A DNA stretch of 64,000 nt, from IMG/VR virus record IMGVR_UViG_3300010338_000575; one strand, given 5' to 3'. The translations under genes and the position numbers were made by a program. The notes under the pieces were generated by a model. It saw nothing but the letters and a program-made list of their open reading frames with translations, made no database searches and was not told the origin of the DNA. Source of the stretch: a virus. Lineage: Duplodnaviria > Caudoviricetes. This document shows positions 1 to 64,000 of the stretch, piece after piece. The first letter of the stretch is position 1; each line of letters starts with the position of its first letter.

Positions 1-1323
1 ACCCTTAACTTTATGAACAGTACTTAATACAATACCATGTAATTCATCGGTAAATATTGTTTTTATTTTATACTTTAAATCTGAAATGTTATCAGATATT
101 TTTGCCAAAAATAATAAAGTATTTACTTTATCCGCTAAATTAGCATATCCATTATGATCATCTGGATTTAATATACCTTGTGATTTTAAATCATTCGCAT
201 AATTTTCCAATTCAATTGTCCAAAAATTAATTAATTTATCAATTGTTTTAACATTACCGATTAATTCAATGAGATGTATACCAATATCAGACCCTTTTAT
301 AATTGCTTTTTTTCCTTTCGATAAAAATTCAAAAAATAATTTAACCAATGGTGTTGTTGTTCTACATATTACAAAATCACCATCTCTCGTTTCATCGAGT
401 ACATTACCATCCCTAACAATACCATCAGGTGCATCTGGCAATGCTTTAATATCGGGAACAATTTCCTGTGCTTTTTTTATTACATTTTTTGAACATCTAA
501 ATGATATCGATAATTGTAACGATTTTGTATTTGGAAATTTTTCAAACCATTCGAATGATTTATCATCAGTACCATTAAAACCATAGATTGTTTGAAAATT
601 ATCACCAACACTAACCAATCGACCAATTATTTTACCAGTTTTTTTATCTTTTTTTAGTGTTTTTTCAATTATTTTTATTTGACATCGATTTAAATCTTGG
701 GCTTCGTCAACAAATACATAATCTTGTGGAAATAACCATATACTACTATCAATTGCAGGTAAGTATATCATATCAATATAATCGTATGTGGTTCTATCGT
801 TTGTTGAATCATCAAGTATTTTCAACGTTCTTTTTATATCTTTAGGTTTTGATATCGGTATATCAAATCTATCACAAAGATAGGGGATATAGTCAATATT
901 TGTTGTTAATGTTAATCTACATAAATTAACCAATTTTTTTATATTATTTAAGTATAAATTAATCTCATCTTCATTATCATTAAACTCAACCGACAAATCC
1001 CAATTTTTTGATTTTTTTTGAATTATTTTATCAATCTTAAATTCATCAAAAACAATTTTATCACCATATTTTCTTTTTATTGCAGAAACACCAAGACCAT
1101 ACGTAGTATAACATCTAACATATTCTGGCAATTTTGTTTTCAACTCTTCTTGAATATGTTTATTGAATGCTAAATACAGTATTTTTTTATCCTTAGGTAA
1201 TAATTTAACAGCCTCAACAATCGTTGTTGTTTTACCAGTACCCGCAAATGCTTTTATTAATATATTTTCAGGTCTATTTTTTATAAAATGAAATATTCTG
1301 TTCTGTTCGTCAGTTGCCTTCAT
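1..1323 (-). CDS. UvrD/Rep-like superfamily 1 helicase (3' end runs off the window)
   Basis: Manual translation from ATG at 1323: MKATDEQNRIF...AFAGTGKTTT (Walker A), VDEAQDLN (motif II), VGDNFQTIYGF (motif III), STVHKVKG at the window edge. Absent from the ORF track because it is truncated. Confidence 0.9.
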   Translation of the reverse strand, partial: MKATDEQNRIFHFIKNRPENILIKAFAGTGKTTTIVEAVKLLPKDKKILYLAFNKHIQEELKTKLPEYVRCYTTYGLGVSAIKRKYGDKIVFDEFKIDKIIQKKSKNWDLSVEFNDNEDEINLYLNNIKKLVNLCRLTLTTNIDYIPYLCDRFDIPISKPKDIKRTLKILDDSTNDRTTYDYIDMIYLPAIDSSIWLFPQDYVFVDEAQDLNRCQIKIIEKTLKKDKKTGKIIGRLVSVGDNFQTIYGFNGTDDKSFEWFEKFPNTKSLQLSISFRCSKNVIKKAQEIVPDIKALPDAPDGIVRDGNVLDETRDGDFVICRTTTPLVKLFFEFLSKGKKAIIKGSDIGIHLIELIGNVKTIDKLINFWTIELENYANDLKSQGILNPDDHNGYANLADKVNTLLFLAKISDNISDLKYKIKTIFTDELHGIVLSTVHKVKG

Positions 1324-1795
1324 ATGATGAAATTAATTTCCAATGATTATTATTATCTTCGTCTATATCTAATTCAAAAATAGATTTTTCTTCAAGAATC
1401 AAAACTCTTAATCCTTTTTTTATTTCAAATAATTTATTATTAAAAAAATAATAACTATAACGTTTCATACTTTCCAATTCTTGAAATGAATTGGCGGTAA
1501 AATGGTATTTTGAATTAAATAAAAATGACACATCACCTGATGTTTTCATTTTTTCAATCAAAATTTTTGCAAACTCATCACTTATTTGACCAATTATTTC
1601 CGTACATTCCTTTAATTTATTTTTTGTATTTTCACTTATATTATAATTTACATTATTCTGTAAATGATAAAAAATATAATAAGTTACTTCAATGGCAAAA
1701 AATTTATCTTCAGGATTATCATCATGTTCATCAGATAATACTAAAAATGGTCTGCCGTTTTTATCAATATCAATATCATATTCAATATTAAACAT
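1310..1795 (-). CDS. hypothetical protein
   Basis: 161-aa ORF overlapping the helicase start, preceded by a TATATTTG promoter motif. Confidence 0.7.
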   Translation of the reverse strand: MFNIEYDIDIDKNGRPFLVLSDEHDDNPEDKFFAIEVTYYIFYHLQNNVNYNISENTKNKLKECTEIIGQISDEFAKILIEKMKTSGDVSFLFNSKYHFTANSFQELESMKRYSYYFFNNKLFEIKKGLRVLILEEKSIFELDIDEDNNNHWKLISSYEGN

Positions 1796-1817
1796 AATAA
1801 ATCACAATTAACGACTA

Positions 1818-1825
1818 CAAATATA
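1818..1825 (-). promoter_or_regulatory. Bacteroidota sigmaA-type -7 element (TAnnTTTG)
   Basis: TATATTTG on the minus strand just upstream of the 1795 gene. Confidence 0.55.
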
Positions 1826-1869
1826 GTATATTTTATAAAAAAAACATAATATTTTTTTATACAAAAAAA

Positions 1870-1877
1870 GTATTTAT
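1870..1877 (+). promoter_or_regulatory. putative phage late promoter GTATTTAT (first of ~15 copies)
   Basis: Same octamer lies upstream of most virion genes, in the sense orientation (see findings). Confidence 0.65.
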
Positions 1878-1917
1878 TTAAAATAAACATTATGTTTAAT
1901 ATTAAACAAGTATAAAT

Positions 1918-3042
1918 ATGGCATTAATTTCAACAGCAGAAAAAAATAAACTTTATTTACACGTTAAACACGAATTGGGATATCCGCTAAGACCATTTGA
2001 AATTAAAGACGAAATGATGGATTCGTATTTAGAAATGGTGATTGAAGATTATTCATCTATTGTTAATAGTTGGCTAATTGAACAACAATGGGTTGGTATT
2101 GAAGGTATTAAAATGAGCAGTAATAATGATTTATTACAAGCAATAACTTATAAGTCCAACCATTATATGGAATCGTTTACATATGCATATTCAAAACAAT
2201 TGGGTTTAGGTACAAACGCACCAGCATCGAATAAATGGGAATTAAAAAGAGATTTTATTATAACTGAAGAAAACACACAACATTATATTATACCAAAAGG
2301 TCGTGAAATTAATGAAGTTTTGTGGGAAACACCACCCGAAATCGATGGTGGATTGGTTGACCCATTTGCATTAAATGCTTGGAGTGCTGGTATGATGGGT
2401 ATGTCATATCTTGGTAGACCAGCATTATATGTTCAACCAACATATTCAATACTATTAAGCGCACAAGATAGACGAATGAAACAAAAAGTGTTGCAATCAA
2501 CATTGACTTATCGTATAACTGGTTTGGCAAGTGGTGAAAAAATGTTACACTTATATCCAATACCCAATAGTAGACATGAAATTGCACCATCATGGGGTAA
2601 ACATTATGCTGGTAGAAAGGTTTGGTATTGGTATTATGATACAACATCGGATGAAGAAAGAGAAAAATGTATTGATGAAAATGACGATGTGGTTAGATTA
2701 CCGTCCGATCCACCAATAAAAGTGTTGAAATGGGAAAAATTAAACGATGTTGCACGTCAACAAATACGTAATTTATTAATTGCAAAGGTTAAAATTGTTA
2801 TCGGCGGTATTCGTGGTTTTTATAGTGGTGAACTTGGTGTTGCTGAAAAACAGTTAACTATGGATTATCGACATTTATTAGATGAGGGTCTTAAATTAAA
2901 AGAAGATACTGAAAAAATTATAAAAGAAACTTTGGATAAAATAAGTCAAGAAAAATTAACTGAAACCCGTGCAAAAATTGCTGAAAATGTGAATAAAGAA
3001 CGTGGTTATCAGCCACCACAATACCCAATAATACCAATATAA
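1918..3042 (+). CDS. neck/head-tail adaptor protein (T4 gp13-like)
   Basis: N-terminal 'HELGYPLRPFEI', C-terminal 'LLDEGLKLKE...PPQYP' architecture; sits before a gp14-like gene; late motif upstream. Confidence 0.65.
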   Translation: MALISTAEKNKLYLHVKHELGYPLRPFEIKDEMMDSYLEMVIEDYSSIVNSWLIEQQWVGIEGIKMSSNNDLLQAITYKSNHYMESFTYAYSKQLGLGTNAPASNKWELKRDFIITEENTQHYIIPKGREINEVLWETPPEIDGGLVDPFALNAWSAGMMGMSYLGRPALYVQPTYSILLSAQDRRMKQKVLQSTLTYRITGLASGEKMLHLYPIPNSRHEIAPSWGKHYAGRKVWYWYYDTTSDEEREKCIDENDDVVRLPSDPPIKVLKWEKLNDVARQQIRNLLIAKVKIVIGGIRGFYSGELGVAEKQLTMDYRHLLDEGLKLKEDTEKIIKETLDKISQEKLTETRAKIAENVNKERGYQPPQYPIIPI

Positions 3043-3061
3043 TATTATATGTTAGTTTGAT

Positions 3062-3604
3062 ATGAAAAAAAAGAAACAATATCTTGATTTAGAAGAAGAA
3101 CGTTATGGATTATTTATGACTGATAATTCATTTGAGTTAGATGTTTTATATGGTATGAATTATTTACAAACCGATAACGTTCAAGAAATCATTTTACACA
3201 AAATAAATGTAATTGAAACTAAATCACATTCATTATATGGTCAAGCAAAAGCAAAAGATAAAAAATTCATGACACCAATAAAACTCAATGCAATGGTTAC
3301 TGTTGAAGATGCAAAACAAGAATATTATGGCAATGGGGGTATTTCAAGAGATGATACTGGTAGATTGATTATTGGTATATATCTTAATGAATTGAAAAAT
3401 AAAAACGTTGAAATTGATAGAGGTGATATTATTGAATATAATATGAGTGGTGAAAAGAATAGATATTATGAAGTTGAAAACGCTAATTATATTAGCGATG
3501 AAACTAAAAAAACTATTGGTGGTTTTAAACCATACTGGAAAAAAATTATTGCAATTCCAGTTAAAGAAGATATTGTACCCTTTATTAACGAATCAAATGG
3601 TTAA
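3062..3604 (+). CDS. head closure/neck protein (T4 gp14-like)
   Basis: 'HSLYGQAK..KKF..PI', 'IDRGDII...RYYEV' pattern; synteny with the gp13-like gene. Confidence 0.55.
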   Translation: MKKKKQYLDLEEERYGLFMTDNSFELDVLYGMNYLQTDNVQEIILHKINVIETKSHSLYGQAKAKDKKFMTPIKLNAMVTVEDAKQEYYGNGGISRDDTGRLIIGIYLNELKNKNVEIDRGDIIEYNMSGEKNRYYEVENANYISDETKKTIGGFKPYWKKIIAIPVKEDIVPFINESNG

Positions 3605-3639
3605 AATTCTTTAAATAAGAAAATATAAATCTTCTATAT

Positions 3640-3771
3640 ATAAAACGTTTTGCGGCTTGGCGTAGTGGCGGATTTTTAGCACAAAAGTTCAATCGAAGAA
3701 CTGCACTTTGATTTAGCACTAAACTGTCATAAAAATGGTTCACCCGCCATTTCGCCAAACTGCTGTTGTGC
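3640..3771 (-). mobile_element. attC-like palindromic cassette-boundary element of Bacteroidota type
   Basis: GC-rich imperfect palindrome: arms 3652-3662/3753-3763 and 3666-3671/3744-3749. On the minus strand it is bounded by GCACAAC (R''-like) and GTT (R'-like, 3646-3644), directly downstream of the methyltransferase. Confidence 0.6.
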
Positions 3772-5563
3772 GTTGTGCTTCTTCATCCGTCAATGCGAAA
3801 ATGTCCATTTGCTTCGCTAATTGTCTTTGTTTTAATGTTTGTAAAAAGTCTTCCCACTTGTCATGTGAAACCTGTAAATTGTAATTTTTATTTATTGAAT
3901 TGATTTCTGTCTGTAACGCTACGTCTGAAAATTGTGTTGCTAATTTGTAAAGGTCAATTCGCATTAAAATGTCTTTTGTGAAAGTCCGTTTTGCATCTGA
4001 AAATGTAATGGCTTGTAGTAATTCTTTTGTCTTGTCAGAATTTAGAAGAATGGTTGTGTAAGCAGCAAATTCAATGTTGTCGAAGCCTAAAAAATAACAA
4101 GTGTCGTCAAGCATCAAAGGCTTGTCGTCCAAAGGTAAAATTATACTGAATGTAAATGTTTTGTAAAGTCCTGAAATTGCAACCTTGTATGGTAAAAAAG
4201 AGTAGTCGCCAATTCCGAATATCGAGAAGTCAGGTTTGTTGTTATAAATGCTTGATTTTCTCTGGTCGAAATATGCTTTATGTGAATGCAAATATCTGAA
4301 TGTGTTAGGATATTTCTGTTTGATAAAGGAAGTGTCCTGTCCCACCTTTTTCTGTGTGATTATGGTGAATTTTCTTGGTTGGTTGATAACAGTTTGTTTT
4401 AAATCGGAACTTTTAAGCACTCCAAAAACCAAGTCTTCTTCAAGGTTTACTTCTTCTTGTTTTCCATTCACAAAATGTCCGTTTACACGTTCTAACTCCA
4501 TTATAGAAGACAAGTCGTGTTTGATACCTTGTCGCCACTCAAACGGACAAACTCCGTCAATATTAAAACTATGTTTATATAAATCAGTATTGGAAACAAA
4601 CTTGTCAGCAACCCAACCAAACTCTTTTACATTTTTTGTTGGTTGGTAAAAATTAAATTCTTTACAAGTGTATTCAGGTTTAGAATTTAGTTTGCAAAAA
4701 AGCAAAGCAGCTTCTACTGAAACGCCAAATTCTTTTTTGCAATCAATTGTTAGTTTTTCGATGTCTGAAATCTTGTATTTTCTTTGGTATTGGTCATACA
4801 CTACATTTTTAATTACCGAATTTTTTACTAAAAATGCCAAATGTCCGTTTGAGTTTTGGAAAGCATCAAACATCATAAGTGTGATGTATTCACCAATATC
4901 AAAATTTCCTTTTCCTGTAATAGCATCAAAACCATTATGCTTTTTAAAGTTTGATTTTTGAGGCAGATTATTTGAATCCAAACTACTCAATTTAGAATTT
5001 GTAACCCAAGGCGGATTTCCCAAAACCAAAATTTCATCTCTGGATTTACTTACAAGTGAGCCAAAATCAAAATCAAATACATTGAAGTGAAAAATCTCGA
5101 TTTTAGGTTTGCGTTTACTTGGGTTAGAAATATAAAACTCAATGATATTAAATTTTGTCTCCCATGTGTATGGCTTGTATATTTCAACTCCAATAATCGT
5201 TTCGATATGATTGAATGATGAAAGTGCAGCAACGATGAAGTTTCCCTTCCCACAAGTTGGCTCAATGACAAGTTTGGGGTTTACTTTTTTCTGAGTTTTA
5301 AGAAAATGCGTAACAGCTTTTGCCAAATTTTGATTGGTCTGAAAGTCACCATATTCGGTGCGATCAGGTTCAGCTACAATATTCTGTGTTAATGAAATTG
5401 CATCTTTGAAAACTTCATATTCTTCCTGACTACCAAAGAAATTATTGATGTTGAAGGCATCAACTAATTTTTCATTGGCAGTTTCAAAAAGATTAACTTG
5501 ACTTAACTTTTTATTGAGCAAGTCAGCTACTTGATGGGAAATATTTGCTTCAAATATTTTCAT
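3740..5563 (-). CDS. N6-adenine DNA methyltransferase of type II R-M origin (gamma class, NspV/Eco57I-like), horizontally acquired
   Basis: Motif I 'IEPTCGKGNF', motif IV 'GNPPW', 'EYGDFQT'; visibly higher GC and different codon use than its neighbours. Confidence 0.85.
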   Translation of the reverse strand: MKIFEANISHQVADLLNKKLSQVNLFETANEKLVDAFNINNFFGSQEEYEVFKDAISLTQNIVAEPDRTEYGDFQTNQNLAKAVTHFLKTQKKVNPKLVIEPTCGKGNFIVAALSSFNHIETIIGVEIYKPYTWETKFNIIEFYISNPSKRKPKIEIFHFNVFDFDFGSLVSKSRDEILVLGNPPWVTNSKLSSLDSNNLPQKSNFKKHNGFDAITGKGNFDIGEYITLMMFDAFQNSNGHLAFLVKNSVIKNVVYDQYQRKYKISDIEKLTIDCKKEFGVSVEAALLFCKLNSKPEYTCKEFNFYQPTKNVKEFGWVADKFVSNTDLYKHSFNIDGVCPFEWRQGIKHDLSSIMELERVNGHFVNGKQEEVNLEEDLVFGVLKSSDLKQTVINQPRKFTIITQKKVGQDTSFIKQKYPNTFRYLHSHKAYFDQRKSSIYNNKPDFSIFGIGDYSFLPYKVAISGLYKTFTFSIILPLDDKPLMLDDTCYFLGFDNIEFAAYTTILLNSDKTKELLQAITFSDAKRTFTKDILMRIDLYKLATQFSDVALQTEINSINKNYNLQVSHDKWEDFLQTLKQRQLAKQMDIFALTDEEAQRTTAVWRNGG

Positions 5564-5676
5564 CAACTTTTCTTTTTATGAACGATTTGTTCGTCAATGT
5601 TGTATTTTTAAAATGACAAATAAGAAATTCATACTTTTGATTTTCTTTATAATACTCATCAACTGCAGTATAATTC

Positions 5677-5925
5677 TTACTCATTTTTATGATTGTTGAT
5701 TTTTTGCTTTATTTTATTTAATTCATCAACCAATTTTTTGTGTTGATCTTTCGATTGTATGCCTAAATCATCACCAAAATCACAAAAAACATCAATCACA
5801 AAGTTGATATACTCCTTTTCTTTTTTTGAAAATATTATGGTTTTTCTTAATAAAATGAAAATTGATGCAGATAATAAAGCCACAATCAATAATAGTAACA
5901 CTATTATAGCATATAGCATTAACAT
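5677..5925 (-). CDS. small membrane protein
   Basis: 82 aa with an N-terminal hydrophobic helix; co-oriented downstream of thyA. Confidence 0.6.
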   Translation of the reverse strand: MLMLYAIIVLLLLIVALLSASIFILLRKTIIFSKKEKEYINFVIDVFCDFGDDLGIQSKDQHKKLVDELNKIKQKINNHKNE

Positions 5926-5934
5926 TAATTCATT

Positions 5935-6966
5935 TTATTTTTTTAACCCTGTAAATAATTCAGCCTTTATTGCATCGTGATGATAATATCCCATAATTTC
6001 AAAATCATCAAATGTTAAATTTTCAATATCTTCAATAGTATTTAATTCTTTTTTAATATTTAATTTAGGTGATGGGTATGGTTTTCTTTTCAATTGTTCC
6101 ATTGCCATCGGTATGTGTTCTTTATACAAATGAACATCACCACCAATCCAAGTTGCAGTACCAGCAATCATATTACACGTTTTAGCAATTATCATCAATA
6201 ATAGAGACATACTTGCTAAATTAAATGGTACGCCCAAAAACATATCAGCACTACGTTGATACATATTTAAATCTAAATAAAATTTAGGTGCGTTAAGTTT
6301 ATCCAAATCATCGTGAGTGTATTCTTTATTTTCATTCAAAACATTTACATATTCAACCCTTTCTTCAATAGTTAATGGTCTTACAATAAAATGATATAAC
6401 AAATGACACGGTGGTAATGCCATTTTATTAAAATCACTAATATTCCAAGCATCTAATATATGATATCTACTATATGGATTTGTTTTTAATCCATTGATTA
6501 TTCCATTAATTTGGTCAACGCCGTTTTGATTTCTCCATTGATAACCATAAACCTTACCCAAATCACCGTATTTATACACATTCATTGTAAATCCATTCTT
6601 ATCGGGATATGAATACATTGCACCATCTTTAACTTTTTTCAAAAATTCATCAATTGTTAATTTAGGTGCATTGTGTTCTTTTACATATTTTTCATTATAC
6701 CATCTAAACGCATCATCATTCCAAATATTAACATTATTATCAACCAAATACTTAATATTTGTATCACCTTTAAGAAACCATAATAATTCGATAATAACAC
6801 CCTTTATATAAATTTTTTTTGTTGTTATTAACGGAAAACCCTTACGTAAATCCATTTTAATGCTAGCACCAGTAATACCAATCGTATTTGGCATATTAGC
6901 CCTACCACTTTCCTTTTCTCGACCATTATCAAGAATTGTTTGTAATATATCTAAATATTGCTTCAT
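5935..6966 (-). CDS. thyA: thymidylate synthase
   Basis: 'ELLWFLKGDTN', 'GKVYGYQWR', 'MALPPCH', 'YQRSADMFLGVPFN', 'GDVHLY'. Confidence 0.97.
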   Translation of the reverse strand: MKQYLDILQTILDNGREKESGRANMPNTIGITGASIKMDLRKGFPLITTKKIYIKGVIIELLWFLKGDTNIKYLVDNNVNIWNDDAFRWYNEKYVKEHNAPKLTIDEFLKKVKDGAMYSYPDKNGFTMNVYKYGDLGKVYGYQWRNQNGVDQINGIINGLKTNPYSRYHILDAWNISDFNKMALPPCHLLYHFIVRPLTIEERVEYVNVLNENKEYTHDDLDKLNAPKFYLDLNMYQRSADMFLGVPFNLASMSLLLMIIAKTCNMIAGTATWIGGDVHLYKEHIPMAMEQLKRKPYPSPKLNIKKELNTIEDIENLTFDDFEIMGYYHHDAIKAELFTGLKK

Positions 6967-6977
6967 ATGTTTATTAT

Positions 6978-7412
6978 TTAAATACCAGTTGAACCAAAAC
7001 CACCCGAATTTCTTTGCGTTTCTTCCAATTTATCTGTAACAACTAAATTAACTTTTACATATTCACTAATAATCATTTGTGCAATTTTATCACCATTTTT
7101 TATAACAAATGGTTTATCCCCCAAATTAATTAAACAAATCTTAATTTCACCACGATAATCACTATCAATAGTACCCGGTGTGTTTAATACCGTAATTCCA
7201 TGCTTACATGCCAAACCAGAACGTGGTCTTATTTGTGCTTCGTAATTTTCATCTAATTGAATATAAATCCCTGTGGGTATTAATACTCTTTGCATCGGTT
7301 CAATTGTTATTTCATTATCTAAAAAAGCGTATAAATCTAAACCCGATGAACCTTTAGTTGCATAATTTGGTAATGGATTGTTTGATTTGTTAATAATTAG
7401 TACATTTGTCAT
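6978..7412 (-). CDS. dut: trimeric dUTPase
   Basis: 'SSGLDL', 'QIRPRSGLA', 'GTIDSDYRGEI', 'RNSGGFGSTG'. Confidence 0.97.
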   Translation of the reverse strand: MTNVLIINKSNNPLPNYATKGSSGLDLYAFLDNEITIEPMQRVLIPTGIYIQLDENYEAQIRPRSGLACKHGITVLNTPGTIDSDYRGEIKICLINLGDKPFVIKNGDKIAQMIISEYVKVNLVVTDKLEETQRNSGGFGSTGI

Positions 7413-7422
7413 AATAAAAAAA

Positions 7423-7716
7423 TTAAATTAATTCGTTATAGTTATTAATATCATTCAATTTTTTAAAAAATTCATCAATATCGATATCATCACTCAATTC
7501 ACTCACAATTTCATTATACTCATTTAATATTTTTTGGTTGTTTGCAAACATTTCATCAATTTTTGATATTGCAAATCTTGCTTGTGAACCATATTCATCT
7601 AATTCAATATTGGACGGTTTATTTTCCAATTTTATATAATTGGAAGCATCAGCATAAAACTGTAATGCTTTTTTTAATAATTCAATCAAATTTTGATATT
7701 CCTCAATATTATTCAT
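7423..7716 (-). CDS. hypothetical protein
   Basis: 97-aa ORF tightly packed in the operon. Confidence 0.6.
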   Translation of the reverse strand: MNNIEEYQNLIELLKKALQFYADASNYIKLENKPSNIELDEYGSQARFAISKIDEMFANNQKILNEYNEIVSELSDDIDIDEFFKKLNDINNYNELI

Positions 7717-8053
7717 CTATATTTTCATTTTTTTCCTTCATATTGTTTATTACTTCATTAACTTCATTAATTTCATTTGGGTATAATGTAAATTCTTTTC
7801 TATATGGAAACTCTTTATTATTTCTTATTTTTTGATGAAAAAATTTCCCTTGAGATTCTGATTTTTCAAACTCATCGTATATTTCTTGTGTAATATTACC
7901 ATACGAGTATGTTTCGCCTCTTTTAAATGCGATATAGAGTCTTTTCATGTTGGGAAAATATGTGGTTTTTAATATGTTATCAGAATCAAAAATTGATTCT
8001 ATATAACCAATTTTCTGATTTTCATCTAAAATTTCTTTTCTCAAAACAAGCAT
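7709..8053 (-). CDS. KTSC domain protein
   Basis: 'SDNI...Y...KRLYIAFKRGETYSY..I..EIY..F.KSESQGKFFHQKIR' matches the KTSC pattern; start moved to the ATG at 8053. Confidence 0.75.
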   Translation of the reverse strand: MLVLRKEILDENQKIGYIESIFDSDNILKTTYFPNMKRLYIAFKRGETYSYGNITQEIYDEFEKSESQGKFFHQKIRNNKEFPYRKEFTLYPNEINEVNEVINNMKEKNENIDE

Positions 8054-8130
8054 AATAAATAGTATTTTACTATATGCAAAGTAAATATAAATATATGATT
8101 TTTGCAAGTATTTATAAAAAAATATTTAAA

Positions 8131-8895
8131 ATGGCATTACCAAAAAAAATAAAATATACACAAGAATTAATTCCACCTAAAAGCGGTCATGAATATTTAC
8201 AATTTGGTTTAGACCGTATTGAAGAATTAATGTTGGCAACTGATATTAAAACAAAGCATTTACCAAGAACAATATTGTTTGAAGATATTGACCAAGCAGT
8301 TTTCGATTATATTAATGATGGTAAGTTAAGAGCGGTTATTGATGGTAAAATTGTACCCACATTTTATTTGGATAATGATCGTTGGGGTGAATTTAAAAAA
8401 ACTTGGAAATTCATGGATAATGATAAAAACGTCCCAACTCCTTATATCACAATTAGACGTTCCGATAAAAAACCGGGAACTAGAATTGGTCAAAAATATA
8501 AAGTACCACAATTACGTAAATTTAGATATAGTGAAATACCGATATTAGATGAAGGACAAATTGTTTTTCTTTTATTTAAAATGCCAGAACCAACAAATGT
8601 TGATTTATCTTATGAAGTTTTATTATTTACTAAATATAGGGTTGATGTTAATCAATATGATGAACAAATGTTAAAAAATTTTGCATCAAGACAAGACTTT
8701 TTATTTATAAAGGGAAGTCCAATGCCAATACTTCTTGAAGATATTAGTGAAGCCAATACTGTTGAAAATATTGATGGTGATCGATTTTTTGTTTCTAAAT
8801 ATACATTAAAGGTTCTTGGTTTTATACAAGATGAAAAAGATTTTGAAATTGTAAAAGCATACAGAAAACCAAGATTTTCATACGATATTAAATAA
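8131..8895 (+). CDS. tail terminator/sheath stabilizer (T4 gp15-like)
   Basis: 'DIDQAVFDYI..IVPTFY..DRW..PYITIRR', 'PTNVDLSYEV'; late motif at 8108 places the start at the ATG at 8131. Confidence 0.5.
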   Translation: MALPKKIKYTQELIPPKSGHEYLQFGLDRIEELMLATDIKTKHLPRTILFEDIDQAVFDYINDGKLRAVIDGKIVPTFYLDNDRWGEFKKTWKFMDNDKNVPTPYITIRRSDKKPGTRIGQKYKVPQLRKFRYSEIPILDEGQIVFLLFKMPEPTNVDLSYEVLLFTKYRVDVNQYDEQMLKNFASRQDFLFIKGSPMPILLEDISEANTVENIDGDRFFVSKYTLKVLGFIQDEKDFEIVKAYRKPRFSYDIK

Positions 8896-8900
8896 TTTTT

Positions 8901-9722
8901 TTACTCAACATCAATATAATCATTAGAATTATAATCAAACACCTTTTTATCTGGATAGTTCTGTTTTTTTATTTCTAAATCATTAACACTATCATTTGCC
9001 CTTTCAACATATTTTGATGTTGGTAATATTTCATATGCAAATAAATTAGTATCAAAAAATTGCCATGTTTTTGTTGATGTATTTAACAAAACCTTAAAAT
9101 ATAATTTCTCAGATGTTAGTAATGACCTTTTTGAATAATTATAAAACACCGAAAGTTTACCAGTTTTTGCGTTATAGAAATTAAATCTAAGATATGAAAC
9201 AATTATTGTGGTATTATTATTCTTTTCGAGAAATGATATTGGTATAAATAAATCATTAAATTGTGTATTCAACGATGGATTAAATTCGTGTATCGGGTTT
9301 TTATCAATACCAATTATTTTTGTAACATAATTCGTTGTTATTTTATTTTGTGTATACGAATCATAAGTATCGAAAAGTTCCATAATATAGAAACTTTTTT
9401 TTACTGCAATACTATTTTGATTTAACTCATCAGTTGTAAATCCTGCATTAGTAAATGTATTTCCATAAATATTATTTTTATAAAAATAAAACTTAATCGT
9501 GTTTATTGAATTTTGACTAACATTATACCCATATGATTGTGCATTTGTGTTATTATAAACAAATCTACGAACCTCAACATCGTTAATCGGATTTATTAAT
9601 TTTTGTTTTGTCTCATTAACCAATTCATCAATGTGTTGTTGTTCACCAATTGGTTTTCTTATATCATTCAAACCAATTTTTATATTTGTATCAAAACCAT
9701 TATATTTTATTGTATATTTCAT
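8901..9722 (-). CDS. putative virion structural protein
   Basis: 273-aa ORF coupled to the upstream late-motif gene. Confidence 0.5.
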   Translation of the reverse strand: MKYTIKYNGFDTNIKIGLNDIRKPIGEQQHIDELVNETKQKLINPINDVEVRRFVYNNTNAQSYGYNVSQNSINTIKFYFYKNNIYGNTFTNAGFTTDELNQNSIAVKKSFYIMELFDTYDSYTQNKITTNYVTKIIGIDKNPIHEFNPSLNTQFNDLFIPISFLEKNNNTTIIVSYLRFNFYNAKTGKLSVFYNYSKRSLLTSEKLYFKVLLNTSTKTWQFFDTNLFAYEILPTSKYVERANDSVNDLEIKKQNYPDKKVFDYNSNDYIDVE

Positions 9723-10927
9723 TAACTACACGGTTTATTAATATTATCCAAATCATTTTTACTCGTTATATTTGTATTATATGTCGTTGAGTTCTTTGTA
9801 AACCAAATCTTATTAAATATTGATTGTGTTGTAGCATCTGACATATCTGGTACTATTGGTAATACTATTTGAGTAAATAAATATCGTTTCCCATTTATAA
9901 AAGGATAATCAACACCAATACCATCAATTGGGTCAACATATCCTTGTGGTATTATTTCACGCCAGATATAATTACCATTATTTATGAGTTTAGCATATTT
10001 AGGAATTTCATTCAAATCATCATATGATGTGCTAGCACTACTAACATAACTCAAATCATTACTTAAATATCTCAACCTAAGTGGTATTAGTGGGTTATAT
10101 TTCCAAACAATACCTGAATTTTGATTATCTGAATTTTTATGATATGTTTTTATGTATAAAGTCTGAGTACTGTTAATGTTTTGTTTAAATTCATTTTCGT
10201 TATAATAAACCAAATCACCAATAATTTGATTTGTATTTGTTTCAACAACGTCACCAACATTAAAATTAAAATCAAATGTCGATGGTAATGTCATTTTTTT
10301 CTCAATACCATTAGATTCCCATGTTGTACCAGAAATAGTTTCAGATGTATTAAATCCGTTACTTTTTTTAATATAACAAGGCATTAAATATAATTCAGTT
10401 AATGGAAATCCTAAATAATCATACATTTCTCTAACATCAATGTCAATATTAACATTAAACGCATAAACTTGCTTACCAAAAATATTATTTGTAAAACCTG
10501 CAGGATATATATCAATATTGTTTGGTGTTGCGATTACTTCAAATTTTCTAATATATTTTTTTATTGATAAATCACTACTATATAATGAAACATATTCTTT
10601 ATCAGATGGTTTAACTACATAAAATTTAAATGAATTAAAAATGTTTTTAGAATTATCAATTCTATATTCATAATAATCTGTTGTATATTTATAATCAAGT
10701 TTTAAACCATTTAGCATTGAAACATAATCAATTCTACCATATATTCTATAAATTGCATTTCTTTCACGTTCAGTTACGTATGTTTCAGATGCATTCACGT
10801 TACTATAAACATCATATTCAGTTAATTCAGACTCTCTATTAATTAGTTGAATCTTATCAACGTTATCAACATTAACCGATTTAACGTGTTTAAATTTTCC
10901 TAATAATATTTCAACTTCTTTTTCCAT
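9722..10927 (-). CDS. putative virion structural protein
   Basis: ~400 aa, 'YIWREIIPQGY.D..G.GVDYPFING' C-terminus; late motif at 10933-10940. Confidence 0.55.
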   Translation of the reverse strand: MEKEVEILLGKFKHVKSVNVDNVDKIQLINRESELTEYDVYSNVNASETYVTERERNAIYRIYGRIDYVSMLNGLKLDYKYTTDYYEYRIDNSKNIFNSFKFYVVKPSDKEYVSLYSSDLSIKKYIRKFEVIATPNNIDIYPAGFTNNIFGKQVYAFNVNIDIDVREMYDYLGFPLTELYLMPCYIKKSNGFNTSETISGTTWESNGIEKKMTLPSTFDFNFNVGDVVETNTNQIIGDLVYYNENEFKQNINSTQTLYIKTYHKNSDNQNSGIVWKYNPLIPLRLRYLSNDLSYVSSASTSYDDLNEIPKYAKLINNGNYIWREIIPQGYVDPIDGIGVDYPFINGKRYLFTQIVLPIVPDMSDATTQSIFNKIWFTKNSTTYNTNITSKNDLDNINKPCS

Positions 10928-11022
10928 ATACAATAAATACAATTAATATAAAAATTTTATATTTTTTTGTAATATTATTAAAATACCATCGTATTATACA
11001 TCAAACTTAAATACTGAAAACT

Positions 11023-11508
11023 ATGAAAAGACTGAACTTAATTATCATGATGTTCGCAATGGTATTGGTTAATACCGCTTGCGATGAAAAGGAAGAACCA
11101 ACCCCAACGTTCAAGCACATCATTGAACTCAATGAACTTATGGGGTATTGGCAACACCAATCCACCGAATACTACAGTGATGTTGTTACTAACTGTGATG
11201 AACTTAACGCATCGACTAAAATACCTGAAAATAAAAAGAGATATTTATTACACGAATTGAACATTAAATCACTACCACCAAATGAAATAACTTTTTATGA
11301 TGCATATTGTGATTTGATTAGTGTATGTTATGGTACAATACTAAATGATCTTGATTTTAAACTATTTGATACAGAAAATAAAATAAGTGTTGGCGGTGAA
11401 GTTTATCAAATAATATCATATAACAAAACTGACAAAGAACTAAAATTGAAAATACTTGAACCCAATTTTCAAGCAGTTGGTGCTGTTGTAATTTTTAAAA
11501 AACGATAA
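11023..11508 (+). CDS. lipoprotein (Bacteroidota-type signal peptide II, lipocalin-like)
   Basis: MKRLNLIIMMFAMVLVNTA-C-DEKEE lipobox followed by an acidic export-type signal; 'LMGYW' motif. Confidence 0.75.
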   Translation: MKRLNLIIMMFAMVLVNTACDEKEEPTPTFKHIIELNELMGYWQHQSTEYYSDVVTNCDELNASTKIPENKKRYLLHELNIKSLPPNEITFYDAYCDLISVCYGTILNDLDFKLFDTENKISVGGEVYQIISYNKTDKELKLKILEPNFQAVGAVVIFKKR

Positions 11509-11528
11509 AAAATAAAAATAAAATAATA

Positions 11529-11559
11529 AAAAAACCATTAATTTTATAATGGTTTTTTT
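11529..11559. terminator. bidirectional intrinsic terminator
   Basis: AAAAAACCATTA...TAATGGTTTTTT between convergent genes. Confidence 0.7.
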
Positions 11560-11568
11560 ATATTCATA

Positions 11569-13653
11569 TCATTGTATATTTAAAATCCTCGATACAAAAT
11601 CGATACAATCGGCAGTATCAAAACCCTTATAAAAATAAACATTTGAATCAATACTATTAGATGGTATACCTAATCTTCTACCCCCGCCATACGGGCAGTC
11701 CTTCAATCCGTGCATGTAATTATCAATGTTAATAGTATTATTTTTAAAATAATCATCACCATTATCACCCCCCTTTTTTTGGAATCCCCTAAATATTCTG
11801 ATTTCGTTTTCGGGTACAACGATGAAGTTTGTCCAGTTAAGGTCGGTACGTGGAAACCACTTGGTGTTGGTATCGTTGGCAGCAATGGGGTCGTTATTAT
11901 CGCTTAGCCTATTTTCTGCTTTAGGGATGTGAAAGTAGGTATTAACCCGCATACCATCAAACTCATCGCTAACCACATACCCTAACTGTGGTAAATAGAT
12001 TGAGAAGTTAAGCCAGTTACCACCGAATAGTTTTGTGCCTGACTTATCAGCACCATTTGAAGGAAATTCATAGGGTTCATTATCTTCACCATCGGTTTGA
12101 ATGACACCCACCATAAAACGGGGGTCTTTATTATACAGGTTATTAACACTATCAATGTTAGTGAAACCATCATTATCATCATCCCTTACATTAATATGTC
12201 TTATTTTGTTGTAAACCGTGGCGTTGAAACGGGCGACGCTGTAGATGGTATTAGCCGAAAAAGTGTAGTGCTGGTTACGCCATTGGTGTGCGGTACTACT
12301 ACTTTCCAACCCCTGTTTTGGGTTTGCGCTTTGCGGTATCTTAATGCGTGTTCGGAATTGGGTAACAGAACGGGTGTTATTGGCAATTTCATCGTTAATT
12401 TTTTTAAAGGGAACGGGTATGCTATCTTCAGTATATTCTAAAATAATAAAACCCTTGAATTCGGTGTAAATACCACCATTATATGATTCGGGTACTTCAA
12501 CTCTTTCACCTAAATCATTAATAATTACTTTTTTTCTGTTACAGTTGATGATAAAAACAAAATCACCATCACGTTTATAAACACTGTATTCAGCAGGGTC
12601 TAATAATTTCATTTTTTGATATAAATCAACACCATTTTGTTCAATTTCTTCATCAGATACCGTATTGGGGTAGTAGTATATCTTTTCGGAAACAATACCA
12701 ATTCGCTTACTATTTATCATAATATCTTCATTATCATTTGCCTTGTATAGTTGTGCGTATGAGAATTTATGAAAATCATCATCATTATCATCATCACCTT
12801 GATAATTATCGCACCACCTACTATTCTCACCATCGGTAAATACACTACCAAAAATTGTAAACTGACTAGCAATATTAGCACGAATTCTAAAATCTTGTCT
12901 AGTGATACCAATTTCAAAATTATTTTTATCACCCCAAAATGGTCTAATATCAACACTAATTTCTTGTGTTTCGATATGTGGAAGGTCGTCAATATCATTA
13001 CTTTCCTTAATACGTGTGTTATTATCGGTAAATAGGTTTGGTGAATATCCTAAATTGGTAACCATTGAAGCAGGATTCATAGAATATTCACCAATATCAG
13101 TAATATCAACACTCATATGTACTGTATGAGTACCAACAGGAACACCAAATATCATATAATCACCAGACTTATTAGTGATTGCAGTATATTTATAATATTT
13201 TTTATAAACTTTCATGAAAATATCATTAACCATTAATTCTGGTTCAATAAACATTGAACCAAATGGTTGTCTTGGTTTAAACGTTTTTGTTGAAAAATCG
13301 AATTGTGATACTCTTGGAAGCAAATTATAGCGTTTACCTTCTAAATTTTTATCTCTCGGAGATTTATACGGATAAACACTATAAATTTCACTATCATTAA
13401 TATCATCATCATCAAGTGGTATGAAAATACTTATTTTAGCATTAGGTATACCAACACCACCATTAGCAATAACTCTACCAACTAAAACACCATAATCTGA
13501 ATTCAAATTTTGATATATATCTTCAGTACCAATTTTCATTGAAAGCACTTCAATGGTTTTAACATTTTGTTCTAATTTAATTTGAATAAATTTATCGTTA
13601 ATAATATTTGTAGTTACGCCACTATTGAAATAAATTCTTTTAGAAATATTCAT
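11569..13653 (-). CDS. virion structural protein with an N-terminal carboxypeptidase-regulatory-like domain
   Basis: 'GVLVGRVIANGGVGIPNAKISIF', 'TNKSGDYMIFGVPVG'; late motif at 13673-13680; C-terminal half has atypical composition. Confidence 0.55.
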   Translation of the reverse strand: MNISKRIYFNSGVTTNIINDKFIQIKLEQNVKTIEVLSMKIGTEDIYQNLNSDYGVLVGRVIANGGVGIPNAKISIFIPLDDDDINDSEIYSVYPYKSPRDKNLEGKRYNLLPRVSQFDFSTKTFKPRQPFGSMFIEPELMVNDIFMKVYKKYYKYTAITNKSGDYMIFGVPVGTHTVHMSVDITDIGEYSMNPASMVTNLGYSPNLFTDNNTRIKESNDIDDLPHIETQEISVDIRPFWGDKNNFEIGITRQDFRIRANIASQFTIFGSVFTDGENSRWCDNYQGDDDNDDDFHKFSYAQLYKANDNEDIMINSKRIGIVSEKIYYYPNTVSDEEIEQNGVDLYQKMKLLDPAEYSVYKRDGDFVFIINCNRKKVIINDLGERVEVPESYNGGIYTEFKGFIILEYTEDSIPVPFKKINDEIANNTRSVTQFRTRIKIPQSANPKQGLESSSTAHQWRNQHYTFSANTIYSVARFNATVYNKIRHINVRDDDNDGFTNIDSVNNLYNKDPRFMVGVIQTDGEDNEPYEFPSNGADKSGTKLFGGNWLNFSIYLPQLGYVVSDEFDGMRVNTYFHIPKAENRLSDNNDPIAANDTNTKWFPRTDLNWTNFIVVPENEIRIFRGFQKKGGDNGDDYFKNNTINIDNYMHGLKDCPYGGGRRLGIPSNSIDSNVYFYKGFDTADCIDFVSRILNIQ

Positions 13654-13926
13654 AATAACATAATATTTTTAAATAAATACATAATTTATAAAAATTTTTT
13701 TTATAAAAAAATCACCATAAATTTTCATTATTTTTAAAAATTTAGGCAAAAAAAATTAAAAAAAATCAAAATTTAAAAAAATTTGAAATTAATATAATTA
13801 TTATCAATATCATAATATCATTAATTTAATTTCTTTTCAAATCTTTTATAGTATTTATTCAAAAGGCTAAATAATTTCAAAAACTTTTTGAAAATAATAT
13901 AATAAAATAAAAAATTAAAATAAATT

Positions 13927-16701
13927 ATGGGAGAATTTATATTTACATCACCGGGTTATAAATTTAAAGAACGTGATTTGACATTTGTAACACGTAATGT
14001 TGGTGTTACCACACTTGGTTTAGTTGGCGAAACATTAAAGGGACCTGCCTTTGAACCTATATTCATTGAAGATAAAAAACAATTTGAAACTAGATTTGGA
14101 AAACAATCACCCATTAAATGGAATGGTGAGTATAAAAAGGATGAATTACAATACCAATTACCATATGTTGCCAATGCATATCTTGAAGAATCTAATCAAT
14201 TATGGGTTACAAGAGTATTGGGTCTTAGTGGTTATGACGCAGGACCTGCTTGGTTAATTACGTTAAGCGCAGGAGTTGATCCTAATACAATTAATAGTGT
14301 TGATGGAAGTGCATTTGATGCGAATTTCACCAATAATGAATATATGGGTGTTAAACTATATAGTTTAGGTGACAGTGGATATACATTTACTGGTTTTATT
14401 AAAACATCCCCAACTCAATTTAGTGGGACTGGTTATACTTTTACAGTAACCAGTATTGATGGTAATGGTGATGGTATTGTTAATGTCATACCAACCGTAA
14501 AAACAGGTAGTCCATATACTGAATATGAAAATATGGTATTGGCTGTTATTAGAAGTAGAGCGAATGTTGTTGATAGAATAAATTCTACACCTCTTACAGA
14601 ATTTAAAACAACCACTGTAACTATTAATAATAACACCACATTATTAGATACTGGTGATTTGTTGGGTAGATTTAAAATTAGTGCATCTGATGGTACAACT
14701 ACTGAAGAATATGAAGTTTCATTAAATCCCAACGATTCAAGTTATTTACCAAATGTAATTGGTTCAGCACCAAAAGATAAAAACACAAAAATTTGGGTTC
14801 AATCAATTTATCCTGATTTAATAAAAAAATTGGATGCTGATGAATTAGGTTTTGGTATTAATACCTATGTAATTAAAACAACAACAAACAGTTTTTCTGA
14901 TTGGAAACAACCATTTCAAACACCTGAAACACCTTGGGTGGTGTCTCAATTAATGGGTAGTCAAATTTATAGATTATTTAAATTCATTAGTATTAGTGAT
15001 GGTGATTCTGCGAATCAAGAAATAAAAATATCAATATTGAACATCAATCCAGTAACTAATGAATTTGATGTATACATTCGTGATTTTAATGATACTGATG
15101 AAAATCCAATTATATTAGAAAGTTATACCAAATGTACATTAATTCCAGAACAAAATAGTTTTATTGGTCGTAAAATTGGAACAATTGATGGTGAATACGC
15201 ATTAGTTAGTAACTATGTTATGGTTGAATTGGATGATAATATACCTGAAGGTGCATTTCCTGCAGGTTTTGAAGGATATTTATTTAACGATTATTCATCA
15301 ATCGCAACTGGTGATAATACAATATCAGGTATTGCACCCAAAATTTTCTACAAAAAATCATACACCGATACAGAGATTAATAAATTAAATAAATATTATT
15401 TAGGAATTTCAGAACATGGATACGATTCAAACAATTTAGTTGGTGGTGGTATTAATCAAAACTTTTTTAATTATAATGGTGATCCTTCTGTTGGTCATAT
15501 AAAAACAAAAGGTTTCCACATGGATAGTGGTGCAACTAGTACATATACTAACGGTAATGTTGTTATTGGTGAATTTGAAACAGGTGTTGCAAGATTTAGA
15601 GACATTTCTGATATTTCTAACATAAATAATCCATATTATAAATCAAATGCAAGAAAATTCACATTAGTTCCTGCAGGTGGTTTTGATGGTTGGAATGTTC
15701 ATAGGGGTTTTCGTTCTAATTTAGATGGATATCAACAAGGTGGTATTTATAGTGGATTACCCGGTCAGCCAAACGTACAGCCAAAAAATGATTATCAGGC
15801 ATGGCAAACTGCAATTAAAACATTTGCTAATCCAGAAGAAGTAACAATTAATTTATTAGCAACACCGGGTATTGATTGGTCTAATAATAGTATTTTAGTA
15901 AAAGAAGTGATTGAAATGGTTGAAAAACAAAGAACCGATTGTTTATATATAATCGATTCACCTGATGAAACAATTTCAATTACTGACAATTCAAATGAAT
16001 TGGTATCACCCGATGTATTGGCAGCAAGAGCAATTGCAAGTGCATTAGAAGATACTGAAATTGATAGTAATTATTCATGTACTTACTTTCCTTGGATTCA
16101 AATTAGAGATTCTGTAAATAATGTAAATGTTTACATTCCACCAACATGTGAAGTAGTAAGAGCAATTGCATATACAGATAAAGTTAAATTCCCTTGGTTT
16201 GCACCTGCTGGTTTAAATAGAGGTGTTATTAATGCAAGAAAGTCGAAATATAAATTAACACAAAAAGCACGTGATATTCTTTATGCAGCAAGAATCAATC
16301 CAATTGCAGATTTCACAAATGTAGGTACTGCAATATTTGGACAAAAAACATTACAGAAAAAAGAAACTGCATTGAATAGAATCAATGTGCGAAGGTTATT
16401 GTTACAAATTAAAGTTTTAATTTCAAACATTTCAGTTAGGTTGTTATTCGAGCAAAATGATCAGGCAATAATCAACGAATTCTTATCAAAAGCAAATCCA
16501 GTTCTTGAAACAATAAAAAGAGAGCGTGGTCTTGTTGATTTTAGAATAAAAATGGATGATACTAATAACACACCCGAAACCAGAGATAGAAATGAATTAT
16601 ATGGTGAAATATACATTAAACCAACACGTTCATTGGAATATATTGGAATCACATTTACTATCACACCATCGGGTGCAAGTTTTAGCGATGTTGGTGCTTA
16701 A
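13927..16701 (+). CDS. tail sheath protein (T4 gp18-like)
   Basis: 'SPGY...E.DL', 'KGPAFEP', 'WFAPAGLNRG', 'INPI', 'GQKTLQ...ALNRINVRRL', 'IYIKPTRSLEYI'. Confidence 0.95.
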   Translation: MGEFIFTSPGYKFKERDLTFVTRNVGVTTLGLVGETLKGPAFEPIFIEDKKQFETRFGKQSPIKWNGEYKKDELQYQLPYVANAYLEESNQLWVTRVLGLSGYDAGPAWLITLSAGVDPNTINSVDGSAFDANFTNNEYMGVKLYSLGDSGYTFTGFIKTSPTQFSGTGYTFTVTSIDGNGDGIVNVIPTVKTGSPYTEYENMVLAVIRSRANVVDRINSTPLTEFKTTTVTINNNTTLLDTGDLLGRFKISASDGTTTEEYEVSLNPNDSSYLPNVIGSAPKDKNTKIWVQSIYPDLIKKLDADELGFGINTYVIKTTTNSFSDWKQPFQTPETPWVVSQLMGSQIYRLFKFISISDGDSANQEIKISILNINPVTNEFDVYIRDFNDTDENPIILESYTKCTLIPEQNSFIGRKIGTIDGEYALVSNYVMVELDDNIPEGAFPAGFEGYLFNDYSSIATGDNTISGIAPKIFYKKSYTDTEINKLNKYYLGISEHGYDSNNLVGGGINQNFFNYNGDPSVGHIKTKGFHMDSGATSTYTNGNVVIGEFETGVARFRDISDISNINNPYYKSNARKFTLVPAGGFDGWNVHRGFRSNLDGYQQGGIYSGLPGQPNVQPKNDYQAWQTAIKTFANPEEVTINLLATPGIDWSNNSILVKEVIEMVEKQRTDCLYIIDSPDETISITDNSNELVSPDVLAARAIASALEDTEIDSNYSCTYFPWIQIRDSVNNVNVYIPPTCEVVRAIAYTDKVKFPWFAPAGLNRGVINARKSKYKLTQKARDILYAARINPIADFTNVGTAIFGQKTLQKKETALNRINVRRLLLQIKVLISNISVRLLFEQNDQAIINEFLSKANPVLETIKRERGLVDFRIKMDDTNNTPETRDRNELYGEIYIKPTRSLEYIGITFTITPSGASFSDVGA

Positions 16702-16711
16702 TTAAAAAAAT

Positions 16712-16753
16712 AAAACGAAAATCCACCTATTTATGTATAGGTGGGTTTTCGTT
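16712..16753 (+). terminator. intrinsic terminator hairpin
   Basis: AACGAAAATCCACCTAT...ATAGGTGGGTTTTCGTT. Confidence 0.65.
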
Positions 16754-16788
16754 AAAAAAATAATTAAATATATTAAAATTTAAGAAAT

Positions 16789-17106
16789 ATGTGTGCAAAG
16801 AAAAAAAATAATATTGATTTTGAATTAAATTCGGTTAATGAAATAATCGATAATCACAATGAATTAAATGAGGATATTATTGTTGAAGAAAAACAAAATG
16901 ATATCACATTTGATAGTAATGATGATCACAATTCTAATGATGTTGATGTTCAACCAATAGATGAAATTGAAGTTCAACAATTAGATGAAGTTGAAGTTCA
17001 AGAAATTAAAGATACCAATACAAATAAAAACATTGATATTAATTCATTAACAAAGGACGAGTATAGATTTTATTTAAGAACGGGTAAATTACCACAAAAA
17101 AAATAA
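16789..17106 (+). CDS. acidic hypothetical protein
   Basis: 105 aa with short (D/E)VQxxDE repeats, between sheath and tube genes. Confidence 0.6.
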   Translation: MCAKKKNNIDFELNSVNEIIDNHNELNEDIIVEEKQNDITFDSNDDHNSNDVDVQPIDEIEVQQLDEVEVQEIKDTNTNKNIDINSLTKDEYRFYLRTGKLPQKK

Positions 17107-17168
17107 AATATTAGTATTTATTAATAGTAAAAATAATTTTAAATGGAATATAAAAAAAATAATATAAA

Positions 17169-17663
17169 ATGGCTGTAGGTGAAATGTTAATAAAAGTACC
17201 TTTTGATTATGAACCAAAAAGGTCTAATAGATTTTATGCAACAATTACAGATGTATTACAAACAGAAACATGGTTGATTAGGAAATTTAAAAGACCTTCA
17301 CTAAAAATCAATAAGGTTGATATTGATTATATGAATGAAAAAAACTATGTTGCAGGTAAATATACTTGGGATGAAGTAAATATTGAATTTTTAGACCCAA
17401 TAGGTCCATCTGCTTCACAGATATTAATGGAATGGGTTAGACTACATGCTGAATCTATAACTGGTCGTATGGGTTATGCTGCTGGGTATAAAAAAGATAT
17501 TATTCTGTATAGTTTAGACCCAACAGGTGTTGAAGTTGAAAAATGGACACTTCAACAATGTATGATAACATCAGTTGAATTTGGTGATAGTGATTATAGT
17601 AGTGATGATTTAGTTAAAATATCATTAACTGTTCAGCCATATAGGTGTATTCTAAACTACTAA
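17169..17663 (+). CDS. tail tube protein (T4 gp19-like)
   Basis: 'EPKRSNRF', 'YVAGKYTW', 'YKKDI', 'VEKWTL'; follows the sheath gene. Confidence 0.9.
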   Translation: MAVGEMLIKVPFDYEPKRSNRFYATITDVLQTETWLIRKFKRPSLKINKVDIDYMNEKNYVAGKYTWDEVNIEFLDPIGPSASQILMEWVRLHAESITGRMGYAAGYKKDIILYSLDPTGVEVEKWTLQQCMITSVEFGDSDYSSDDLVKISLTVQPYRCILNY

Positions 17664-17681
17664 TTGGATTATGGCAGAACG

Positions 17682-17713
17682 AAACACCATCAAATTAAAT
17701 TGATGGTGTTTTT
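17682..17713. terminator. bidirectional terminator
   Basis: AAACACCATCAA...TTGATGGTGTTTTT between convergent genes. Confidence 0.7.
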
Positions 17714-18495
17714 TATTTTAAATTAATTGCGTTAATTCTATTTTTTATAATTAATTCAACAAAATATGATAAATCCTTAACCTTTATTATTTTATATGTT
17801 GGATTGTTATGTGAAAACCAAACAATATACGAATCACCTAATTTAATTCCCACATTTTTTTCAATTATATATTTATATATTCCTAGTTGTAAACTATAAA
17901 TATTTAAATCACAATCTTCAATTGTTTGTAATTCGTTTTTTAAATATCTATCACTATTTGAAAGTGAAAACGATTTGTTTGTTTTCCAATCAAAGATTTG
18001 TAATTCATCATATTTTTTATTATAAAACAACATATCCAACATACCCCCAATTAATGATTCTTTATCATAAACAACAAATTCGGTACGTATTGGTATTAAT
18101 TTATCAAACGAATCGGAATAAAATTTATCAACATGTTCTTTTGTAATTAAAAATTCATCCCAAATTGGATCGAAACCAAATTCATTTAATATCAATTCTT
18201 TTGGATATTCAAATATTTTATTTTGAAATAAATTTTCGGCATAATCATGAACAATTGACCCATTTAACGTTCCTTTTTTATTTATGAAATTCCACCCTCT
18301 TTTTACCAACGATTGGTCTATTTTATACTCAATACTTTTATAATCAGACCAATACTCTTCATCAAAAACTTCTTGATATTCATGTATTAGGGTTGTGACT
18401 GAAATCAATTCAGTATCGTCCACATAATATTTATGTGGTTTATCATAATACTTAACACCATTAAATGTGGTATATAATTCTATTGGAATATTCAT
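17713..18495 (-). CDS. PD-(D/E)XK exonuclease (RecB/Cas4-like superfamily)
   Basis: 'SVTTLI', 'GSIVHDYAE', 'E.VVYD...IGGMLD', 'IFDWKT', 'YSLQLGIY'; TAGATTTG promoter motif at 18502-18509. Confidence 0.8.
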   Translation of the reverse strand: MNIPIELYTTFNGVKYYDKPHKYYVDDTELISVTTLIHEYQEVFDEEYWSDYKSIEYKIDQSLVKRGWNFINKKGTLNGSIVHDYAENLFQNKIFEYPKELILNEFGFDPIWDEFLITKEHVDKFYSDSFDKLIPIRTEFVVYDKESLIGGMLDMLFYNKKYDELQIFDWKTNKSFSLSNSDRYLKNELQTIEDCDLNIYSLQLGIYKYIIEKNVGIKLGDSYIVWFSHNNPTYKIIKVKDLSYFVELIIKNRINAINLK

Positions 18496-18518
18496 AGACT
18501 GCAAATCTATGAATAAAT

Positions 18519-19415
18519 TTAATTAATTACAATATTTTTTTGTAACATTAACTCAAATTCCAATTTCTCTAACTTGTTAATAATTTCAGTTTTTTCTGCT
18601 GGTAACGCTGAATATCCATGTATATGATTAACTAAAGCATCTCTAATTACTCTTAACGCTTCAACTAAAACATCACCACGCACCATAGGATGACCCTCAT
18701 TAAATATTCTAACCCTATCTTCTTGTGTTACATTTGATGCTTTAAATTGTGGAATTCCATTATGTGAAATAATTGCAATTTTATCACTAGTTATTACAGT
18801 ATTACTATAATAATCATTATTACCAGTTTGATTTGGTTCAAAATTTAAATTAATTTCAGCAGGATTTTTTGTATTTAATTTTAAAATATTATTGTTTTCA
18901 TGTTTACCTGCTCGTATATGTACCTCATTATTTCTTAAAATAATATCAGTATTAACTCTACCAATAATAGCAATGTCTGTTTTTCGTGGAAACACACCCT
19001 CAGATTCAGGTATTTTTGATGGTGCTACATCGGGTGCGACAATACCATAATTAGTTGTTGATAATGCCGTTAAATTGTCATCATATTCAATCTTATGTAA
19101 TTGTGATATAACACTACCCAACCAAAATCTACTTCTCATTGGAAATTGTATATCTTCAAGAAAAATTCTCACAATTTCACCTTTTTGGGGGTATATGTGA
19201 AAAAATTTAGGTAATAATGGATAAGACCAAGGTAATTCATTATCACTAATTTTATTATCCAAATCAGGTATTCTAACCTTAATTCTCCCACCATCAGTTT
19301 CATCATCAATACTTACTACAGTACCATAATATATCGTCCTTTGTATTGATACATAAGACGTTACTGGTGAATATGGGTTGCTTGTGTTTATTATTTTATT
19401 TACATAACTATCCAT
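18519..19415 (-). CDS. baseplate central spike (gp5/VgrG OB-fold, gpV-like)
   Basis: 'GTVVSIDD...GRIKVRIP', 'PQKGEIV.I', C-terminal 'NHIH' spike-tip motif. Confidence 0.75.
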   Translation of the reverse strand: MDSYVNKIINTSNPYSPVTSYVSIQRTIYYGTVVSIDDETDGGRIKVRIPDLDNKISDNELPWSYPLLPKFFHIYPQKGEIVRIFLEDIQFPMRSRFWLGSVISQLHKIEYDDNLTALSTTNYGIVAPDVAPSKIPESEGVFPRKTDIAIIGRVNTDIILRNNEVHIRAGKHENNNILKLNTKNPAEINLNFEPNQTGNNDYYSNTVITSDKIAIISHNGIPQFKASNVTQEDRVRIFNEGHPMVRGDVLVEALRVIRDALVNHIHGYSALPAEKTEIINKLEKLEFELMLQKNIVIN

Positions 19416-19635
19416 CTATTTTATTACCCCTTTCTAATAACTCTTCAATTATTGCAACATATAATTTTTCATATAATTCCAATTCAGCAACATCATTATT
19501 AATTTCATTTTGAATTGAATCGATTTTATATGTATTGTTAATAATACGTTCCTTTATGATATTATGATTTTTTATAATATCATCACATATCTTCACCAAT
19601 TCAATATCAGTAAAATTTGAAAAATCATCCATCAC
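19408..19635 (-). CDS. hypothetical protein
   Basis: 75-aa ORF overlapping both neighbours. Confidence 0.6.
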   Translation of the reverse strand: MMDDFSNFTDIELVKICDDIIKNHNIIKERIINNTYKIDSIQNEINNDVAELELYEKLYVAIIEELLERGNKIDG

Positions 19636-20039
19636 TGTATAACTCCATATCCCTTTGTATATGTAATTGATGAACCAAATACCGATACAGGACCTGCTGG
19701 CGATATACCAGTTGCTGAAACTGTAATACCGGGCGGTATTGCTACCGATATTATAGCATCTTCTTGTAATGCTCTTATGATTTCTTCAATTCTAATTCTC
19801 TCCATAATTTCATCAGGATTTGTATTACCATTTGGTAATGGACCAACAGGTAAACCTGCTTCACTTTTTCTCGATATAATACGTGTTGCAATTTTTATTG
19901 CAGATAATCCACCTCTTTTAGGCACACCAACTAATATCATTGGCGTTGGTATTGGTGGTGGACTACCAACTGAAGATAAACTTAAAATTCTATCAAAACC
20001 ACTAATAATTGAATCAATATTGCTATAATCAATAGCCAT
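19632..20039 (-). CDS. hypothetical baseplate-associated protein
   Basis: 135 aa, Pro/Gly-rich, in the spike operon. Confidence 0.5.
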   Translation of the reverse strand: MAIDYSNIDSIISGFDRILSLSSVGSPPPIPTPMILVGVPKRGGLSAIKIATRIISRKSEAGLPVGPLPNGNTNPDEIMERIRIEEIIRALQEDAIISVAIPPGITVSATGISPAGPVSVFGSSITYTKGYGVIQ

Positions 20040-20049
20040 ATTATTTTTT

Positions 20050-20229
20050 TTATTTTTTCAATTCTTTTAATTTTTTTATATCAATCCATTTCCAACCAAA
20101 CAATAAATTGATAATAATTCGCCTAAATAAATTAGGTTTTACTGTTGTTGCTAATTGAACACCATTAACATTACCATCGATTAAATAAACACCAACAAAT
20201 TGTTTATTTATTTTTTGATCAACTATCAT
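20050..20229 (-). CDS. small hypothetical protein (59 aa, below the ORF-track cutoff)
   Basis: Manual translation MIVDQKINKQFVGVYLIDG...KPNLFRRIIINLLFGWKWIDIKKLKELKK; fills the operon gap. Confidence 0.6.
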   Translation of the reverse strand: MIVDQKINKQFVGVYLIDGNVNGVQLATTVKPNLFRRIIINLLFGWKWIDIKKLKELKK

Positions 20230-20255
20230 ACATCTTAATTTTTAAAATGAAGTTA

Positions 20256-21575
20256 TTATGTTTCTACAACACTTGTTAGACTTTTTATTATTTTTTTGAA
20301 ATTATCAATTTTTTCTTTCATTTTTTTTCTAATTATAGGTTCTAACATTTTTTTTAATTTAATAAAAACAAATGTAACAATAAAACCAACAACCAACAAT
20401 ATAATTTCCTTCACCATACATTTAATCATAATTTTCCATTTTTTTACATCATCCTTTGCTTTAGTTAGCATTGCTTGACCTTGATTTTGAAAACCATTCA
20501 TCACACCCATTAACATTCGTATTTGTGGTGCTGTTGTAACTGCTGTTATCATTTTAATTACAAGAGTATTTATTATTTTTTGTATAAAATTTTCTTGAAT
20601 CGCTTCTTTATTTTTATTAAAAACATCATCATTACTACTAACACTTGAATTTATAGCATCGTCAATAGCATTACTAACTACATTAGGATCGTCTGTATTG
20701 GTAATATCATTAATCATTTTATTGAAATCATCAATACTTAATTGTGTTTGTATTATACCACAACCCATATCATGATTAACAACACCATTTGATAGTTGAT
20801 TAGCCAACGTATCCAATTCATTCAATTCATTTGGTGATAGTTCAAAAGAATCATTACCATTCATTAAATTTTCTAACATTTTTTCTAATATCAATTCATC
20901 CAATATTTGTTCTTTTGTTTTTTCTTGTTCTTTTGATAGTGTTCCAAATATTCTATCCATAGTATTTGCAACAATCTCATCACTATTGATAAGTTGTGTA
21001 TCATCAATATAATTAGAAAAGAAATCACCAATATTTGTTGAACTACCATTGGATTTAATATTAAATCCATCTGTATTTGAATCGTATGTTATTTTTATAT
21101 TATTACATTCTACAGGTGTACCATTTGCAACAATAGCATCATGTGCTTTATAATCAAAATTATTAAAATTTGGTTGTCCGTATAATATTAGACCACCTTT
21201 ATTAACAGAATTTGGTTCTATTTTTAATTTACCATTAGTATCAATGCTATTTACAGGCATATTAATACCATTATTAGTAAATGTCGTTGGTAATTGTTCA
21301 TTCGCATTCGATTGTATAAATTGTTTTTTTAATCCCTTTTTTAAATTTGCTTCAGAACCTTTAATCATTTTAGTTAATAAACTACCAAGCAACATTTTCA
21401 CTGCAGCAGCACCTGCAATTGCTTTTAATGTATCCAATAAAAAAGGAATCGAATCTTTTGAATTATTAATAGACGACATACCATCTCTTTGAATTGGCAC
21501 ATTTCCCTGCCGATTCATAGAATTATATGCTTTAATATTATTAAGCACATTTCTTTTATCGTCCGCTCTACTCAT
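20256..21575 (-). CDS. hypothetical virion-associated protein
   Basis: 439-aa ORF in the late operon; hydrophobic segment near the C-terminus. Confidence 0.55.
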   Translation of the reverse strand: MSRADDKRNVLNNIKAYNSMNRQGNVPIQRDGMSSINNSKDSIPFLLDTLKAIAGAAAVKMLLGSLLTKMIKGSEANLKKGLKKQFIQSNANEQLPTTFTNNGINMPVNSIDTNGKLKIEPNSVNKGGLILYGQPNFNNFDYKAHDAIVANGTPVECNNIKITYDSNTDGFNIKSNGSSTNIGDFFSNYIDDTQLINSDEIVANTMDRIFGTLSKEQEKTKEQILDELILEKMLENLMNGNDSFELSPNELNELDTLANQLSNGVVNHDMGCGIIQTQLSIDDFNKMINDITNTDDPNVVSNAIDDAINSSVSSNDDVFNKNKEAIQENFIQKIINTLVIKMITAVTTAPQIRMLMGVMNGFQNQGQAMLTKAKDDVKKWKIMIKCMVKEIILLVVGFIVTFVFIKLKKMLEPIIRKKMKEKIDNFKKIIKSLTSVVET

Positions 21576-21946
21576 TGTATTTTACGTTTTTCTATTTCTT
21601 GAGCAACCATATTTAATAATTCATTTCTTCTTTCACTATCAACAATATCTTTTCCATCACCGTTTTTATTAGTTGTTGAATTTTCTTTATTGTCGTAAAC
21701 AACTTCTTTTAAATATTTCAATAACATTATTTTTTGGTCTTGATTTTTTGCTTCCGCAGCAATTAGTTTAACAATTTGATCACCAATTGCTGCAACTTCA
21801 CCATTTTCTTTAACCTTTGCTTCCCATTTTGTGAAAAGTCTTGCAATTTTTGCCCTAATATTATGTGAATCGTCATAGATTTCTTGAAGAAGATTATTTA
21901 CACTATCTTCATCAAATTTTAATTTTTTTCTTTGTGGTCTTGGCAT
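21572..21946 (-). CDS. hypothetical coiled-coil protein
   Basis: 124 aa; late motif at 21988-21995. Confidence 0.6.
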   Translation of the reverse strand: MPRPQRKKLKFDEDSVNNLLQEIYDDSHNIRAKIARLFTKWEAKVKENGEVAAIGDQIVKLIAAEAKNQDQKIMLLKYLKEVVYDNKENSTTNKNGDGKDIVDSERRNELLNMVAQEIEKRKIQ

Positions 21947-22027
21947 TGTTTCAATCTCTTTATAAATTTACATTAATTTTAGTACATATAAATACTAATT
22001 ATTAACATTTTAATAAACACAAAAAAA

Positions 22028-22900
22028 TTATAATAATTTCATTTTTTCAAAATAATAAATATCTCTATAAGGTTTAATTCCATGACGAATTTCTTTGGTT
22101 GTTAATCCTGTTTGTTCTTTTAAAAATAATAGTATTTTATTTTTTGCGAATTTATTTGTTATTTTTTTATCGAAATTTCCTTCAGGTGTTTCTTCTAAAA
22201 ACAATACTTGCCAATTCTTTAAAATATTAACAATTGCATCACCAACAATTATTTCATTTTTTTTTAATGTTAAATCTGTTTCTATTTTATTTTCGATATT
22301 GACAATAATAATATTAATCAACTCGTCTAAATAATTATGCGAATTGTTATCAATATGATATACATATTCATCCATTTCACTAATTTCATTAACACGATCA
22401 TCAAATGATAACATTGCTAATTTTTCCGTGTAGGTTCGTTTACTGTGATCCTTATAATAATTTCTTACAATTGTTTGACAATAACTAAACGCTTTAGAAT
22501 AAAAAATTCTATATTGAATGTTTTTATTTTTATCAATTAAGTTATTTAAATCATTTTTTGCATCAACAATATCCCAAAATCTATGTTCATTATCTAATTT
22601 AACCCATTTATTGGCGACACTATCATAATATTCTATAATATATGGTCTATATTTAACCATATGTTCAATCAAATGGGTTAATGCATTTGATTCAATTTCT
22701 GAGAATTCATAGTTACCAACATGTATTGGATATCTATGAAGTATAGATTGAATCATTTTTCGAAAAGGATTAAGCAGTATTTCGTTATATATTCTATTTT
22801 TTTCTTCCCACGAATTAGAATTTATATAATCAAAAACCGCTTTTTCCTCTCTTTCTGCAAAATATAACGATTTTTCATCATTTTTACGTTTCTCTTTCAT
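22028..22900 (-). CDS. phage sigma factor, probably for late transcription (gp55-like)
   Basis: 'YFAEREE.AV..Y', 'NRIYNE.L..PF.KM', region-2-like 'KAFSYCQTIVRNY', C-terminal HTH-like 'LKEQTGLTTKEI'. Confidence 0.6.
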   Translation of the reverse strand: MKEKRKNDEKSLYFAEREEKAVFDYINSNSWEEKNRIYNEILLNPFRKMIQSILHRYPIHVGNYEFSEIESNALTHLIEHMVKYRPYIIEYYDSVANKWVKLDNEHRFWDIVDAKNDLNNLIDKNKNIQYRIFYSKAFSYCQTIVRNYYKDHSKRTYTEKLAMLSFDDRVNEISEMDEYVYHIDNNSHNYLDELINIIIVNIENKIETDLTLKKNEIIVGDAIVNILKNWQVLFLEETPEGNFDKKITNKFAKNKILLFLKEQTGLTTKEIRHGIKPYRDIYYFEKMKLL

Positions 22901-22945
22901 TAACCATATAATAAATAAATTATATTATATTTCAAAAAACATTAT

Positions 22946-23752
22946 CTATTCATATATTACTGACATATCGATTGGTCTATCATTAGTATACACGTATTCT
23001 TTTATTGCAACATTATACCAAAATCTTCTTTCAACAAAATTCATTGTTTTCTTATAATTATCAAACAAACTATTTATACGTGTTGACCAATGTTTATATC
23101 CAATTTTTGGAATTGTATAAACTTTACATGCATTATTAATTGCTCTTAGTAAAAATTCATGCATGAATGTTAATTTAATGTTTGATTTATACCCACCAAT
23201 ATTAATAAATTCAGATTTTTTAAAAACAGCACCAGATAAATTAAAATCTGTAAATTGTTTTAAAATATCGTGATTTAAATAACCTAATTCACCGTTTTCA
23301 CCAATAACTTGTTGCGACCATGTTAATTCATTTGTTAGTTTAATTCCTTGATTATTATCATTAACTTCAACAATTATTGGTAAAAACACATCAATTTGTG
23401 GATATGTGTTAATATATCTATTTACCACATTAAAATAAACTTGACTATACTCATCATCAAATTCAAGAACAGAAAAATAATCAGTTGTTACATGATTTAC
23501 CGCAAAATTTACTTGACTTTGATAATCGGATGAACCAGTGTTTTTTAAGTAAGTTATTGATAATTTATTTGTTGTTTCTGGTAATTTAATATTTGTCATT
23601 AAACTATCATCAATATCAGCAGCATATACTATTATTACTTTAGGTAATTCATTAATATTTATTTGATTTGCAACTGACTCAATCGCCTTAACTAAATAAT
23701 CACGATATTCATCATTTATCTCGTGTATTGGTACTATTACTGTATTATTCAT
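22946..23752 (-). CDS. glycosyltransferase family 2
   Basis: 'VIVPIH', 'AIESVANQ', 'VLEFDDEY', 'F..IGGY'. Confidence 0.75.
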   Translation of the reverse strand: MNNTVIVPIHEINDEYRDYLVKAIESVANQININELPKVIIVYAADIDDSLMTNIKLPETTNKLSITYLKNTGSSDYQSQVNFAVNHVTTDYFSVLEFDDEYSQVYFNVVNRYINTYPQIDVFLPIIVEVNDNNQGIKLTNELTWSQQVIGENGELGYLNHDILKQFTDFNLSGAVFKKSEFINIGGYKSNIKLTFMHEFLLRAINNACKVYTIPKIGYKHWSTRINSLFDNYKKTMNFVERRFWYNVAIKEYVYTNDRPIDMSVIYE

Positions 23753-23775
23753 AATATTTACTTGTTTGTTTTATA

Positions 23776-24918
23776 TTATTCGTTATTATTATTATTTAAT
23801 GCAGATTCAAATAACATTTTTCTTTGATTAATGAAAGACGTATACAAATCAATCAACATTTTTTGACTTTCTTCTTGTGTGTATTTCGATGCAACCAAAT
23901 CCATTTCAGTGTATATCGATTGTTCAATATTATCATCCAAAAACTTTGTTATCAATTCACCAGTAATTATCGGTAAATCATAAAAATTATTAGTCCAAAT
24001 ACCAACATTATCTTTTATTTTAACTGGTTTGTTTTCTTCATTTCTTTCTATAATATATTCAGGCACAATATCAGGTAATAAACAAATTGGTATCACACCA
24101 GATTTCATACACTCAAGTGGAAATGTACCAAAATTTGAAATTCTGTCAATCCAAACTGCAGCAAAATTTTCACGTAATCTATTAGCAAAATCAATTCTTC
24201 TCATTTGCTGTGGGGGTTTACTCTTAGTTAACATTGGATCAAAACTAATCCAATTATAATGTGGGTATTTACTATAAAATAATTTAACAAATTTTGAAAT
24301 TTCATTAGGATTTCTTCCGATAATTGAAATTATTGGTTTTTGGGGTAAATCACTTTTTTTGAAATAATCAGGAATTCCTATATTATATGTATAAATATTA
24401 AATTTATTTACACCATAAAAATTCTCTAATGTTTCTTTTAGAATTTGTGATGTTGTAATTATATCACGAATATTAAATAAACTTAAATCAATACCCGGGA
24501 GTAATGAATTATACATATAATCCAACGATTGAACGAAAGCAATTTTATGACAGGGTAATGTTTTTACATGTTCCATGACATTAGTAAAAACCTCAGGTAT
24601 TATTATAAAATCTTCTGCACCAACATTTAAACCAGTGTTTGTCATTGGTAAATGTTTAAAATCAGTCAATTCCGTTTCAATCCAATCAGGAATTTTATAA
24701 CCATCATTCTCAACTAATATATAAACATCAAAACCCATACGCTTAACAACTGTTGCGTGAAAATATAACTCATATACGCTTGCAACAGGATTTTGTGATT
24801 CTGGAATACAGAATAAAAATTTTGATTTTTTATTATTAAGTTTATTTAATGATTCCATAACCATACTTAATTTTTCTGTATTCACATCATTTAAATTATT
24901 ATTTATAATTTCACTCAT
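23776..24918 (-). CDS. GT-B fold glycosyltransferase-like protein
   Basis: 'FGTFPLECMKSGVIPI' resembles the GT4 'FGLP.LEAM..G.P' motif. Confidence 0.6.
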   Translation of the reverse strand: MSEIINNNLNDVNTEKLSMVMESLNKLNNKKSKFLFCIPESQNPVASVYELYFHATVVKRMGFDVYILVENDGYKIPDWIETELTDFKHLPMTNTGLNVGAEDFIIIPEVFTNVMEHVKTLPCHKIAFVQSLDYMYNSLLPGIDLSLFNIRDIITTSQILKETLENFYGVNKFNIYTYNIGIPDYFKKSDLPQKPIISIIGRNPNEISKFVKLFYSKYPHYNWISFDPMLTKSKPPQQMRRIDFANRLRENFAAVWIDRISNFGTFPLECMKSGVIPICLLPDIVPEYIIERNEENKPVKIKDNVGIWTNNFYDLPIITGELITKFLDDNIEQSIYTEMDLVASKYTQEESQKMLIDLYTSFINQRKMLFESALNNNNNE

Positions 24919-24924
24919 ATTAAC

Positions 24925-25659
24925 CTATTTTTTATATTTAATTATTTTTTCAAATTGTGGATTATCAATAAGTTCTTTTATTTGTATAATTTCAAAAGAA
25001 CATTTTTTAATATTTTCATTATAAGGTCTATTAACTTTAATTAGTTTTTTACCCCAAGGTACACCCAATTCGAGTATTACTGGATCGGAAGTTATTAAAA
25101 CATCAATATCATTCCACATATCCATAGATTTATCAACAAATCTATAATTTTTAAATCGACAAGATATTTTACTCAAAAAAAATAGTGTTGGTGGTATTGT
25201 AAACCAATTTTCAACTGAAAGTACATGAAAATCTACACGTGATTCATATTTTTTAATTAATTTATTTATATCTAAATCAATATTTTTATACATTGCAGGT
25301 GCAGCACCATGTATTTCAAATAAAAAATCTTCATACATAAATCGATTATAAACTTCTTTAGCGTTTAATTTAACCTCTTGTTCTTTTTTAAATAAAAAGA
25401 CATCTGCAGGTGCTTCACCAGTTTTTTTATCCACCTCATAATAAATTGGGTTAATATCATCTGGTGTATCTTCAGGTTCTTTCAATTCTTTAATTTTTTC
25501 AACAATATCATTAAATTTATAATTGTTAAAAAAATCATACACATATGGATTATCGGGGACACCATCTTCGCCAAATTCTTGTACATAATACCTATCAAAT
25601 TGTAACCATTTGGCTCTTAATATTTCATCAATAGATATACCAACTTTAATCTTTCTCAT
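24925..25659 (-). CDS. 5'(3')-deoxyribonucleotidase-like HAD protein (possibly degenerate)
   Basis: 'VGISIDEILR' (first catalytic Asp missing), 'DVLITSDP', 'RPYN'. Confidence 0.45.
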   Translation of the reverse strand: MRKIKVGISIDEILRAKWLQFDRYYVQEFGEDGVPDNPYVYDFFNNYKFNDIVEKIKELKEPEDTPDDINPIYYEVDKKTGEAPADVFLFKKEQEVKLNAKEVYNRFMYEDFLFEIHGAAPAMYKNIDLDINKLIKKYESRVDFHVLSVENWFTIPPTLFFLSKISCRFKNYRFVDKSMDMWNDIDVLITSDPVILELGVPWGKKLIKVNRPYNENIKKCSFEIIQIKELIDNPQFEKIIKYKK

Positions 25660-25948
25660 TATTATCCTGTTCGTTATTAATTAAACTTATTTGATATTTT
25701 AATTCATCATTTAATTTTTTCATTAATTCAGTATGTTCTTTAACCAATTCACTATCAGTAATGTATTTAGGATTTATACATTCAACTCTAGAATCAACAG
25801 AATTGGTTGGTATTATTATAATTTCACCTTCAAATGTTTTGGGTATTATTTTACGTGCAATATTATGCACATAATATTCAATATCAACACTTCTGATATT
25901 AGCAACACCAACATATATTACAAGTATTTTACTTTCCATTATTTGCAA
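25646..25948 (-). CDS. hypothetical protein
   Basis: 100-aa ORF within the operon. Confidence 0.55.
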   Translation of the reverse strand: MQIMESKILVIYVGVANIRSVDIEYYVHNIARKIIPKTFEGEIIIIPTNSVDSRVECINPKYITDSELVKEHTELMKKLNDELKYQISLINNEQDNNEKD

Positions 25949-25955
25949 TTATTTT

Positions 25956-26753
25956 TTATGGTATTTTAAATAATTCATCATATTCTGATGATTTTTTTGA
26001 ATAAAATTCTTTATATTTATTCTCAATAACCGTAATAAGTGGATTTCTAATATTAGTATCAATATCTGACATTATTATTGTACCAATATTATCGACATTT
26101 TCAAACATTTTTACTAAAACATTAAGTGAACTATCTTCCTTATTTTTCATATCAATTTGATTGGTATCACCTAATAATATTAGTTTACAATTATTACCAA
26201 TTCTAGTTAATAATGTTCTTGAATTGTCAAGACTAACATTTTGTACTTCATCCGCAATAATAATACAATTATCAAGACTAGCACCTCTCATATACGCCAA
26301 AGGAAATGGTCTTATAATTTCATTCTCAATTAATGTTTTTAAAATATTGTTAGGTATTATTTTTTCAATATTTATGTAAAAACTCCACATAAACGGTTCT
26401 ATTTTTTCTTTCATATCTCCCTTTAAAAAACCAATTTCTTCACCCTTTAGTGTTGTTACAGATTTTACCAAATAAATCTTTTTATAAAAATTATTTGGTT
26501 TCCTAAGTAAACTTAACGCATATGCAATCGCTACAAACGTTTTACCAGTACCAGCAGGACCTGTACATATGGTTATTTCATTATTTTTTATTGAATTAAT
26601 TAATTTTTTTTGACTTTCATTTTTTGCAACTATTTTAATATCATTTGGTAATAATTTACTGATATCTTCTTTAAATTTATTTAATTCATTCGTAAAATTA
26701 TTAAAAACCAATTCTTCAAAATCAGTTTGTTCTCTATATCTATTTTTCGCCAT
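25956..26753 (-). CDS. phoH: PhoH family ATPase
   Basis: 'GPAGTGKT', 'IGFLKGD', 'PLAYMRG', 'IADEVQN', 'LTRIG', 'GDTNQID'. Confidence 0.95.
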   Translation of the reverse strand: MAKNRYREQTDFEELVFNNFTNELNKFKEDISKLLPNDIKIVAKNESQKKLINSIKNNEITICTGPAGTGKTFVAIAYALSLLRKPNNFYKKIYLVKSVTTLKGEEIGFLKGDMKEKIEPFMWSFYINIEKIIPNNILKTLIENEIIRPFPLAYMRGASLDNCIIIADEVQNVSLDNSRTLLTRIGNNCKLILLGDTNQIDMKNKEDSSLNVLVKMFENVDNIGTIIMSDIDTNIRNPLITVIENKYKEFYSKKSSEYDELFKIP

Positions 26754-26889
26754 AATTAAATTTAATTAAAAAATCATTTACAATTATTAATACGTTATTT
26801 TTTTAAAATATTTGAAAATTTTTATAATTTTTTTAAAAAAATAGTATTTATAGAAAAAATAATAATAATATATAATTTTTTATAAAATT

Positions 26890-27873
26890 ATGGATGCTCA
26901 GAATAACCAAAAAAATGAAAGTATTAGCGAATTATTAAAAAAATATAAAGAAAAATATGGTAATCACATTGGTGGTTTTGATGAACAAAAAAATCCAATA
27001 TTAAACAAACCAAATATTGATGATAATCAAATTAATTTGCAAGATAAAAATAATAATATCACAATCAACACTCAACAAATTATTAATAAAAATGATATAA
27101 ACGATATAAAATCGACAATACAAAAAGAAACCGATCCTGATTTGATGATAACATATGAATTAGTTAAATTACCATCAAAAGGATTATTTTATTCAAATAA
27201 ATTATCTGAACTTGCGGTTGAATATCTAACATCAAAAGATGAAGATATGTTAACAACACCAACTTTAATTGAAAGTGGTGCAGTTATTGACATGTTATTG
27301 AAAAGAAAAATAAAAACACCTAACGTGAAACCAGAAGATTTATTACCCGGTGACCGAAATGCAATTATTTTATTTTTACGAACATCAAGTTATGGTACTA
27401 ATTATACAGTACAAGTTACCGATCCTCGTAATAATACAACATTTAAAACTGTAGTTGATTTAACAAAATTAAAATATAAAGAACTTAAAGAATTACCTGA
27501 TGAATTTGGTCATTTTACTGTTGAATTACCAATGCGTAAAAAAATTGTAAAATTTAGACTATTAACAGCAGGTGAGGAAAATATGATATATAAAAAAGCA
27601 CAAGCATTGCAAGAAGCACACGGCGATGAATTTAACCAATATTCAACAATGAAATTGAAATCAAGTATTGTTGCTATTGGTGATAATACTGATAGATTAT
27701 ATATTGAAAAATTTGTTGATGCAATGCCTGCTTTAGATGCATATGCAATACGTAAAAAAATGTTAGAAGTAAGTCCTGACGTTGATATGACATACGAATT
27801 TGAAACAAAAGACCATTATAAATTTACATCAACTTTAATTATTGGATTAGATTTTTTTTTCCCAAGCATTTAG
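26890..27873 (+). CDS. baseplate hub/tail assembly chaperone (T4 gp26-like), G form
   Basis: 'VKLPSKGLFY', 'DEDMLT', 'DRNAIILFLR..SYG', ends 'DFFFP'; directly precedes the tape measure gene. Confidence 0.7.
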   Translation: MDAQNNQKNESISELLKKYKEKYGNHIGGFDEQKNPILNKPNIDDNQINLQDKNNNITINTQQIINKNDINDIKSTIQKETDPDLMITYELVKLPSKGLFYSNKLSELAVEYLTSKDEDMLTTPTLIESGAVIDMLLKRKIKTPNVKPEDLLPGDRNAIILFLRTSSYGTNYTVQVTDPRNNTTFKTVVDLTKLKYKELKELPDEFGHFTVELPMRKKIVKFRLLTAGEENMIYKKAQALQEAHGDEFNQYSTMKLKSSIVAIGDNTDRLYIEKFVDAMPALDAYAIRKKMLEVSPDVDMTYEFETKDHYKFTSTLIIGLDFFFPSI

Positions 27874-28067
27874 CGGGTGAATATAAAAAAATGGTAAATG
27901 ATGAAATTTATATTTTAACAAAACATGCAAGATTTAATGCCGAATATATTGAAAATATACCCGTATATAGAAGAAGGTATTATTTATATTTATTAGAAAA
28001 AGAAATTGAAGAAATTGAAAAATTAAAAGAAAAAGAAATGAAAAAAATTAAACAAAAACCGAGATAA
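27861..28067 (+). CDS. tail chaperone C-terminal extension (GT form/gp51-like) in the -1 frame
   Basis: Open -1 frame after the T9 tract at 27852-27860: PKHLAGEYKKMVNDEIYILTKHARFNAEYIENIPVYRRRYYL...KPR*. Confidence 0.7.
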   Translation, partial: PKHLAGEYKKMVNDEIYILTKHARFNAEYIENIPVYRRRYYLYLLEKEIEEIEKLKEKEMKKIKQKPR

Positions 28068-28086
28068 TTCAATTCTCGGTTTTTTT
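28055..28086 (+). terminator. intrinsic terminator
   Basis: AAAAACCGAGA...TCTCGGTTTTTTT. Confidence 0.7.
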
Positions 28087-28114
28087 GTATTTATATTTAA
28101 ACAAATAAATAATT

Positions 28115-30697
28115 ATGGCTAATACTGGTTCTAATAACAATAATAAAAGTAAATTAATGCAAGAATATCTTAATTCAATTAATGAATTACAACAAAAATA
28201 TAATGAATTAATTGATAAAGAAGGTGATATAAAAGATAAAATAGGATATCAACAAGAACTTTATAAAGAAAGACAAGAAGTAATTAATTTATTACAAGAA
28301 AACTATAATGATTTAACTAATGATCAAAAAGATAAACTAAACGATTTAGTTAGATTACAAGTTGAACAAAAAAAACAAATTATTGATACCGTTAATGAAC
28401 AAAAAAATATTAATAAACAACTACAAAATGAAATTGAATTTAGAAAAAAAATTGTAGATAGCGCAAGAGCATTAGGTGTTGCATTATTAAATATTCACAA
28501 AGAATTACAAGCACATGATAAAATCATTAGAACCACTATTCTTAATTTAGGTATGAGTGGTGTTAAGGCTGAAATGATTAGGTCAAGTTTTGAAAAAAGC
28601 GCAGGTTTTGCAGTTAGACTTGGTGGTAGTCTTTCAGATATACAGAATATAATGGAAGGTTTTGCTGATGAAACTGGAAGAGCAAGAGCATTATCAGAAA
28701 ATATGGTAAAAGATATCATGACAATCGGTAAAGGGACTGGATTAGGTGTTGAAAATGCTACAAAATTAGGTTCTCAATTTGAAATTATGGGAATTGATAC
28801 TAAAAAAACTTTAGAATATGTTCAAGGCGTTGTTGATACAAGTGAAAGAATGGGTGTAAATACAACTAAAGTATTAAAAAATGTATCAGATAATTTTAAA
28901 AAATTACAAACATATAATTTTCAGCAGGGTGTTAAGGGTTTTGCACAAATGGCAGAATTTGCTGAAAAATTTAAAATTAGTGTAAATGATGCTTTAAACG
29001 CTGCAGATACAGCAAGAACATTAGAAGGTGCTATTGATATGGTTGCACAACTACAAGTAATGGGTGGTGAATTTGCTAAATTAGATATGTTTGAAACATT
29101 ATATTTTGCACGTAATGACCCAGCAAAGTTACAAGAAAAAATTGCTGAACTAACTAAAGGTATAGTAACTTTAAGAAAAAATAGTGATGGTAGTTTTGAA
29201 AAATTTATAAGCCCAGCAGACCGTGATAGATTAAATCAAGTTGCAAAAGCATTGGGTATTTCAAAAGAAAATATGACTGAAATGGCACTACGTGCTTTTG
29301 ACATTAATAAAATGTCACAAGAACTTGCTGGTATGGGTTTAAGTGAACGTGAAAAACAATTAATACAAGGTGCTGCTGTTTTCAATTCAGAAACAGGTAA
29401 ATTTCAAGTAAAAATTGGTGAACATATGAGAGATATATCATCTTTAACAAAAGATGATATAAAACGATTTGAATCGGAAAAAAGTTCATTAGAAGAAAGA
29501 GCAAAACAAGCAATGACTTTTAATGAAACATTAAAATCAACAATCGAATCATTAAAAGTAGCATTACTTCCAATATTAAGAGGTGTTAACATATTACTTC
29601 AACCACTTATAAAAATTGCTGATGGTTTTAGTAAACTTGCTGATAGTGGTTGGGGTGGTGTTGCTACTGCAGCGGGAATATTACTTACTGCTGGTGGTGT
29701 ATGGAATAGGGTTACAAAGGGTTTAAATCAATCAATAAATAATTGGGCAACAAAAGTCGCTAATGAAAAAAGTGGTACTTTTTTTTCAAAAACGTTTAAT
29801 TTATTTAAGGGTAACAAAACTACAACAACATCACCAATAGGCGGTAATATACCAACTACAGGTACTGCACCAGCATCAACAACGTTTAGTGAAAGTGCTG
29901 GCGCAGGATTAAAATCATTAGGTACTGGTGCTGGTATTGGTGCTGCGTTAGCAGGTGCTGGTGCTGGTATCAATATTGCAGCACAGGGTATTAGTAAATT
30001 AGCAGATTCAATGAGTAAATTAACACCAGAACAAGCAAAATCATTACAATGGATTGCAACAACATTAGCAATAACATTTCCTGCTGCAGCAGTTGGAATT
30101 CTTTTAGTAGGAAAATCTGCTGAGGTAAGTGTTGTTGGATTATTAGCATTAGGTGGTGCAATTATGATGATTGGTGGTGGTATTGGTATTGCTGCTGCTG
30201 GTATTGGTTTAATGGGAAAAGGATTGGCTGAAATGTTTAATGCGGTTAAGGGTAGTGAAAATACATTCCTTAATGTTGCAAGTGGTATTGGTGTATTAGC
30301 ATTAACCCTTTCTACAGCAGGACTTAGTGCAATACCCGCAGCGTTGGGTTTATCATTTGCTATTGGTAGAATTGCAAAACATGCAGAATCTATAAATAAA
30401 GTAGGTGAAGCATTTAATAACATAAAAGCAGTAATGTCTGGTAGTAAAGAAGATTTTATTGCAGTCGAAAATGCGGTTAAATCAATATCAAGTTATAGTA
30501 GTAGTAATAATAATTCATTTGCTGAATTGATAAAATTATTAAAAGAACCAATATACGTTAAATTTAGTGATGATAAAATTGTTCTACAAAACGATATAAC
30601 ACTTGATATTGATGGTAATAAATTCATGAATAAAGTATATAACACAGTAATTGCTGTAGAAAAACAAAATTCAACGAGAAGTGGTAGATTTATATAA
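28115..30697 (+). CDS. tail tape measure protein
   Basis: 860 aa, coiled-coil N-terminus, Ala/Gly-rich hydrophobic C-terminal half; follows the frameshifting chaperone. Confidence 0.8.
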   Translation: MANTGSNNNNKSKLMQEYLNSINELQQKYNELIDKEGDIKDKIGYQQELYKERQEVINLLQENYNDLTNDQKDKLNDLVRLQVEQKKQIIDTVNEQKNINKQLQNEIEFRKKIVDSARALGVALLNIHKELQAHDKIIRTTILNLGMSGVKAEMIRSSFEKSAGFAVRLGGSLSDIQNIMEGFADETGRARALSENMVKDIMTIGKGTGLGVENATKLGSQFEIMGIDTKKTLEYVQGVVDTSERMGVNTTKVLKNVSDNFKKLQTYNFQQGVKGFAQMAEFAEKFKISVNDALNAADTARTLEGAIDMVAQLQVMGGEFAKLDMFETLYFARNDPAKLQEKIAELTKGIVTLRKNSDGSFEKFISPADRDRLNQVAKALGISKENMTEMALRAFDINKMSQELAGMGLSEREKQLIQGAAVFNSETGKFQVKIGEHMRDISSLTKDDIKRFESEKSSLEERAKQAMTFNETLKSTIESLKVALLPILRGVNILLQPLIKIADGFSKLADSGWGGVATAAGILLTAGGVWNRVTKGLNQSINNWATKVANEKSGTFFSKTFNLFKGNKTTTTSPIGGNIPTTGTAPASTTFSESAGAGLKSLGTGAGIGAALAGAGAGINIAAQGISKLADSMSKLTPEQAKSLQWIATTLAITFPAAAVGILLVGKSAEVSVVGLLALGGAIMMIGGGIGIAAAGIGLMGKGLAEMFNAVKGSENTFLNVASGIGVLALTLSTAGLSAIPAALGLSFAIGRIAKHAESINKVGEAFNNIKAVMSGSKEDFIAVENAVKSISSYSSSNNNSFAELIKLLKEPIYVKFSDDKIVLQNDITLDIDGNKFMNKVYNTVIAVEKQNSTRSGRFI

Positions 30698-30749
30698 TTT
30701 TTTTTTGAGGTCCTTATAAAAAATACTTGAAAAATTCAAAAATTTTTTG

Positions 30750-31010
30750 TAACTTTGACGAAATTTTATTTCTCTCACTTTCTCTTATAAGAAAGTTTAA
30801 AAATAAAAATAACGTCGAAATAAAATTTCTTTCTTCACTTCTACGAAGTAAAGAACAAAGTCACAAAGTTTGTTTCTTAACTTCTACGAATTTAAGAAAA
30901 AACATTGTATTATAGGGTGTATTATATTCAAAATTTTACAAATTTTTAATTAAAAAATTTATTAACTCCAAATTTTTAATTTAAAAAAATAGAATTTTAA
31001 TTAAAAAAAA
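30750..31010. other. structured non-coding region (candidate ncRNA and/or replication origin)
   Basis: Perfect 13-bp inverted repeat 30760-30772/30817-30829, two CTTCTACGAA hairpins, three AATTTT(T)AATT(T)AAAAA repeats, TAACTTTG promoter motif at 30750. Confidence 0.45.
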
Positions 31011-31092
31011 TTGGGGGGTTGTCTATATTTTCCCAATGTAAAAATAATACATAAAAAAATATTATACAAGTATTTATTAAAAAATATTTTAT

Positions 31093-33375
31093 ATGCCTGA
31101 TGATACTTCAAAAATTGTTAGTGATAAAATAATTACTAATGGTACGAAACCATTAACTACTGAAGAGTATAGGGAATTAATTCTAAAACGTAATCTTGAA
31201 TTTGGTTATTCAAAAGATAAACCATATGAAAATATTGATAGTTTATCATTAGATAATTTATTAAAAAATGTTGATGGAAAAATTAAGCCAATAATTTCAA
31301 ATTTGTTAACATCAATACCTGTTTTAAATGCTATAAATCCTCAAAATACTTTAATAGGTAGATTAATTAAAACTAATACACCTCTTGAAATTGTTGGTAA
31401 TAAAATGTTAGGCGTTCATTTAGCATATGGTGTAACTGCACATTTAAGTAAAAAAATTGGAACTTTTGATGTTACTGGTGCAATATTTAAAGGGGGAAAA
31501 TTATATCATAAATATGAAGATTATAGTGTTACTAATAATTCAAATAAAAGTTTAGTTGATAAAGCAATTAGTTTTGGATTTTTTAATTCAAATATTTTTA
31601 GTAGTGCAACACCTTTTAATAGTGAATCTAATAATATTACTTATATTGAAAATACTGGAATTGCACAGTTATCTAATTTTTATAGAGCAATTAATTTAAA
31701 TGTATATAAACCAATTGGTTTTGATGTTGAATATGATACAATTTTTTTTGAGTATGCAAATAAAAAACATGCAGATATATCAATAAATCCGCAAAATTAT
31801 CCGTTAATTAATAAAAATATTTTTAGTTTTGATAATATTAAAAAAAATCCATATTTAAATTATCGTGATGTTAATTTATTTAATACAGTTAATTTAGTTA
31901 ATGATTTATATATAAAAAATTATAATGTTTTAGATTCACAATATTACGCAATAAGTACTGAAGATATTAATGATAATTATGGTAAAACTAATAAAACTGA
32001 AGAATTTAAATATGATAAAAATGGTTATTTTGGTGATATAAACTATAATATTAAAAATAGATTGGTATGGGGTAGAGATGGTGTTATTAGTGGTTTTGAA
32101 TTGACTTCAAAAACAAAAAATTTACGTGGTGATTACGTTGAAGATGAATATCAAAATGATGAATCTGATATTATTAATAATTTTAATATAAAAAGGGGGT
32201 TATTAGAATATACAAGAAGTTTAGTTAATGCAACATCGGGTCAGTATATTGATATGACTAAAAAAGTGTTTGTTGAAGGTGATAAGGTTGTAGGTTTTAA
32301 TGGTTCGTTATTATTTAAATCAAATGATAGTGAATATGCGAAAGAAAGTGGATGGTCTGGTAAAACTGGTGTTCGTCAACATACAATAATTGATCAGTAT
32401 GATAGATATGCTAAGGTAATTAGATTTAATGGTAATAAAATTTATGGTGGTAATGAAAATTCGATTATTTTTAATTCAGTAATACCAAAAATACATCCTA
32501 AAAAAAATAATGATAATAAATATGATGTGAGAAATTTAATGTTTAGTATTGAAAACCTTGCAATTAAAGTTAATAATGATGGTGTTATTGATGGTGATAC
32601 TAATTCAAAAATACCTTTAAATGAAGTTGGTGCATTTGGTGGTAGGATTATGTGGTTTCCGCCGTATGGATTGTCATTTAATGAAACATTGAGTGCAAAA
32701 TTTGATACAACAACATTATTAGGTAGAAATGAACCATTATATAATTATATGAATTCGGAAAGAAGCATGACAATTAATTTTATTATGATTGCTGATTATC
32801 CTATGAATTTAAAAAACATTATTGATATAAAAAGTAACGATAATAAAAAAAGAATTGCAGAGTTTTTTGCGTTTGGTGGTAATAAAATTAATGAAAATAA
32901 TAGTGATAATGATTTTAGTTTTATTGATTTTAATGATAAATTTTTATCATCATCTGATTATTTCATAAAAAATGTGTATCAACCTGCATTACATTCAATG
33001 ACACCTGAAGATTTACACAGACGTTTAACATTTTTAAACCAATGTACTAGACAAGGTACTGCTGTAAGAACAAGATCAGAAATTGATAATGTGGGTATTG
33101 AAAGATATAAAAATTCTGTATTTGGTAGACAACCGATTTGTGTATTAAGAATTGGTGATTTTATATATTCCAAAATTATTGTTGATAACGTAAATTTTGA
33201 TTATCAAGATACTATTTGGGATTTAAATCCAGAAGGGATGGGTGTACAACCAATGATAGTTAAGGTTACTTTACAAGTTAAATTGATTGGTGGTCAATCA
33301 TTAAAAGGACCTGTTGATGTATTGCAAAATGCAGCATCGTTCAATTATTATGCAAATTCAACATTTTTTGAATAA
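31093..33375 (+). CDS. baseplate/tail-tube initiator-like protein
   Basis: 'WFPPYGLSFNE...LLGRNEPLYNY.NSERS..INF', 'QPICVLRIGD'; follows the tape measure gene. Confidence 0.55.
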   Translation: MPDDTSKIVSDKIITNGTKPLTTEEYRELILKRNLEFGYSKDKPYENIDSLSLDNLLKNVDGKIKPIISNLLTSIPVLNAINPQNTLIGRLIKTNTPLEIVGNKMLGVHLAYGVTAHLSKKIGTFDVTGAIFKGGKLYHKYEDYSVTNNSNKSLVDKAISFGFFNSNIFSSATPFNSESNNITYIENTGIAQLSNFYRAINLNVYKPIGFDVEYDTIFFEYANKKHADISINPQNYPLINKNIFSFDNIKKNPYLNYRDVNLFNTVNLVNDLYIKNYNVLDSQYYAISTEDINDNYGKTNKTEEFKYDKNGYFGDINYNIKNRLVWGRDGVISGFELTSKTKNLRGDYVEDEYQNDESDIINNFNIKRGLLEYTRSLVNATSGQYIDMTKKVFVEGDKVVGFNGSLLFKSNDSEYAKESGWSGKTGVRQHTIIDQYDRYAKVIRFNGNKIYGGNENSIIFNSVIPKIHPKKNNDNKYDVRNLMFSIENLAIKVNNDGVIDGDTNSKIPLNEVGAFGGRIMWFPPYGLSFNETLSAKFDTTTLLGRNEPLYNYMNSERSMTINFIMIADYPMNLKNIIDIKSNDNKKRIAEFFAFGGNKINENNSDNDFSFIDFNDKFLSSSDYFIKNVYQPALHSMTPEDLHRRLTFLNQCTRQGTAVRTRSEIDNVGIERYKNSVFGRQPICVLRIGDFIYSKIIVDNVNFDYQDTIWDLNPEGMGVQPMIVKVTLQVKLIGGQSLKGPVDVLQNAASFNYYANSTFFE

Positions 33376-33399
33376 AATATAAAACAAAAATAATACTAT

Positions 33400-33708
33400 A
33401 TGCCATATATTGATTATAATAGATACGCACAATTAAAAAACGATGATGGTAGTTATAATATAATGCCATTTGTTAAATTACCAGTTAATGAAACTGATAA
33501 ATATGAATATTGGTCGGCAAATACAAGTCGATTAGATAAATTATCTTTTAAATATTATGGAAATCCATTTTATGATTTTCTGATTTTATATGCAAATAGT
33601 CAATATGTTTCAGAATTTGATATACCAGATGGTGAAATTATTAGAATACCGTTCCCATTATCGTTAGCGATTTCACAATATGAATCAATAGTATCTATAA
33701 ACAAATAA
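33400..33708 (+). CDS. LysM-like baseplate wedge protein (gp53/tail X-like)
   Basis: 'RLDKLSFKYYGNP....LILYAN...IP.GEIIRIP'. Confidence 0.75.
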   Translation: MPYIDYNRYAQLKNDDGSYNIMPFVKLPVNETDKYEYWSANTSRLDKLSFKYYGNPFYDFLILYANSQYVSEFDIPDGEIIRIPFPLSLAISQYESIVSINK

Positions 33709-33739
33709 AAAAGTCTTGTTTTTTATAAAAAAAAAAACA

Positions 33740-33747
33740 TATATTTG
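33740..33747 (+). promoter_or_regulatory. Bacteroidota sigmaA-type promoter for the glycosylation cluster
   Basis: TATATTTG with TTG about 22 nt upstream. Confidence 0.6.
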
Positions 33748-33766
33748 CGATTATCTAAAATAAGAA

Positions 33767-35074
33767 ATGAAGAAAGATACTATTATTGTTGTATTTTCAT
33801 CACATTTATCAGATGATGAAAATAATAGATTTATTGAACATATAAGCAAAACGATTGGTGTAAATCATTCAGTGTTTTGTTATAAAAATTTTAATCAATA
33901 TTCATTATCTGAAATTTATAATAGAGCAATTAAAGAACATTATAAACCAAATTCAATAATGGTTTTTTGTCACAATGATATTGTGATTAAAACAAATAAT
34001 TGGGGTAGGTTGTTATTAACAAAGTTCAATAATTCGGATTTTTCAATAATCGGTGTTGCTGGTACTACATATTTACATGATAATGGTGTTTGGTGGCATG
34101 ATAGGTCTAAAATGTTTGGTGTTGTTGAGCATACAGATGGATATAATGTGTGGGTTAATGAATATGCATCACCAAAAGTGGGATATACAAAACCTGTTAT
34201 TGTAATTGATGGGTTATTTATGGCGGTTGATTGTACCAACATAATGCATTTATTTGATGAAAATTTTAAAGGGTTTCATTTTTACGATTTGGGTTTTTGT
34301 TTTCCAAATTATTTGGATGGTGTTAATATTGGTGTAACTAACGATATTAGAATATTACATAAATCAATTGGTATAACAAATCAAGAATGGGAAGAAAACA
34401 GACAATTATTTATAAAAAAATATGATTGTGATTTACCTGAATTATACACACAATATTATAATTATGATATATTGGTTAATATTCTTACTAGGACACATAA
34501 TAGACCCAAACATTTTAAGGTGTGTAGGGAGTCAATTTTAAATCAAACGTATAAGAAAATAAATCATATTGTTGGTAGTGATGTTGATTGTGATTACTAC
34601 GATAAAGCGATTAGATTAACAATAAATGATGTACAATATCCACAATTAATGCCTGAATATAATACATATCCAGCACCTTGGAATTTACATTTAAATGAAT
34701 TAGCAAAATATGTTAAAGATGGTTGGGTGATGTATTTAGATGATGATGATAAATTTGTACATAAAAATGCTTTAAAAATTATTGTTAATAATATTGATAG
34801 TGAAAATGAATTGATTGTTTGGAGAGTAAAAATAAATATAAATGAGCAAGGTTGGATTGTTCCAAGTGACAGTGCTTTTAGTAAAAAAATTGAAGCAGGT
34901 AATGTTTCTGGTATTGGTTTTATGTTTCATTCTAAATATTTACCAGTAGATTGGGGTAGTTGGAGTTATGGTGATTATAGGGTATGTATGCAATTATTAA
35001 ATAAGGGTTTAAAATTAAAATGGATTGATTTAGTATTAACGGAAACACAAGATAAACCAAAAAACGGAAAATAG
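33767..35074 (+). CDS. two-domain GT-A (GT2-like) glycosyltransferase
   Basis: Domain 1 'VFCHNDI..IIGVAG..IDGLFMA..FDE.F.GFHFYD'; domain 2 'ILTRTHNRP..SILNQTY..YLDDDD'. Confidence 0.8.
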   Translation: MKKDTIIVVFSSHLSDDENNRFIEHISKTIGVNHSVFCYKNFNQYSLSEIYNRAIKEHYKPNSIMVFCHNDIVIKTNNWGRLLLTKFNNSDFSIIGVAGTTYLHDNGVWWHDRSKMFGVVEHTDGYNVWVNEYASPKVGYTKPVIVIDGLFMAVDCTNIMHLFDENFKGFHFYDLGFCFPNYLDGVNIGVTNDIRILHKSIGITNQEWEENRQLFIKKYDCDLPELYTQYYNYDILVNILTRTHNRPKHFKVCRESILNQTYKKINHIVGSDVDCDYYDKAIRLTINDVQYPQLMPEYNTYPAPWNLHLNELAKYVKDGWVMYLDDDDKFVHKNALKIIVNNIDSENELIVWRVKININEQGWIVPSDSAFSKKIEAGNVSGIGFMFHSKYLPVDWGSWSYGDYRVCMQLLNKGLKLKWIDLVLTETQDKPKNGK

Positions 35075-35113
35075 TGTAATAATATTAATAAAACACACAA
35101 AATTAACTAAACA

Positions 35114-35839
35114 ATGGAAAATAGTGTTGATAAAAAGGTTGATGTGTATATGGCAACATTATGGCGACAAGGTCATGCCGTTGTTGCAATTAATTCGCTA
35201 AGAAGTCAACCAGAATTTGGTACAGCAACAATTACGTGTAATAATTGGACTGATGAGCAATGGGAATATATTAATAAAGAATTGGGCGATGATATGCGAA
35301 TTAAATTATATAGGGGTAATAATGAAAAGGGTAGTAATGAAAAATTAAAATATATTGCTCATGGTAATAATTATTATATTGCGTTGGCTGATGATGATTT
35401 AATATATCCACACGATTATTTAGGTAAATTAATTAATGGTTGTGAGAAATATAATGCACATGTTTCATTACATGGTGTTGTATTATTGAAAGGTATTATT
35501 AATAGTTATTATAGAGATAGAATTGTTTATAGGGCGTTAGGTACTGTTTTATTGGATCAAGAAGTCGATATTGTTAGTAATTGTGGTAGTTTATTTAAGC
35601 GTAATTTTTATAATGATTTAGATAAATGGTATGATTACTGTGGTAATGTATCAATGGATGATTTATATGTTAATTATTTTGCGAAAAAAAATGGGATAAA
35701 ACGGTATGTTTTGTCACATGTTGAAGGGTATTTAAAACACAAAAAACAATATCCTGAAGATAATTATGTTTTTGATAAACACAAAAACGATGATAGTGTG
35801 CAAACTAATTTTATTAATAACGTATTTTTAAAGGTGTGA
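35114..35839 (+). CDS. GT-A fold glycosyltransferase
   Basis: 'LADDDLIYP.DY', 'MDD'. Confidence 0.7.
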   Translation: MENSVDKKVDVYMATLWRQGHAVVAINSLRSQPEFGTATITCNNWTDEQWEYINKELGDDMRIKLYRGNNEKGSNEKLKYIAHGNNYYIALADDDLIYPHDYLGKLINGCEKYNAHVSLHGVVLLKGIINSYYRDRIVYRALGTVLLDQEVDIVSNCGSLFKRNFYNDLDKWYDYCGNVSMDDLYVNYFAKKNGIKRYVLSHVEGYLKHKKQYPEDNYVFDKHKNDDSVQTNFINNVFLKV

Positions 35840-36456
35840 TTGATAATAATAGTACTGATGGTACAACACAATGGTTAAAATCTATTGTAGTTGATGGATA
35901 TTATAAAATAAAGCCAATTTTTTTAGATTATAATTCAGGTGATTTTGGTGGGACTAAATTGGGTTATGAAAATTTGGATGATGATTGTGTTTATACTATG
36001 CAATGGGATAATGATCGTCCACCAATAACAGAAAATTTTTTGGATAAAATTGTGAATATAATGGATGCCTTTCGAAATATTGGTCAATTAATGTTAAAAA
36101 GAACGGGTGTTGGTAATATAATTCAACCAATAAATATTCAAGAATATAATGGTGTTTTTTTTGGTGATGTTAATACGGTAACTTGTGTTAATATACAGAG
36201 AAGAAAAGTAATTGATGATATTAATTATTGGGTTTGTGATGAATCTGTTTATTGGGATTTTATGATAAATCAAGAAATGCTTAAACGTGGTTATCAATTA
36301 AAAAAGTGTTTAAATGTAATTGTGTCGCATATTGATGTGTTTCCAGAATTAAATTTTAATTTACAAAAATTAAAATTTCCAAATTATTTTAATAATAAAA
36401 GTAAGATTAACTACACCGAGATTGATTATAATTGTGATAATAATGAGAAAAAATAA
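35836..36456 (+). CDS. GT2 glycosyltransferase, apparently N-terminally truncated
   Basis: Begins at the internal GT2 motif 'IDNNSTDGT'; 'WDND'. Confidence 0.55.
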   Translation: MIDNNSTDGTTQWLKSIVVDGYYKIKPIFLDYNSGDFGGTKLGYENLDDDCVYTMQWDNDRPPITENFLDKIVNIMDAFRNIGQLMLKRTGVGNIIQPINIQEYNGVFFGDVNTVTCVNIQRRKVIDDINYWVCDESVYWDFMINQEMLKRGYQLKKCLNVIVSHIDVFPELNFNLQKLKFPNYFNNKSKINYTEIDYNCDNNEKK

Positions 36457-37306
36457 AAACAATATTAAGAGAATAATAAAAAAAAGGATTAATATTATTA
36501 ATTCTAATAATATTTTTATTGAAAATAATATTAATGACAATAAAATATATATTAACCAAAAAAACATTAATGATAATTTAATAGTCAATGATGTTGATGT
36601 TAACAATATTAGTAATACATATGATTATGCTTATATTTTTAATAACAAAAAACATAATACAGAATTAAAAACATTGGTGTTAATCTCAAATTATATGAGA
36701 ATTGACATGTTGACTATGATATTAAATGAAATAAAAGAATATAATAATATTGATTATTATATATTTGATGATAGGTCAGATTATGTTTTGGATGATAATC
36801 GTTTTATTGTGAATAGTGAGCATAGAGGTAAACATCAATATTGGAAAACATTTGATGAGATGTTTAAAATGTGTGAAAAATCGAATTATGATGTGTATTG
36901 TTTCATTCCAAATGATTTTTTAAATATTAATTTTAGTAGAATATTTAAATACGCATCATTATTGTCAGAGTATTATTATGTTTTTAATATTATTAATGAT
37001 GGTAGGTTAGAATCGTGGACAGGAAAAAAATCATATAAAATTTCAGATGATATTTATATATCATTTTTTACTGATTGTGGTTTTTTTACAAATAGAAAAA
37101 CATTAGAAAAATTAAAATTTACAATATTTCCAATAAAAATAAAAAATGATAAAATGAGTTCAGGTGTTGGTAGACAATTGTCAATAAGATTGCGTGATTT
37201 AAAAATACCAATATTTACACCAATAAGAAGCATGGCATTTCATGGTGATCATGAATCTTTAATGAATGGTGTTGAAAGAAAAAATAATAAATTAATATCA
37301 AAATAA
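36422..37306 (+). CDS. GT-A-like glycosyltransferase
   Basis: 'VLISNYMR', 'IFDDRSD', 'IPNDF'; low-complexity N/I/K leader. Confidence 0.55.
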   Translation: MIIIVIIMRKNKNNIKRIIKKRINIINSNNIFIENNINDNKIYINQKNINDNLIVNDVDVNNISNTYDYAYIFNNKKHNTELKTLVLISNYMRIDMLTMILNEIKEYNNIDYYIFDDRSDYVLDDNRFIVNSEHRGKHQYWKTFDEMFKMCEKSNYDVYCFIPNDFLNINFSRIFKYASLLSEYYYVFNIINDGRLESWTGKKSYKISDDIYISFFTDCGFFTNRKTLEKLKFTIFPIKIKNDKMSSGVGRQLSIRLRDLKIPIFTPIRSMAFHGDHESLMNGVERKNNKLISK

Positions 37307-37309
37307 TAT

Positions 37310-38128
37310 TTGATTATGTCTATTATTGATTTTTTTAAGAAAAAAAAGAAAAAAGTTTTGGTTATTGGTGATAGTTGTATTGATATTTTTTGGTATGGTA
37401 GATGTGATAAATTATCACCAGAAGCACCGACACCAATATTTATACCTGAGTATAAATTAAATAATATGGGTATGTGTTATAATGTTTATAATAATTTAGT
37501 TGCATTAAACGTTGATGTTGATATTATTACAAACACAAAATATCCAATTAAAACTAGATATGTTGATGAAAAAAGTACCTATACGTTATTAAGAGTAGAT
37601 GAGAATGATTATGTTGATAATGTTGAAAAATCTATATTAGATAGTATTGATTATGAAAAATATGATGCTGTTGTTATTTCTGATTATAATAAAGGTTTTT
37701 TAACTGAAGATAATATTAGACTAATTTCAAATAATCATCCACTAACATTTTTAGATACAAAAAAAGAAATGGGTTCTTGGTGTGATAATATTAAATTTAT
37801 TAAAGTTAATGAAAGGGAATATAACAAAAACATTTATTATCTTGAAAATATACATCAACATGATTCAATAATAACATTAGGTAAAAAAGGTGCTATGTTA
37901 CTTTCAAAAAAAATGGGTGTTTTACAAAAAAAATATTTTTTAAATGATAATGTAGTTAATGTTATTGATATTTCTGGTGCTGGTGATACGTTTTTAGCGT
38001 CATTGGTTTATAGTTATTTGATTGATAAAAATATCAGTAAGTCTATTTATTTTGCAAATAAATGTTCATCTTGGGTTGTTACTCAAAAAGGTGTTAGTGT
38101 TATTGATTTAAAACAAGTAAAATTATGA
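37310..38128 (+). CDS. heptose-7-phosphate kinase (HldA / RfaE domain I, PfkB family)
   Basis: 'VLVIGDSCID', 'KLSPEAPTP', 'KTRY', 'VISDYNKGFL', 'DISGAGDTF'. Confidence 0.9.
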   Translation: MIMSIIDFFKKKKKKVLVIGDSCIDIFWYGRCDKLSPEAPTPIFIPEYKLNNMGMCYNVYNNLVALNVDVDIITNTKYPIKTRYVDEKSTYTLLRVDENDYVDNVEKSILDSIDYEKYDAVVISDYNKGFLTEDNIRLISNNHPLTFLDTKKEMGSWCDNIKFIKVNEREYNKNIYYLENIHQHDSIITLGKKGAMLLSKKMGVLQKKYFLNDNVVNVIDISGAGDTFLASLVYSYLIDKNISKSIYFANKCSSWVVTQKGVSVIDLKQVKL

Positions 38129-38511
38129 TAAAAATTAAAAAAACAACAGATAGTAATAATATTATATCTAAAGGATGGGGTGAAGAAATAATAATCCATA
38201 ATGATAACGAATATTGTGGCAAGTTGTTGAGATTTATTGAAGGTTGTAAATTTAGTTTACATTATCACGTAAAAAAAAGTGAAACGTGGTATGTGAATAA
38301 AGGTGAATTTATATTAATTTATATTGATACGAATAGTGCGGTTAAACACGAGTTAAGAATTGGTGTTGGTGATATTATTCATATTGAACGAAACACACCA
38401 CATCAATTAATGGCAATAACTGACGGTGAAATTTTTGAAGTAAGTACACCACATTTTGATGATGATAGTTATAGGATTGAAGCGGGTGATAGTCAAATAA
38501 AAAACAATTGA
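38125..38511 (+). CDS. cupin-fold sugar isomerase-like protein
   Basis: 'KGWGEE', 'FSLHYH..K.ETWYV..G', 'PHQL', 'EVST...DDSYR'. Confidence 0.75.
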   Translation: MIKIKKTTDSNNIISKGWGEEIIIHNDNEYCGKLLRFIEGCKFSLHYHVKKSETWYVNKGEFILIYIDTNSAVKHELRIGVGDIIHIERNTPHQLMAITDGEIFEVSTPHFDDDSYRIEAGDSQIKNN

Positions 38512-38514
38512 GAT

Positions 38515-38802
38515 ATGTTAATATATGTTGATATTGATGGGACTATTTGTGATAGTAGTAATGGTTATGAAAATGCAATACCAATTAAGAAAAACATTGA
38601 TAAAATTAATAAATTGTATGATAATGGTAATGTTATTGTATATTGGACATCAAGAGGTAGAAAAACTGGTATTGATTGGAGTGAATTAACAAAAAAGCAA
38701 CTATTGGATTGGGGGTGTTTATATCACGAATTGTCGATGAATGATAAACCATCATATGATCTTTTAATAGATGATAAAGCAATAAATATTGATAATTTAT
38801 GA
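38515..38802 (+). CDS. minimal HAD phosphatase
   Basis: 'YVDIDGTIC', 'YWTSRG', 'KP.YDLLIDDKA'. Confidence 0.8.
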   Translation: MLIYVDIDGTICDSSNGYENAIPIKKNIDKINKLYDNGNVIVYWTSRGRKTGIDWSELTKKQLLDWGCLYHELSMNDKPSYDLLIDDKAINIDNL

Positions 38803-39233
38803 ATATATGGGTTAATGGTTGTTTTGATATATTACATACTGGTCATATTGACTTGTTATGGTTTGCCAAACTATATAAAACCAATGAAACAAATGAATTA
38901 GATATATTCAGTCAAAACAGATTGATTGTTGGTTTGGATTCGGATAATCGTATTAAACAGTATAAAGGAAATGGTAGACCAATTAATGATGCGATGACTA
39001 GATTAAAGATTATGTCGAATTTAAAAATGGTTGATAATGTTGTTATTTTTAATAATGATAGTGAATTAGAAAAATATATAACGTTGTTTGATATTGATTA
39101 TATTATAGTTGGTGAGGAGTATAGAAATAAAAGAGTTGTTGGTAGTGATTTTGTAAAAATCGGTGTTGATTACTATCCAATAGTAAACGGGTTATCAACA
39201 ACAAATATTATTAATAAAATAAAAACACTATGA
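38799..39233 (+). CDS. heptose-1-phosphate nucleotidyltransferase (HldC / RfaE domain II)
   Basis: 'NGCFDILHTGH', 'LIVGLDSD', 'KG.GRPIN', 'STTNII'. Confidence 0.9.
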   Translation: MNIWVNGCFDILHTGHIDLLWFAKLYKTNETNELDIFSQNRLIVGLDSDNRIKQYKGNGRPINDAMTRLKIMSNLKMVDNVVIFNNDSELEKYITLFDIDYIIVGEEYRNKRVVGSDFVKIGVDYYPIVNGLSTTNIINKIKTL

Positions 39234-40138
39234 TTGTTGTTACGGGCGGTTTAGGTTTTATTGGGCAAAATTTAGTGAATAAATTAAAGCGAACAACAAA
39301 TGATGATATTGTTGTTTTAGATATAGTTATTAATGATATAAATACCATTGAAAAATGGTTGTTTAATAATGCAAATAAAATTAAAGGTATTTATCATTTA
39401 GGTGCAATTACGGATACAACATTATCAGATGAAAAACTGTTTAATACATATAATTATAATGCCAGTAAATTTATTTGGAATTTATGTGCTGAATTCGATA
39501 TTCCATTAGTTTATGCAAGTTCTGCAGCAACATATGGGGATGGTAGTGCTGGTTTTGATGATGAAAAACCAATTGATAATTTAGTTCCGTTAAATTTATA
39601 TGGTTGGTCTAAGCAAAAATTTGATATATGGGCTATTAGCAATAAAATCAAACCCAAACATTGGTATGGATTAAAATTTTTCAATGTTTATGGTTATGGT
39701 GAATCACATAAGGGTAGAATGGCTTCTGTGGTATATCAAGCATATAATCAAATAAAAAATACTGGTACTGTTAGTTTATTTAAATCGTATAATAATGATT
39801 ATGGTGATGGTATGCAACTTAGAGATTTTATATTTGTTGAAGATGTTGTAGATGTTTGTATGTTTTTCATGAATAAACTATCTGATAGTGGAATTTATAA
39901 TGTTGGTACTGGTAAATCAAGAAGTTTTAATGATTTAGTAAAAATTATTTTTAATTATCTTGATTTACCAAAAAATATTACATATATTGACATGCCAATT
40001 GAAATTAGGAATTCATATCAATACTATACTGAGGCTAAAATCGATAAATTGAGAAATGTTGGATTTTTAAATAATTTTTACGAATTAGAAGAAGGTGTAA
40101 TTAAATATTTAAATAATTTAATATATGAAAATCGGTAA
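39230..40138 (+). CDS. hldD: ADP-L-glycero-D-manno-heptose 6-epimerase
   Basis: 'VTGGLGFIG', 'HLGAITDTT', 'YASSAATYG', 'PLNLYGWSK', 'FFNVYG..E.HKGRMAS', 'RDFIFVED', 'YQYYTEA'. Confidence 0.92.
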   Translation: MIVVTGGLGFIGQNLVNKLKRTTNDDIVVLDIVINDINTIEKWLFNNANKIKGIYHLGAITDTTLSDEKLFNTYNYNASKFIWNLCAEFDIPLVYASSAATYGDGSAGFDDEKPIDNLVPLNLYGWSKQKFDIWAISNKIKPKHWYGLKFFNVYGYGESHKGRMASVVYQAYNQIKNTGTVSLFKSYNNDYGDGMQLRDFIFVEDVVDVCMFFMNKLSDSGIYNVGTGKSRSFNDLVKIIFNYLDLPKNITYIDMPIEIRNSYQYYTEAKIDKLRNVGFLNNFYELEEGVIKYLNNLIYENR

Positions 40139-40760
40139 TATTATATTTGAAAACGAGTTAATTAATCACACAGAAGTTGATTATATTAATTATATTAATA
40201 AACCGATGGAATATGATTTGATTGATAAATCAAAACCAACATTATATGTCGGTTGGAATTTTATGAAATCATGTAATCCTAATAATGAAATTATTCAAAA
40301 TGCCGATATATTAAAAAAGAAAATTATAACAAATGAATTATATTGGGAATTTAGTTTTGTTGAAAACAAATCATCACACGTAAGAGGTGTAGAAAATTTT
40401 ATTAATAATGTTCCAAAACTATACTTCACATCTAAATTTAGATATACTAATTTAGATCCAATATTTTTTTCTGTTAATGATATTAATGAGTTGTGTGTTA
40501 TTTTAACACCCAAAAAAATAGTAAAATGTTATAATTATAAAAATGAGATGTTATATTTATTATATGGTAACGATATAATTGGAATTGATTTAAGAGTGTA
40601 TGGTTATTTTGATTTTAACATACCACAAATAATTGATTTAGTGAAGTCGAGTGCATTTGCATATTATGATGATTTATATGGTGATATATACATAAAATAT
40701 TATAAAATATTTCCCACCTTTTCAAATTTAAAAAGATATATTGTCACCTTGGTTGAATAG
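40125..40760 (+). CDS. hypothetical protein
   Basis: 211-aa ORF overlapping the end of hldD. Confidence 0.6.
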   Translation: MKIGNIIFENELINHTEVDYINYINKPMEYDLIDKSKPTLYVGWNFMKSCNPNNEIIQNADILKKKIITNELYWEFSFVENKSSHVRGVENFINNVPKLYFTSKFRYTNLDPIFFSVNDINELCVILTPKKIVKCYNYKNEMLYLLYGNDIIGIDLRVYGYFDFNIPQIIDLVKSSAFAYYDDLYGDIYIKYYKIFPTFSNLKRYIVTLVE

Positions 40761-40822
40761 TATTTGGTATTGTTCGTGATTTTTTTATTTGTTTATAGTA
40801 TTTATATTAAATTATAAATGCT

Positions 40823-41023
40823 ATGGAAAATAATATTAAAAAAATTCTTAATGATTTTGTTGACGATCAGAATGACAATTCAAATGTTCAAAACCCAAAT
40901 TCATCGCAACAATATAAAAATTATAAAAAGGTTGTTATGAATGAACGTGAGGGGCTTATTGAACGTGTTGATAAGATTTATGTAACAAATGACGGTCGAC
41001 AATTATTAAGAGAACAATACTAA
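40823..41023 (+). CDS. small late protein
   Basis: 66 aa; late motif at 40798-40805. Confidence 0.6.
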   Translation: MENNIKKILNDFVDDQNDNSNVQNPNSSQQYKNYKKVVMNEREGLIERVDKIYVTNDGRQLLREQY

Positions 41024-41032
41024 TAAAAGCAT

Positions 41033-41701
41033 ATGAAAGCATTGGATAAAAATCTTTCGAATGGTGTTCAAAAGATTAAATATCTTATTGAATATAATAT
41101 AAACGAAACACCAAGATATCGTCCACTTATTAATGATGGTGATGTTTTTGATACAATTCCAGAAATAACTAATGAAGCGAATGATAGTGTGGCGACTAAT
41201 AATAGTGGTAATACGGCAAATAATGTTGGCGTACCAACACCCGCACCTAAACCATCATTTGATAATAATGTGGTAAATTCTGATGATAATGCTGCGCCAA
41301 ATGTGGACGATACTAATTCAAGCAATATGCATGTTGATGAAATTCAGAATGAGATAATAAAACATAATATAGAGGCGATGAAAAATATTCATAGTCAGTT
41401 AGAAAATTTAACGAAATTAGTAACTGATTTGAATACGAGGGTTGAAAAATTAAGTTCAGATGTTGATGAAGTTCGTGAACCTAGCAATGTCGAAAAATTA
41501 ATGAGTAAAAAAGTGGTTTCATATCCATATTATTTTAATTTGAATGATTATTGGAGTGATAATTGGTTTAAAAATAAGTATTCAAATAACGACAGTATTA
41601 AAAGACTGCCCGATGGTACTTATGTTGCAAATTTTGATGACTTACCATCAAAATCAAGTATTGATATAAATAAAAGTTTTGATAATATACAGGAATTTTA
41701 A
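41033..41701 (+). CDS. hypothetical protein, possibly head-associated
   Basis: 222 aa with low-complexity linker and coiled coil. Confidence 0.55.
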   Translation: MKALDKNLSNGVQKIKYLIEYNINETPRYRPLINDGDVFDTIPEITNEANDSVATNNSGNTANNVGVPTPAPKPSFDNNVVNSDDNAAPNVDDTNSSNMHVDEIQNEIIKHNIEAMKNIHSQLENLTKLVTDLNTRVEKLSSDVDEVREPSNVEKLMSKKVVSYPYYFNLNDYWSDNWFKNKYSNNDSIKRLPDGTYVANFDDLPSKSSIDINKSFDNIQEF

Positions 41702-41717
41702 ATAAGTTTTTTTCATT

Positions 41718-42164
41718 ATGAGAAGCATATATCCATATGGTACTAAAGAAAGACTTTTTGATTTAATGAAAAAAGTTAATAAGTTAGATGAATCGTATTT
41801 ACCTCATAATGAAAGATTAAATGTAATAAAGGATTTTATAAAATTTGTTGATGTTTTTTTAAATCTTAACAATAATTTACCTAAAATAACATTATCTAAT
41901 AAATCTAGTGATGCAGTTAATTTGCGCTCATTTGGTGGATATATTCCATCAAAAAAAGAAATTTATATTGTAATTGCAAATAGAAATCTTGCAGATATTC
42001 TTAGAACATTGGCACATGAATTAGTGCATTGGAAACAAGATTTAGAAGGAAGATTGAACGAAAATTCAGGACAGACTGGTAGTGATGAAGAAAATGAAGC
42101 GAATTCAATTGCAGGTATTGTTTTAAGAAATTATGGAAAAAAAAATCCAATTATATATGAATAA
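41718..42164 (+). CDS. HExxH zinc metallopeptidase-like protein
   Basis: 'RTLAHELVHWKQ' plus downstream 'ENEAN'. Confidence 0.7.
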   Translation: MRSIYPYGTKERLFDLMKKVNKLDESYLPHNERLNVIKDFIKFVDVFLNLNNNLPKITLSNKSSDAVNLRSFGGYIPSKKEIYIVIANRNLADILRTLAHELVHWKQDLEGRLNENSGQTGSDEENEANSIAGIVLRNYGKKNPIIYE

Positions 42165-42189
42165 TATAATGATTTAAAATAAAATTATT

Positions 42190-44169
42190 ATGAAAATTAA
42201 TTATGAATACGGTAGTAAAGATAGGCTTTTTGAAATGTTTCAAAAGGTAAATAAAATTAAATTAACTGAAGATAATATTAAAACAAATATATTAGATAGT
42301 GCGTTTAATGATTTAATTAATAATAAATTAAATATAAAACAAACCATCAATCAAATTAATGGTGATGAAAATTTAATCACCATTGTTTGTACTGATAATA
42401 AAGGTAATGATATTGTTTTTAAATTCAGATTAATTGGTTTGGAAATGGGACAAGATGATGTCTATACTGTTGATAAAGCCGAATTAATTGAATTTAATTT
42501 TAAATCAGAAACATATGAATTAAATATTCCTGAAGGGAATTTAATATTAAATGAATTTAATGGTAAATATGGCAACAATATTGTGAATATTGTTGCAGAT
42601 TATGTTGATTTTGAAAAAAATATTGTTGATACTTTAGATGAGACCATTAAAGAATTGGAACAAACATCAAATGTGGTTGATGATTATTTGAATGATGATG
42701 ATATTGATGATAATGATGATTTTGTTGATGATGAATATACCAATGATGAACTTAATAAGAAGGATGATGATATGTTTGAACTACCACAAGAATATAATTT
42801 AGATGATATTGAATTGGATGATGAGGACAATGAGGATAACATTACAATCGATAATTTTGAAGATTATATTAATAATCAAGATTTTGATAATAAATCAGAT
42901 GAATCAAATTTAACTTTATTAGCATATAACAATTTAATTGCTAAAAATAAAACATCAAAAAATCCGAATTATTCTCCAACCAAATTCGAAATTGATAAAG
43001 AAATTGAAAGAATTAAATCTGTTAATATTAAAAAAGAGCCTAATGATAAAAAAGTGAAGGGTAAGTTTGGCAATATGATGGCTAAGGGTAAAAAAAGAGT
43101 TTATCCATCATGGGCTGATATGTTTTTACCTGAAAATATTGATAAATTTAATATTTCGTTAGATAAAACACTTGTTAATGGTTTTAATGAACTCCCATTA
43201 AATCAAAGGTATGAAATATTTAATAATGCAAAAAAAATGTTAGATGATGAGTTAGGTGATAAAAAATATAAAATTTCAAATATCGAATATTTGGATTTGT
43301 TAGGGCGTAAAGTTGTTGATTTATATAAAAATATGTTGGAATTAATGAATGAGGTAGAAAAAAGTGGTGTGAATGATTTACCAACATCAACAATATACAA
43401 TACATTTCATAATTTAAGTGATGAGAGTAAAAAAATTGTCGTGGATCGGGCAAAGAAAAAATTAAAAATTAAATATGGTGATAGAATTCATTTTTTACCT
43501 AAAGATCGATATTTGAATGAATTAAGTCGTGAAATTGTAATAATAGTTAGAAATGGATTGGAGTTAATGAATGAAAATGAAAATGATATTGAACAAATTA
43601 TTAACAATAAAAAAAAAGTCGGTGAAATTTTGATTGGTGGTAAGGGTGATTATAAACAACCAACAGAATTTAATCGTGAACAAATAATAAAAGGGTTAAA
43701 AGTTGAAAAAGAACATACAAACGACCCAATGGTAGCGATTGAAATTGTTATGGATCATTTAACCGAAGACCCTGAATATTACACAAGAAAAGAAACACCT
43801 GAACAAAGTGCACAATATGGTGCTGCGATGGATGTTGATGATGATTCCGATGATGAATTGACAAAAATTATTTTGGGTTATAAACCACACAATGTTGGCG
43901 AATCTGTTGATGTTGATGTAGATACTATGTATAGAACAATTGATAGTGTTATAAATTCGATTAGAAACAAGGTTGAAAAAAACGGATACACTGTTGATGA
44001 GCGTGATTTATGGAAAGAATTTAAAAATAATGTAATTAATGTTGGTGATAGTAAATTAAGTATAATCCCATTATATAAAAATAATCAAGTAAGTAAAATT
44101 AAATTAATGGTATTAGTTAAGAGATTGGATAGTGGTATTTATGAGTTAAAAACAAAGTTTTTTATTTAG
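42190..44169 (+). CDS. large acidic protein with a DUF5661-like domain and an internal repeat
   Basis: 'GLKVEKEHT.D...A.EI.MDHL.EDPEYY'; two ~60-aa repeats each ending 'LELMNE'. Confidence 0.6.
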   Translation: MKINYEYGSKDRLFEMFQKVNKIKLTEDNIKTNILDSAFNDLINNKLNIKQTINQINGDENLITIVCTDNKGNDIVFKFRLIGLEMGQDDVYTVDKAELIEFNFKSETYELNIPEGNLILNEFNGKYGNNIVNIVADYVDFEKNIVDTLDETIKELEQTSNVVDDYLNDDDIDDNDDFVDDEYTNDELNKKDDDMFELPQEYNLDDIELDDEDNEDNITIDNFEDYINNQDFDNKSDESNLTLLAYNNLIAKNKTSKNPNYSPTKFEIDKEIERIKSVNIKKEPNDKKVKGKFGNMMAKGKKRVYPSWADMFLPENIDKFNISLDKTLVNGFNELPLNQRYEIFNNAKKMLDDELGDKKYKISNIEYLDLLGRKVVDLYKNMLELMNEVEKSGVNDLPTSTIYNTFHNLSDESKKIVVDRAKKKLKIKYGDRIHFLPKDRYLNELSREIVIIVRNGLELMNENENDIEQIINNKKKVGEILIGGKGDYKQPTEFNREQIIKGLKVEKEHTNDPMVAIEIVMDHLTEDPEYYTRKETPEQSAQYGAAMDVDDDSDDELTKIILGYKPHNVGESVDVDVDTMYRTIDSVINSIRNKVEKNGYTVDERDLWKEFKNNVINVGDSKLSIIPLYKNNQVSKIKLMVLVKRLDSGIYELKTKFFI

Positions 44170-44245
44170 ATTTAAATTTTTTAATTATGGTAAAGAAATT
44201 CATGCTGATTATAATGCTGCTTTAAATATTGCAAAATCAAAATAA
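44168..44245 (+). pseudogene. C-terminal remnant of a Cas12f/TnpB-family gene (RuvC-III)
   Basis: Frame reads RFKFFNYGKEIHADYNAALNIAKSK*; (H/N)ADxNAAxNI is the TnpB/Cas12f RuvC-III signature. No start codon; in-frame stop at 44147-44149. Confidence 0.8.
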
Positions 44246-44257
44246 TTTTTAAAAAAG

Positions 44258-44288
44258 TTGTTTATTTTTAATATTATTATTATATTTG
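44258..44288 (+). promoter_or_regulatory. Bacteroidota sigmaA-type promoter for the tracrRNA/array
   Basis: TTG at 44258-44260 and TATATTTG at 44281-44288. Confidence 0.65.
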
Positions 44289-44294
44289 TTGTGT

Positions 44295-44491
44295 TAAATG
44301 TTCTTATTTGAATTTAAGGTTCTTTGATATTTTGAATGGTATCCCGATTTGATATTTTATTGGGATGTGAGGGTGGTTGTGCACTCCTAAAGTGAGGTCT
44401 GCTATAATATAATTGTAATAAAAAAATCACTTAATAGCATTAGTACACTCACTAAATATCGTTCTTTTTTTGATTTAAATCTAAATGCAAC
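44295..44491 (+). ncRNA. Cas12f-type tracrRNA / omegaRNA-like scaffold
   Basis: Hairpin 44370-44388 exposes loop GTTGTG, complementary to repeat 3' end CACAAC. ATATCGTTC (44456-44464) pairs with repeat nt 21-29. Further stems: 44341-47/44360-66, 44391-96/44448-53, 44400-05/44434-39. Ends are approximate. Confidence 0.75.
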
Positions 44492-44523
44492 AATCACTAT
44501 TACAATACTTTATATTGTGGTAT

Positions 44524-44757
44524 GGTGTATCTGATATGCATTTGAACGGTATACACAACGGTTTTACTAAGGTTGAGAAAATCTTCATAGGTGTATCTGA
44601 TATGCATTTGAACGGTATACACAACTGTGGCATTGTATTTATCATAGTTAACTTGGGTGTATCTGATATGCATTTGAACGGTATACACAACCTGAACTTG
44701 TTGGATTGTATTCCAAATGTCGGTGTATCTGATATGCATTTGAACGGTATACACAAC
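44524..44757 (+). CRISPR. mini CRISPR array: 4 identical 36-bp repeats, 3 spacers of 30 bp
   Basis: Repeat GGTGTATCTGATATGCATTTGAACGGTATACACAAC at 44524, 44590, 44656 and 44722; unique spacers at 44560-89, 44626-55 and 44692-721. Confidence 0.97.
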
Positions 44758-44765
44758 ACTAATTA

Positions 44766-44800
44766 AATAAAAAGGACTACTAAATGTAGTCTTTTTTATT
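44766..44800 (+). terminator. intrinsic terminator closing the CRISPR transcript
   Basis: AATAAAAAGGACTAC-TAAAT-GTAGTCTTTTTTATT. Confidence 0.8.
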
Positions 44801-44830
44801 TGTCGGGTATTTATTATAAAAAGAATTAAA

Positions 44831-46240
44831 ATGTCAATATACAGGTCATATTTTTTAAAAAATAATACATTAATTAGTAATAATGTAACAAACAATTCAC
44901 AAAATCCTGTGACTGAAATATCATACGGTGGTTTTGGTGAGATTATTACAAGATTTATATTTGATATTGATTTTTCTAATTTACAAAATAGAATTCAAAA
45001 AGGTATTATCAATCCTCAAAGAATAAAAAAACACATATTACACATGACTAATACGATTAGTTATGCAAAGGAATATGTTGGTAAAAAATCATATTCACAA
45101 TCAATAGATAGAGCAAGTAATTTTAGTTTAGAAATTTTTAATATCAAACAAAATTGGGATGAGGGTACTGGTTATGATTTTATCTATACAACCGATTTAT
45201 CTAATAATGTGAAGCCACAGGCATCAAATTGGTATTCAGCAACAACATTATCACAATGGGAAAATTATGGTGCTTATATTAGTGGTGTTAGTGAAATTAT
45301 TGGTGTTCAAAGATTTGAAAAGGGTAATGAGGATATTCATATTGATATTACTGATTATGTTAATCAAAGACTATTTGGTACTGGTTTAACTGAAAATGTT
45401 GTTTATAGTGGAATTTCATATGGGTTGGGTATTAAATACACAAATGATTTCGAAAATTTAAAAACATATAATATACAAGCAGTTGCGTTTCATGCGAAAA
45501 ATACCAATACTTGGTTTGAACCGTATGTTGAAACAATAATTGATGATGAAATTTCTGATGATAGAAATTATTTTTATTTAGATAAGGAAAATGATTTGTA
45601 TCTATATATTAATGTTGGTGGATTTCCACAAGATATTGTTGTGAATTCAGTTAATATTTACGATAATGAAGATAAACTAATTATGACATTTACTGGTGAT
45701 TCAGTAATAAATGTATCAAAAGGTGTTTATAAGGTGTCATTTTTTGTTAATTCTAATGATTATCCAGATGGTATTATATTTAATGATGTGTGGGATTTAA
45801 CAATTAATGGGAAAAATAGTAAATATTTTGGTAATTTTTATTTAATTGATAATTCACAATACATTAATATTAATCGTGATAATAGTTTAGTATTATCTAA
45901 TTATCATTTTAATTTTTGGGGTATTGGTGAAAAAGAAAAAATAAGAGCAGGTAATATTAGAAAAATAAAAATAAATATTAAAGAATTTTATCCAAATCAA
46001 AATAAATTCATACCTTTAGATATTGAATATAGGTTATATACTACTATTGGTGATAAATGGGAAATTGATATAATTCCATTTACAAAGGTTAATAGAACAA
46101 ATAGTGGTTATGAATTTGATTTAGATACATCATGGTTAATACCACAGGATTATTATCTTCAATTAAGGCTAAGAGATGGATATTATTACGAGGATAAAAA
46201 ACCAATATCGTTTACCATAGTTTCAGATAATATCTTATGA
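44831..46240 (+). CDS. putative virion structural protein
   Basis: 469 aa, beta-rich, 'WDEGTGYD'; late motif at 44807-44814. Confidence 0.55.
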   Translation: MSIYRSYFLKNNTLISNNVTNNSQNPVTEISYGGFGEIITRFIFDIDFSNLQNRIQKGIINPQRIKKHILHMTNTISYAKEYVGKKSYSQSIDRASNFSLEIFNIKQNWDEGTGYDFIYTTDLSNNVKPQASNWYSATTLSQWENYGAYISGVSEIIGVQRFEKGNEDIHIDITDYVNQRLFGTGLTENVVYSGISYGLGIKYTNDFENLKTYNIQAVAFHAKNTNTWFEPYVETIIDDEISDDRNYFYLDKENDLYLYINVGGFPQDIVVNSVNIYDNEDKLIMTFTGDSVINVSKGVYKVSFFVNSNDYPDGIIFNDVWDLTINGKNSKYFGNFYLIDNSQYININRDNSLVLSNYHFNFWGIGEKEKIRAGNIRKIKINIKEFYPNQNKFIPLDIEYRLYTTIGDKWEIDIIPFTKVNRTNSGYEFDLDTSWLIPQDYYLQLRLRDGYYYEDKKPISFTIVSDNIL

Positions 46241-46277
46241 TATTCTATAAAATGTTGCAAATTTTAAAATTTTGATT

Positions 46278-46285
46278 TATATTTG
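46278..46285 (+). promoter_or_regulatory. Bacteroidota sigmaA-type promoter for the replication operon
   Basis: TATATTTG with upstream TTG; another copy at 49934-49941. Confidence 0.55.
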
Positions 46286-46382
46286 TGCTGTTGATTATTT
46301 ATTAATTGACGATTGTTATTGTATTTTTTTAAGTGGTTTTTTTATTACCGTAAAATAAATTAATTATTAACTGTAAATTTTA

Positions 46383-47642
46383 ATGACTATGAATGATGAA
46401 AATGTATTGATGAACACACAAGGTGATGATTTATCAGAACTGAAAAAATTGTTTGCTAATTATCAACAAAAGCAAAAAGAAGGTACTGCAAAAAGAGGTA
46501 AATCTCGTGAAGAAATTTTGGCAAAGTATTTTGTGCCAAGAAAAACAAAAGAAGTTTTTAGAATTTTACCACCAAAACCGGGAAGAAAACACATTGAAGA
46601 GGCTTTTTTTCATGTAGTTACTGTGAATGCTGCTGGTGGTAAAAAGAAACATGGTACAGTTCTTTATTGTCCAGCACACAATGATCCTAAAGTTGTGAAA
46701 TTAGATGCTAATGGCAATCCAGTTTTAGGTAGTGATGGTAAACCACTATTAGTGCACGCACCCTGTCCATTATGTGAAAAACATAAAACACTTATAGCAA
46801 AACAAGATCCTTCAATTAAGGGTATTAAAAAAGAAAATATGACACCTGAGCAGTTGAAGATTAAGCAAAAAAATGATGAAATTTATAAGGAAGCGATTAA
46901 ATGGGAAGCGAAAAAATTTTATATAATTCGTGGTATTGATAAGGGTGCTGAAAAAGATGGTGTAAAGTTTTGGCGATTTAAACACAATTATAAAAATCAA
47001 GGCACGTTAGATAAACTACTACCAGTACTTGAAGAATATATGATTGTGAATAAAGCGGATTTTTCTGATCCAGTAAATGGTACTGATTTATCTATAACAA
47101 TGACTGAAAGTGAATTTAATGGTCATATATATAAAGCAGTATCGGCGATAACATATCGTGGAAAATCTTTATTAAGTCAAGACCCTATTGTTGCAAAACA
47201 ATGGCTTGATGATAATATTACATGGCGGGATGTGTTTAAACCTAAAACAGCCCCCGGTATGACACCTTATGAATTTTTACAATCTGTTGCAAATGGTACT
47301 AATCCGTATTGGGATGATACTGATGCGAATAATAAACATTGGGTATTTCCGGGTCGCCCTGATTTGGAAGAAGCAGCAAATACACGTAGGGCAATTTTTG
47401 ATGATTATGACGATGATTTTGAATATGCTTCTGATATTTATGATAATGAATCGGTAAGTATTAGTAATATCACACAATCAAAAGTTGGTAAGTTTAATGA
47501 CGATGCAACTGATTTGGGTAATGAAATTTTATCTGAAAATAAAATTGTTTCAAATACCCAATCAAGTGTAAAATCTGATGATATTGAAGATGTTGTTAAT
47601 GATGAATCTGAATTTGATGATTACGATGATTTACCATTTTAA
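46383..47642 (+). CDS. single-stranded DNA-binding protein (gp32-like)
   Basis: 'FRILPP', Zn ligands H/C..CPLC, 'DP.NGTDL.I', acidic tail ending 'DDLPF'. Confidence 0.8.
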   Translation: MTMNDENVLMNTQGDDLSELKKLFANYQQKQKEGTAKRGKSREEILAKYFVPRKTKEVFRILPPKPGRKHIEEAFFHVVTVNAAGGKKKHGTVLYCPAHNDPKVVKLDANGNPVLGSDGKPLLVHAPCPLCEKHKTLIAKQDPSIKGIKKENMTPEQLKIKQKNDEIYKEAIKWEAKKFYIIRGIDKGAEKDGVKFWRFKHNYKNQGTLDKLLPVLEEYMIVNKADFSDPVNGTDLSITMTESEFNGHIYKAVSAITYRGKSLLSQDPIVAKQWLDDNITWRDVFKPKTAPGMTPYEFLQSVANGTNPYWDDTDANNKHWVFPGRPDLEEAANTRRAIFDDYDDDFEYASDIYDNESVSISNITQSKVGKFNDDATDLGNEILSENKIVSNTQSSVKSDDIEDVVNDESEFDDYDDLPF

Positions 47643-47660
47643 TTGAATTTATATTTAACG

Positions 47661-47691
47661 GATAGTGGGTGGTATCATACCACTCACTATT
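47661..47691 (+). terminator. hairpin after the SSB gene
   Basis: ATAGTGGGTGGTAT-C-ATACCACTCACTAT. Confidence 0.55.
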
Positions 47692-47723
47692 TAAATCTCT
47701 AACAAAATTAATTGTTGAATATT

Positions 47724-48851
47724 ATGGCAAAAAAAATCAATGAAGATGTTCCAATGAATGATGTGCGTAAACCTACGCCGAAGAAAAACTTTTCGTTGGA
47801 TAATTTTAAAAAGAAAGCGGGTATTGAAGATATTTCTGACAAGCCATTAGAATGGATTGAATTTTCTAAGGGTTTTAAAAAAGCAACAGGATTACCCGGT
47901 GTTCCAAAGGGTTATGTAACGTTATTTAGAGGTCATACCAATACAGGTAAATCAACTGCAATATGTGAATCATTGGTTGCTGCACAAAGAAAGGGGATTT
48001 TACCTATATTAATTGATACTGAAAATAATATGGGTAGGGGTAATTATAGGTTAAAAGAACTTGGGTTTGATTTTGATAATTATATTAGAATTGATAATGA
48101 TTATTTATTGAACGAATTTGGTAAAAAGCAGAATAAAGATAGAACTGAAGCATCGATTGAAGATTTGGCAAAATGTTTCTATTATTTTCTTGACATGCAA
48201 GATGCTGGTGAATTACCATATGATTTATTATTTGCAATCGATTCAATCGGTACTTTAAATTGTGTTAAAACAATTGAGGCTGCCGAAAAGGATGATACGC
48301 AGAATAATATGTGGAATGCTGGTGCATATGAAAAGGCGTTTATGTATTTGTTAAATAATACAATACCTAGTTCAAGAAAAGAGAATAGAAAGTATACAAA
48401 TACCGTTGTTGCGGTACAAAAGATATGGATTGATAATATGAATAAAGGTGTTGTTAAACACAAGGGTGGTGAAACGTGGTATTTAGGCTCAAGACTGATA
48501 TATCATTTTGGTGGTATTCTTAGTCATTCTACCAAAGCAGCGACTGCTGAGAGTAAAAAACGTGAGGTTAGTTATGGTATTGAAACAAAAATCAGTGTAG
48601 CAAAAAATCATGTTGACGGTCCGCTTGGTGGTATTTCAATGGAAGGTCGCATAATATCAACACCACTTGGCTTTGTTCATCCTGATGATAAAGATGCGTT
48701 TAAGAAAGAACATATTCTTTATTTTCGTAATTTATTTGAAGATAATAGTATTAGTGCTGATGATTTAACACTTAACACTAAAGCGATTGATAGTAATGGT
48801 AAAATTTCATTTGCTGATGGCGTTATTGAAAGAACTGATGTTGATGAATAA
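47724..48851 (+). CDS. RecA/UvsX-like recombinase
   Basis: 'GLPGVPKG', Walker A 'GHTNTGKST', 'IDTEN', 'IDSIG', 'KGG', 'AKNH'. Confidence 0.88.
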   Translation: MAKKINEDVPMNDVRKPTPKKNFSLDNFKKKAGIEDISDKPLEWIEFSKGFKKATGLPGVPKGYVTLFRGHTNTGKSTAICESLVAAQRKGILPILIDTENNMGRGNYRLKELGFDFDNYIRIDNDYLLNEFGKKQNKDRTEASIEDLAKCFYYFLDMQDAGELPYDLLFAIDSIGTLNCVKTIEAAEKDDTQNNMWNAGAYEKAFMYLLNNTIPSSRKENRKYTNTVVAVQKIWIDNMNKGVVKHKGGETWYLGSRLIYHFGGILSHSTKAATAESKKREVSYGIETKISVAKNHVDGPLGGISMEGRIISTPLGFVHPDDKDAFKKEHILYFRNLFEDNSISADDLTLNTKAIDSNGKISFADGVIERTDVDE

Positions 48852-49903
48852 TGAAAATTAGAACTTTATTAGTGGATTCTTCCTATCTTTTGAAGCGTTC
48901 ATTTCATGGCGCAAAGGATACATATTCTGTAAATTTTGGTCATATTGGTGGTTTATATTCCTTTTTAACAACAATTCGTATGTTAATAAAAGAACACATG
49001 ATTAATAAGGTGGTTTTAGTATGGGATGGTGAGGGTGGTGGTATTTATCGTCATAGAATTGATAAGGAATATAAAGCAAATCGTAAAACGAAAGAATGGT
49101 ATAAAAAAATTGAAATGACTGAAGCAGAAATTCGTAGAGAAAAAGAAAAGGAAGAATCCCTATTAAAGCAAAGAAAAAGAATACAAGCGTATGCAGAAGA
49201 GTTGTTTTTAAGACAAATTGAGGTTGATAATATTGAAGCAGATGATATAATTGCTGAATATTGTTTAAGAAATTATGATAAAGAAGAAATTTTTTTATAT
49301 TCTAATGATAGGGATTTTGCACAATTATTAGATTTAAATATAACAATAATTTTTCCAAATATCGAAAAGCCGATAACAAAGTATAATTATTTAATGTATT
49401 TTGACCATCATTATACTAATGCTTTAACAATAAAAATAATTTGTGGTGATACTGCTGATAATATTAAAGGTATTGATGATGTTGGTGAAAAAACATTATT
49501 AAAATATTTTCCCGAATTAAAATATAAACAACTTACAGTTCGTGAAATTTGTACAAAGGCGGATTTAATTAATAAAGAACGTATTATTAATAAAAAAAAG
49601 CCAATAAAATCATTAGAAAATATATTAAAAAATATTGATAGATTAAAAATTAATTATAAATTAGTAAATTTAAAAGAACCGATGTTAAATGAACTGGCGA
49701 TTGATGAATTAAATCAGTTAGAAATGCCACTATCCCCCGAAAATAGGGGTAGTAAAAATTTATTTAAAATGATGCAAGAAGATGGTTTTTTAAGCATATA
49801 TGGTAGTACATTTCCAAATTATGTTGAACCATTTTATACTGTAATTATGAATGAGAAACAACTACTTACAGAGTATTTGAAAAAAAATAAAAGAAATATA
49901 TAA
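48851..49903 (+). CDS. 5'-3' exonuclease / RNase H (T4 rnh, PolI N-terminal-like)
   Basis: 'LLVDSS', 'VWDG', 'YKANR', 'EADDIIA', 'SNDRDFAQL', 'GDTADNIKGI..VGEKT'. Confidence 0.92.
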   Translation: MKIRTLLVDSSYLLKRSFHGAKDTYSVNFGHIGGLYSFLTTIRMLIKEHMINKVVLVWDGEGGGIYRHRIDKEYKANRKTKEWYKKIEMTEAEIRREKEKEESLLKQRKRIQAYAEELFLRQIEVDNIEADDIIAEYCLRNYDKEEIFLYSNDRDFAQLLDLNITIIFPNIEKPITKYNYLMYFDHHYTNALTIKIICGDTADNIKGIDDVGEKTLLKYFPELKYKQLTVREICTKADLINKERIINKKKPIKSLENILKNIDRLKINYKLVNLKEPMLNELAIDELNQLEMPLSPENRGSKNLFKMMQEDGFLSIYGSTFPNYVEPFYTVIMNEKQLLTEYLKKNKRNI

Positions 49904-49975
49904 AATTTTCTTTTATTATTATTAAAACAAATTTATATTTGTAAATAAATTATTAATCAATTAAATTATATACGT

Positions 49976-50578
49976 ATGAGTAATATTGATGGAAACAATA
50001 TTTTTAAATTTTCTCTTTATCAGAATGATATTTTATTTTGTGAGAAAATTTATGATGCGGATCAGTTTAATCCGTTTACTAGGTATTCAATTGATATTCG
50101 TGATATTTTACCACGAATAATTTCAAGATTACAAAAAACATTATCAAAGCGTAGTTATGTTACTGACTATGGTGTTGGTAGAATTAATTTTGATGATGTT
50201 AATAGTGATGAGTATTCTTATGACTTAATTCATTCTGAACATGTGTATTATAATCCAACACCAATAACACAACAAATTGACGATAAAATTATTCATGGTG
50301 TTGAATTTAAATTTGGTTTATATATAAACAATAATCCGATTGTTGAAAGAATTTTTTATGTTGATTCATTTAATCCCATTTCAAGATGGTCTGTTGATAT
50401 TGTTGAAACATTTGTTGAAATAACTGATAGTATTGTAGAAAGAATAAAAAAGAATGATATTAAAAACATTTGGGATGATTATGATTTAATAAATCGTAAA
50501 GGACTCACATTTCTTCAGGTTAGAGAATTATCACTTGCCGATAGAGAAAGATTGTTGAATAGTTTAAAAAGTTGCTGA
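49976..50578 (+). CDS. hypothetical protein with an internal duplication
   Basis: 'FKFSLYQN..ILFCEKIY.AD.FNP..R.SIDI' recurs as 'FKFGLYIN..PIVERIF.VD.FNP..RWSVDI'. Confidence 0.6.
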   Translation: MSNIDGNNIFKFSLYQNDILFCEKIYDADQFNPFTRYSIDIRDILPRIISRLQKTLSKRSYVTDYGVGRINFDDVNSDEYSYDLIHSEHVYYNPTPITQQIDDKIIHGVEFKFGLYINNNPIVERIFYVDSFNPISRWSVDIVETFVEITDSIVERIKKNDIKNIWDDYDLINRKGLTFLQVRELSLADRERLLNSLKSC

Positions 50579-50672
50579 TGATTTAATTATTAGTATTATT
50601 TCAACAAATATGTTATTATTTTGCAATAATTTTATTGTTGTGTATTGTTATATTTTTTAAAAATAGATAGAA

Positions 50673-52127
50673 ATGGGAGATATTAATGAAAATACATTTA
50701 GTGCTTATTTAGGACCTGAATTTCAACAAAAATTAATGTGGCAACTTTTGGTAGAACCTGAATTTGCTGAAAAAACAATACCCAATTTATCGATCGATTA
50801 TTTTGATGATCCTAATTTAAAAAGATTATATATAATTATATTAGAATATTATCGTGATTATCAAAAAGTACCAAATCTTCAAAATAAGAGTATACATCAA
50901 GCAATTAATAAATATAAAACACCAAATAATTTAATAGAAGAGGAAGCATTATTTTCTATAGTTAAAAGAATTGAGTTGTGGAATGAGAGAGTCATTAATA
51001 AACAAATGTTATATGATGGTGATGCGGTACAAAAAACAACTAATCAATTTATAAAACAACAAGAATATAGAAAAGTTGCTGAATATATTTTAGAAAAAGT
51101 TAAAAATGGTGAAATAAAAAATAAGAATATTGTCTTTACCATTGAGGAACGTTTTCAAAAAATATCAAATATTGGTGAAGATAATGATGATTGTGAAGAA
51201 GTTATTGAGGGTATTGATAATGCGTTGAGAAAAGAATTCAGACAACCCATTGCGACTGGTATTGGTGCTATTGATGCACTTACTGGTGGTGGTTTGGGTA
51301 AGGGTGAAATTGGTATTGTTTTATCACCATCAGGTGTTGGTAAAACAACATTTTTAACAATAGTTGCGAATACTGCATATGAAGATGAAAAAAATGTTGC
51401 GCAAATAATTTTTGAAGATACTAAAGATCAGATAAAACGTAAACATTATACGATTTGGGCAAAATCTAAATTAAGTAAATTGGATGAAGATGAAGAGAAT
51501 GAAAGGGTATCTAAAATTGTGCATGAGAAGGCAAAAAAAATGGAAGGTAAGGGTAGATTGATTATAAAAAGATTTAGTCAAGAAAACACAACAATGTTAG
51601 ATATTAGAAATTGGATGATTGCATATCAAAAGAAATATGGATTTAAATTTGATATTTTAGTTTTGGATTATTTGGATTGTGTTGAATCACATAAAAAAAC
51701 ATCTGATAGAAACGATGCTGAACTTTCGGTAATAAAAGCATTCGAAGCATTAGCATCTGATTTTAATATTCCTGCATGGACTGCAATACAAACAAACCGT
51801 TCGGGATTTAATGCTGAGTTTGTTGATGCACAGCAATCTGGTGGTAGTATTAAAAGAATACAAAAAGCCCATTTTTTTATGAGTATTGCAAAAACACAAG
51901 AACAAAAAGAAGCACAATTAGCAAATATTTCGATTTTAAAAGCGAGATTTGCACAAGATGGGCAAAAATTTGTGGATTGTATATTCAATAACGATACTAT
52001 GCAAATTATAATAAACGATCCCAGATACCAATTTTCTAAAGTAAATAAGTCATTAAAACATTATGATGATAATGATATAAAAAAAATAGAAGAAAAGGCG
52101 AATAAATTAAATGAATTGGGTAATTAG
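50673..52127 (+). CDS. replicative DNA helicase (DnaB/T4 gp41-like)
   Basis: 'TGIGAID.LTGGGL..GE', 'SPSGVGKT', 'LDYLD', 'WTAIQTNR', 'ILKARF'. Confidence 0.92.
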   Translation: MGDINENTFSAYLGPEFQQKLMWQLLVEPEFAEKTIPNLSIDYFDDPNLKRLYIIILEYYRDYQKVPNLQNKSIHQAINKYKTPNNLIEEEALFSIVKRIELWNERVINKQMLYDGDAVQKTTNQFIKQQEYRKVAEYILEKVKNGEIKNKNIVFTIEERFQKISNIGEDNDDCEEVIEGIDNALRKEFRQPIATGIGAIDALTGGGLGKGEIGIVLSPSGVGKTTFLTIVANTAYEDEKNVAQIIFEDTKDQIKRKHYTIWAKSKLSKLDEDEENERVSKIVHEKAKKMEGKGRLIIKRFSQENTTMLDIRNWMIAYQKKYGFKFDILVLDYLDCVESHKKTSDRNDAELSVIKAFEALASDFNIPAWTAIQTNRSGFNAEFVDAQQSGGSIKRIQKAHFFMSIAKTQEQKEAQLANISILKARFAQDGQKFVDCIFNNDTMQIIINDPRYQFSKVNKSLKHYDDNDIKKIEEKANKLNELGN

Positions 52128-52160
52128 AATTTAAATTCAAATGAAGGTGTTATTTTTAAT

Positions 52161-52388
52161 GTGTTAGATAATTACAATAACGATGATTTATCGGAAAATT
52201 TTAATACGAATTGTTGTGCTGATACTTCAAATGATAACACAATAATTTCGAATATTGAAAATATTGATAGTGTAACAAATGATTTTAATTTGATTGACCC
52301 AGATGTATCTATGGGTGTTGATAATAATAATATTAATGATTTGTTATCACAATTACGTAAGACGCAAAATGTGAAACGCAAAACGTGA
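52161..52388 (+). CDS. small acidic ORF
   Basis: 75 aa, GTG start, lies before the terminator. Confidence 0.35.
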   Translation: MLDNYNNDDLSENFNTNCCADTSNDNTIISNIENIDSVTNDFNLIDPDVSMGVDNNNINDLLSQLRKTQNVKRKT

Positions 52389-52411
52389 AATATGTCGTGA
52401 GTTATGTTTTT

Positions 52412-52446
52412 AAAATCGATGATTTTTCCAATCATCGATTTTTTTT
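52412..52446 (+). terminator. intrinsic terminator
   Basis: AAAATCGATGATT...AATCATCGATTTTTTTT. Confidence 0.75.
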
Positions 52447-52480
52447 ACAATTAGTATTTATTATTATAAATTAAAATTAT

Positions 52481-54568
52481 TTGATTATGAAAAGAAATGT
52501 TGATGATTTTTATTTAAATCAAATTACTGAGGAATTGTTATTTTTTGAAAACGTTAATCAGACAAAGAATTTTTTGAAATCAAAAAATCTTGATCCGAAT
52601 ACAAATACCACAGGTAAAAATATTTTTGATACTATTACTGGTATTACTAGGGGTGACGGTTATACTTATTTATTAACACGTTTTTATTTAAATGATAATG
52701 TACCAATTAAACGTTTAAAAAATTTACACGATTATATTAAACAAAACAAAACAATTTTAACTAAATTACCTAAACCAATTTTATCTTATGAAACATATGA
52801 AGAACTTTATCAAGATATTATTGATTTTGAAGGTAATAGATTTTTGAAAAAATTAATAAATGAATTGCCACTTAATTTAAGAAAGCAATATGAAACACTT
52901 AACGATGATGAAAAAAATATTATAAAAAATGCTGCTAATGATTATTATAGTAAACTAACAAAAGATCATCGAAGATATTTTATGGATAGTATTAGTGGTT
53001 ATAAAGATATTGGTGTGGTTATTAATAATTTGGTTGGTTATATTCATGCTGTGGTGAGTGGGCAAGATTATTTTTCAATCAAGAAAAAAATTGAAAACAC
53101 ACCAGATACCGAAATAGTATATGATGATTTGAATAAAAAAATATTAATTGCACATATAAAAACTTTTGAATCTTCGACTATATTGGGTTGTACTACGAAG
53201 TGGTGTATTTCTAGAGATAAAGAACATTGGAATAGTTATAGACGTGGTGGTAAAAATATTTTTTTTATATGGGATTTTAATTACACCCCCAATAATGATT
53301 ATTATTTGGTAGGTGTTGCGTATTATAGAAAAAAACCTGAACATTCGGCAACACATGTAAAGGGTAATGATAAGGTTAGTTTAGGTGCGATTCTTAAAAG
53401 TAAGGGGTTAACTTATGATATTTTTGATAACTATATTGATGAATTAATAAAATCTAAATTAAATGTCAATGATATTGATTTGATGGATGCATTAATGAAT
53501 TATGATGATAATCCTGATTTGCTTATTAATGTAATAAGTAATAGTAATATTATTAATAGTTTTAATACGTCAGATGGTGTATCGTATGACGATGATGTTG
53601 TTTATTTGGGATTATCTGACACCGAAATGGCTGATATGTTAGAAATCGATTATGACGGTTTTAATTATATATATACAATTTCAAATGGTCTTTACTATTA
53701 TGAAGTGGATGATGATGAATTAAATTATATGTATAATAGATTAGATAATGATACAATTGCACTGGTGAAGAAATTGTTAAAAAAAATTGGTGTTTCTGAT
53801 GAAATGATTGGTAATATTTCAGAAGAAGGTGTTTTAAAAAACTTATTTGAAAAAATGGGTTGGGGTGAAATGTTTGATGAATATATTTATTATATAAATG
53901 ATGCTATTAATGATGCAATGAGAGAAAAGGCATTAAGAATACTAAATGAAATACCGTTTGATATTTTTAGTGGGAGTTTTATTGTTGGTAATATGATATC
54001 ATACATGGAAAAACATCATATCACTGCTCATAATTTTGATGAGTTGATTGATGAAATTAAAAATAATTTACCAGAAATTTCATATGAAGCGTTAAATGAT
54101 GTAATTTATGATAACAATGTGTTAGATTTAAGATATTTGAATGGTTATGTGTTAGATTTTGTTGGTGATATTATACAAAATAATGAATATTGGTTACAAA
54201 ATAAATTAATTGATATAATAAAAGTACTACATAAATGGGGGTTTGAAGTATTAATTGGGAAAAATTATGCAGTGAAAGAATATAAAAATATGAAGATTAT
54301 TGTTAATGATATTGATGTTGATGAAAATATTAACGATACTATTGTTACTGCAACACTTTATTATAATGAACATTATTATCATAACATATTGGGAAAACCA
54401 AAACCTCAAAACAGAAAAATTAAAGTTCCTTTGAATAAGTTACGTAATTATATACAACAATTAGAAACACCGTTTGATATGAATGAAACAAAATCTAAAT
54501 CAAGAAAAATTATACATGATGTATTATTTGAATTAATAAAAGAAAATTTTCTTTTAAAAAGGGGTTAA
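52481..54568 (+). CDS. large hypothetical late protein
   Basis: 695 aa, 'LG..TKWCIS...HW.SY' motif; late motif at 52454-52461. Confidence 0.6.
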   Translation: MIMKRNVDDFYLNQITEELLFFENVNQTKNFLKSKNLDPNTNTTGKNIFDTITGITRGDGYTYLLTRFYLNDNVPIKRLKNLHDYIKQNKTILTKLPKPILSYETYEELYQDIIDFEGNRFLKKLINELPLNLRKQYETLNDDEKNIIKNAANDYYSKLTKDHRRYFMDSISGYKDIGVVINNLVGYIHAVVSGQDYFSIKKKIENTPDTEIVYDDLNKKILIAHIKTFESSTILGCTTKWCISRDKEHWNSYRRGGKNIFFIWDFNYTPNNDYYLVGVAYYRKKPEHSATHVKGNDKVSLGAILKSKGLTYDIFDNYIDELIKSKLNVNDIDLMDALMNYDDNPDLLINVISNSNIINSFNTSDGVSYDDDVVYLGLSDTEMADMLEIDYDGFNYIYTISNGLYYYEVDDDELNYMYNRLDNDTIALVKKLLKKIGVSDEMIGNISEEGVLKNLFEKMGWGEMFDEYIYYINDAINDAMREKALRILNEIPFDIFSGSFIVGNMISYMEKHHITAHNFDELIDEIKNNLPEISYEALNDVIYDNNVLDLRYLNGYVLDFVGDIIQNNEYWLQNKLIDIIKVLHKWGFEVLIGKNYAVKEYKNMKIIVNDIDVDENINDTIVTATLYYNEHYYHNILGKPKPQNRKIKVPLNKLRNYIQQLETPFDMNETKSKSRKIIHDVLFELIKENFLLKRG

Positions 54569-54647
54569 TTTTTTTATATTAAAAAGTTTTTTTTATTGAT
54601 GTGTAGTATTTATTACATGCAATTAAATAATTGATTTTTGACAATAT

Positions 54648-54718
54648 TGCGGGTTGGAGTAATGGTAACTTACTTGGCTCATAACCAAGATATAAGGGTT
54701 CGAATCCCTTACCCGCTA
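54648..54718 (+). tRNA. tRNA-Met(CAT), initiator-like
   Basis: Cloverleaf: acceptor GCGGGT/ACCCGC with U1xU72 mismatch, anticodon arm CTTGG-CTCATAA-CCAAG, T arm AAGGG-TTCGAAT-CCCTT, A11-U24 pair; CCA not encoded. Confidence 0.92.
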
Positions 54719-54852
54719 CAAAAATTACATTTTTGGCTGTTAATACCAGTGTTTTTATAAAAACGGGGCGTATTACCTAACATTTGATGGTTAAGAATGG
54801 TTTTTCAGATTAAATTATCTGGTTTTTCAAAAACGTTATTAATGGTATTAAA

Positions 54853-54892
54853 GAAAGTGGAGATGTTACGATAAAAACATTTCCACTTTTTT
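54853..54892 (+). terminator. intrinsic terminator
   Basis: AAAGTGGAGATGTT...AACATTTCCACTTTTT. Confidence 0.7.
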
Positions 54893-55027
54893 ATTTTATT
54901 GTTGATTTTAATTTTATTTGATTGTATTTATATTAAATATAATTCAACCAATTTGGTTGAATTAGTTAATTAACAGGACGGTCATTAACTTACATAATTT
55001 GAATTATATAAAATTTAATTAATTCAT

Positions 55028-56116
55028 ATGACATTTTTTGCTAGACCTAATTTAGATGACGTACAATTTAGACAAGAAACTGGTAGTACATTGACGCTGA
55101 GTGGTAGTACGATTATTAGCAGTTTCAGTGGTTTGTCATTGAGCGATAATTATGGTGATAGAATACCAATTGTTATTTCTGGTCAATCTGAAGGAAAGGT
55201 TATGACATACAAATCAGGTTGTATTGTGCTTTCTGAAATAACAACGACTGCAAATATTACATATAGTGGTGCATCACCAACAACATGTACTGTAGGTGGT
55301 TTAGTATCGGGTACTGATATTAGTGGATGTAATATTAATAAAATTATTGAAATGATGGCATCTCCAGTGGTATCACCAACATTAACGCCACCCTTTGCAA
55401 CGTTATCTTTAAATCCAAACCCAAGTGTTTATGAAGTTGGTAGTAGTATATCTTTTATTGCTACTGGTTGTTATAATATGGGTTCTGTATCACCAGTGTA
55501 TTGTAACGGTCCTTCAACAAGAACTGGATTGCCAACAGAATATAACTTTTTCTATAATGGTGGAGTTCCAATTAAAATTACAACATCTAATTTATGCACA
55601 ACCACATCAATTAATGGTGTTGTTAGTAATGGTAATAATGGGGTTGGTTTATATGTGTGTTATTCTGCTGGTGAATATCCAAAAAGAAGTAATGGGGATA
55701 CTGTTGGTATGACATGTTGTCCTGCGGGTGTTTCAAGTACAGTATGTGTTAATTTTGTTGGCACTTATCCATATTTTTGGGGAAGTAGTGATACAAAACC
55801 AGTTATTAATCAAATATTAATTAATAGTGCAAATAAATGTGTAGGAATTAGTAGCGGTAATGTTATTGTTAGTAATTATGATGTGGTTGGAAAATATATT
55901 TGGTTTGCAATTCCAAGTGAAAGTGCGACAAAAACGAAATGGCAAGGATCGAATTCACCAACTAATTGTGGTACAATACCCGGTGATTTATTTGATTCTG
56001 AAGTTGTATGTGCAATAAATTCACCAAATAATTGTTGGTCTAATGTTAGTTATAAATTTTATGTAAGTAATTATCCAACAAGTATTAATTATCAAATGAC
56101 TTTTAAAAATAGTTAG
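55028..56116 (+). CDS. Cys-rich virion fibre/decoration protein
   Basis: Ser/Thr/Gly-rich beta protein, 'YPYFWG', 'YIWFAIP'; late motif at 54924. Confidence 0.55.
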   Translation: MTFFARPNLDDVQFRQETGSTLTLSGSTIISSFSGLSLSDNYGDRIPIVISGQSEGKVMTYKSGCIVLSEITTTANITYSGASPTTCTVGGLVSGTDISGCNINKIIEMMASPVVSPTLTPPFATLSLNPNPSVYEVGSSISFIATGCYNMGSVSPVYCNGPSTRTGLPTEYNFFYNGGVPIKITTSNLCTTTSINGVVSNGNNGVGLYVCYSAGEYPKRSNGDTVGMTCCPAGVSSTVCVNFVGTYPYFWGSSDTKPVINQILINSANKCVGISSGNVIVSNYDVVGKYIWFAIPSESATKTKWQGSNSPTNCGTIPGDLFDSEVVCAINSPNNCWSNVSYKFYVSNYPTSINYQMTFKNS

Positions 56117-56118
56117 AT

Positions 56119-58383
56119 ATGTCAATACAGTATAATGAGAATATAAAAATTGCTGCACCCGCACCACTTGATAAAAGATATTTAAGTATTAGAAGTGTTA
56201 ATGGTGTTCAAGTACCGTATTCATCAACCACAGAAGTTAATAATACTATAATATTAAGCGAAAGATATATTGGATTAACTGTTAATGTTAATGGTGTTGA
56301 GTATTGGTACAAAGACGGTATTTTAGATAATGATTTAATTGAAAAAAAATACAATACCAAATTTTCAATTGATAATATTATTACTGGTGGTACAAATATT
56401 GGTTATTTTAGCGGGTATAGCGGAATTCAAATATTACCAATAAATCATTTATTAGATGGTAATTATGATGGTAATTATCAATCATTATATAATTATTATT
56501 ACAGAGGTGTTGATGGTAAAATTCATACTGGTGTATCGCCAATAGATGGTATTGGTAGAAGGGGTTATTATAGTCAATCAATTGACAAATCTTGGTTGTG
56601 GAATGAATATACTGGTAGTTCTAATATAAGGGGTTGGATTCTTGTTGATGGCAATATTGAAAATAATATTGGTGTTTTTTTAAATGGTGTTACATATTAT
56701 ACAGGTATTGGATTATCAAAACCATATACAGGTGCAACGTGGCAACAGGGGGTTGCTTATAATAATGGTTCTAATTTAGTAATTAATGCTGTTATTGGTA
56801 GTGTGAATACTGGTACAACGTATATTGTCGGATCACCTGTATATAGTCATACTGACAATAGTTTAATGAACTATAGAACAATTAAATCAAAAACACCAAA
56901 TTATATAAATGTTAGTTACGATGAATCTTTTATATATTTATCTGGTGCAAGTGCTATAATATCTGCACAAAATGTTGGTGTTGGTACTGGTGTTTATAAA
57001 ACTAGAACTGGTGATACAATACAGTTTAAATCATTAAAAGGTAGCGGTGATACGTTTATAACACAATCTGGTGATGATATTATAATATTTTCAAGTTCTG
57101 AAAGTGGTAGTGGTTATGCAATTACTGGTGCAACTAATATTGGTAGTGGTGTTGGTATATACTCAAACGTTGATTATAGAAAATTACAATTAAGAACAAT
57201 AATTGGTTCTGGTAGTACGATAATAAATCAAAGTGGTGATAGTATAATAATTAATTCTATTGGTGGTGGTGTGTTTACTGAAAATATTGTTGTTAGTATT
57301 GCTGATGGAAAAACATTTGGTAAATATGTTAATGGTGATATAATACCTTCAAGTGGTAAAACTGCACAAGAAGTAATTAAGATGGCATTGACGGAAGCGT
57401 TAGAACCTACAGTAAATTTATCATCATCGGGTAATGATGTTGTGTTTGGTAAATCCCAGAAAATTGTAAATCTCTCATTCTCATATACGATAAATACGTT
57501 AAATGCGCATGTTGATACAGTATTACTTGAATGGAGAAGAAACGATACTGGTGATTGGAATGTATTACCAATAACAACTGATATGACACAATATGCACAC
57601 GTAATTAATGAAACTGATAGATTTGATTCAACAATTATTAACTATAGATATACGGTAACAGATAGTGAGGGTGCAACAAAAACTGTTACACATAATGTTA
57701 CACCTGAACAATATGCAGCACCAACAATGTCAATTACATTAAATGGAACAATTACATCACCTGAAACACAAAATGTTAGAGAAAAAGGAAATGTTATTAG
57801 TAGTCCAAGTGGCACAATATCATCAAATAGAGCGTTAGTTAATATTACTGCATGGACGTTAGAAAGAAGATATAATGGTGGTACTTGGCAGATATTATCA
57901 TCGGCAAGTGGTTTAAACGTTCAATCAGTATCTATTCCGCAGTATAACGATAATACTGGAATACCAACGAATGCTACTTCAATTGAATATAGAATTGGGT
58001 ATACTGATGAGTATACAAGTGGTAATGGTGGCAATCAATCAATAACATTTAAATATTTTTCATATTGGGGATTTAATACAAACACAACAATTAATGAAAC
58101 ACAAGTAGAAGCGTTGTCATATAAAAACTTTAAATCGTCAGTTGCGTTAACTTGGAATAATATTAATACTCCAATAGGTAATTATACATATTATGCGTAT
58201 CCAAGTACATATAATGATATTACATCAATTATAAAGAATGGTGTTAATCAGGATTTTGGTGCATGGTCAAAATTATCGAATGTTTCAGTAACTAATTCTT
58301 ATGGTGAAACATTGACATATAAGGTGTATAGAACAAATGCAACTGGTGCGTATGGTGCTACTGATTGTATTTCAATAACATAA
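56119..58383 (+). CDS. tail fibre-like protein
   Basis: 'APLDKRY..ERYIGLTV' N-terminus, repeated 'NVGVGTGVYK/NIGSGVGIY' units, Ig-like C-terminal domains. Confidence 0.6.
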   Translation: MSIQYNENIKIAAPAPLDKRYLSIRSVNGVQVPYSSTTEVNNTIILSERYIGLTVNVNGVEYWYKDGILDNDLIEKKYNTKFSIDNIITGGTNIGYFSGYSGIQILPINHLLDGNYDGNYQSLYNYYYRGVDGKIHTGVSPIDGIGRRGYYSQSIDKSWLWNEYTGSSNIRGWILVDGNIENNIGVFLNGVTYYTGIGLSKPYTGATWQQGVAYNNGSNLVINAVIGSVNTGTTYIVGSPVYSHTDNSLMNYRTIKSKTPNYINVSYDESFIYLSGASAIISAQNVGVGTGVYKTRTGDTIQFKSLKGSGDTFITQSGDDIIIFSSSESGSGYAITGATNIGSGVGIYSNVDYRKLQLRTIIGSGSTIINQSGDSIIINSIGGGVFTENIVVSIADGKTFGKYVNGDIIPSSGKTAQEVIKMALTEALEPTVNLSSSGNDVVFGKSQKIVNLSFSYTINTLNAHVDTVLLEWRRNDTGDWNVLPITTDMTQYAHVINETDRFDSTIINYRYTVTDSEGATKTVTHNVTPEQYAAPTMSITLNGTITSPETQNVREKGNVISSPSGTISSNRALVNITAWTLERRYNGGTWQILSSASGLNVQSVSIPQYNDNTGIPTNATSIEYRIGYTDEYTSGNGGNQSITFKYFSYWGFNTNTTINETQVEALSYKNFKSSVALTWNNINTPIGNYTYYAYPSTYNDITSIIKNGVNQDFGAWSKLSNVSVTNSYGETLTYKVYRTNATGAYGATDCISIT

Positions 58384-58414
58384 ATTATTATACATAAAAT
58401 AATAATATAGTAAA

Positions 58415-60529
58415 ATGGCATTAAGACAATCTGATATATTAGAACATAATAACCCTAATCTAGCGGTTGCAGATAGTGATTTTGTTAAGGGTGGTTTTAG
58501 ATCACCTGTTAATGATTTAATAGAATTATATGCATTATCGAATAAAGTTGATGAACCCACTGCTGCTGGACAGTTGAAAGAACATGCAACAATAGTATAT
58601 GTGATATCTGAAAATAAATATTATGAATTGGTGGATATTAATAACGTTGGTAATAGTAACGGTTGGAAAGAGTTTTCGTTAGGTGGTGGTGGTAGTATTA
58701 CTGGTGTTACAAATGGTTTACATTTATCAAATTCGGGTAAGGTAATTGCATTAGGTGGTGAATTAACTGGTGATACTTCATTTAGTGGTGGTGTGTTGAA
58801 ATATACAACACATTTAAATTTTACTGGTGATACTGATATTATTGATAAACAATATGTTGATAGTTTAGTATTTGGATTAAGACCCAAACCTGCGGTTGAT
58901 GTTGCTACAACAACATCATTAACATATCCGTTTAGTGGGTTAACTACGATTGATAATATTACTTTAACAACTGATAAAAGGGTTTTAGTTAAAGATCAGA
59001 TTGATAAAACTCAGAATGGTATTTGGATTGTTAAATCGGGATTATGGGTACGTGCTGATGATTTTGATGGTTCACCACAAGGTGAAATTGTGAGTGGTAG
59101 TTATGTGTTTGTTTTAAGTGGTGATACGAACAAAAAATCTTCGTGGATTTTAGATACACCCGATCCAATATATGTGGATGTGACACCACTAAATTTTCTG
59201 TTATTTGATTTAGCACGTGAAGTTAATGAAGGTATTGGTATTAATATTACATCAAATAATGGTGTTAATGTAATATCGGTTGATGGCGAGAATTTAGTTG
59301 GTAATTCGTTAGTTTGGTCTGGTGATACGTTTAATGTTGATGTTAATAGTGGTAGTTTATACACAACATTGAATGGTAAGTTAGATAAAATTACATTTAA
59401 TAATTTTACTGGAACAACATTACCAAATAATTACGTAAGTAAAAATATTTATACTGGATATACTGGTACAACAAATCTTAGAATAAGCAATATTGAAACA
59501 AATTATATAAATGCTGCTAATAATGGATTAACTAAATTAGGAAATACTGTATTGTTTGGTGGTACATTAACTGATAATACTTGTATTAATCTTGATACAA
59601 ATGATTTAATGTTTAGGAATTCATCAAATTTAAATACTGTATTACATTTACATTCTAATAATATCAATAATTGGATTTCATTATCAACTACAGATACTGG
59701 TAATACTAAATGTTCTTATTTAAATATTAATACTAATTGTTTACAATTTGAATATTGTCAAGACACAACTAATCAACAACTAATTAGTTTGTGTGATAAA
59801 ACATATTTTAAATCTAATAATGGTTGGGTTTTTGATACGTTTAATTGTAGTGGACATGGATTGATTAAGTACGCAAATGATTACACTTCATTAATGATAA
59901 ATCCGAGACAAATACCAGATATTGGATATGTGACTGGTATTACCTCTAATAATCTTGTTAACGTATGTAATGGTTTAACTAAGGTTGGAAAAACTGCTAT
60001 ACTTGGTGGTGAAATTACTGGTGATACTTGTATTTATGCGGTTAATGGTGGTAAAAACATTTCAATAGATTTTAAGGATAGTGAAGGTAATTTATATATA
60101 TGTGCAACGGGTGGTGGTAAAGTAAATGTTTCAGTAAATTCTGGTATAACATATACTGCTAATTATTCATCATCGTTCGTTAATCGTTCACTTGTTGATA
60201 AAGAATATGTTGATAATAGAATTGATGTTATTAATACAACAATAATTAATTCAACACCATATTATACCACTAATAATGATAGGTTTATTGGTGTTAGTGG
60301 ATATTCTATTGGTAATAATGCTTATATTTATTTAAATACAAATCCAATCATTGGTCAGAAAATAATAATATCTGATATTCAAGGTCAAGCATTAACAACA
60401 CCAATTTATATTGATGGTAATGGAAAAAATATTAATGGTAATTCAACTGGTATGATTAATACCGATTATGGTTCGGTTACATTAATTTATAACGGTAGTT
60501 TTTGGAGTGCAATTGGTTTTGTTAATTAA
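58415..60529 (+). CDS. tail fibre protein
   Basis: 'RVLVKDQ..KTQNGIW....WVRADD' fibre domain; repeated 'NGLTK.G..(V/I)LGG' and 'DK.YVD' units. Confidence 0.75.
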   Translation: MALRQSDILEHNNPNLAVADSDFVKGGFRSPVNDLIELYALSNKVDEPTAAGQLKEHATIVYVISENKYYELVDINNVGNSNGWKEFSLGGGGSITGVTNGLHLSNSGKVIALGGELTGDTSFSGGVLKYTTHLNFTGDTDIIDKQYVDSLVFGLRPKPAVDVATTTSLTYPFSGLTTIDNITLTTDKRVLVKDQIDKTQNGIWIVKSGLWVRADDFDGSPQGEIVSGSYVFVLSGDTNKKSSWILDTPDPIYVDVTPLNFLLFDLAREVNEGIGINITSNNGVNVISVDGENLVGNSLVWSGDTFNVDVNSGSLYTTLNGKLDKITFNNFTGTTLPNNYVSKNIYTGYTGTTNLRISNIETNYINAANNGLTKLGNTVLFGGTLTDNTCINLDTNDLMFRNSSNLNTVLHLHSNNINNWISLSTTDTGNTKCSYLNINTNCLQFEYCQDTTNQQLISLCDKTYFKSNNGWVFDTFNCSGHGLIKYANDYTSLMINPRQIPDIGYVTGITSNNLVNVCNGLTKVGKTAILGGEITGDTCIYAVNGGKNISIDFKDSEGNLYICATGGGKVNVSVNSGITYTANYSSSFVNRSLVDKEYVDNRIDVINTTIINSTPYYTTNNDRFIGVSGYSIGNNAYIYLNTNPIIGQKIIISDIQGQALTTPIYIDGNGKNINGNSTGMINTDYGSVTLIYNGSFWSAIGFVN

Positions 60530-60641
60530 TGTTTAATATTAAATAAAAATAATTTTAAACGATATTTAGTGTTACTAATATCTTAAACTATTTATATGTG
60601 ATAATAATAAATAATATAAAAAAATAAAATAGTAGAAAACA

Positions 60642-63600
60642 ATGGCAGTTGGTACGGCAGTTAGTACAAAAATTTCGTTAGACAACAATAAAGTTGTTCA
60701 AAGTTCTGGTAAAATTTTAACACTATCGGGAAATACATTAATCGCCAGTAGCGGTACGTTGAAATATCTAACAGATACGTCATCAACTTATGATGCACGT
60801 TCTGTTACAGATGCTGGTTTTGTGACTGGGTTAACTAGTGCAATTTCGAGTAATTTAAGTAGTAATTATTACACAAAAACAGTTATTAATAACTATACTG
60901 GTGCAACTGATACAAGAATTGGTGATATTGAAAGTGATGTTGCAATTTCATTAACAGGTGCATCTAATGGTTTAACCAAGGTTGGTAATCATGATGTTAA
61001 ATTAGGTGGTGTTATAACTGAAAGCACTATAATTACTGATAATAGGGGGACTCCTGTTGGTATTCAATATGGTGGTGATTATAGTGCAAATTATACACCT
61101 CGTAGTTTAGTTGATGCTGGATATGTTACTGGGTTAACTAGTGCAATTTCGAGTAATTTAAGTGGCAATTATTACACTAAAACAGTTATTAATAATTATA
61201 CTGGTGCTACTGATACGAGAATTAGTGATATTGAAAGCGATGTTGCAATTTCATTAACTGGTGCGTCTAATGGTTTAACCAAGGTTGGTGATCATGATGT
61301 TGAATTAGGTGGTGCATTAACAAAAAATACTAATATATGCGGTTCGTATCAGTATAATATTAACGTAAATACCATTAATTTGACAGGTATTACTAATGGT
61401 GTTAATTTAACGGGAGTTGTTACATTAAAAACACAACCATCAGGTTCAGGTGGTTTATTGTGTATCAATTCAACAACTGGTGAAATTTGTCAAACATCAC
61501 TATCAGCATTTGGTGGTGTGACTGGTGCAACAAATGGTTTGAGTGTTTGTAGTAATCAAAATATTGGATTTGGTGGTTCATTGTGTAATAATACTACAAT
61601 AACTGGTGACTATGATTTGTGTTTTGGTACGTCTGGTGATAAGTTAAATAAGTTTGAATTAAACACAAGTGATGATGTTGTTATTAATAGTGATGGTATT
61701 ATTAATATGGTGTTATCTGGTGGTACAATAACAACAAATGATTTAAGGGGATTAAGGTATACCAATGATTATTCAACAACATTTACTGATAATTCTTTGG
61801 TAACAAAGGCATATGTTGATGGAATTGCCGTTGGTTTAGATCCTAAATCTGCCGTTGTTGTTGCAACAACTACTGGTAATAATTTGGATTTAAGTGGTGT
61901 TGAAGTAATTGATGGTATTACCACTGATACTGGAATGAGAGTATTAGTGAAAAATCAAACAAACAAGGCAGAGAATGGTATTTATATTGCAAATAATAGT
62001 GGTGCTTGGACACGTGCAACTGATTTTGATGGTACACCAGAAGGTGAAGTAACACAAGGTGCATTAATACCTGTGTTAAGTGGTAATACTAATAAAAATA
62101 GTGTATGGATTTTAACAACGAACGATCCGATTACGATAGGAACTACTGAATTAAATTTTGGAAAATTTTCACAATTGCTTGATGTTACTGATGGCAACGG
62201 TATTGATATTTCTGTATTTGGTGAAACAAAACAAATTAGCGTTGAATTATCAAGCAATTCTGGATTAGCATTTAACGGTACTGGTTTAACTATTGATAGC
62301 AATATTGCAAGTAGTGGTTTAACTTGGAATGGTGGAAAACTTTTTGTAAATGCGATATCTGGTGGTACTGGTGATATTCCCGTTAGGATTGATGGTGTTA
62401 ATTATTTAACTATTAATCAGGATGATATTGATACTGTTTTTGGTGGTGTATTAACAAACGCATCAAATGGTTTAACAAAAACTGGTGATACAGTTATATT
62501 AGGTGGTACATTAATATCACCAACAACAATTATTGGTGATGATACAAATGGTTTGGTTTATCAAGATAATGCAATTACTAATAAAAGAGGTATTCAATAT
62601 GCTAATGATTATAGTTCAACATTTGTTAATCGTAGTTTAGTTGATAAGGGTTATGTTGATAATGTATTTTCATCTATAACAGCATCAAATGGTTTAACAA
62701 GAACTGGTGATACTATAGTATTGGGTGGTGTGTTAGATTATGATACTTGTGTTGATATAAATAATCACGCATTATTATTTAATGGTACTGGAAATACATA
62801 CCTATCGTTCACTTCAGATGAGTTTTATGCTGTGGTAAGTAATAATAGTTGTTCTACTGGTGTGGGGGCGTATAAAGACACATTTAGTGGAATTTATACA
62901 TTTAATGCATATGCAACTTCTGGAAATAGTACAATTGATATGCTTATAACTCCAACAGAATTATCATTATTCTTAACTGATACCAATCATAATAATGGTT
63001 TGTTTTTTAATACAACAACTGGTATTACAACCACATTTACAGGTCAATATATAATTAATGATAATGAATTACAATATGGTATTCAATATGGTGGTGATTA
63101 TAGTAGTACATTTGTTGAACGTAGTTTAGTTGATAGGGGTTATGTTGATAATGCAATTATTGCAAGTGCGGTAATTGCTGAAAATGGTTTAACAAAATCG
63201 GGTTATACAATAACTTTAGGTGGTGTTTTAAATCAAAATACGACAATTTCTGGTAATTCTTCATATTCATTAACAATTGATAAACCAAATGAGTTTAATG
63301 TTGTTTGCTCATCTACAATAGAAATGTCATCACCATCTATAATTTTTAGTAATTATTGTGATAATACTACTAATGGTTCTGTTGTTTGGTTAGATTATTG
63401 TGGTTTAACGTTAAGTCATGAAGGTTCTATTGATCCCTCTGGTAATACAACATCTTCAATATTTTTAGGACGTAATGATCTTGGTAATCGTGATATTGTT
63501 ATTTCATCTTCAAATGGTGGTATAACAATAGAAGCATCTAAATATTTAGATATTAATACATCTGGTGTTACAATACAAACAACACCTCAAACGTATTCAT

Positions 63601-64000
63601 TAACAAATCCAAATGTTCTTGTATGGGATAATAATGATAAATTAATAAAAATAACTTGTGGTGATGCTTTAGGTGATAAAAACAATAAATATGATGTTTG
63701 TGTTGTTAATTCAAACACAACACTCACTTTAACTGGTGATACATATGTTGTTATGGTTGACACGTCATCACAACCAATATCGCTTACATTAAGTAGTAAT
63801 GGTCTTGTTAGTGGTAGAACTGTTAAGATAAAAGATGGTAGTGGTAATGCTTTAAGTAATAATATTACAATAACATCACCAACACTATCATTTGATGGTG
63901 GTGATGATGCCGTTATTAATACAGATTTTGGTGCGTTGGAATTGATTTACACTGAAGGTGTTGGTGCGTGTGAATGGAAAGTATTGTCATTCTATAATTA
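60642..64000 (+). CDS. long tail fibre protein (~1119 aa; probable stop straddles the window end)
   Basis: Manual reading from ATG at 60642 (MAVGTAVSTK...) to ...INTDFGALELIY...WKVLSFYN-TA; same 'RVLVKNQ...ENGIY' domain and repeats as the previous gene. Confidence 0.75.
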   Translation, partial: MAVGTAVSTKISLDNNKVVQSSGKILTLSGNTLIASSGTLKYLTDTSSTYDARSVTDAGFVTGLTSAISSNLSSNYYTKTVINNYTGATDTRIGDIESDVAISLTGASNGLTKVGNHDVKLGGVITESTIITDNRGTPVGIQYGGDYSANYTPRSLVDAGYVTGLTSAISSNLSGNYYTKTVINNYTGATDTRISDIESDVAISLTGASNGLTKVGDHDVELGGALTKNTNICGSYQYNINVNTINLTGITNGVNLTGVVTLKTQPSGSGGLLCINSTTGEICQTSLSAFGGVTGATNGLSVCSNQNIGFGGSLCNNTTITGDYDLCFGTSGDKLNKFELNTSDDVVINSDGIINMVLSGGTITTNDLRGLRYTNDYSTTFTDNSLVTKAYVDGIAVGLDPKSAVVVATTTGNNLDLSGVEVIDGITTDTGMRVLVKNQTNKAENGIYIANNSGAWTRATDFDGTPEGEVTQGALIPVLSGNTNKNSVWILTTNDPITIGTTELNFGKFSQLLDVTDGNGIDISVFGETKQISVELSSNSGLAFNGTGLTIDSNIASSGLTWNGGKLFVNAISGGTGDIPVRIDGVNYLTINQDDIDTVFGGVLTNASNGLTKTGDTVILGGTLISPTTIIGDDTNGLVYQDNAITNKRGIQYANDYSSTFVNRSLVDKGYVDNVFSSITASNGLTRTGDTIVLGGVLDYDTCVDINNHALLFNGTGNTYLSFTSDEFYAVVSNNSCSTGVGAYKDTFSGIYTFNAYATSGNSTIDMLITPTELSLFLTDTNHNNGLFFNTTTGITTTFTGQYIINDNELQYGIQYGGDYSSTFVERSLVDRGYVDNAIIASAVIAENGLTKSGYTITLGGVLNQNTTISGNSSYSLTIDKPNEFNVVCSSTIEMSSPSIIFSNYCDNTTNGSVVWLDYCGLTLSHEGSIDPSGNTTSSIFLGRNDLGNRDIVISSSNGGITIEASKYLDINTSGVTIQTTPQTYSLTNPNVLVWDNNDKLIKITCGDALGDKNNKYDVCVVNSNTTLTLTGDTYVVMVDTSSQPISLTLSSNGLVSGRTVKIKDGSGNALSNNITITSPTLSFDGGDDAVINTDFGALELIYTEGVGACEWKVLSFYN
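60810..61314 (+). repeat. recent intragenic duplication (~200 bp, period 303 bp)
   Basis: 60810-61011 and 61113-61314 are near-identical at nucleotide level. Confidence 0.85.

What the first reader, a model, noticed from the sequence alone, without database searches (positions are those of the whole stretch)
44168..44800. Orphan Cas12f-type guide cassette: effector gene deleted; promoter, tracrRNA, array and terminator intact
Seen: a ~25-codon stub ending HADYNAALNIAKSK*, a TTG..TATATTTG promoter, a ~200-nt structured RNA, four identical repeats with three spacers, then a terminator. The RNA carries two separate anti-repeats. The loop of hairpin 44370-44388 is exactly GTTGTG, complementary to the repeat 3' end CACAAC. 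ATATCGTTC (44456-64) pairs 9/9 (one G-U) with repeat nt 21-29. Established: xADxNAAxNI is the TnpB/Cas12f RuvC-III motif, and this split loop-plus-duplex repeat pairing is how type V-F tracrRNAs work. From memory, GTGAGGGTGGTTGTGCACTCCTAAAGTGAG..TGCT also resembles the Un1Cas12f1 tracrRNA core. Inference: the RNA half shows no decay while the protein is almost entirely gone. The phage may therefore supply guides in trans to a Cas12f encoded elsewhere in its genome, by the host (Bacteroidota carry Cas12f-like proteins, including nuclease-dead regulators) or by a co-infecting element, or may use the RNA as a decoy.
Basis: partly seen in the sequence, partly recalled or inferred. Interest (0 to 1): 0.92.

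Follow-up and report, generated by a model that had tools for sequence, protein, structure and literature searches.

The report
Second guide cassette of phage Cas12f
A jumbo phage carries a partial extra copy of its own miniature CRISPR-Cas12f locus (guide RNAs but no nuclease gene), and its spacers match the same rival phage as the main locus, so it is a spare guide array rather than an orphan whose effector was deleted.

Summary
Window 44183-44757 contains a 20-codon Cas12f C-terminal remnant, a Bacteroidota-type promoter, a tracrRNA with two anti-repeats, and four identical 36-nt repeats with three 30-nt spacers.

The 575-nt block is an insertion, and a sibling genome has the exact empty site. 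It differs at only 1-2 of 378 positions from the 3' part of an intact locus (492-aa Cas12f, tracrRNA, 7-8-repeat array).

That intact locus belongs to the same phage. Promoter-motif spacing places it about 2.4 kb beyond the end of this roughly 177-kb contig, some 103 kb downstream on the same strand.

Across six phage loci whose Cas12f is 49-62% identical, both anti-repeats co-vary with the repeat.

Spacers from both arrays match one unrelated siphovirus contig, several at 30/30, and six of six protospacers have a 5'-TTN flank.

The most likely role is a satellite guide array served in trans by the phage's own Cas12f against a competitor. Expression is untested. In most sampled genomes a methyltransferase insertion has destroyed the cassette, so selection on it looks weak.

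This is a known kind of system (huge-phage type V-F CRISPR, distant secondary array). The scan has not noted it on other DNA.

The parts
42190..44169 (+). Backbone gene upstream of the insertion (659 aa, DUF5661). It is not a Cas12f.
   Evidence: Pfam finds DUF5661 only and PHROGs finds nothing. Homologs sit directly next to the downstream gene in relatives.
44183..44757 (+). Inserted cassette (575 nt, boundaries +/-1 nt): a partial copy of the phage's own type V-F locus.
   Evidence: The empty-site allele L020 reads straight across the two flanks. The first 378 nt of the shared block (44182-44559) differ from the intact loci L016-L019, L043 and L046 at only 1-2 positions. The left junction is confirmed in independent contigs L060 and L061.
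44183..44245 (+). cas12f 3' remnant: 20 codons (RuvC-III motif HADYNAALNI) plus the stop codon. It has no start codon and no zinc finger.
   Evidence: tblastn with P0001 gives 20/20 identity at E 1.5e-6 and is the only significant hit in the window. The best PDB matches are Cas12f C-termini.
44258..44288 (+). Promoter-like elements: TTG (44258-44260) and TAnnTTTG (44281-44288), with Bacteroidota-type -33/-7 spacing.
   Evidence: Read directly from the sequence. The -7 box is conserved upstream of the tracrRNA in related loci. Function was not tested.
44295..44471 (+). tracrRNA (5' end approximate). It contains a conserved 5' block (44319-44330), a variable hairpin (44340-44367), a hairpin carrying the short anti-repeat loop (44371-44386, loop 44376-44381), a closing stem (44391-44396 with 44448-44453), the long anti-repeat (44456-44464) and a U-tract (44465-44471).
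   Evidence: Alignment A1 of seven loci. Pair counts show all four helices supported, and three of them contain compensatory changes. The variable hairpin folds in 6 of 7 loci with different sequences.
44472..44523 (+). Leader.
   Evidence: The 40 nt upstream of repeat 1 are identical to the leader of the intact locus.
44524..44757 (+). CRISPR array: 4 repeats of 36 nt and spacers s1 (44560-44589), s2 (44626-44655) and s3 (44692-44721).
   Evidence: Spacer s1 matches siphovirus contig L051 at 30/30 and s2 at 27/30, both with a 5' TTN flank. Spacers s2 and s3 are shared with L002, whose leader-side spacers differ.
44765..44801 (+). Intrinsic-terminator hairpin plus T-run. It belongs to the backbone and now also ends the array transcript.
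   Evidence: Inverted repeat I3. The hairpin is present unchanged in the empty-site allele L020.
44831..46240 (+). Backbone gene downstream of the insertion (469 aa, no family match).
   Evidence: It was used to fetch relatives and allelic contigs.

Best explanation
Window 44183-44757 is a satellite guide cassette. It is a very recent partial duplicate of the jumbo phage's own type V-F CRISPR locus: the last 62 nt of cas12f, the tracrRNA promoter and gene, the leader and an array. It is inserted into an intergenic site about 103 kb from the intact locus.

The inferred mechanism is as follows. The host RNA polymerase transcribes the tracrRNA and the pre-crRNA. The repeat pairs with the tracrRNA through a 9-bp duplex and a 6-bp loop pseudoknot. 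The RNAs then load in trans into the 492-aa Cas12f made from the primary locus. The complex cuts a competing siphovirus at protospacers carrying a 5'-TTN PAM, which widens the phage's spacer set.

Shown here: the origin of the cassette, the insertion polymorphism, the tracrRNA-repeat co-variation, the shared target and the PAM.

Inferred: transcription, loading into Cas12f, cleavage and any benefit to the phage.
For: 1. The stub is 100% identical to the C-terminus of P0001, a 492-aa protein. P0001 matches Pfam Cas12f1-like_TNB at 3e-20 and solved Cas12f structures at 3e-40 over its full length. Its RuvC D/E/D residues and zinc-finger cysteines are aligned and present.

2. Its loci carry the same tracrRNA, leader and repeat. 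They differ from the window at 1-2 of 378 nt, and both differences turn a G-C pair into a G-U pair in a stem.

3. The empty-site allele L020 encodes a 100% identical neighbouring protein. Relatives at 59-64% identity have only 130-300 nt at this site.

4. The intact locus lies in the same phage:
- Its PIF1 helicase shares 157 of 180 words with a stretch of this genome.
- Three promoter motifs in L015 are spaced 3816 and 773 nt apart, exactly as a first-stage note records for this genome.
- This places the contig end 2.4 kb before cas12f.
- All 13 contigs that carry the adjacent 311-aa gene have cas12f next to it.
- Contigs from k-mer assemblers stop exactly k or k-1 nt into the shared block.

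5. The anti-repeats co-vary with the repeats in six loci.

6. The satellite spacers s1 (30/30) and s2 (27/30), plus a partial L002 spacer (15/15), hit the same 18-kb siphovirus contig as four primary-array spacers (three at 30/30 and one at 28/30). Six of six scorable protospacers carry TT at positions -3 and -2. The chance expectation for this is 3e-6.

7. Spacers on the leader side differ between two isolates while the trailer spacers are shared. The match quality falls from new to old spacers.
Against:
- The window's own contig ends before the cas12f gene. Its presence in this exact genome is inferred from collinearity and from population data.
- The cassette is dispensable. One sibling lacks it. 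In the majority of sampled contigs an insertion of at least 1.9 kb carrying methyltransferase genes has replaced 44409 to about 44648, which removes the long anti-repeat, the leader and two repeats.
- The extra tracrRNA copy is not needed for use in trans.
- Spacer turnover could come from recombination with primary arrays rather than from acquisition in place.
- No adaptation genes were seen near either locus.
Confidence: 0.65

Rival explanations
1. The cassette is a neutral recombination scar. An illegitimate recombination event copied part of the CRISPR locus into a variable intergenic hotspot. The copy is too young to have decayed and contributes nothing.
For: - Only 1-2 nt differ from the source copy.
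- The site is polymorphic: an empty allele exists, and a methyltransferase insertion disrupts the cassette in most contigs.
- Junctions show about 1 nt of microhomology, typical of illegitimate recombination.
Against: - The satellite array has its own spacers, absent from the primary arrays sampled. Its newest spacer is a perfect PAM-flanked match to the same competitor phage.
- Leader-side spacers differ between isolates.
- With an identical promoter, tracrRNA and repeats, and the nuclease present in the same genome, it would be hard for the cassette not to be used.
Confidence: 0.25
2. The guides are made for a nuclease outside the phage: a host Cas12f, a host Cas13b (whose repeats are similar), or one from a co-infecting element.
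For: - The repeat is 25-27/36 identical to Bacteroidales type VI-B repeats. These have the same 36/30-nt architecture and sit next to Cas13b.
- Huge phages without effectors have been proposed to borrow host Cas proteins (PMC7162821).
Against: - The cassette carries a tracrRNA whose two anti-repeats co-vary with the repeat, which is a Cas12f feature (PMC11246509).
- The exact cognate Cas12f is in the same phage.
- No P0001 relative was found in three Bacteroidales genomes that have similar repeats.
- Relatives of P0001 at 49% identity or more that were looked up all sit in phage-like contexts.
Confidence: 0.05
3. The cassette is an RNA decoy or anti-CRISPR: its repeat or tracrRNA soaks up a Cas protein.
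For: Phage solitary repeats can act as RNA anti-CRISPRs (PMC10651486).
Against: - The array has real spacers with PAM-flanked targets in another phage.
- The only matching effector is the phage's own.
- No host Cas12f of this family was found.
Confidence: 0.03
4. The cassette is an assembly artefact: contigs were wrongly joined across the repeated tracrRNA or array sequence.
For: The shared block is repeated within the genome, and short-read assemblers break there.
Against: - The left junction is seen in two independent assemblies.
- The right junction is seen in more than eight contigs from different samples and assemblers.
Confidence: 0.02

Closest known systems
Type V-F CRISPR-Cas (Cas12f/Cas14) systems of huge phages (Al-Shayeb et al. 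2020, PMC7162821)
   Same: - A phage-borne miniature Cas12f with intact catalytic residues.
- No adaptation genes nearby.
- Compact arrays of 4-8 repeats.
- Spacers against structural genes of another phage.
   Different: Here a second, effector-less tracrRNA-plus-array copy lies about 103 kb from the cas gene and is polymorphic in the population. The repeats resemble Bacteroidales VI-B repeats.
Solved Cas12f1 guide RNAs (AsCas12f, CnCas12f, Un1Cas12f1; PMC11246509)
   Same: - The tracrRNA pairs with the repeat through a long repeat/anti-repeat stem plus a 5-7-bp short stem that forms a pseudoknot.
- The PAM is 5' and T-rich.
- The protein aligns to solved Cas12f structures at E values from 3e-40 to 3e-20.
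   Different: The long duplex is only 7-9 bp. The tracrRNA sequence is unrelated to any Rfam family. Dimer formation and cleavage were not tested.
Orphan or secondary CRISPR arrays served in trans by a distant cas locus (PMC7145637), and viral mini-arrays (PMC11656645)
   Same: An array without adjacent cas genes, whose repeats are identical to those of a Cas system present in the same cell, and which is used in conflicts between viruses.
   Different: - The effector is the virus's own, not the host's.
- The cassette carries along a tracrRNA gene and a cas gene stub, which reveal its origin.
- The target is an unrelated phage rather than a close relative.
RNA anti-CRISPRs (Racrs, PMC10651486)
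   Same: Repeat-containing non-coding units in a phage genome without cas genes next to them.
   Different: Racrs are solitary repeats that mimic host repeats and have no working spacers. This unit has spacers with PAM-flanked targets and a cognate tracrRNA.

Membership tests
Type V-F CRISPR-Cas (Cas12f) | An effector of 400-700 aa with a split RuvC domain (D, E, D) and a zinc-finger TNB domain | tested here: met
   This is met for the source locus: P0001 is 492 aa, matches Pfam PF07282 at 3e-20 and PDB 9nzr at 3e-40 over its full length, and its catalytic and Cys residues align. Inside the window only 20 C-terminal residues remain.
Type V-F CRISPR-Cas (Cas12f) | A tracrRNA that pairs with the repeat through a long stem plus a short pseudoknot stem | tested here: met
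   A 9-bp and a 6-bp pairing are both supported by compensatory changes across six loci. The architecture is as described in PMC11246509.
Type V-F CRISPR-Cas (Cas12f) | A CRISPR array whose transcripts read repeat then spacer, with a 5' PAM on the protospacer | tested here: met
   Six of six protospacers in L051 carry TT at -3/-2 on the 5' side in the repeat-to-spacer orientation. This is in silico evidence only.
Type V-F CRISPR-Cas (Cas12f) | RNA-guided double-stranded DNA cleavage by a Cas12f dimer | not testable with these tools
   This needs biochemistry or an interference assay.
Type V-F CRISPR-Cas (Cas12f) | An adaptation module (cas1, cas2, cas4) in the locus, present in some V-F1 loci | tested here: not met
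   No such genes were called within the roughly 3-8 kb held on either side of the intact locus. This is usual for phage systems (PMC7162821). The whole genome was not available.
Secondary array used in trans by a cas locus in the same genome | Repeat and leader identical to those of a complete locus elsewhere in the same genome | tested here: inconclusive
   The repeat and the 40 nt of leader next to it are identical. Location in the same genome is inferred from the PIF1 word match and exact motif spacing, but the contig ends 2.4 kb before cas12f.
Secondary array used in trans by a cas locus in the same genome | Transcription of the array and loading of its crRNAs into the effector | not tested
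RNA anti-CRISPR (Racr) | A solitary repeat unit that mimics a host repeat and has no targeting spacer | tested here: not met
   There are four repeats and three spacers, two of which have PAM-flanked targets. The exact repeat is absent from 185,579 species genomes.

The most novel reading that the evidence does not exclude
Phage type V-F loci may spread inside a genome as self-contained 'guide cassettes' (promoter, tracrRNA, leader, array). These cassettes would keep gaining leader-side spacers against competitors although the phage encodes no adaptation genes. That would imply that host Cas1-Cas2 (for example from Bacteroidales systems with similar 36-nt repeats) services the phage arrays. 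The array site would also act as a hotspot where counter-defence genes such as methyltransferases swap in.
Probability: 0.25. Interest if true: 0.6.

Novelty: new member of a known kind. Interest (0 to 1): 0.45.

Why it matters
- It turns an apparent puzzle (guides without a nuclease) into a documented case of how phage CRISPR loci evolve. The case covers partial duplication, a distant array probably used in trans, leader-side spacer turnover, and loss through insertion of other accessory genes, all visible as alleles within one phage population.
- It defines a clade of jumbo-phage Cas12f proteins of 475-492 aa. For this clade the tracrRNA is supported by co-variation, a TTN PAM is predicted and a natural target is known. 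This gives a ready starting point for reconstitution as a compact editor.
- It offers a system for studying phage-against-phage CRISPR warfare in Bacteroidales-rich digesters.

Tried and rejected
**Searches that found nothing**
- Rfam on the region gave only chance-level hits.
- Nucleotide and protein searches of the INPHARED phage collection found no match for the flanks, the stub or the array.
- The exact repeat is absent from the metagenome and genome collections.
- The tracrRNA core and a degenerate RuvC-III pattern are absent from IMG/VR.
- Spacers s2 and s3 have no exact 22-nt match in IMG/VR outside the array itself.
- No P0001 homolog was found in five relatives' records, including a complete 334-kb genome.
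- A look-up of earlier scan findings for look-alike stretches in other genomes returned nothing relevant.

- No whole genome is held for this window.

**Ideas rejected**
- The idea that the upstream 659-aa ORF is a frameshifted Cas12f was rejected. It has no TnpB or Cas12 domain and no cysteines near its end, and the stub's reading frame has many stops upstream.
- The FKFFNY residues resemble the FKCRAC zinc knuckle of AsCas12f, but this is coincidental, because identity to the true source starts only at NYGKE.
- Thermodynamic support for the tracrRNA from one sequence is absent (z = -0.83). Only the comparative evidence counts.
- Cas12p ('Cas12 hacker', bioRxiv 10.1101/2025.01.20.633832) is a different family. 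It matches P0001 at E 5e-4, in the TNB region only.
- The 29-nt similarity between L019:91-119 and window 3740-3768 was inspected and looked unremarkable.
Full report
**What is in the window**

Positions 44524-44757 hold four identical 36-nt repeats separated by three 30-nt spacers. Shuffled sequence gives no match.

Upstream, the frame ending at 44245 reads NYGKEIHADYNAALNIAKSK*. Between the stub and the array lie three things:
- a TTG and TAnnTTTG pair (44258-44260 and 44281-44288);
- about 175 nt containing a hairpin whose loop GTTGTG (44376-44381) complements the last six bases of the repeat;
- ATATCGTTC (44456-44464), which complements repeat nt 21-29 and is followed by a run of seven T.

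The stub is 20 codons. The terminator hairpin at 44765-44801 belongs to the phage backbone.

The surrounding genes show a large phage: a DnaB-like helicase, a UvsX-like recombinase, a gp32-like protein, a 5'-3' exonuclease and glycosyltransferases. Its relatives in IMG/VR reach 334 kb.

**Where the stub comes from**

A word-based protein search with the stub, read through one stop codon, returned a single protein, P0001 (492 aa). Its last 20 residues are identical to the stub.

P0001 is a Cas12f:
- Pfam Cas12f1-like_TNB matches at 3e-20.
- NCBIfam guided_TnpB matches at 4e-49.
- Solved Cas12f structures match over the full length at 3e-40 (9nzr, 9nzo), at about 1e-36 (CnCas12f, AsCas12f) and at 3e-21 (Un1Cas12f1).
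- The RuvC Asp, Glu and Asp residues and both CxxC pairs are aligned.

In its contigs (L016, L019, L043, L046) the gene is followed by the same tracrRNA, the same leader, and arrays of 7-8 copies of the same repeat with other spacers. Over window 44182-44559 these loci differ from the window at one or two positions (44340 and 44385). Both are C-to-T changes that turn a G-C stem pair into G-U.

**The cassette is an insertion, not a deletion**

- Relatives with 59-64% identical flanking proteins keep the same gene order, with only 130-300 nt between the two flanking genes and no array.
- A contig whose downstream protein is 100% identical (L020) reads directly from the T-run at 44182 into the sequence that follows 44757. 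It is the exact empty site.
- The inserted block is therefore 44183-44757. It begins 62 nt before the cas12f stop codon and ends at the last base of a repeat, with about 1 nt of junction ambiguity on each side.
- The left junction is reproduced in two independent assemblies (L060, L061). The right junction is reproduced in many. An assembly artefact is thus excluded.

**The intact locus belongs to the same phage**

- Genes flanking cas12f (PIF1 helicase, RNA ligase, a 311-aa protein) have 52-62% homologs in the same relatives as the window's genes.
- The PIF1 gene shares 157 of 180 short words with a stretch of this very genome that starts 67.6 kb beyond the window's end.
- The first-stage note on that stretch lists copies of an ECF-type promoter motif. 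I found the same motif in L015 at 2108, 5151 (variant) and 5924.
- This mapping puts the end of the roughly 177-kb genome piece at about L015 position 7576. That is 2.4 kb short of cas12f (L015 10001-11479). It explains why no first-stage note reports an intact effector.
- All 13 contigs that carry the adjacent 311-aa gene have cas12f next to it.
- Several samples hold both loci: 3300010347, 3300009704 and DRR438537.
- Contigs from a k=141 assembler stop exactly 141 nt into the shared block. Logan contigs stop 30 nt into it. This is expected if the block has two genomic contexts.
- By this mapping the intact locus lies about 103 kb downstream of the cassette, on the same strand.

**The tracrRNA is real**

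Proteins 49-62% identical to P0001 occur on other phage-like contigs of up to 365 kb. Most of these loci are followed by 36-nt repeats ending GGTAnnnACAAC.

In an alignment running from the stop codon to the first repeat (A1), the loop anti-repeat and the repeat end change together. The combinations are GTTGTG with CACAAC, GTTGTA with TACAAC, and GTTGCA with TGCAAC. The long anti-repeat also follows the repeat.

Counting 26 pairs in four helices gives these results:
- 95.5% of cells are paired, against 29-54% when partners are slid.
- Seven pairs change on both sides. Only 1 of 500 shuffles reaches this.
- The covariation score is exceeded by 0 of 500 shuffles.

A variable 5' hairpin keeps its position with unrelated sequences in six of seven loci. 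This two-part pairing is the published Cas12f1 geometry (PMC11246509).

Folding energy from one sequence alone is unremarkable (z = -0.83), and Rfam has no family for this RNA.

**What the spacers target**

Spacer s1 has one match in IMG/VR, at 30/30, in an 18-kb contig. Against the whole contig (L051) the matches are as follows:

| Spacer | Array | Match |
|---|---|---|
| s1 | satellite (window) | 30/30 |
| s2 | satellite (window, L002) | 27/30 |
| partial edge spacer of L002 | satellite | 15/15 |
| L016 s2 | primary | 30/30 |
| L016 s5 | primary | 30/30 |
| L019 s4 | primary | 30/30 |
| shared trailer spacer (L016 s6 = L019 s7) | primary | 28/30 |

Shuffled 30-mers reach at most 22 matches.

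All six protospacers that can be scored have TT at positions -3 and -2. The TT dinucleotide frequency in the contig is 0.119, which gives about 3e-6 for six of six.

The target encodes a large terminase subunit, portal, head protease, major head protein and tape-measure protein. It is unrelated to the jumbo phage. Relatives of its terminase at 41-49% identity occur in 4 of 401 Bacteroidales genomes.

**Population variation at the site**

- The window and L002 share s2 and s3 but differ on the leader side.
- Most other contigs carry a third allele. After window 44408 the tracrRNA is cut by an insertion of at least 1.9 kb. The insertion holds a structured-looking stretch and two DNA methyltransferase genes, and it rejoins 7 nt before the end of s2. 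Two repeats and s3 remain.
- The cassette is therefore young and dispensable, and it is often destroyed.

**Reading**

The structural history is well supported: a partial duplicate of the phage's own locus, inserted at a variable site.

Function in trans is the simplest expectation, because the promoter, tracrRNA, leader and repeats are identical to the working locus and the spacers hit the same enemy. It remains inferred.

The repeat is 25-27/36 identical to Bacteroidales type VI-B repeats that sit next to Cas13b. Together with the TAnnTTTG boxes, this points to a Bacteroidales host. It could also hint at borrowed adaptation machinery, but that is speculation.

Huge-phage V-F systems without adaptation genes, with compact arrays and with spacers against other phages are already described (PMC7162821, PMC11656645). 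This is therefore a new member of a known kind, with an instructive evolutionary twist.

Noticed in passing
L016:2990-3265 (primary locus, between the 311-aa gene and cas12f; outside the window): A stretch of about 270 nt directly after a TAnnTTTG box folds far better than shuffles (MFE -82.3 against -52.4 kcal/mol, z = -6.9). It has no Rfam match and is not present upstream of cas12f in the homologous loci. It may be an unknown structured RNA.
   Followed up: partly
L060:3720-3977 and L061 (allele 3 of window 44409-44648): The insertion that disrupts the satellite tracrRNA begins with about 260 nt of GC-richer, structured sequence (z = -3.5, no Rfam match). An N6/N4 methyltransferase gene follows, and further on a 172-aa NPPY methyltransferase (L021:97-615). 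The first methyltransferase is 71-82% identical in DNA to genes next to the Cas12f mini-array of another phage (L033).
   Followed up: partly
L031:4429-4760 and L037:4441-4760: Some homologous phage Cas12f loci keep the tracrRNA but have only a single repeat followed by unique sequence. This would give one fixed guide, reminiscent of a TnpB omega-RNA.
   Followed up: no
window 44472-44523: The leader contains a conserved element ending in CAAC (ACAACCAC-like in relatives) about 30 nt before repeat 1. It may be a degenerate old repeat, as another first-stage note suggested.
   Followed up: no
L062 (G013:C7:81178-82752): A prophage-like terminase in a Bacteroidales genome, 49% identical to that of the target siphovirus, is interrupted by 13 in-frame TAG codons. 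This suggests a TAG-recoded phage.
   Followed up: no
window 44524-44559 (repeat): The repeat has complementary ends: nt 2-7 (GUGUAU) pair with nt 28-33 (AUACAC). It shares 25-27 of 36 bases, the 36-nt length and the 30-nt spacer length with Bacteroidales Cas13b repeats.
   Followed up: partly
L019:91-119 and window 3740-3768: A 29-nt match (93% identity) links the region upstream of cas12f with the start of a methyltransferase-like ORF in the window. No meaning was found.
   Followed up: partly
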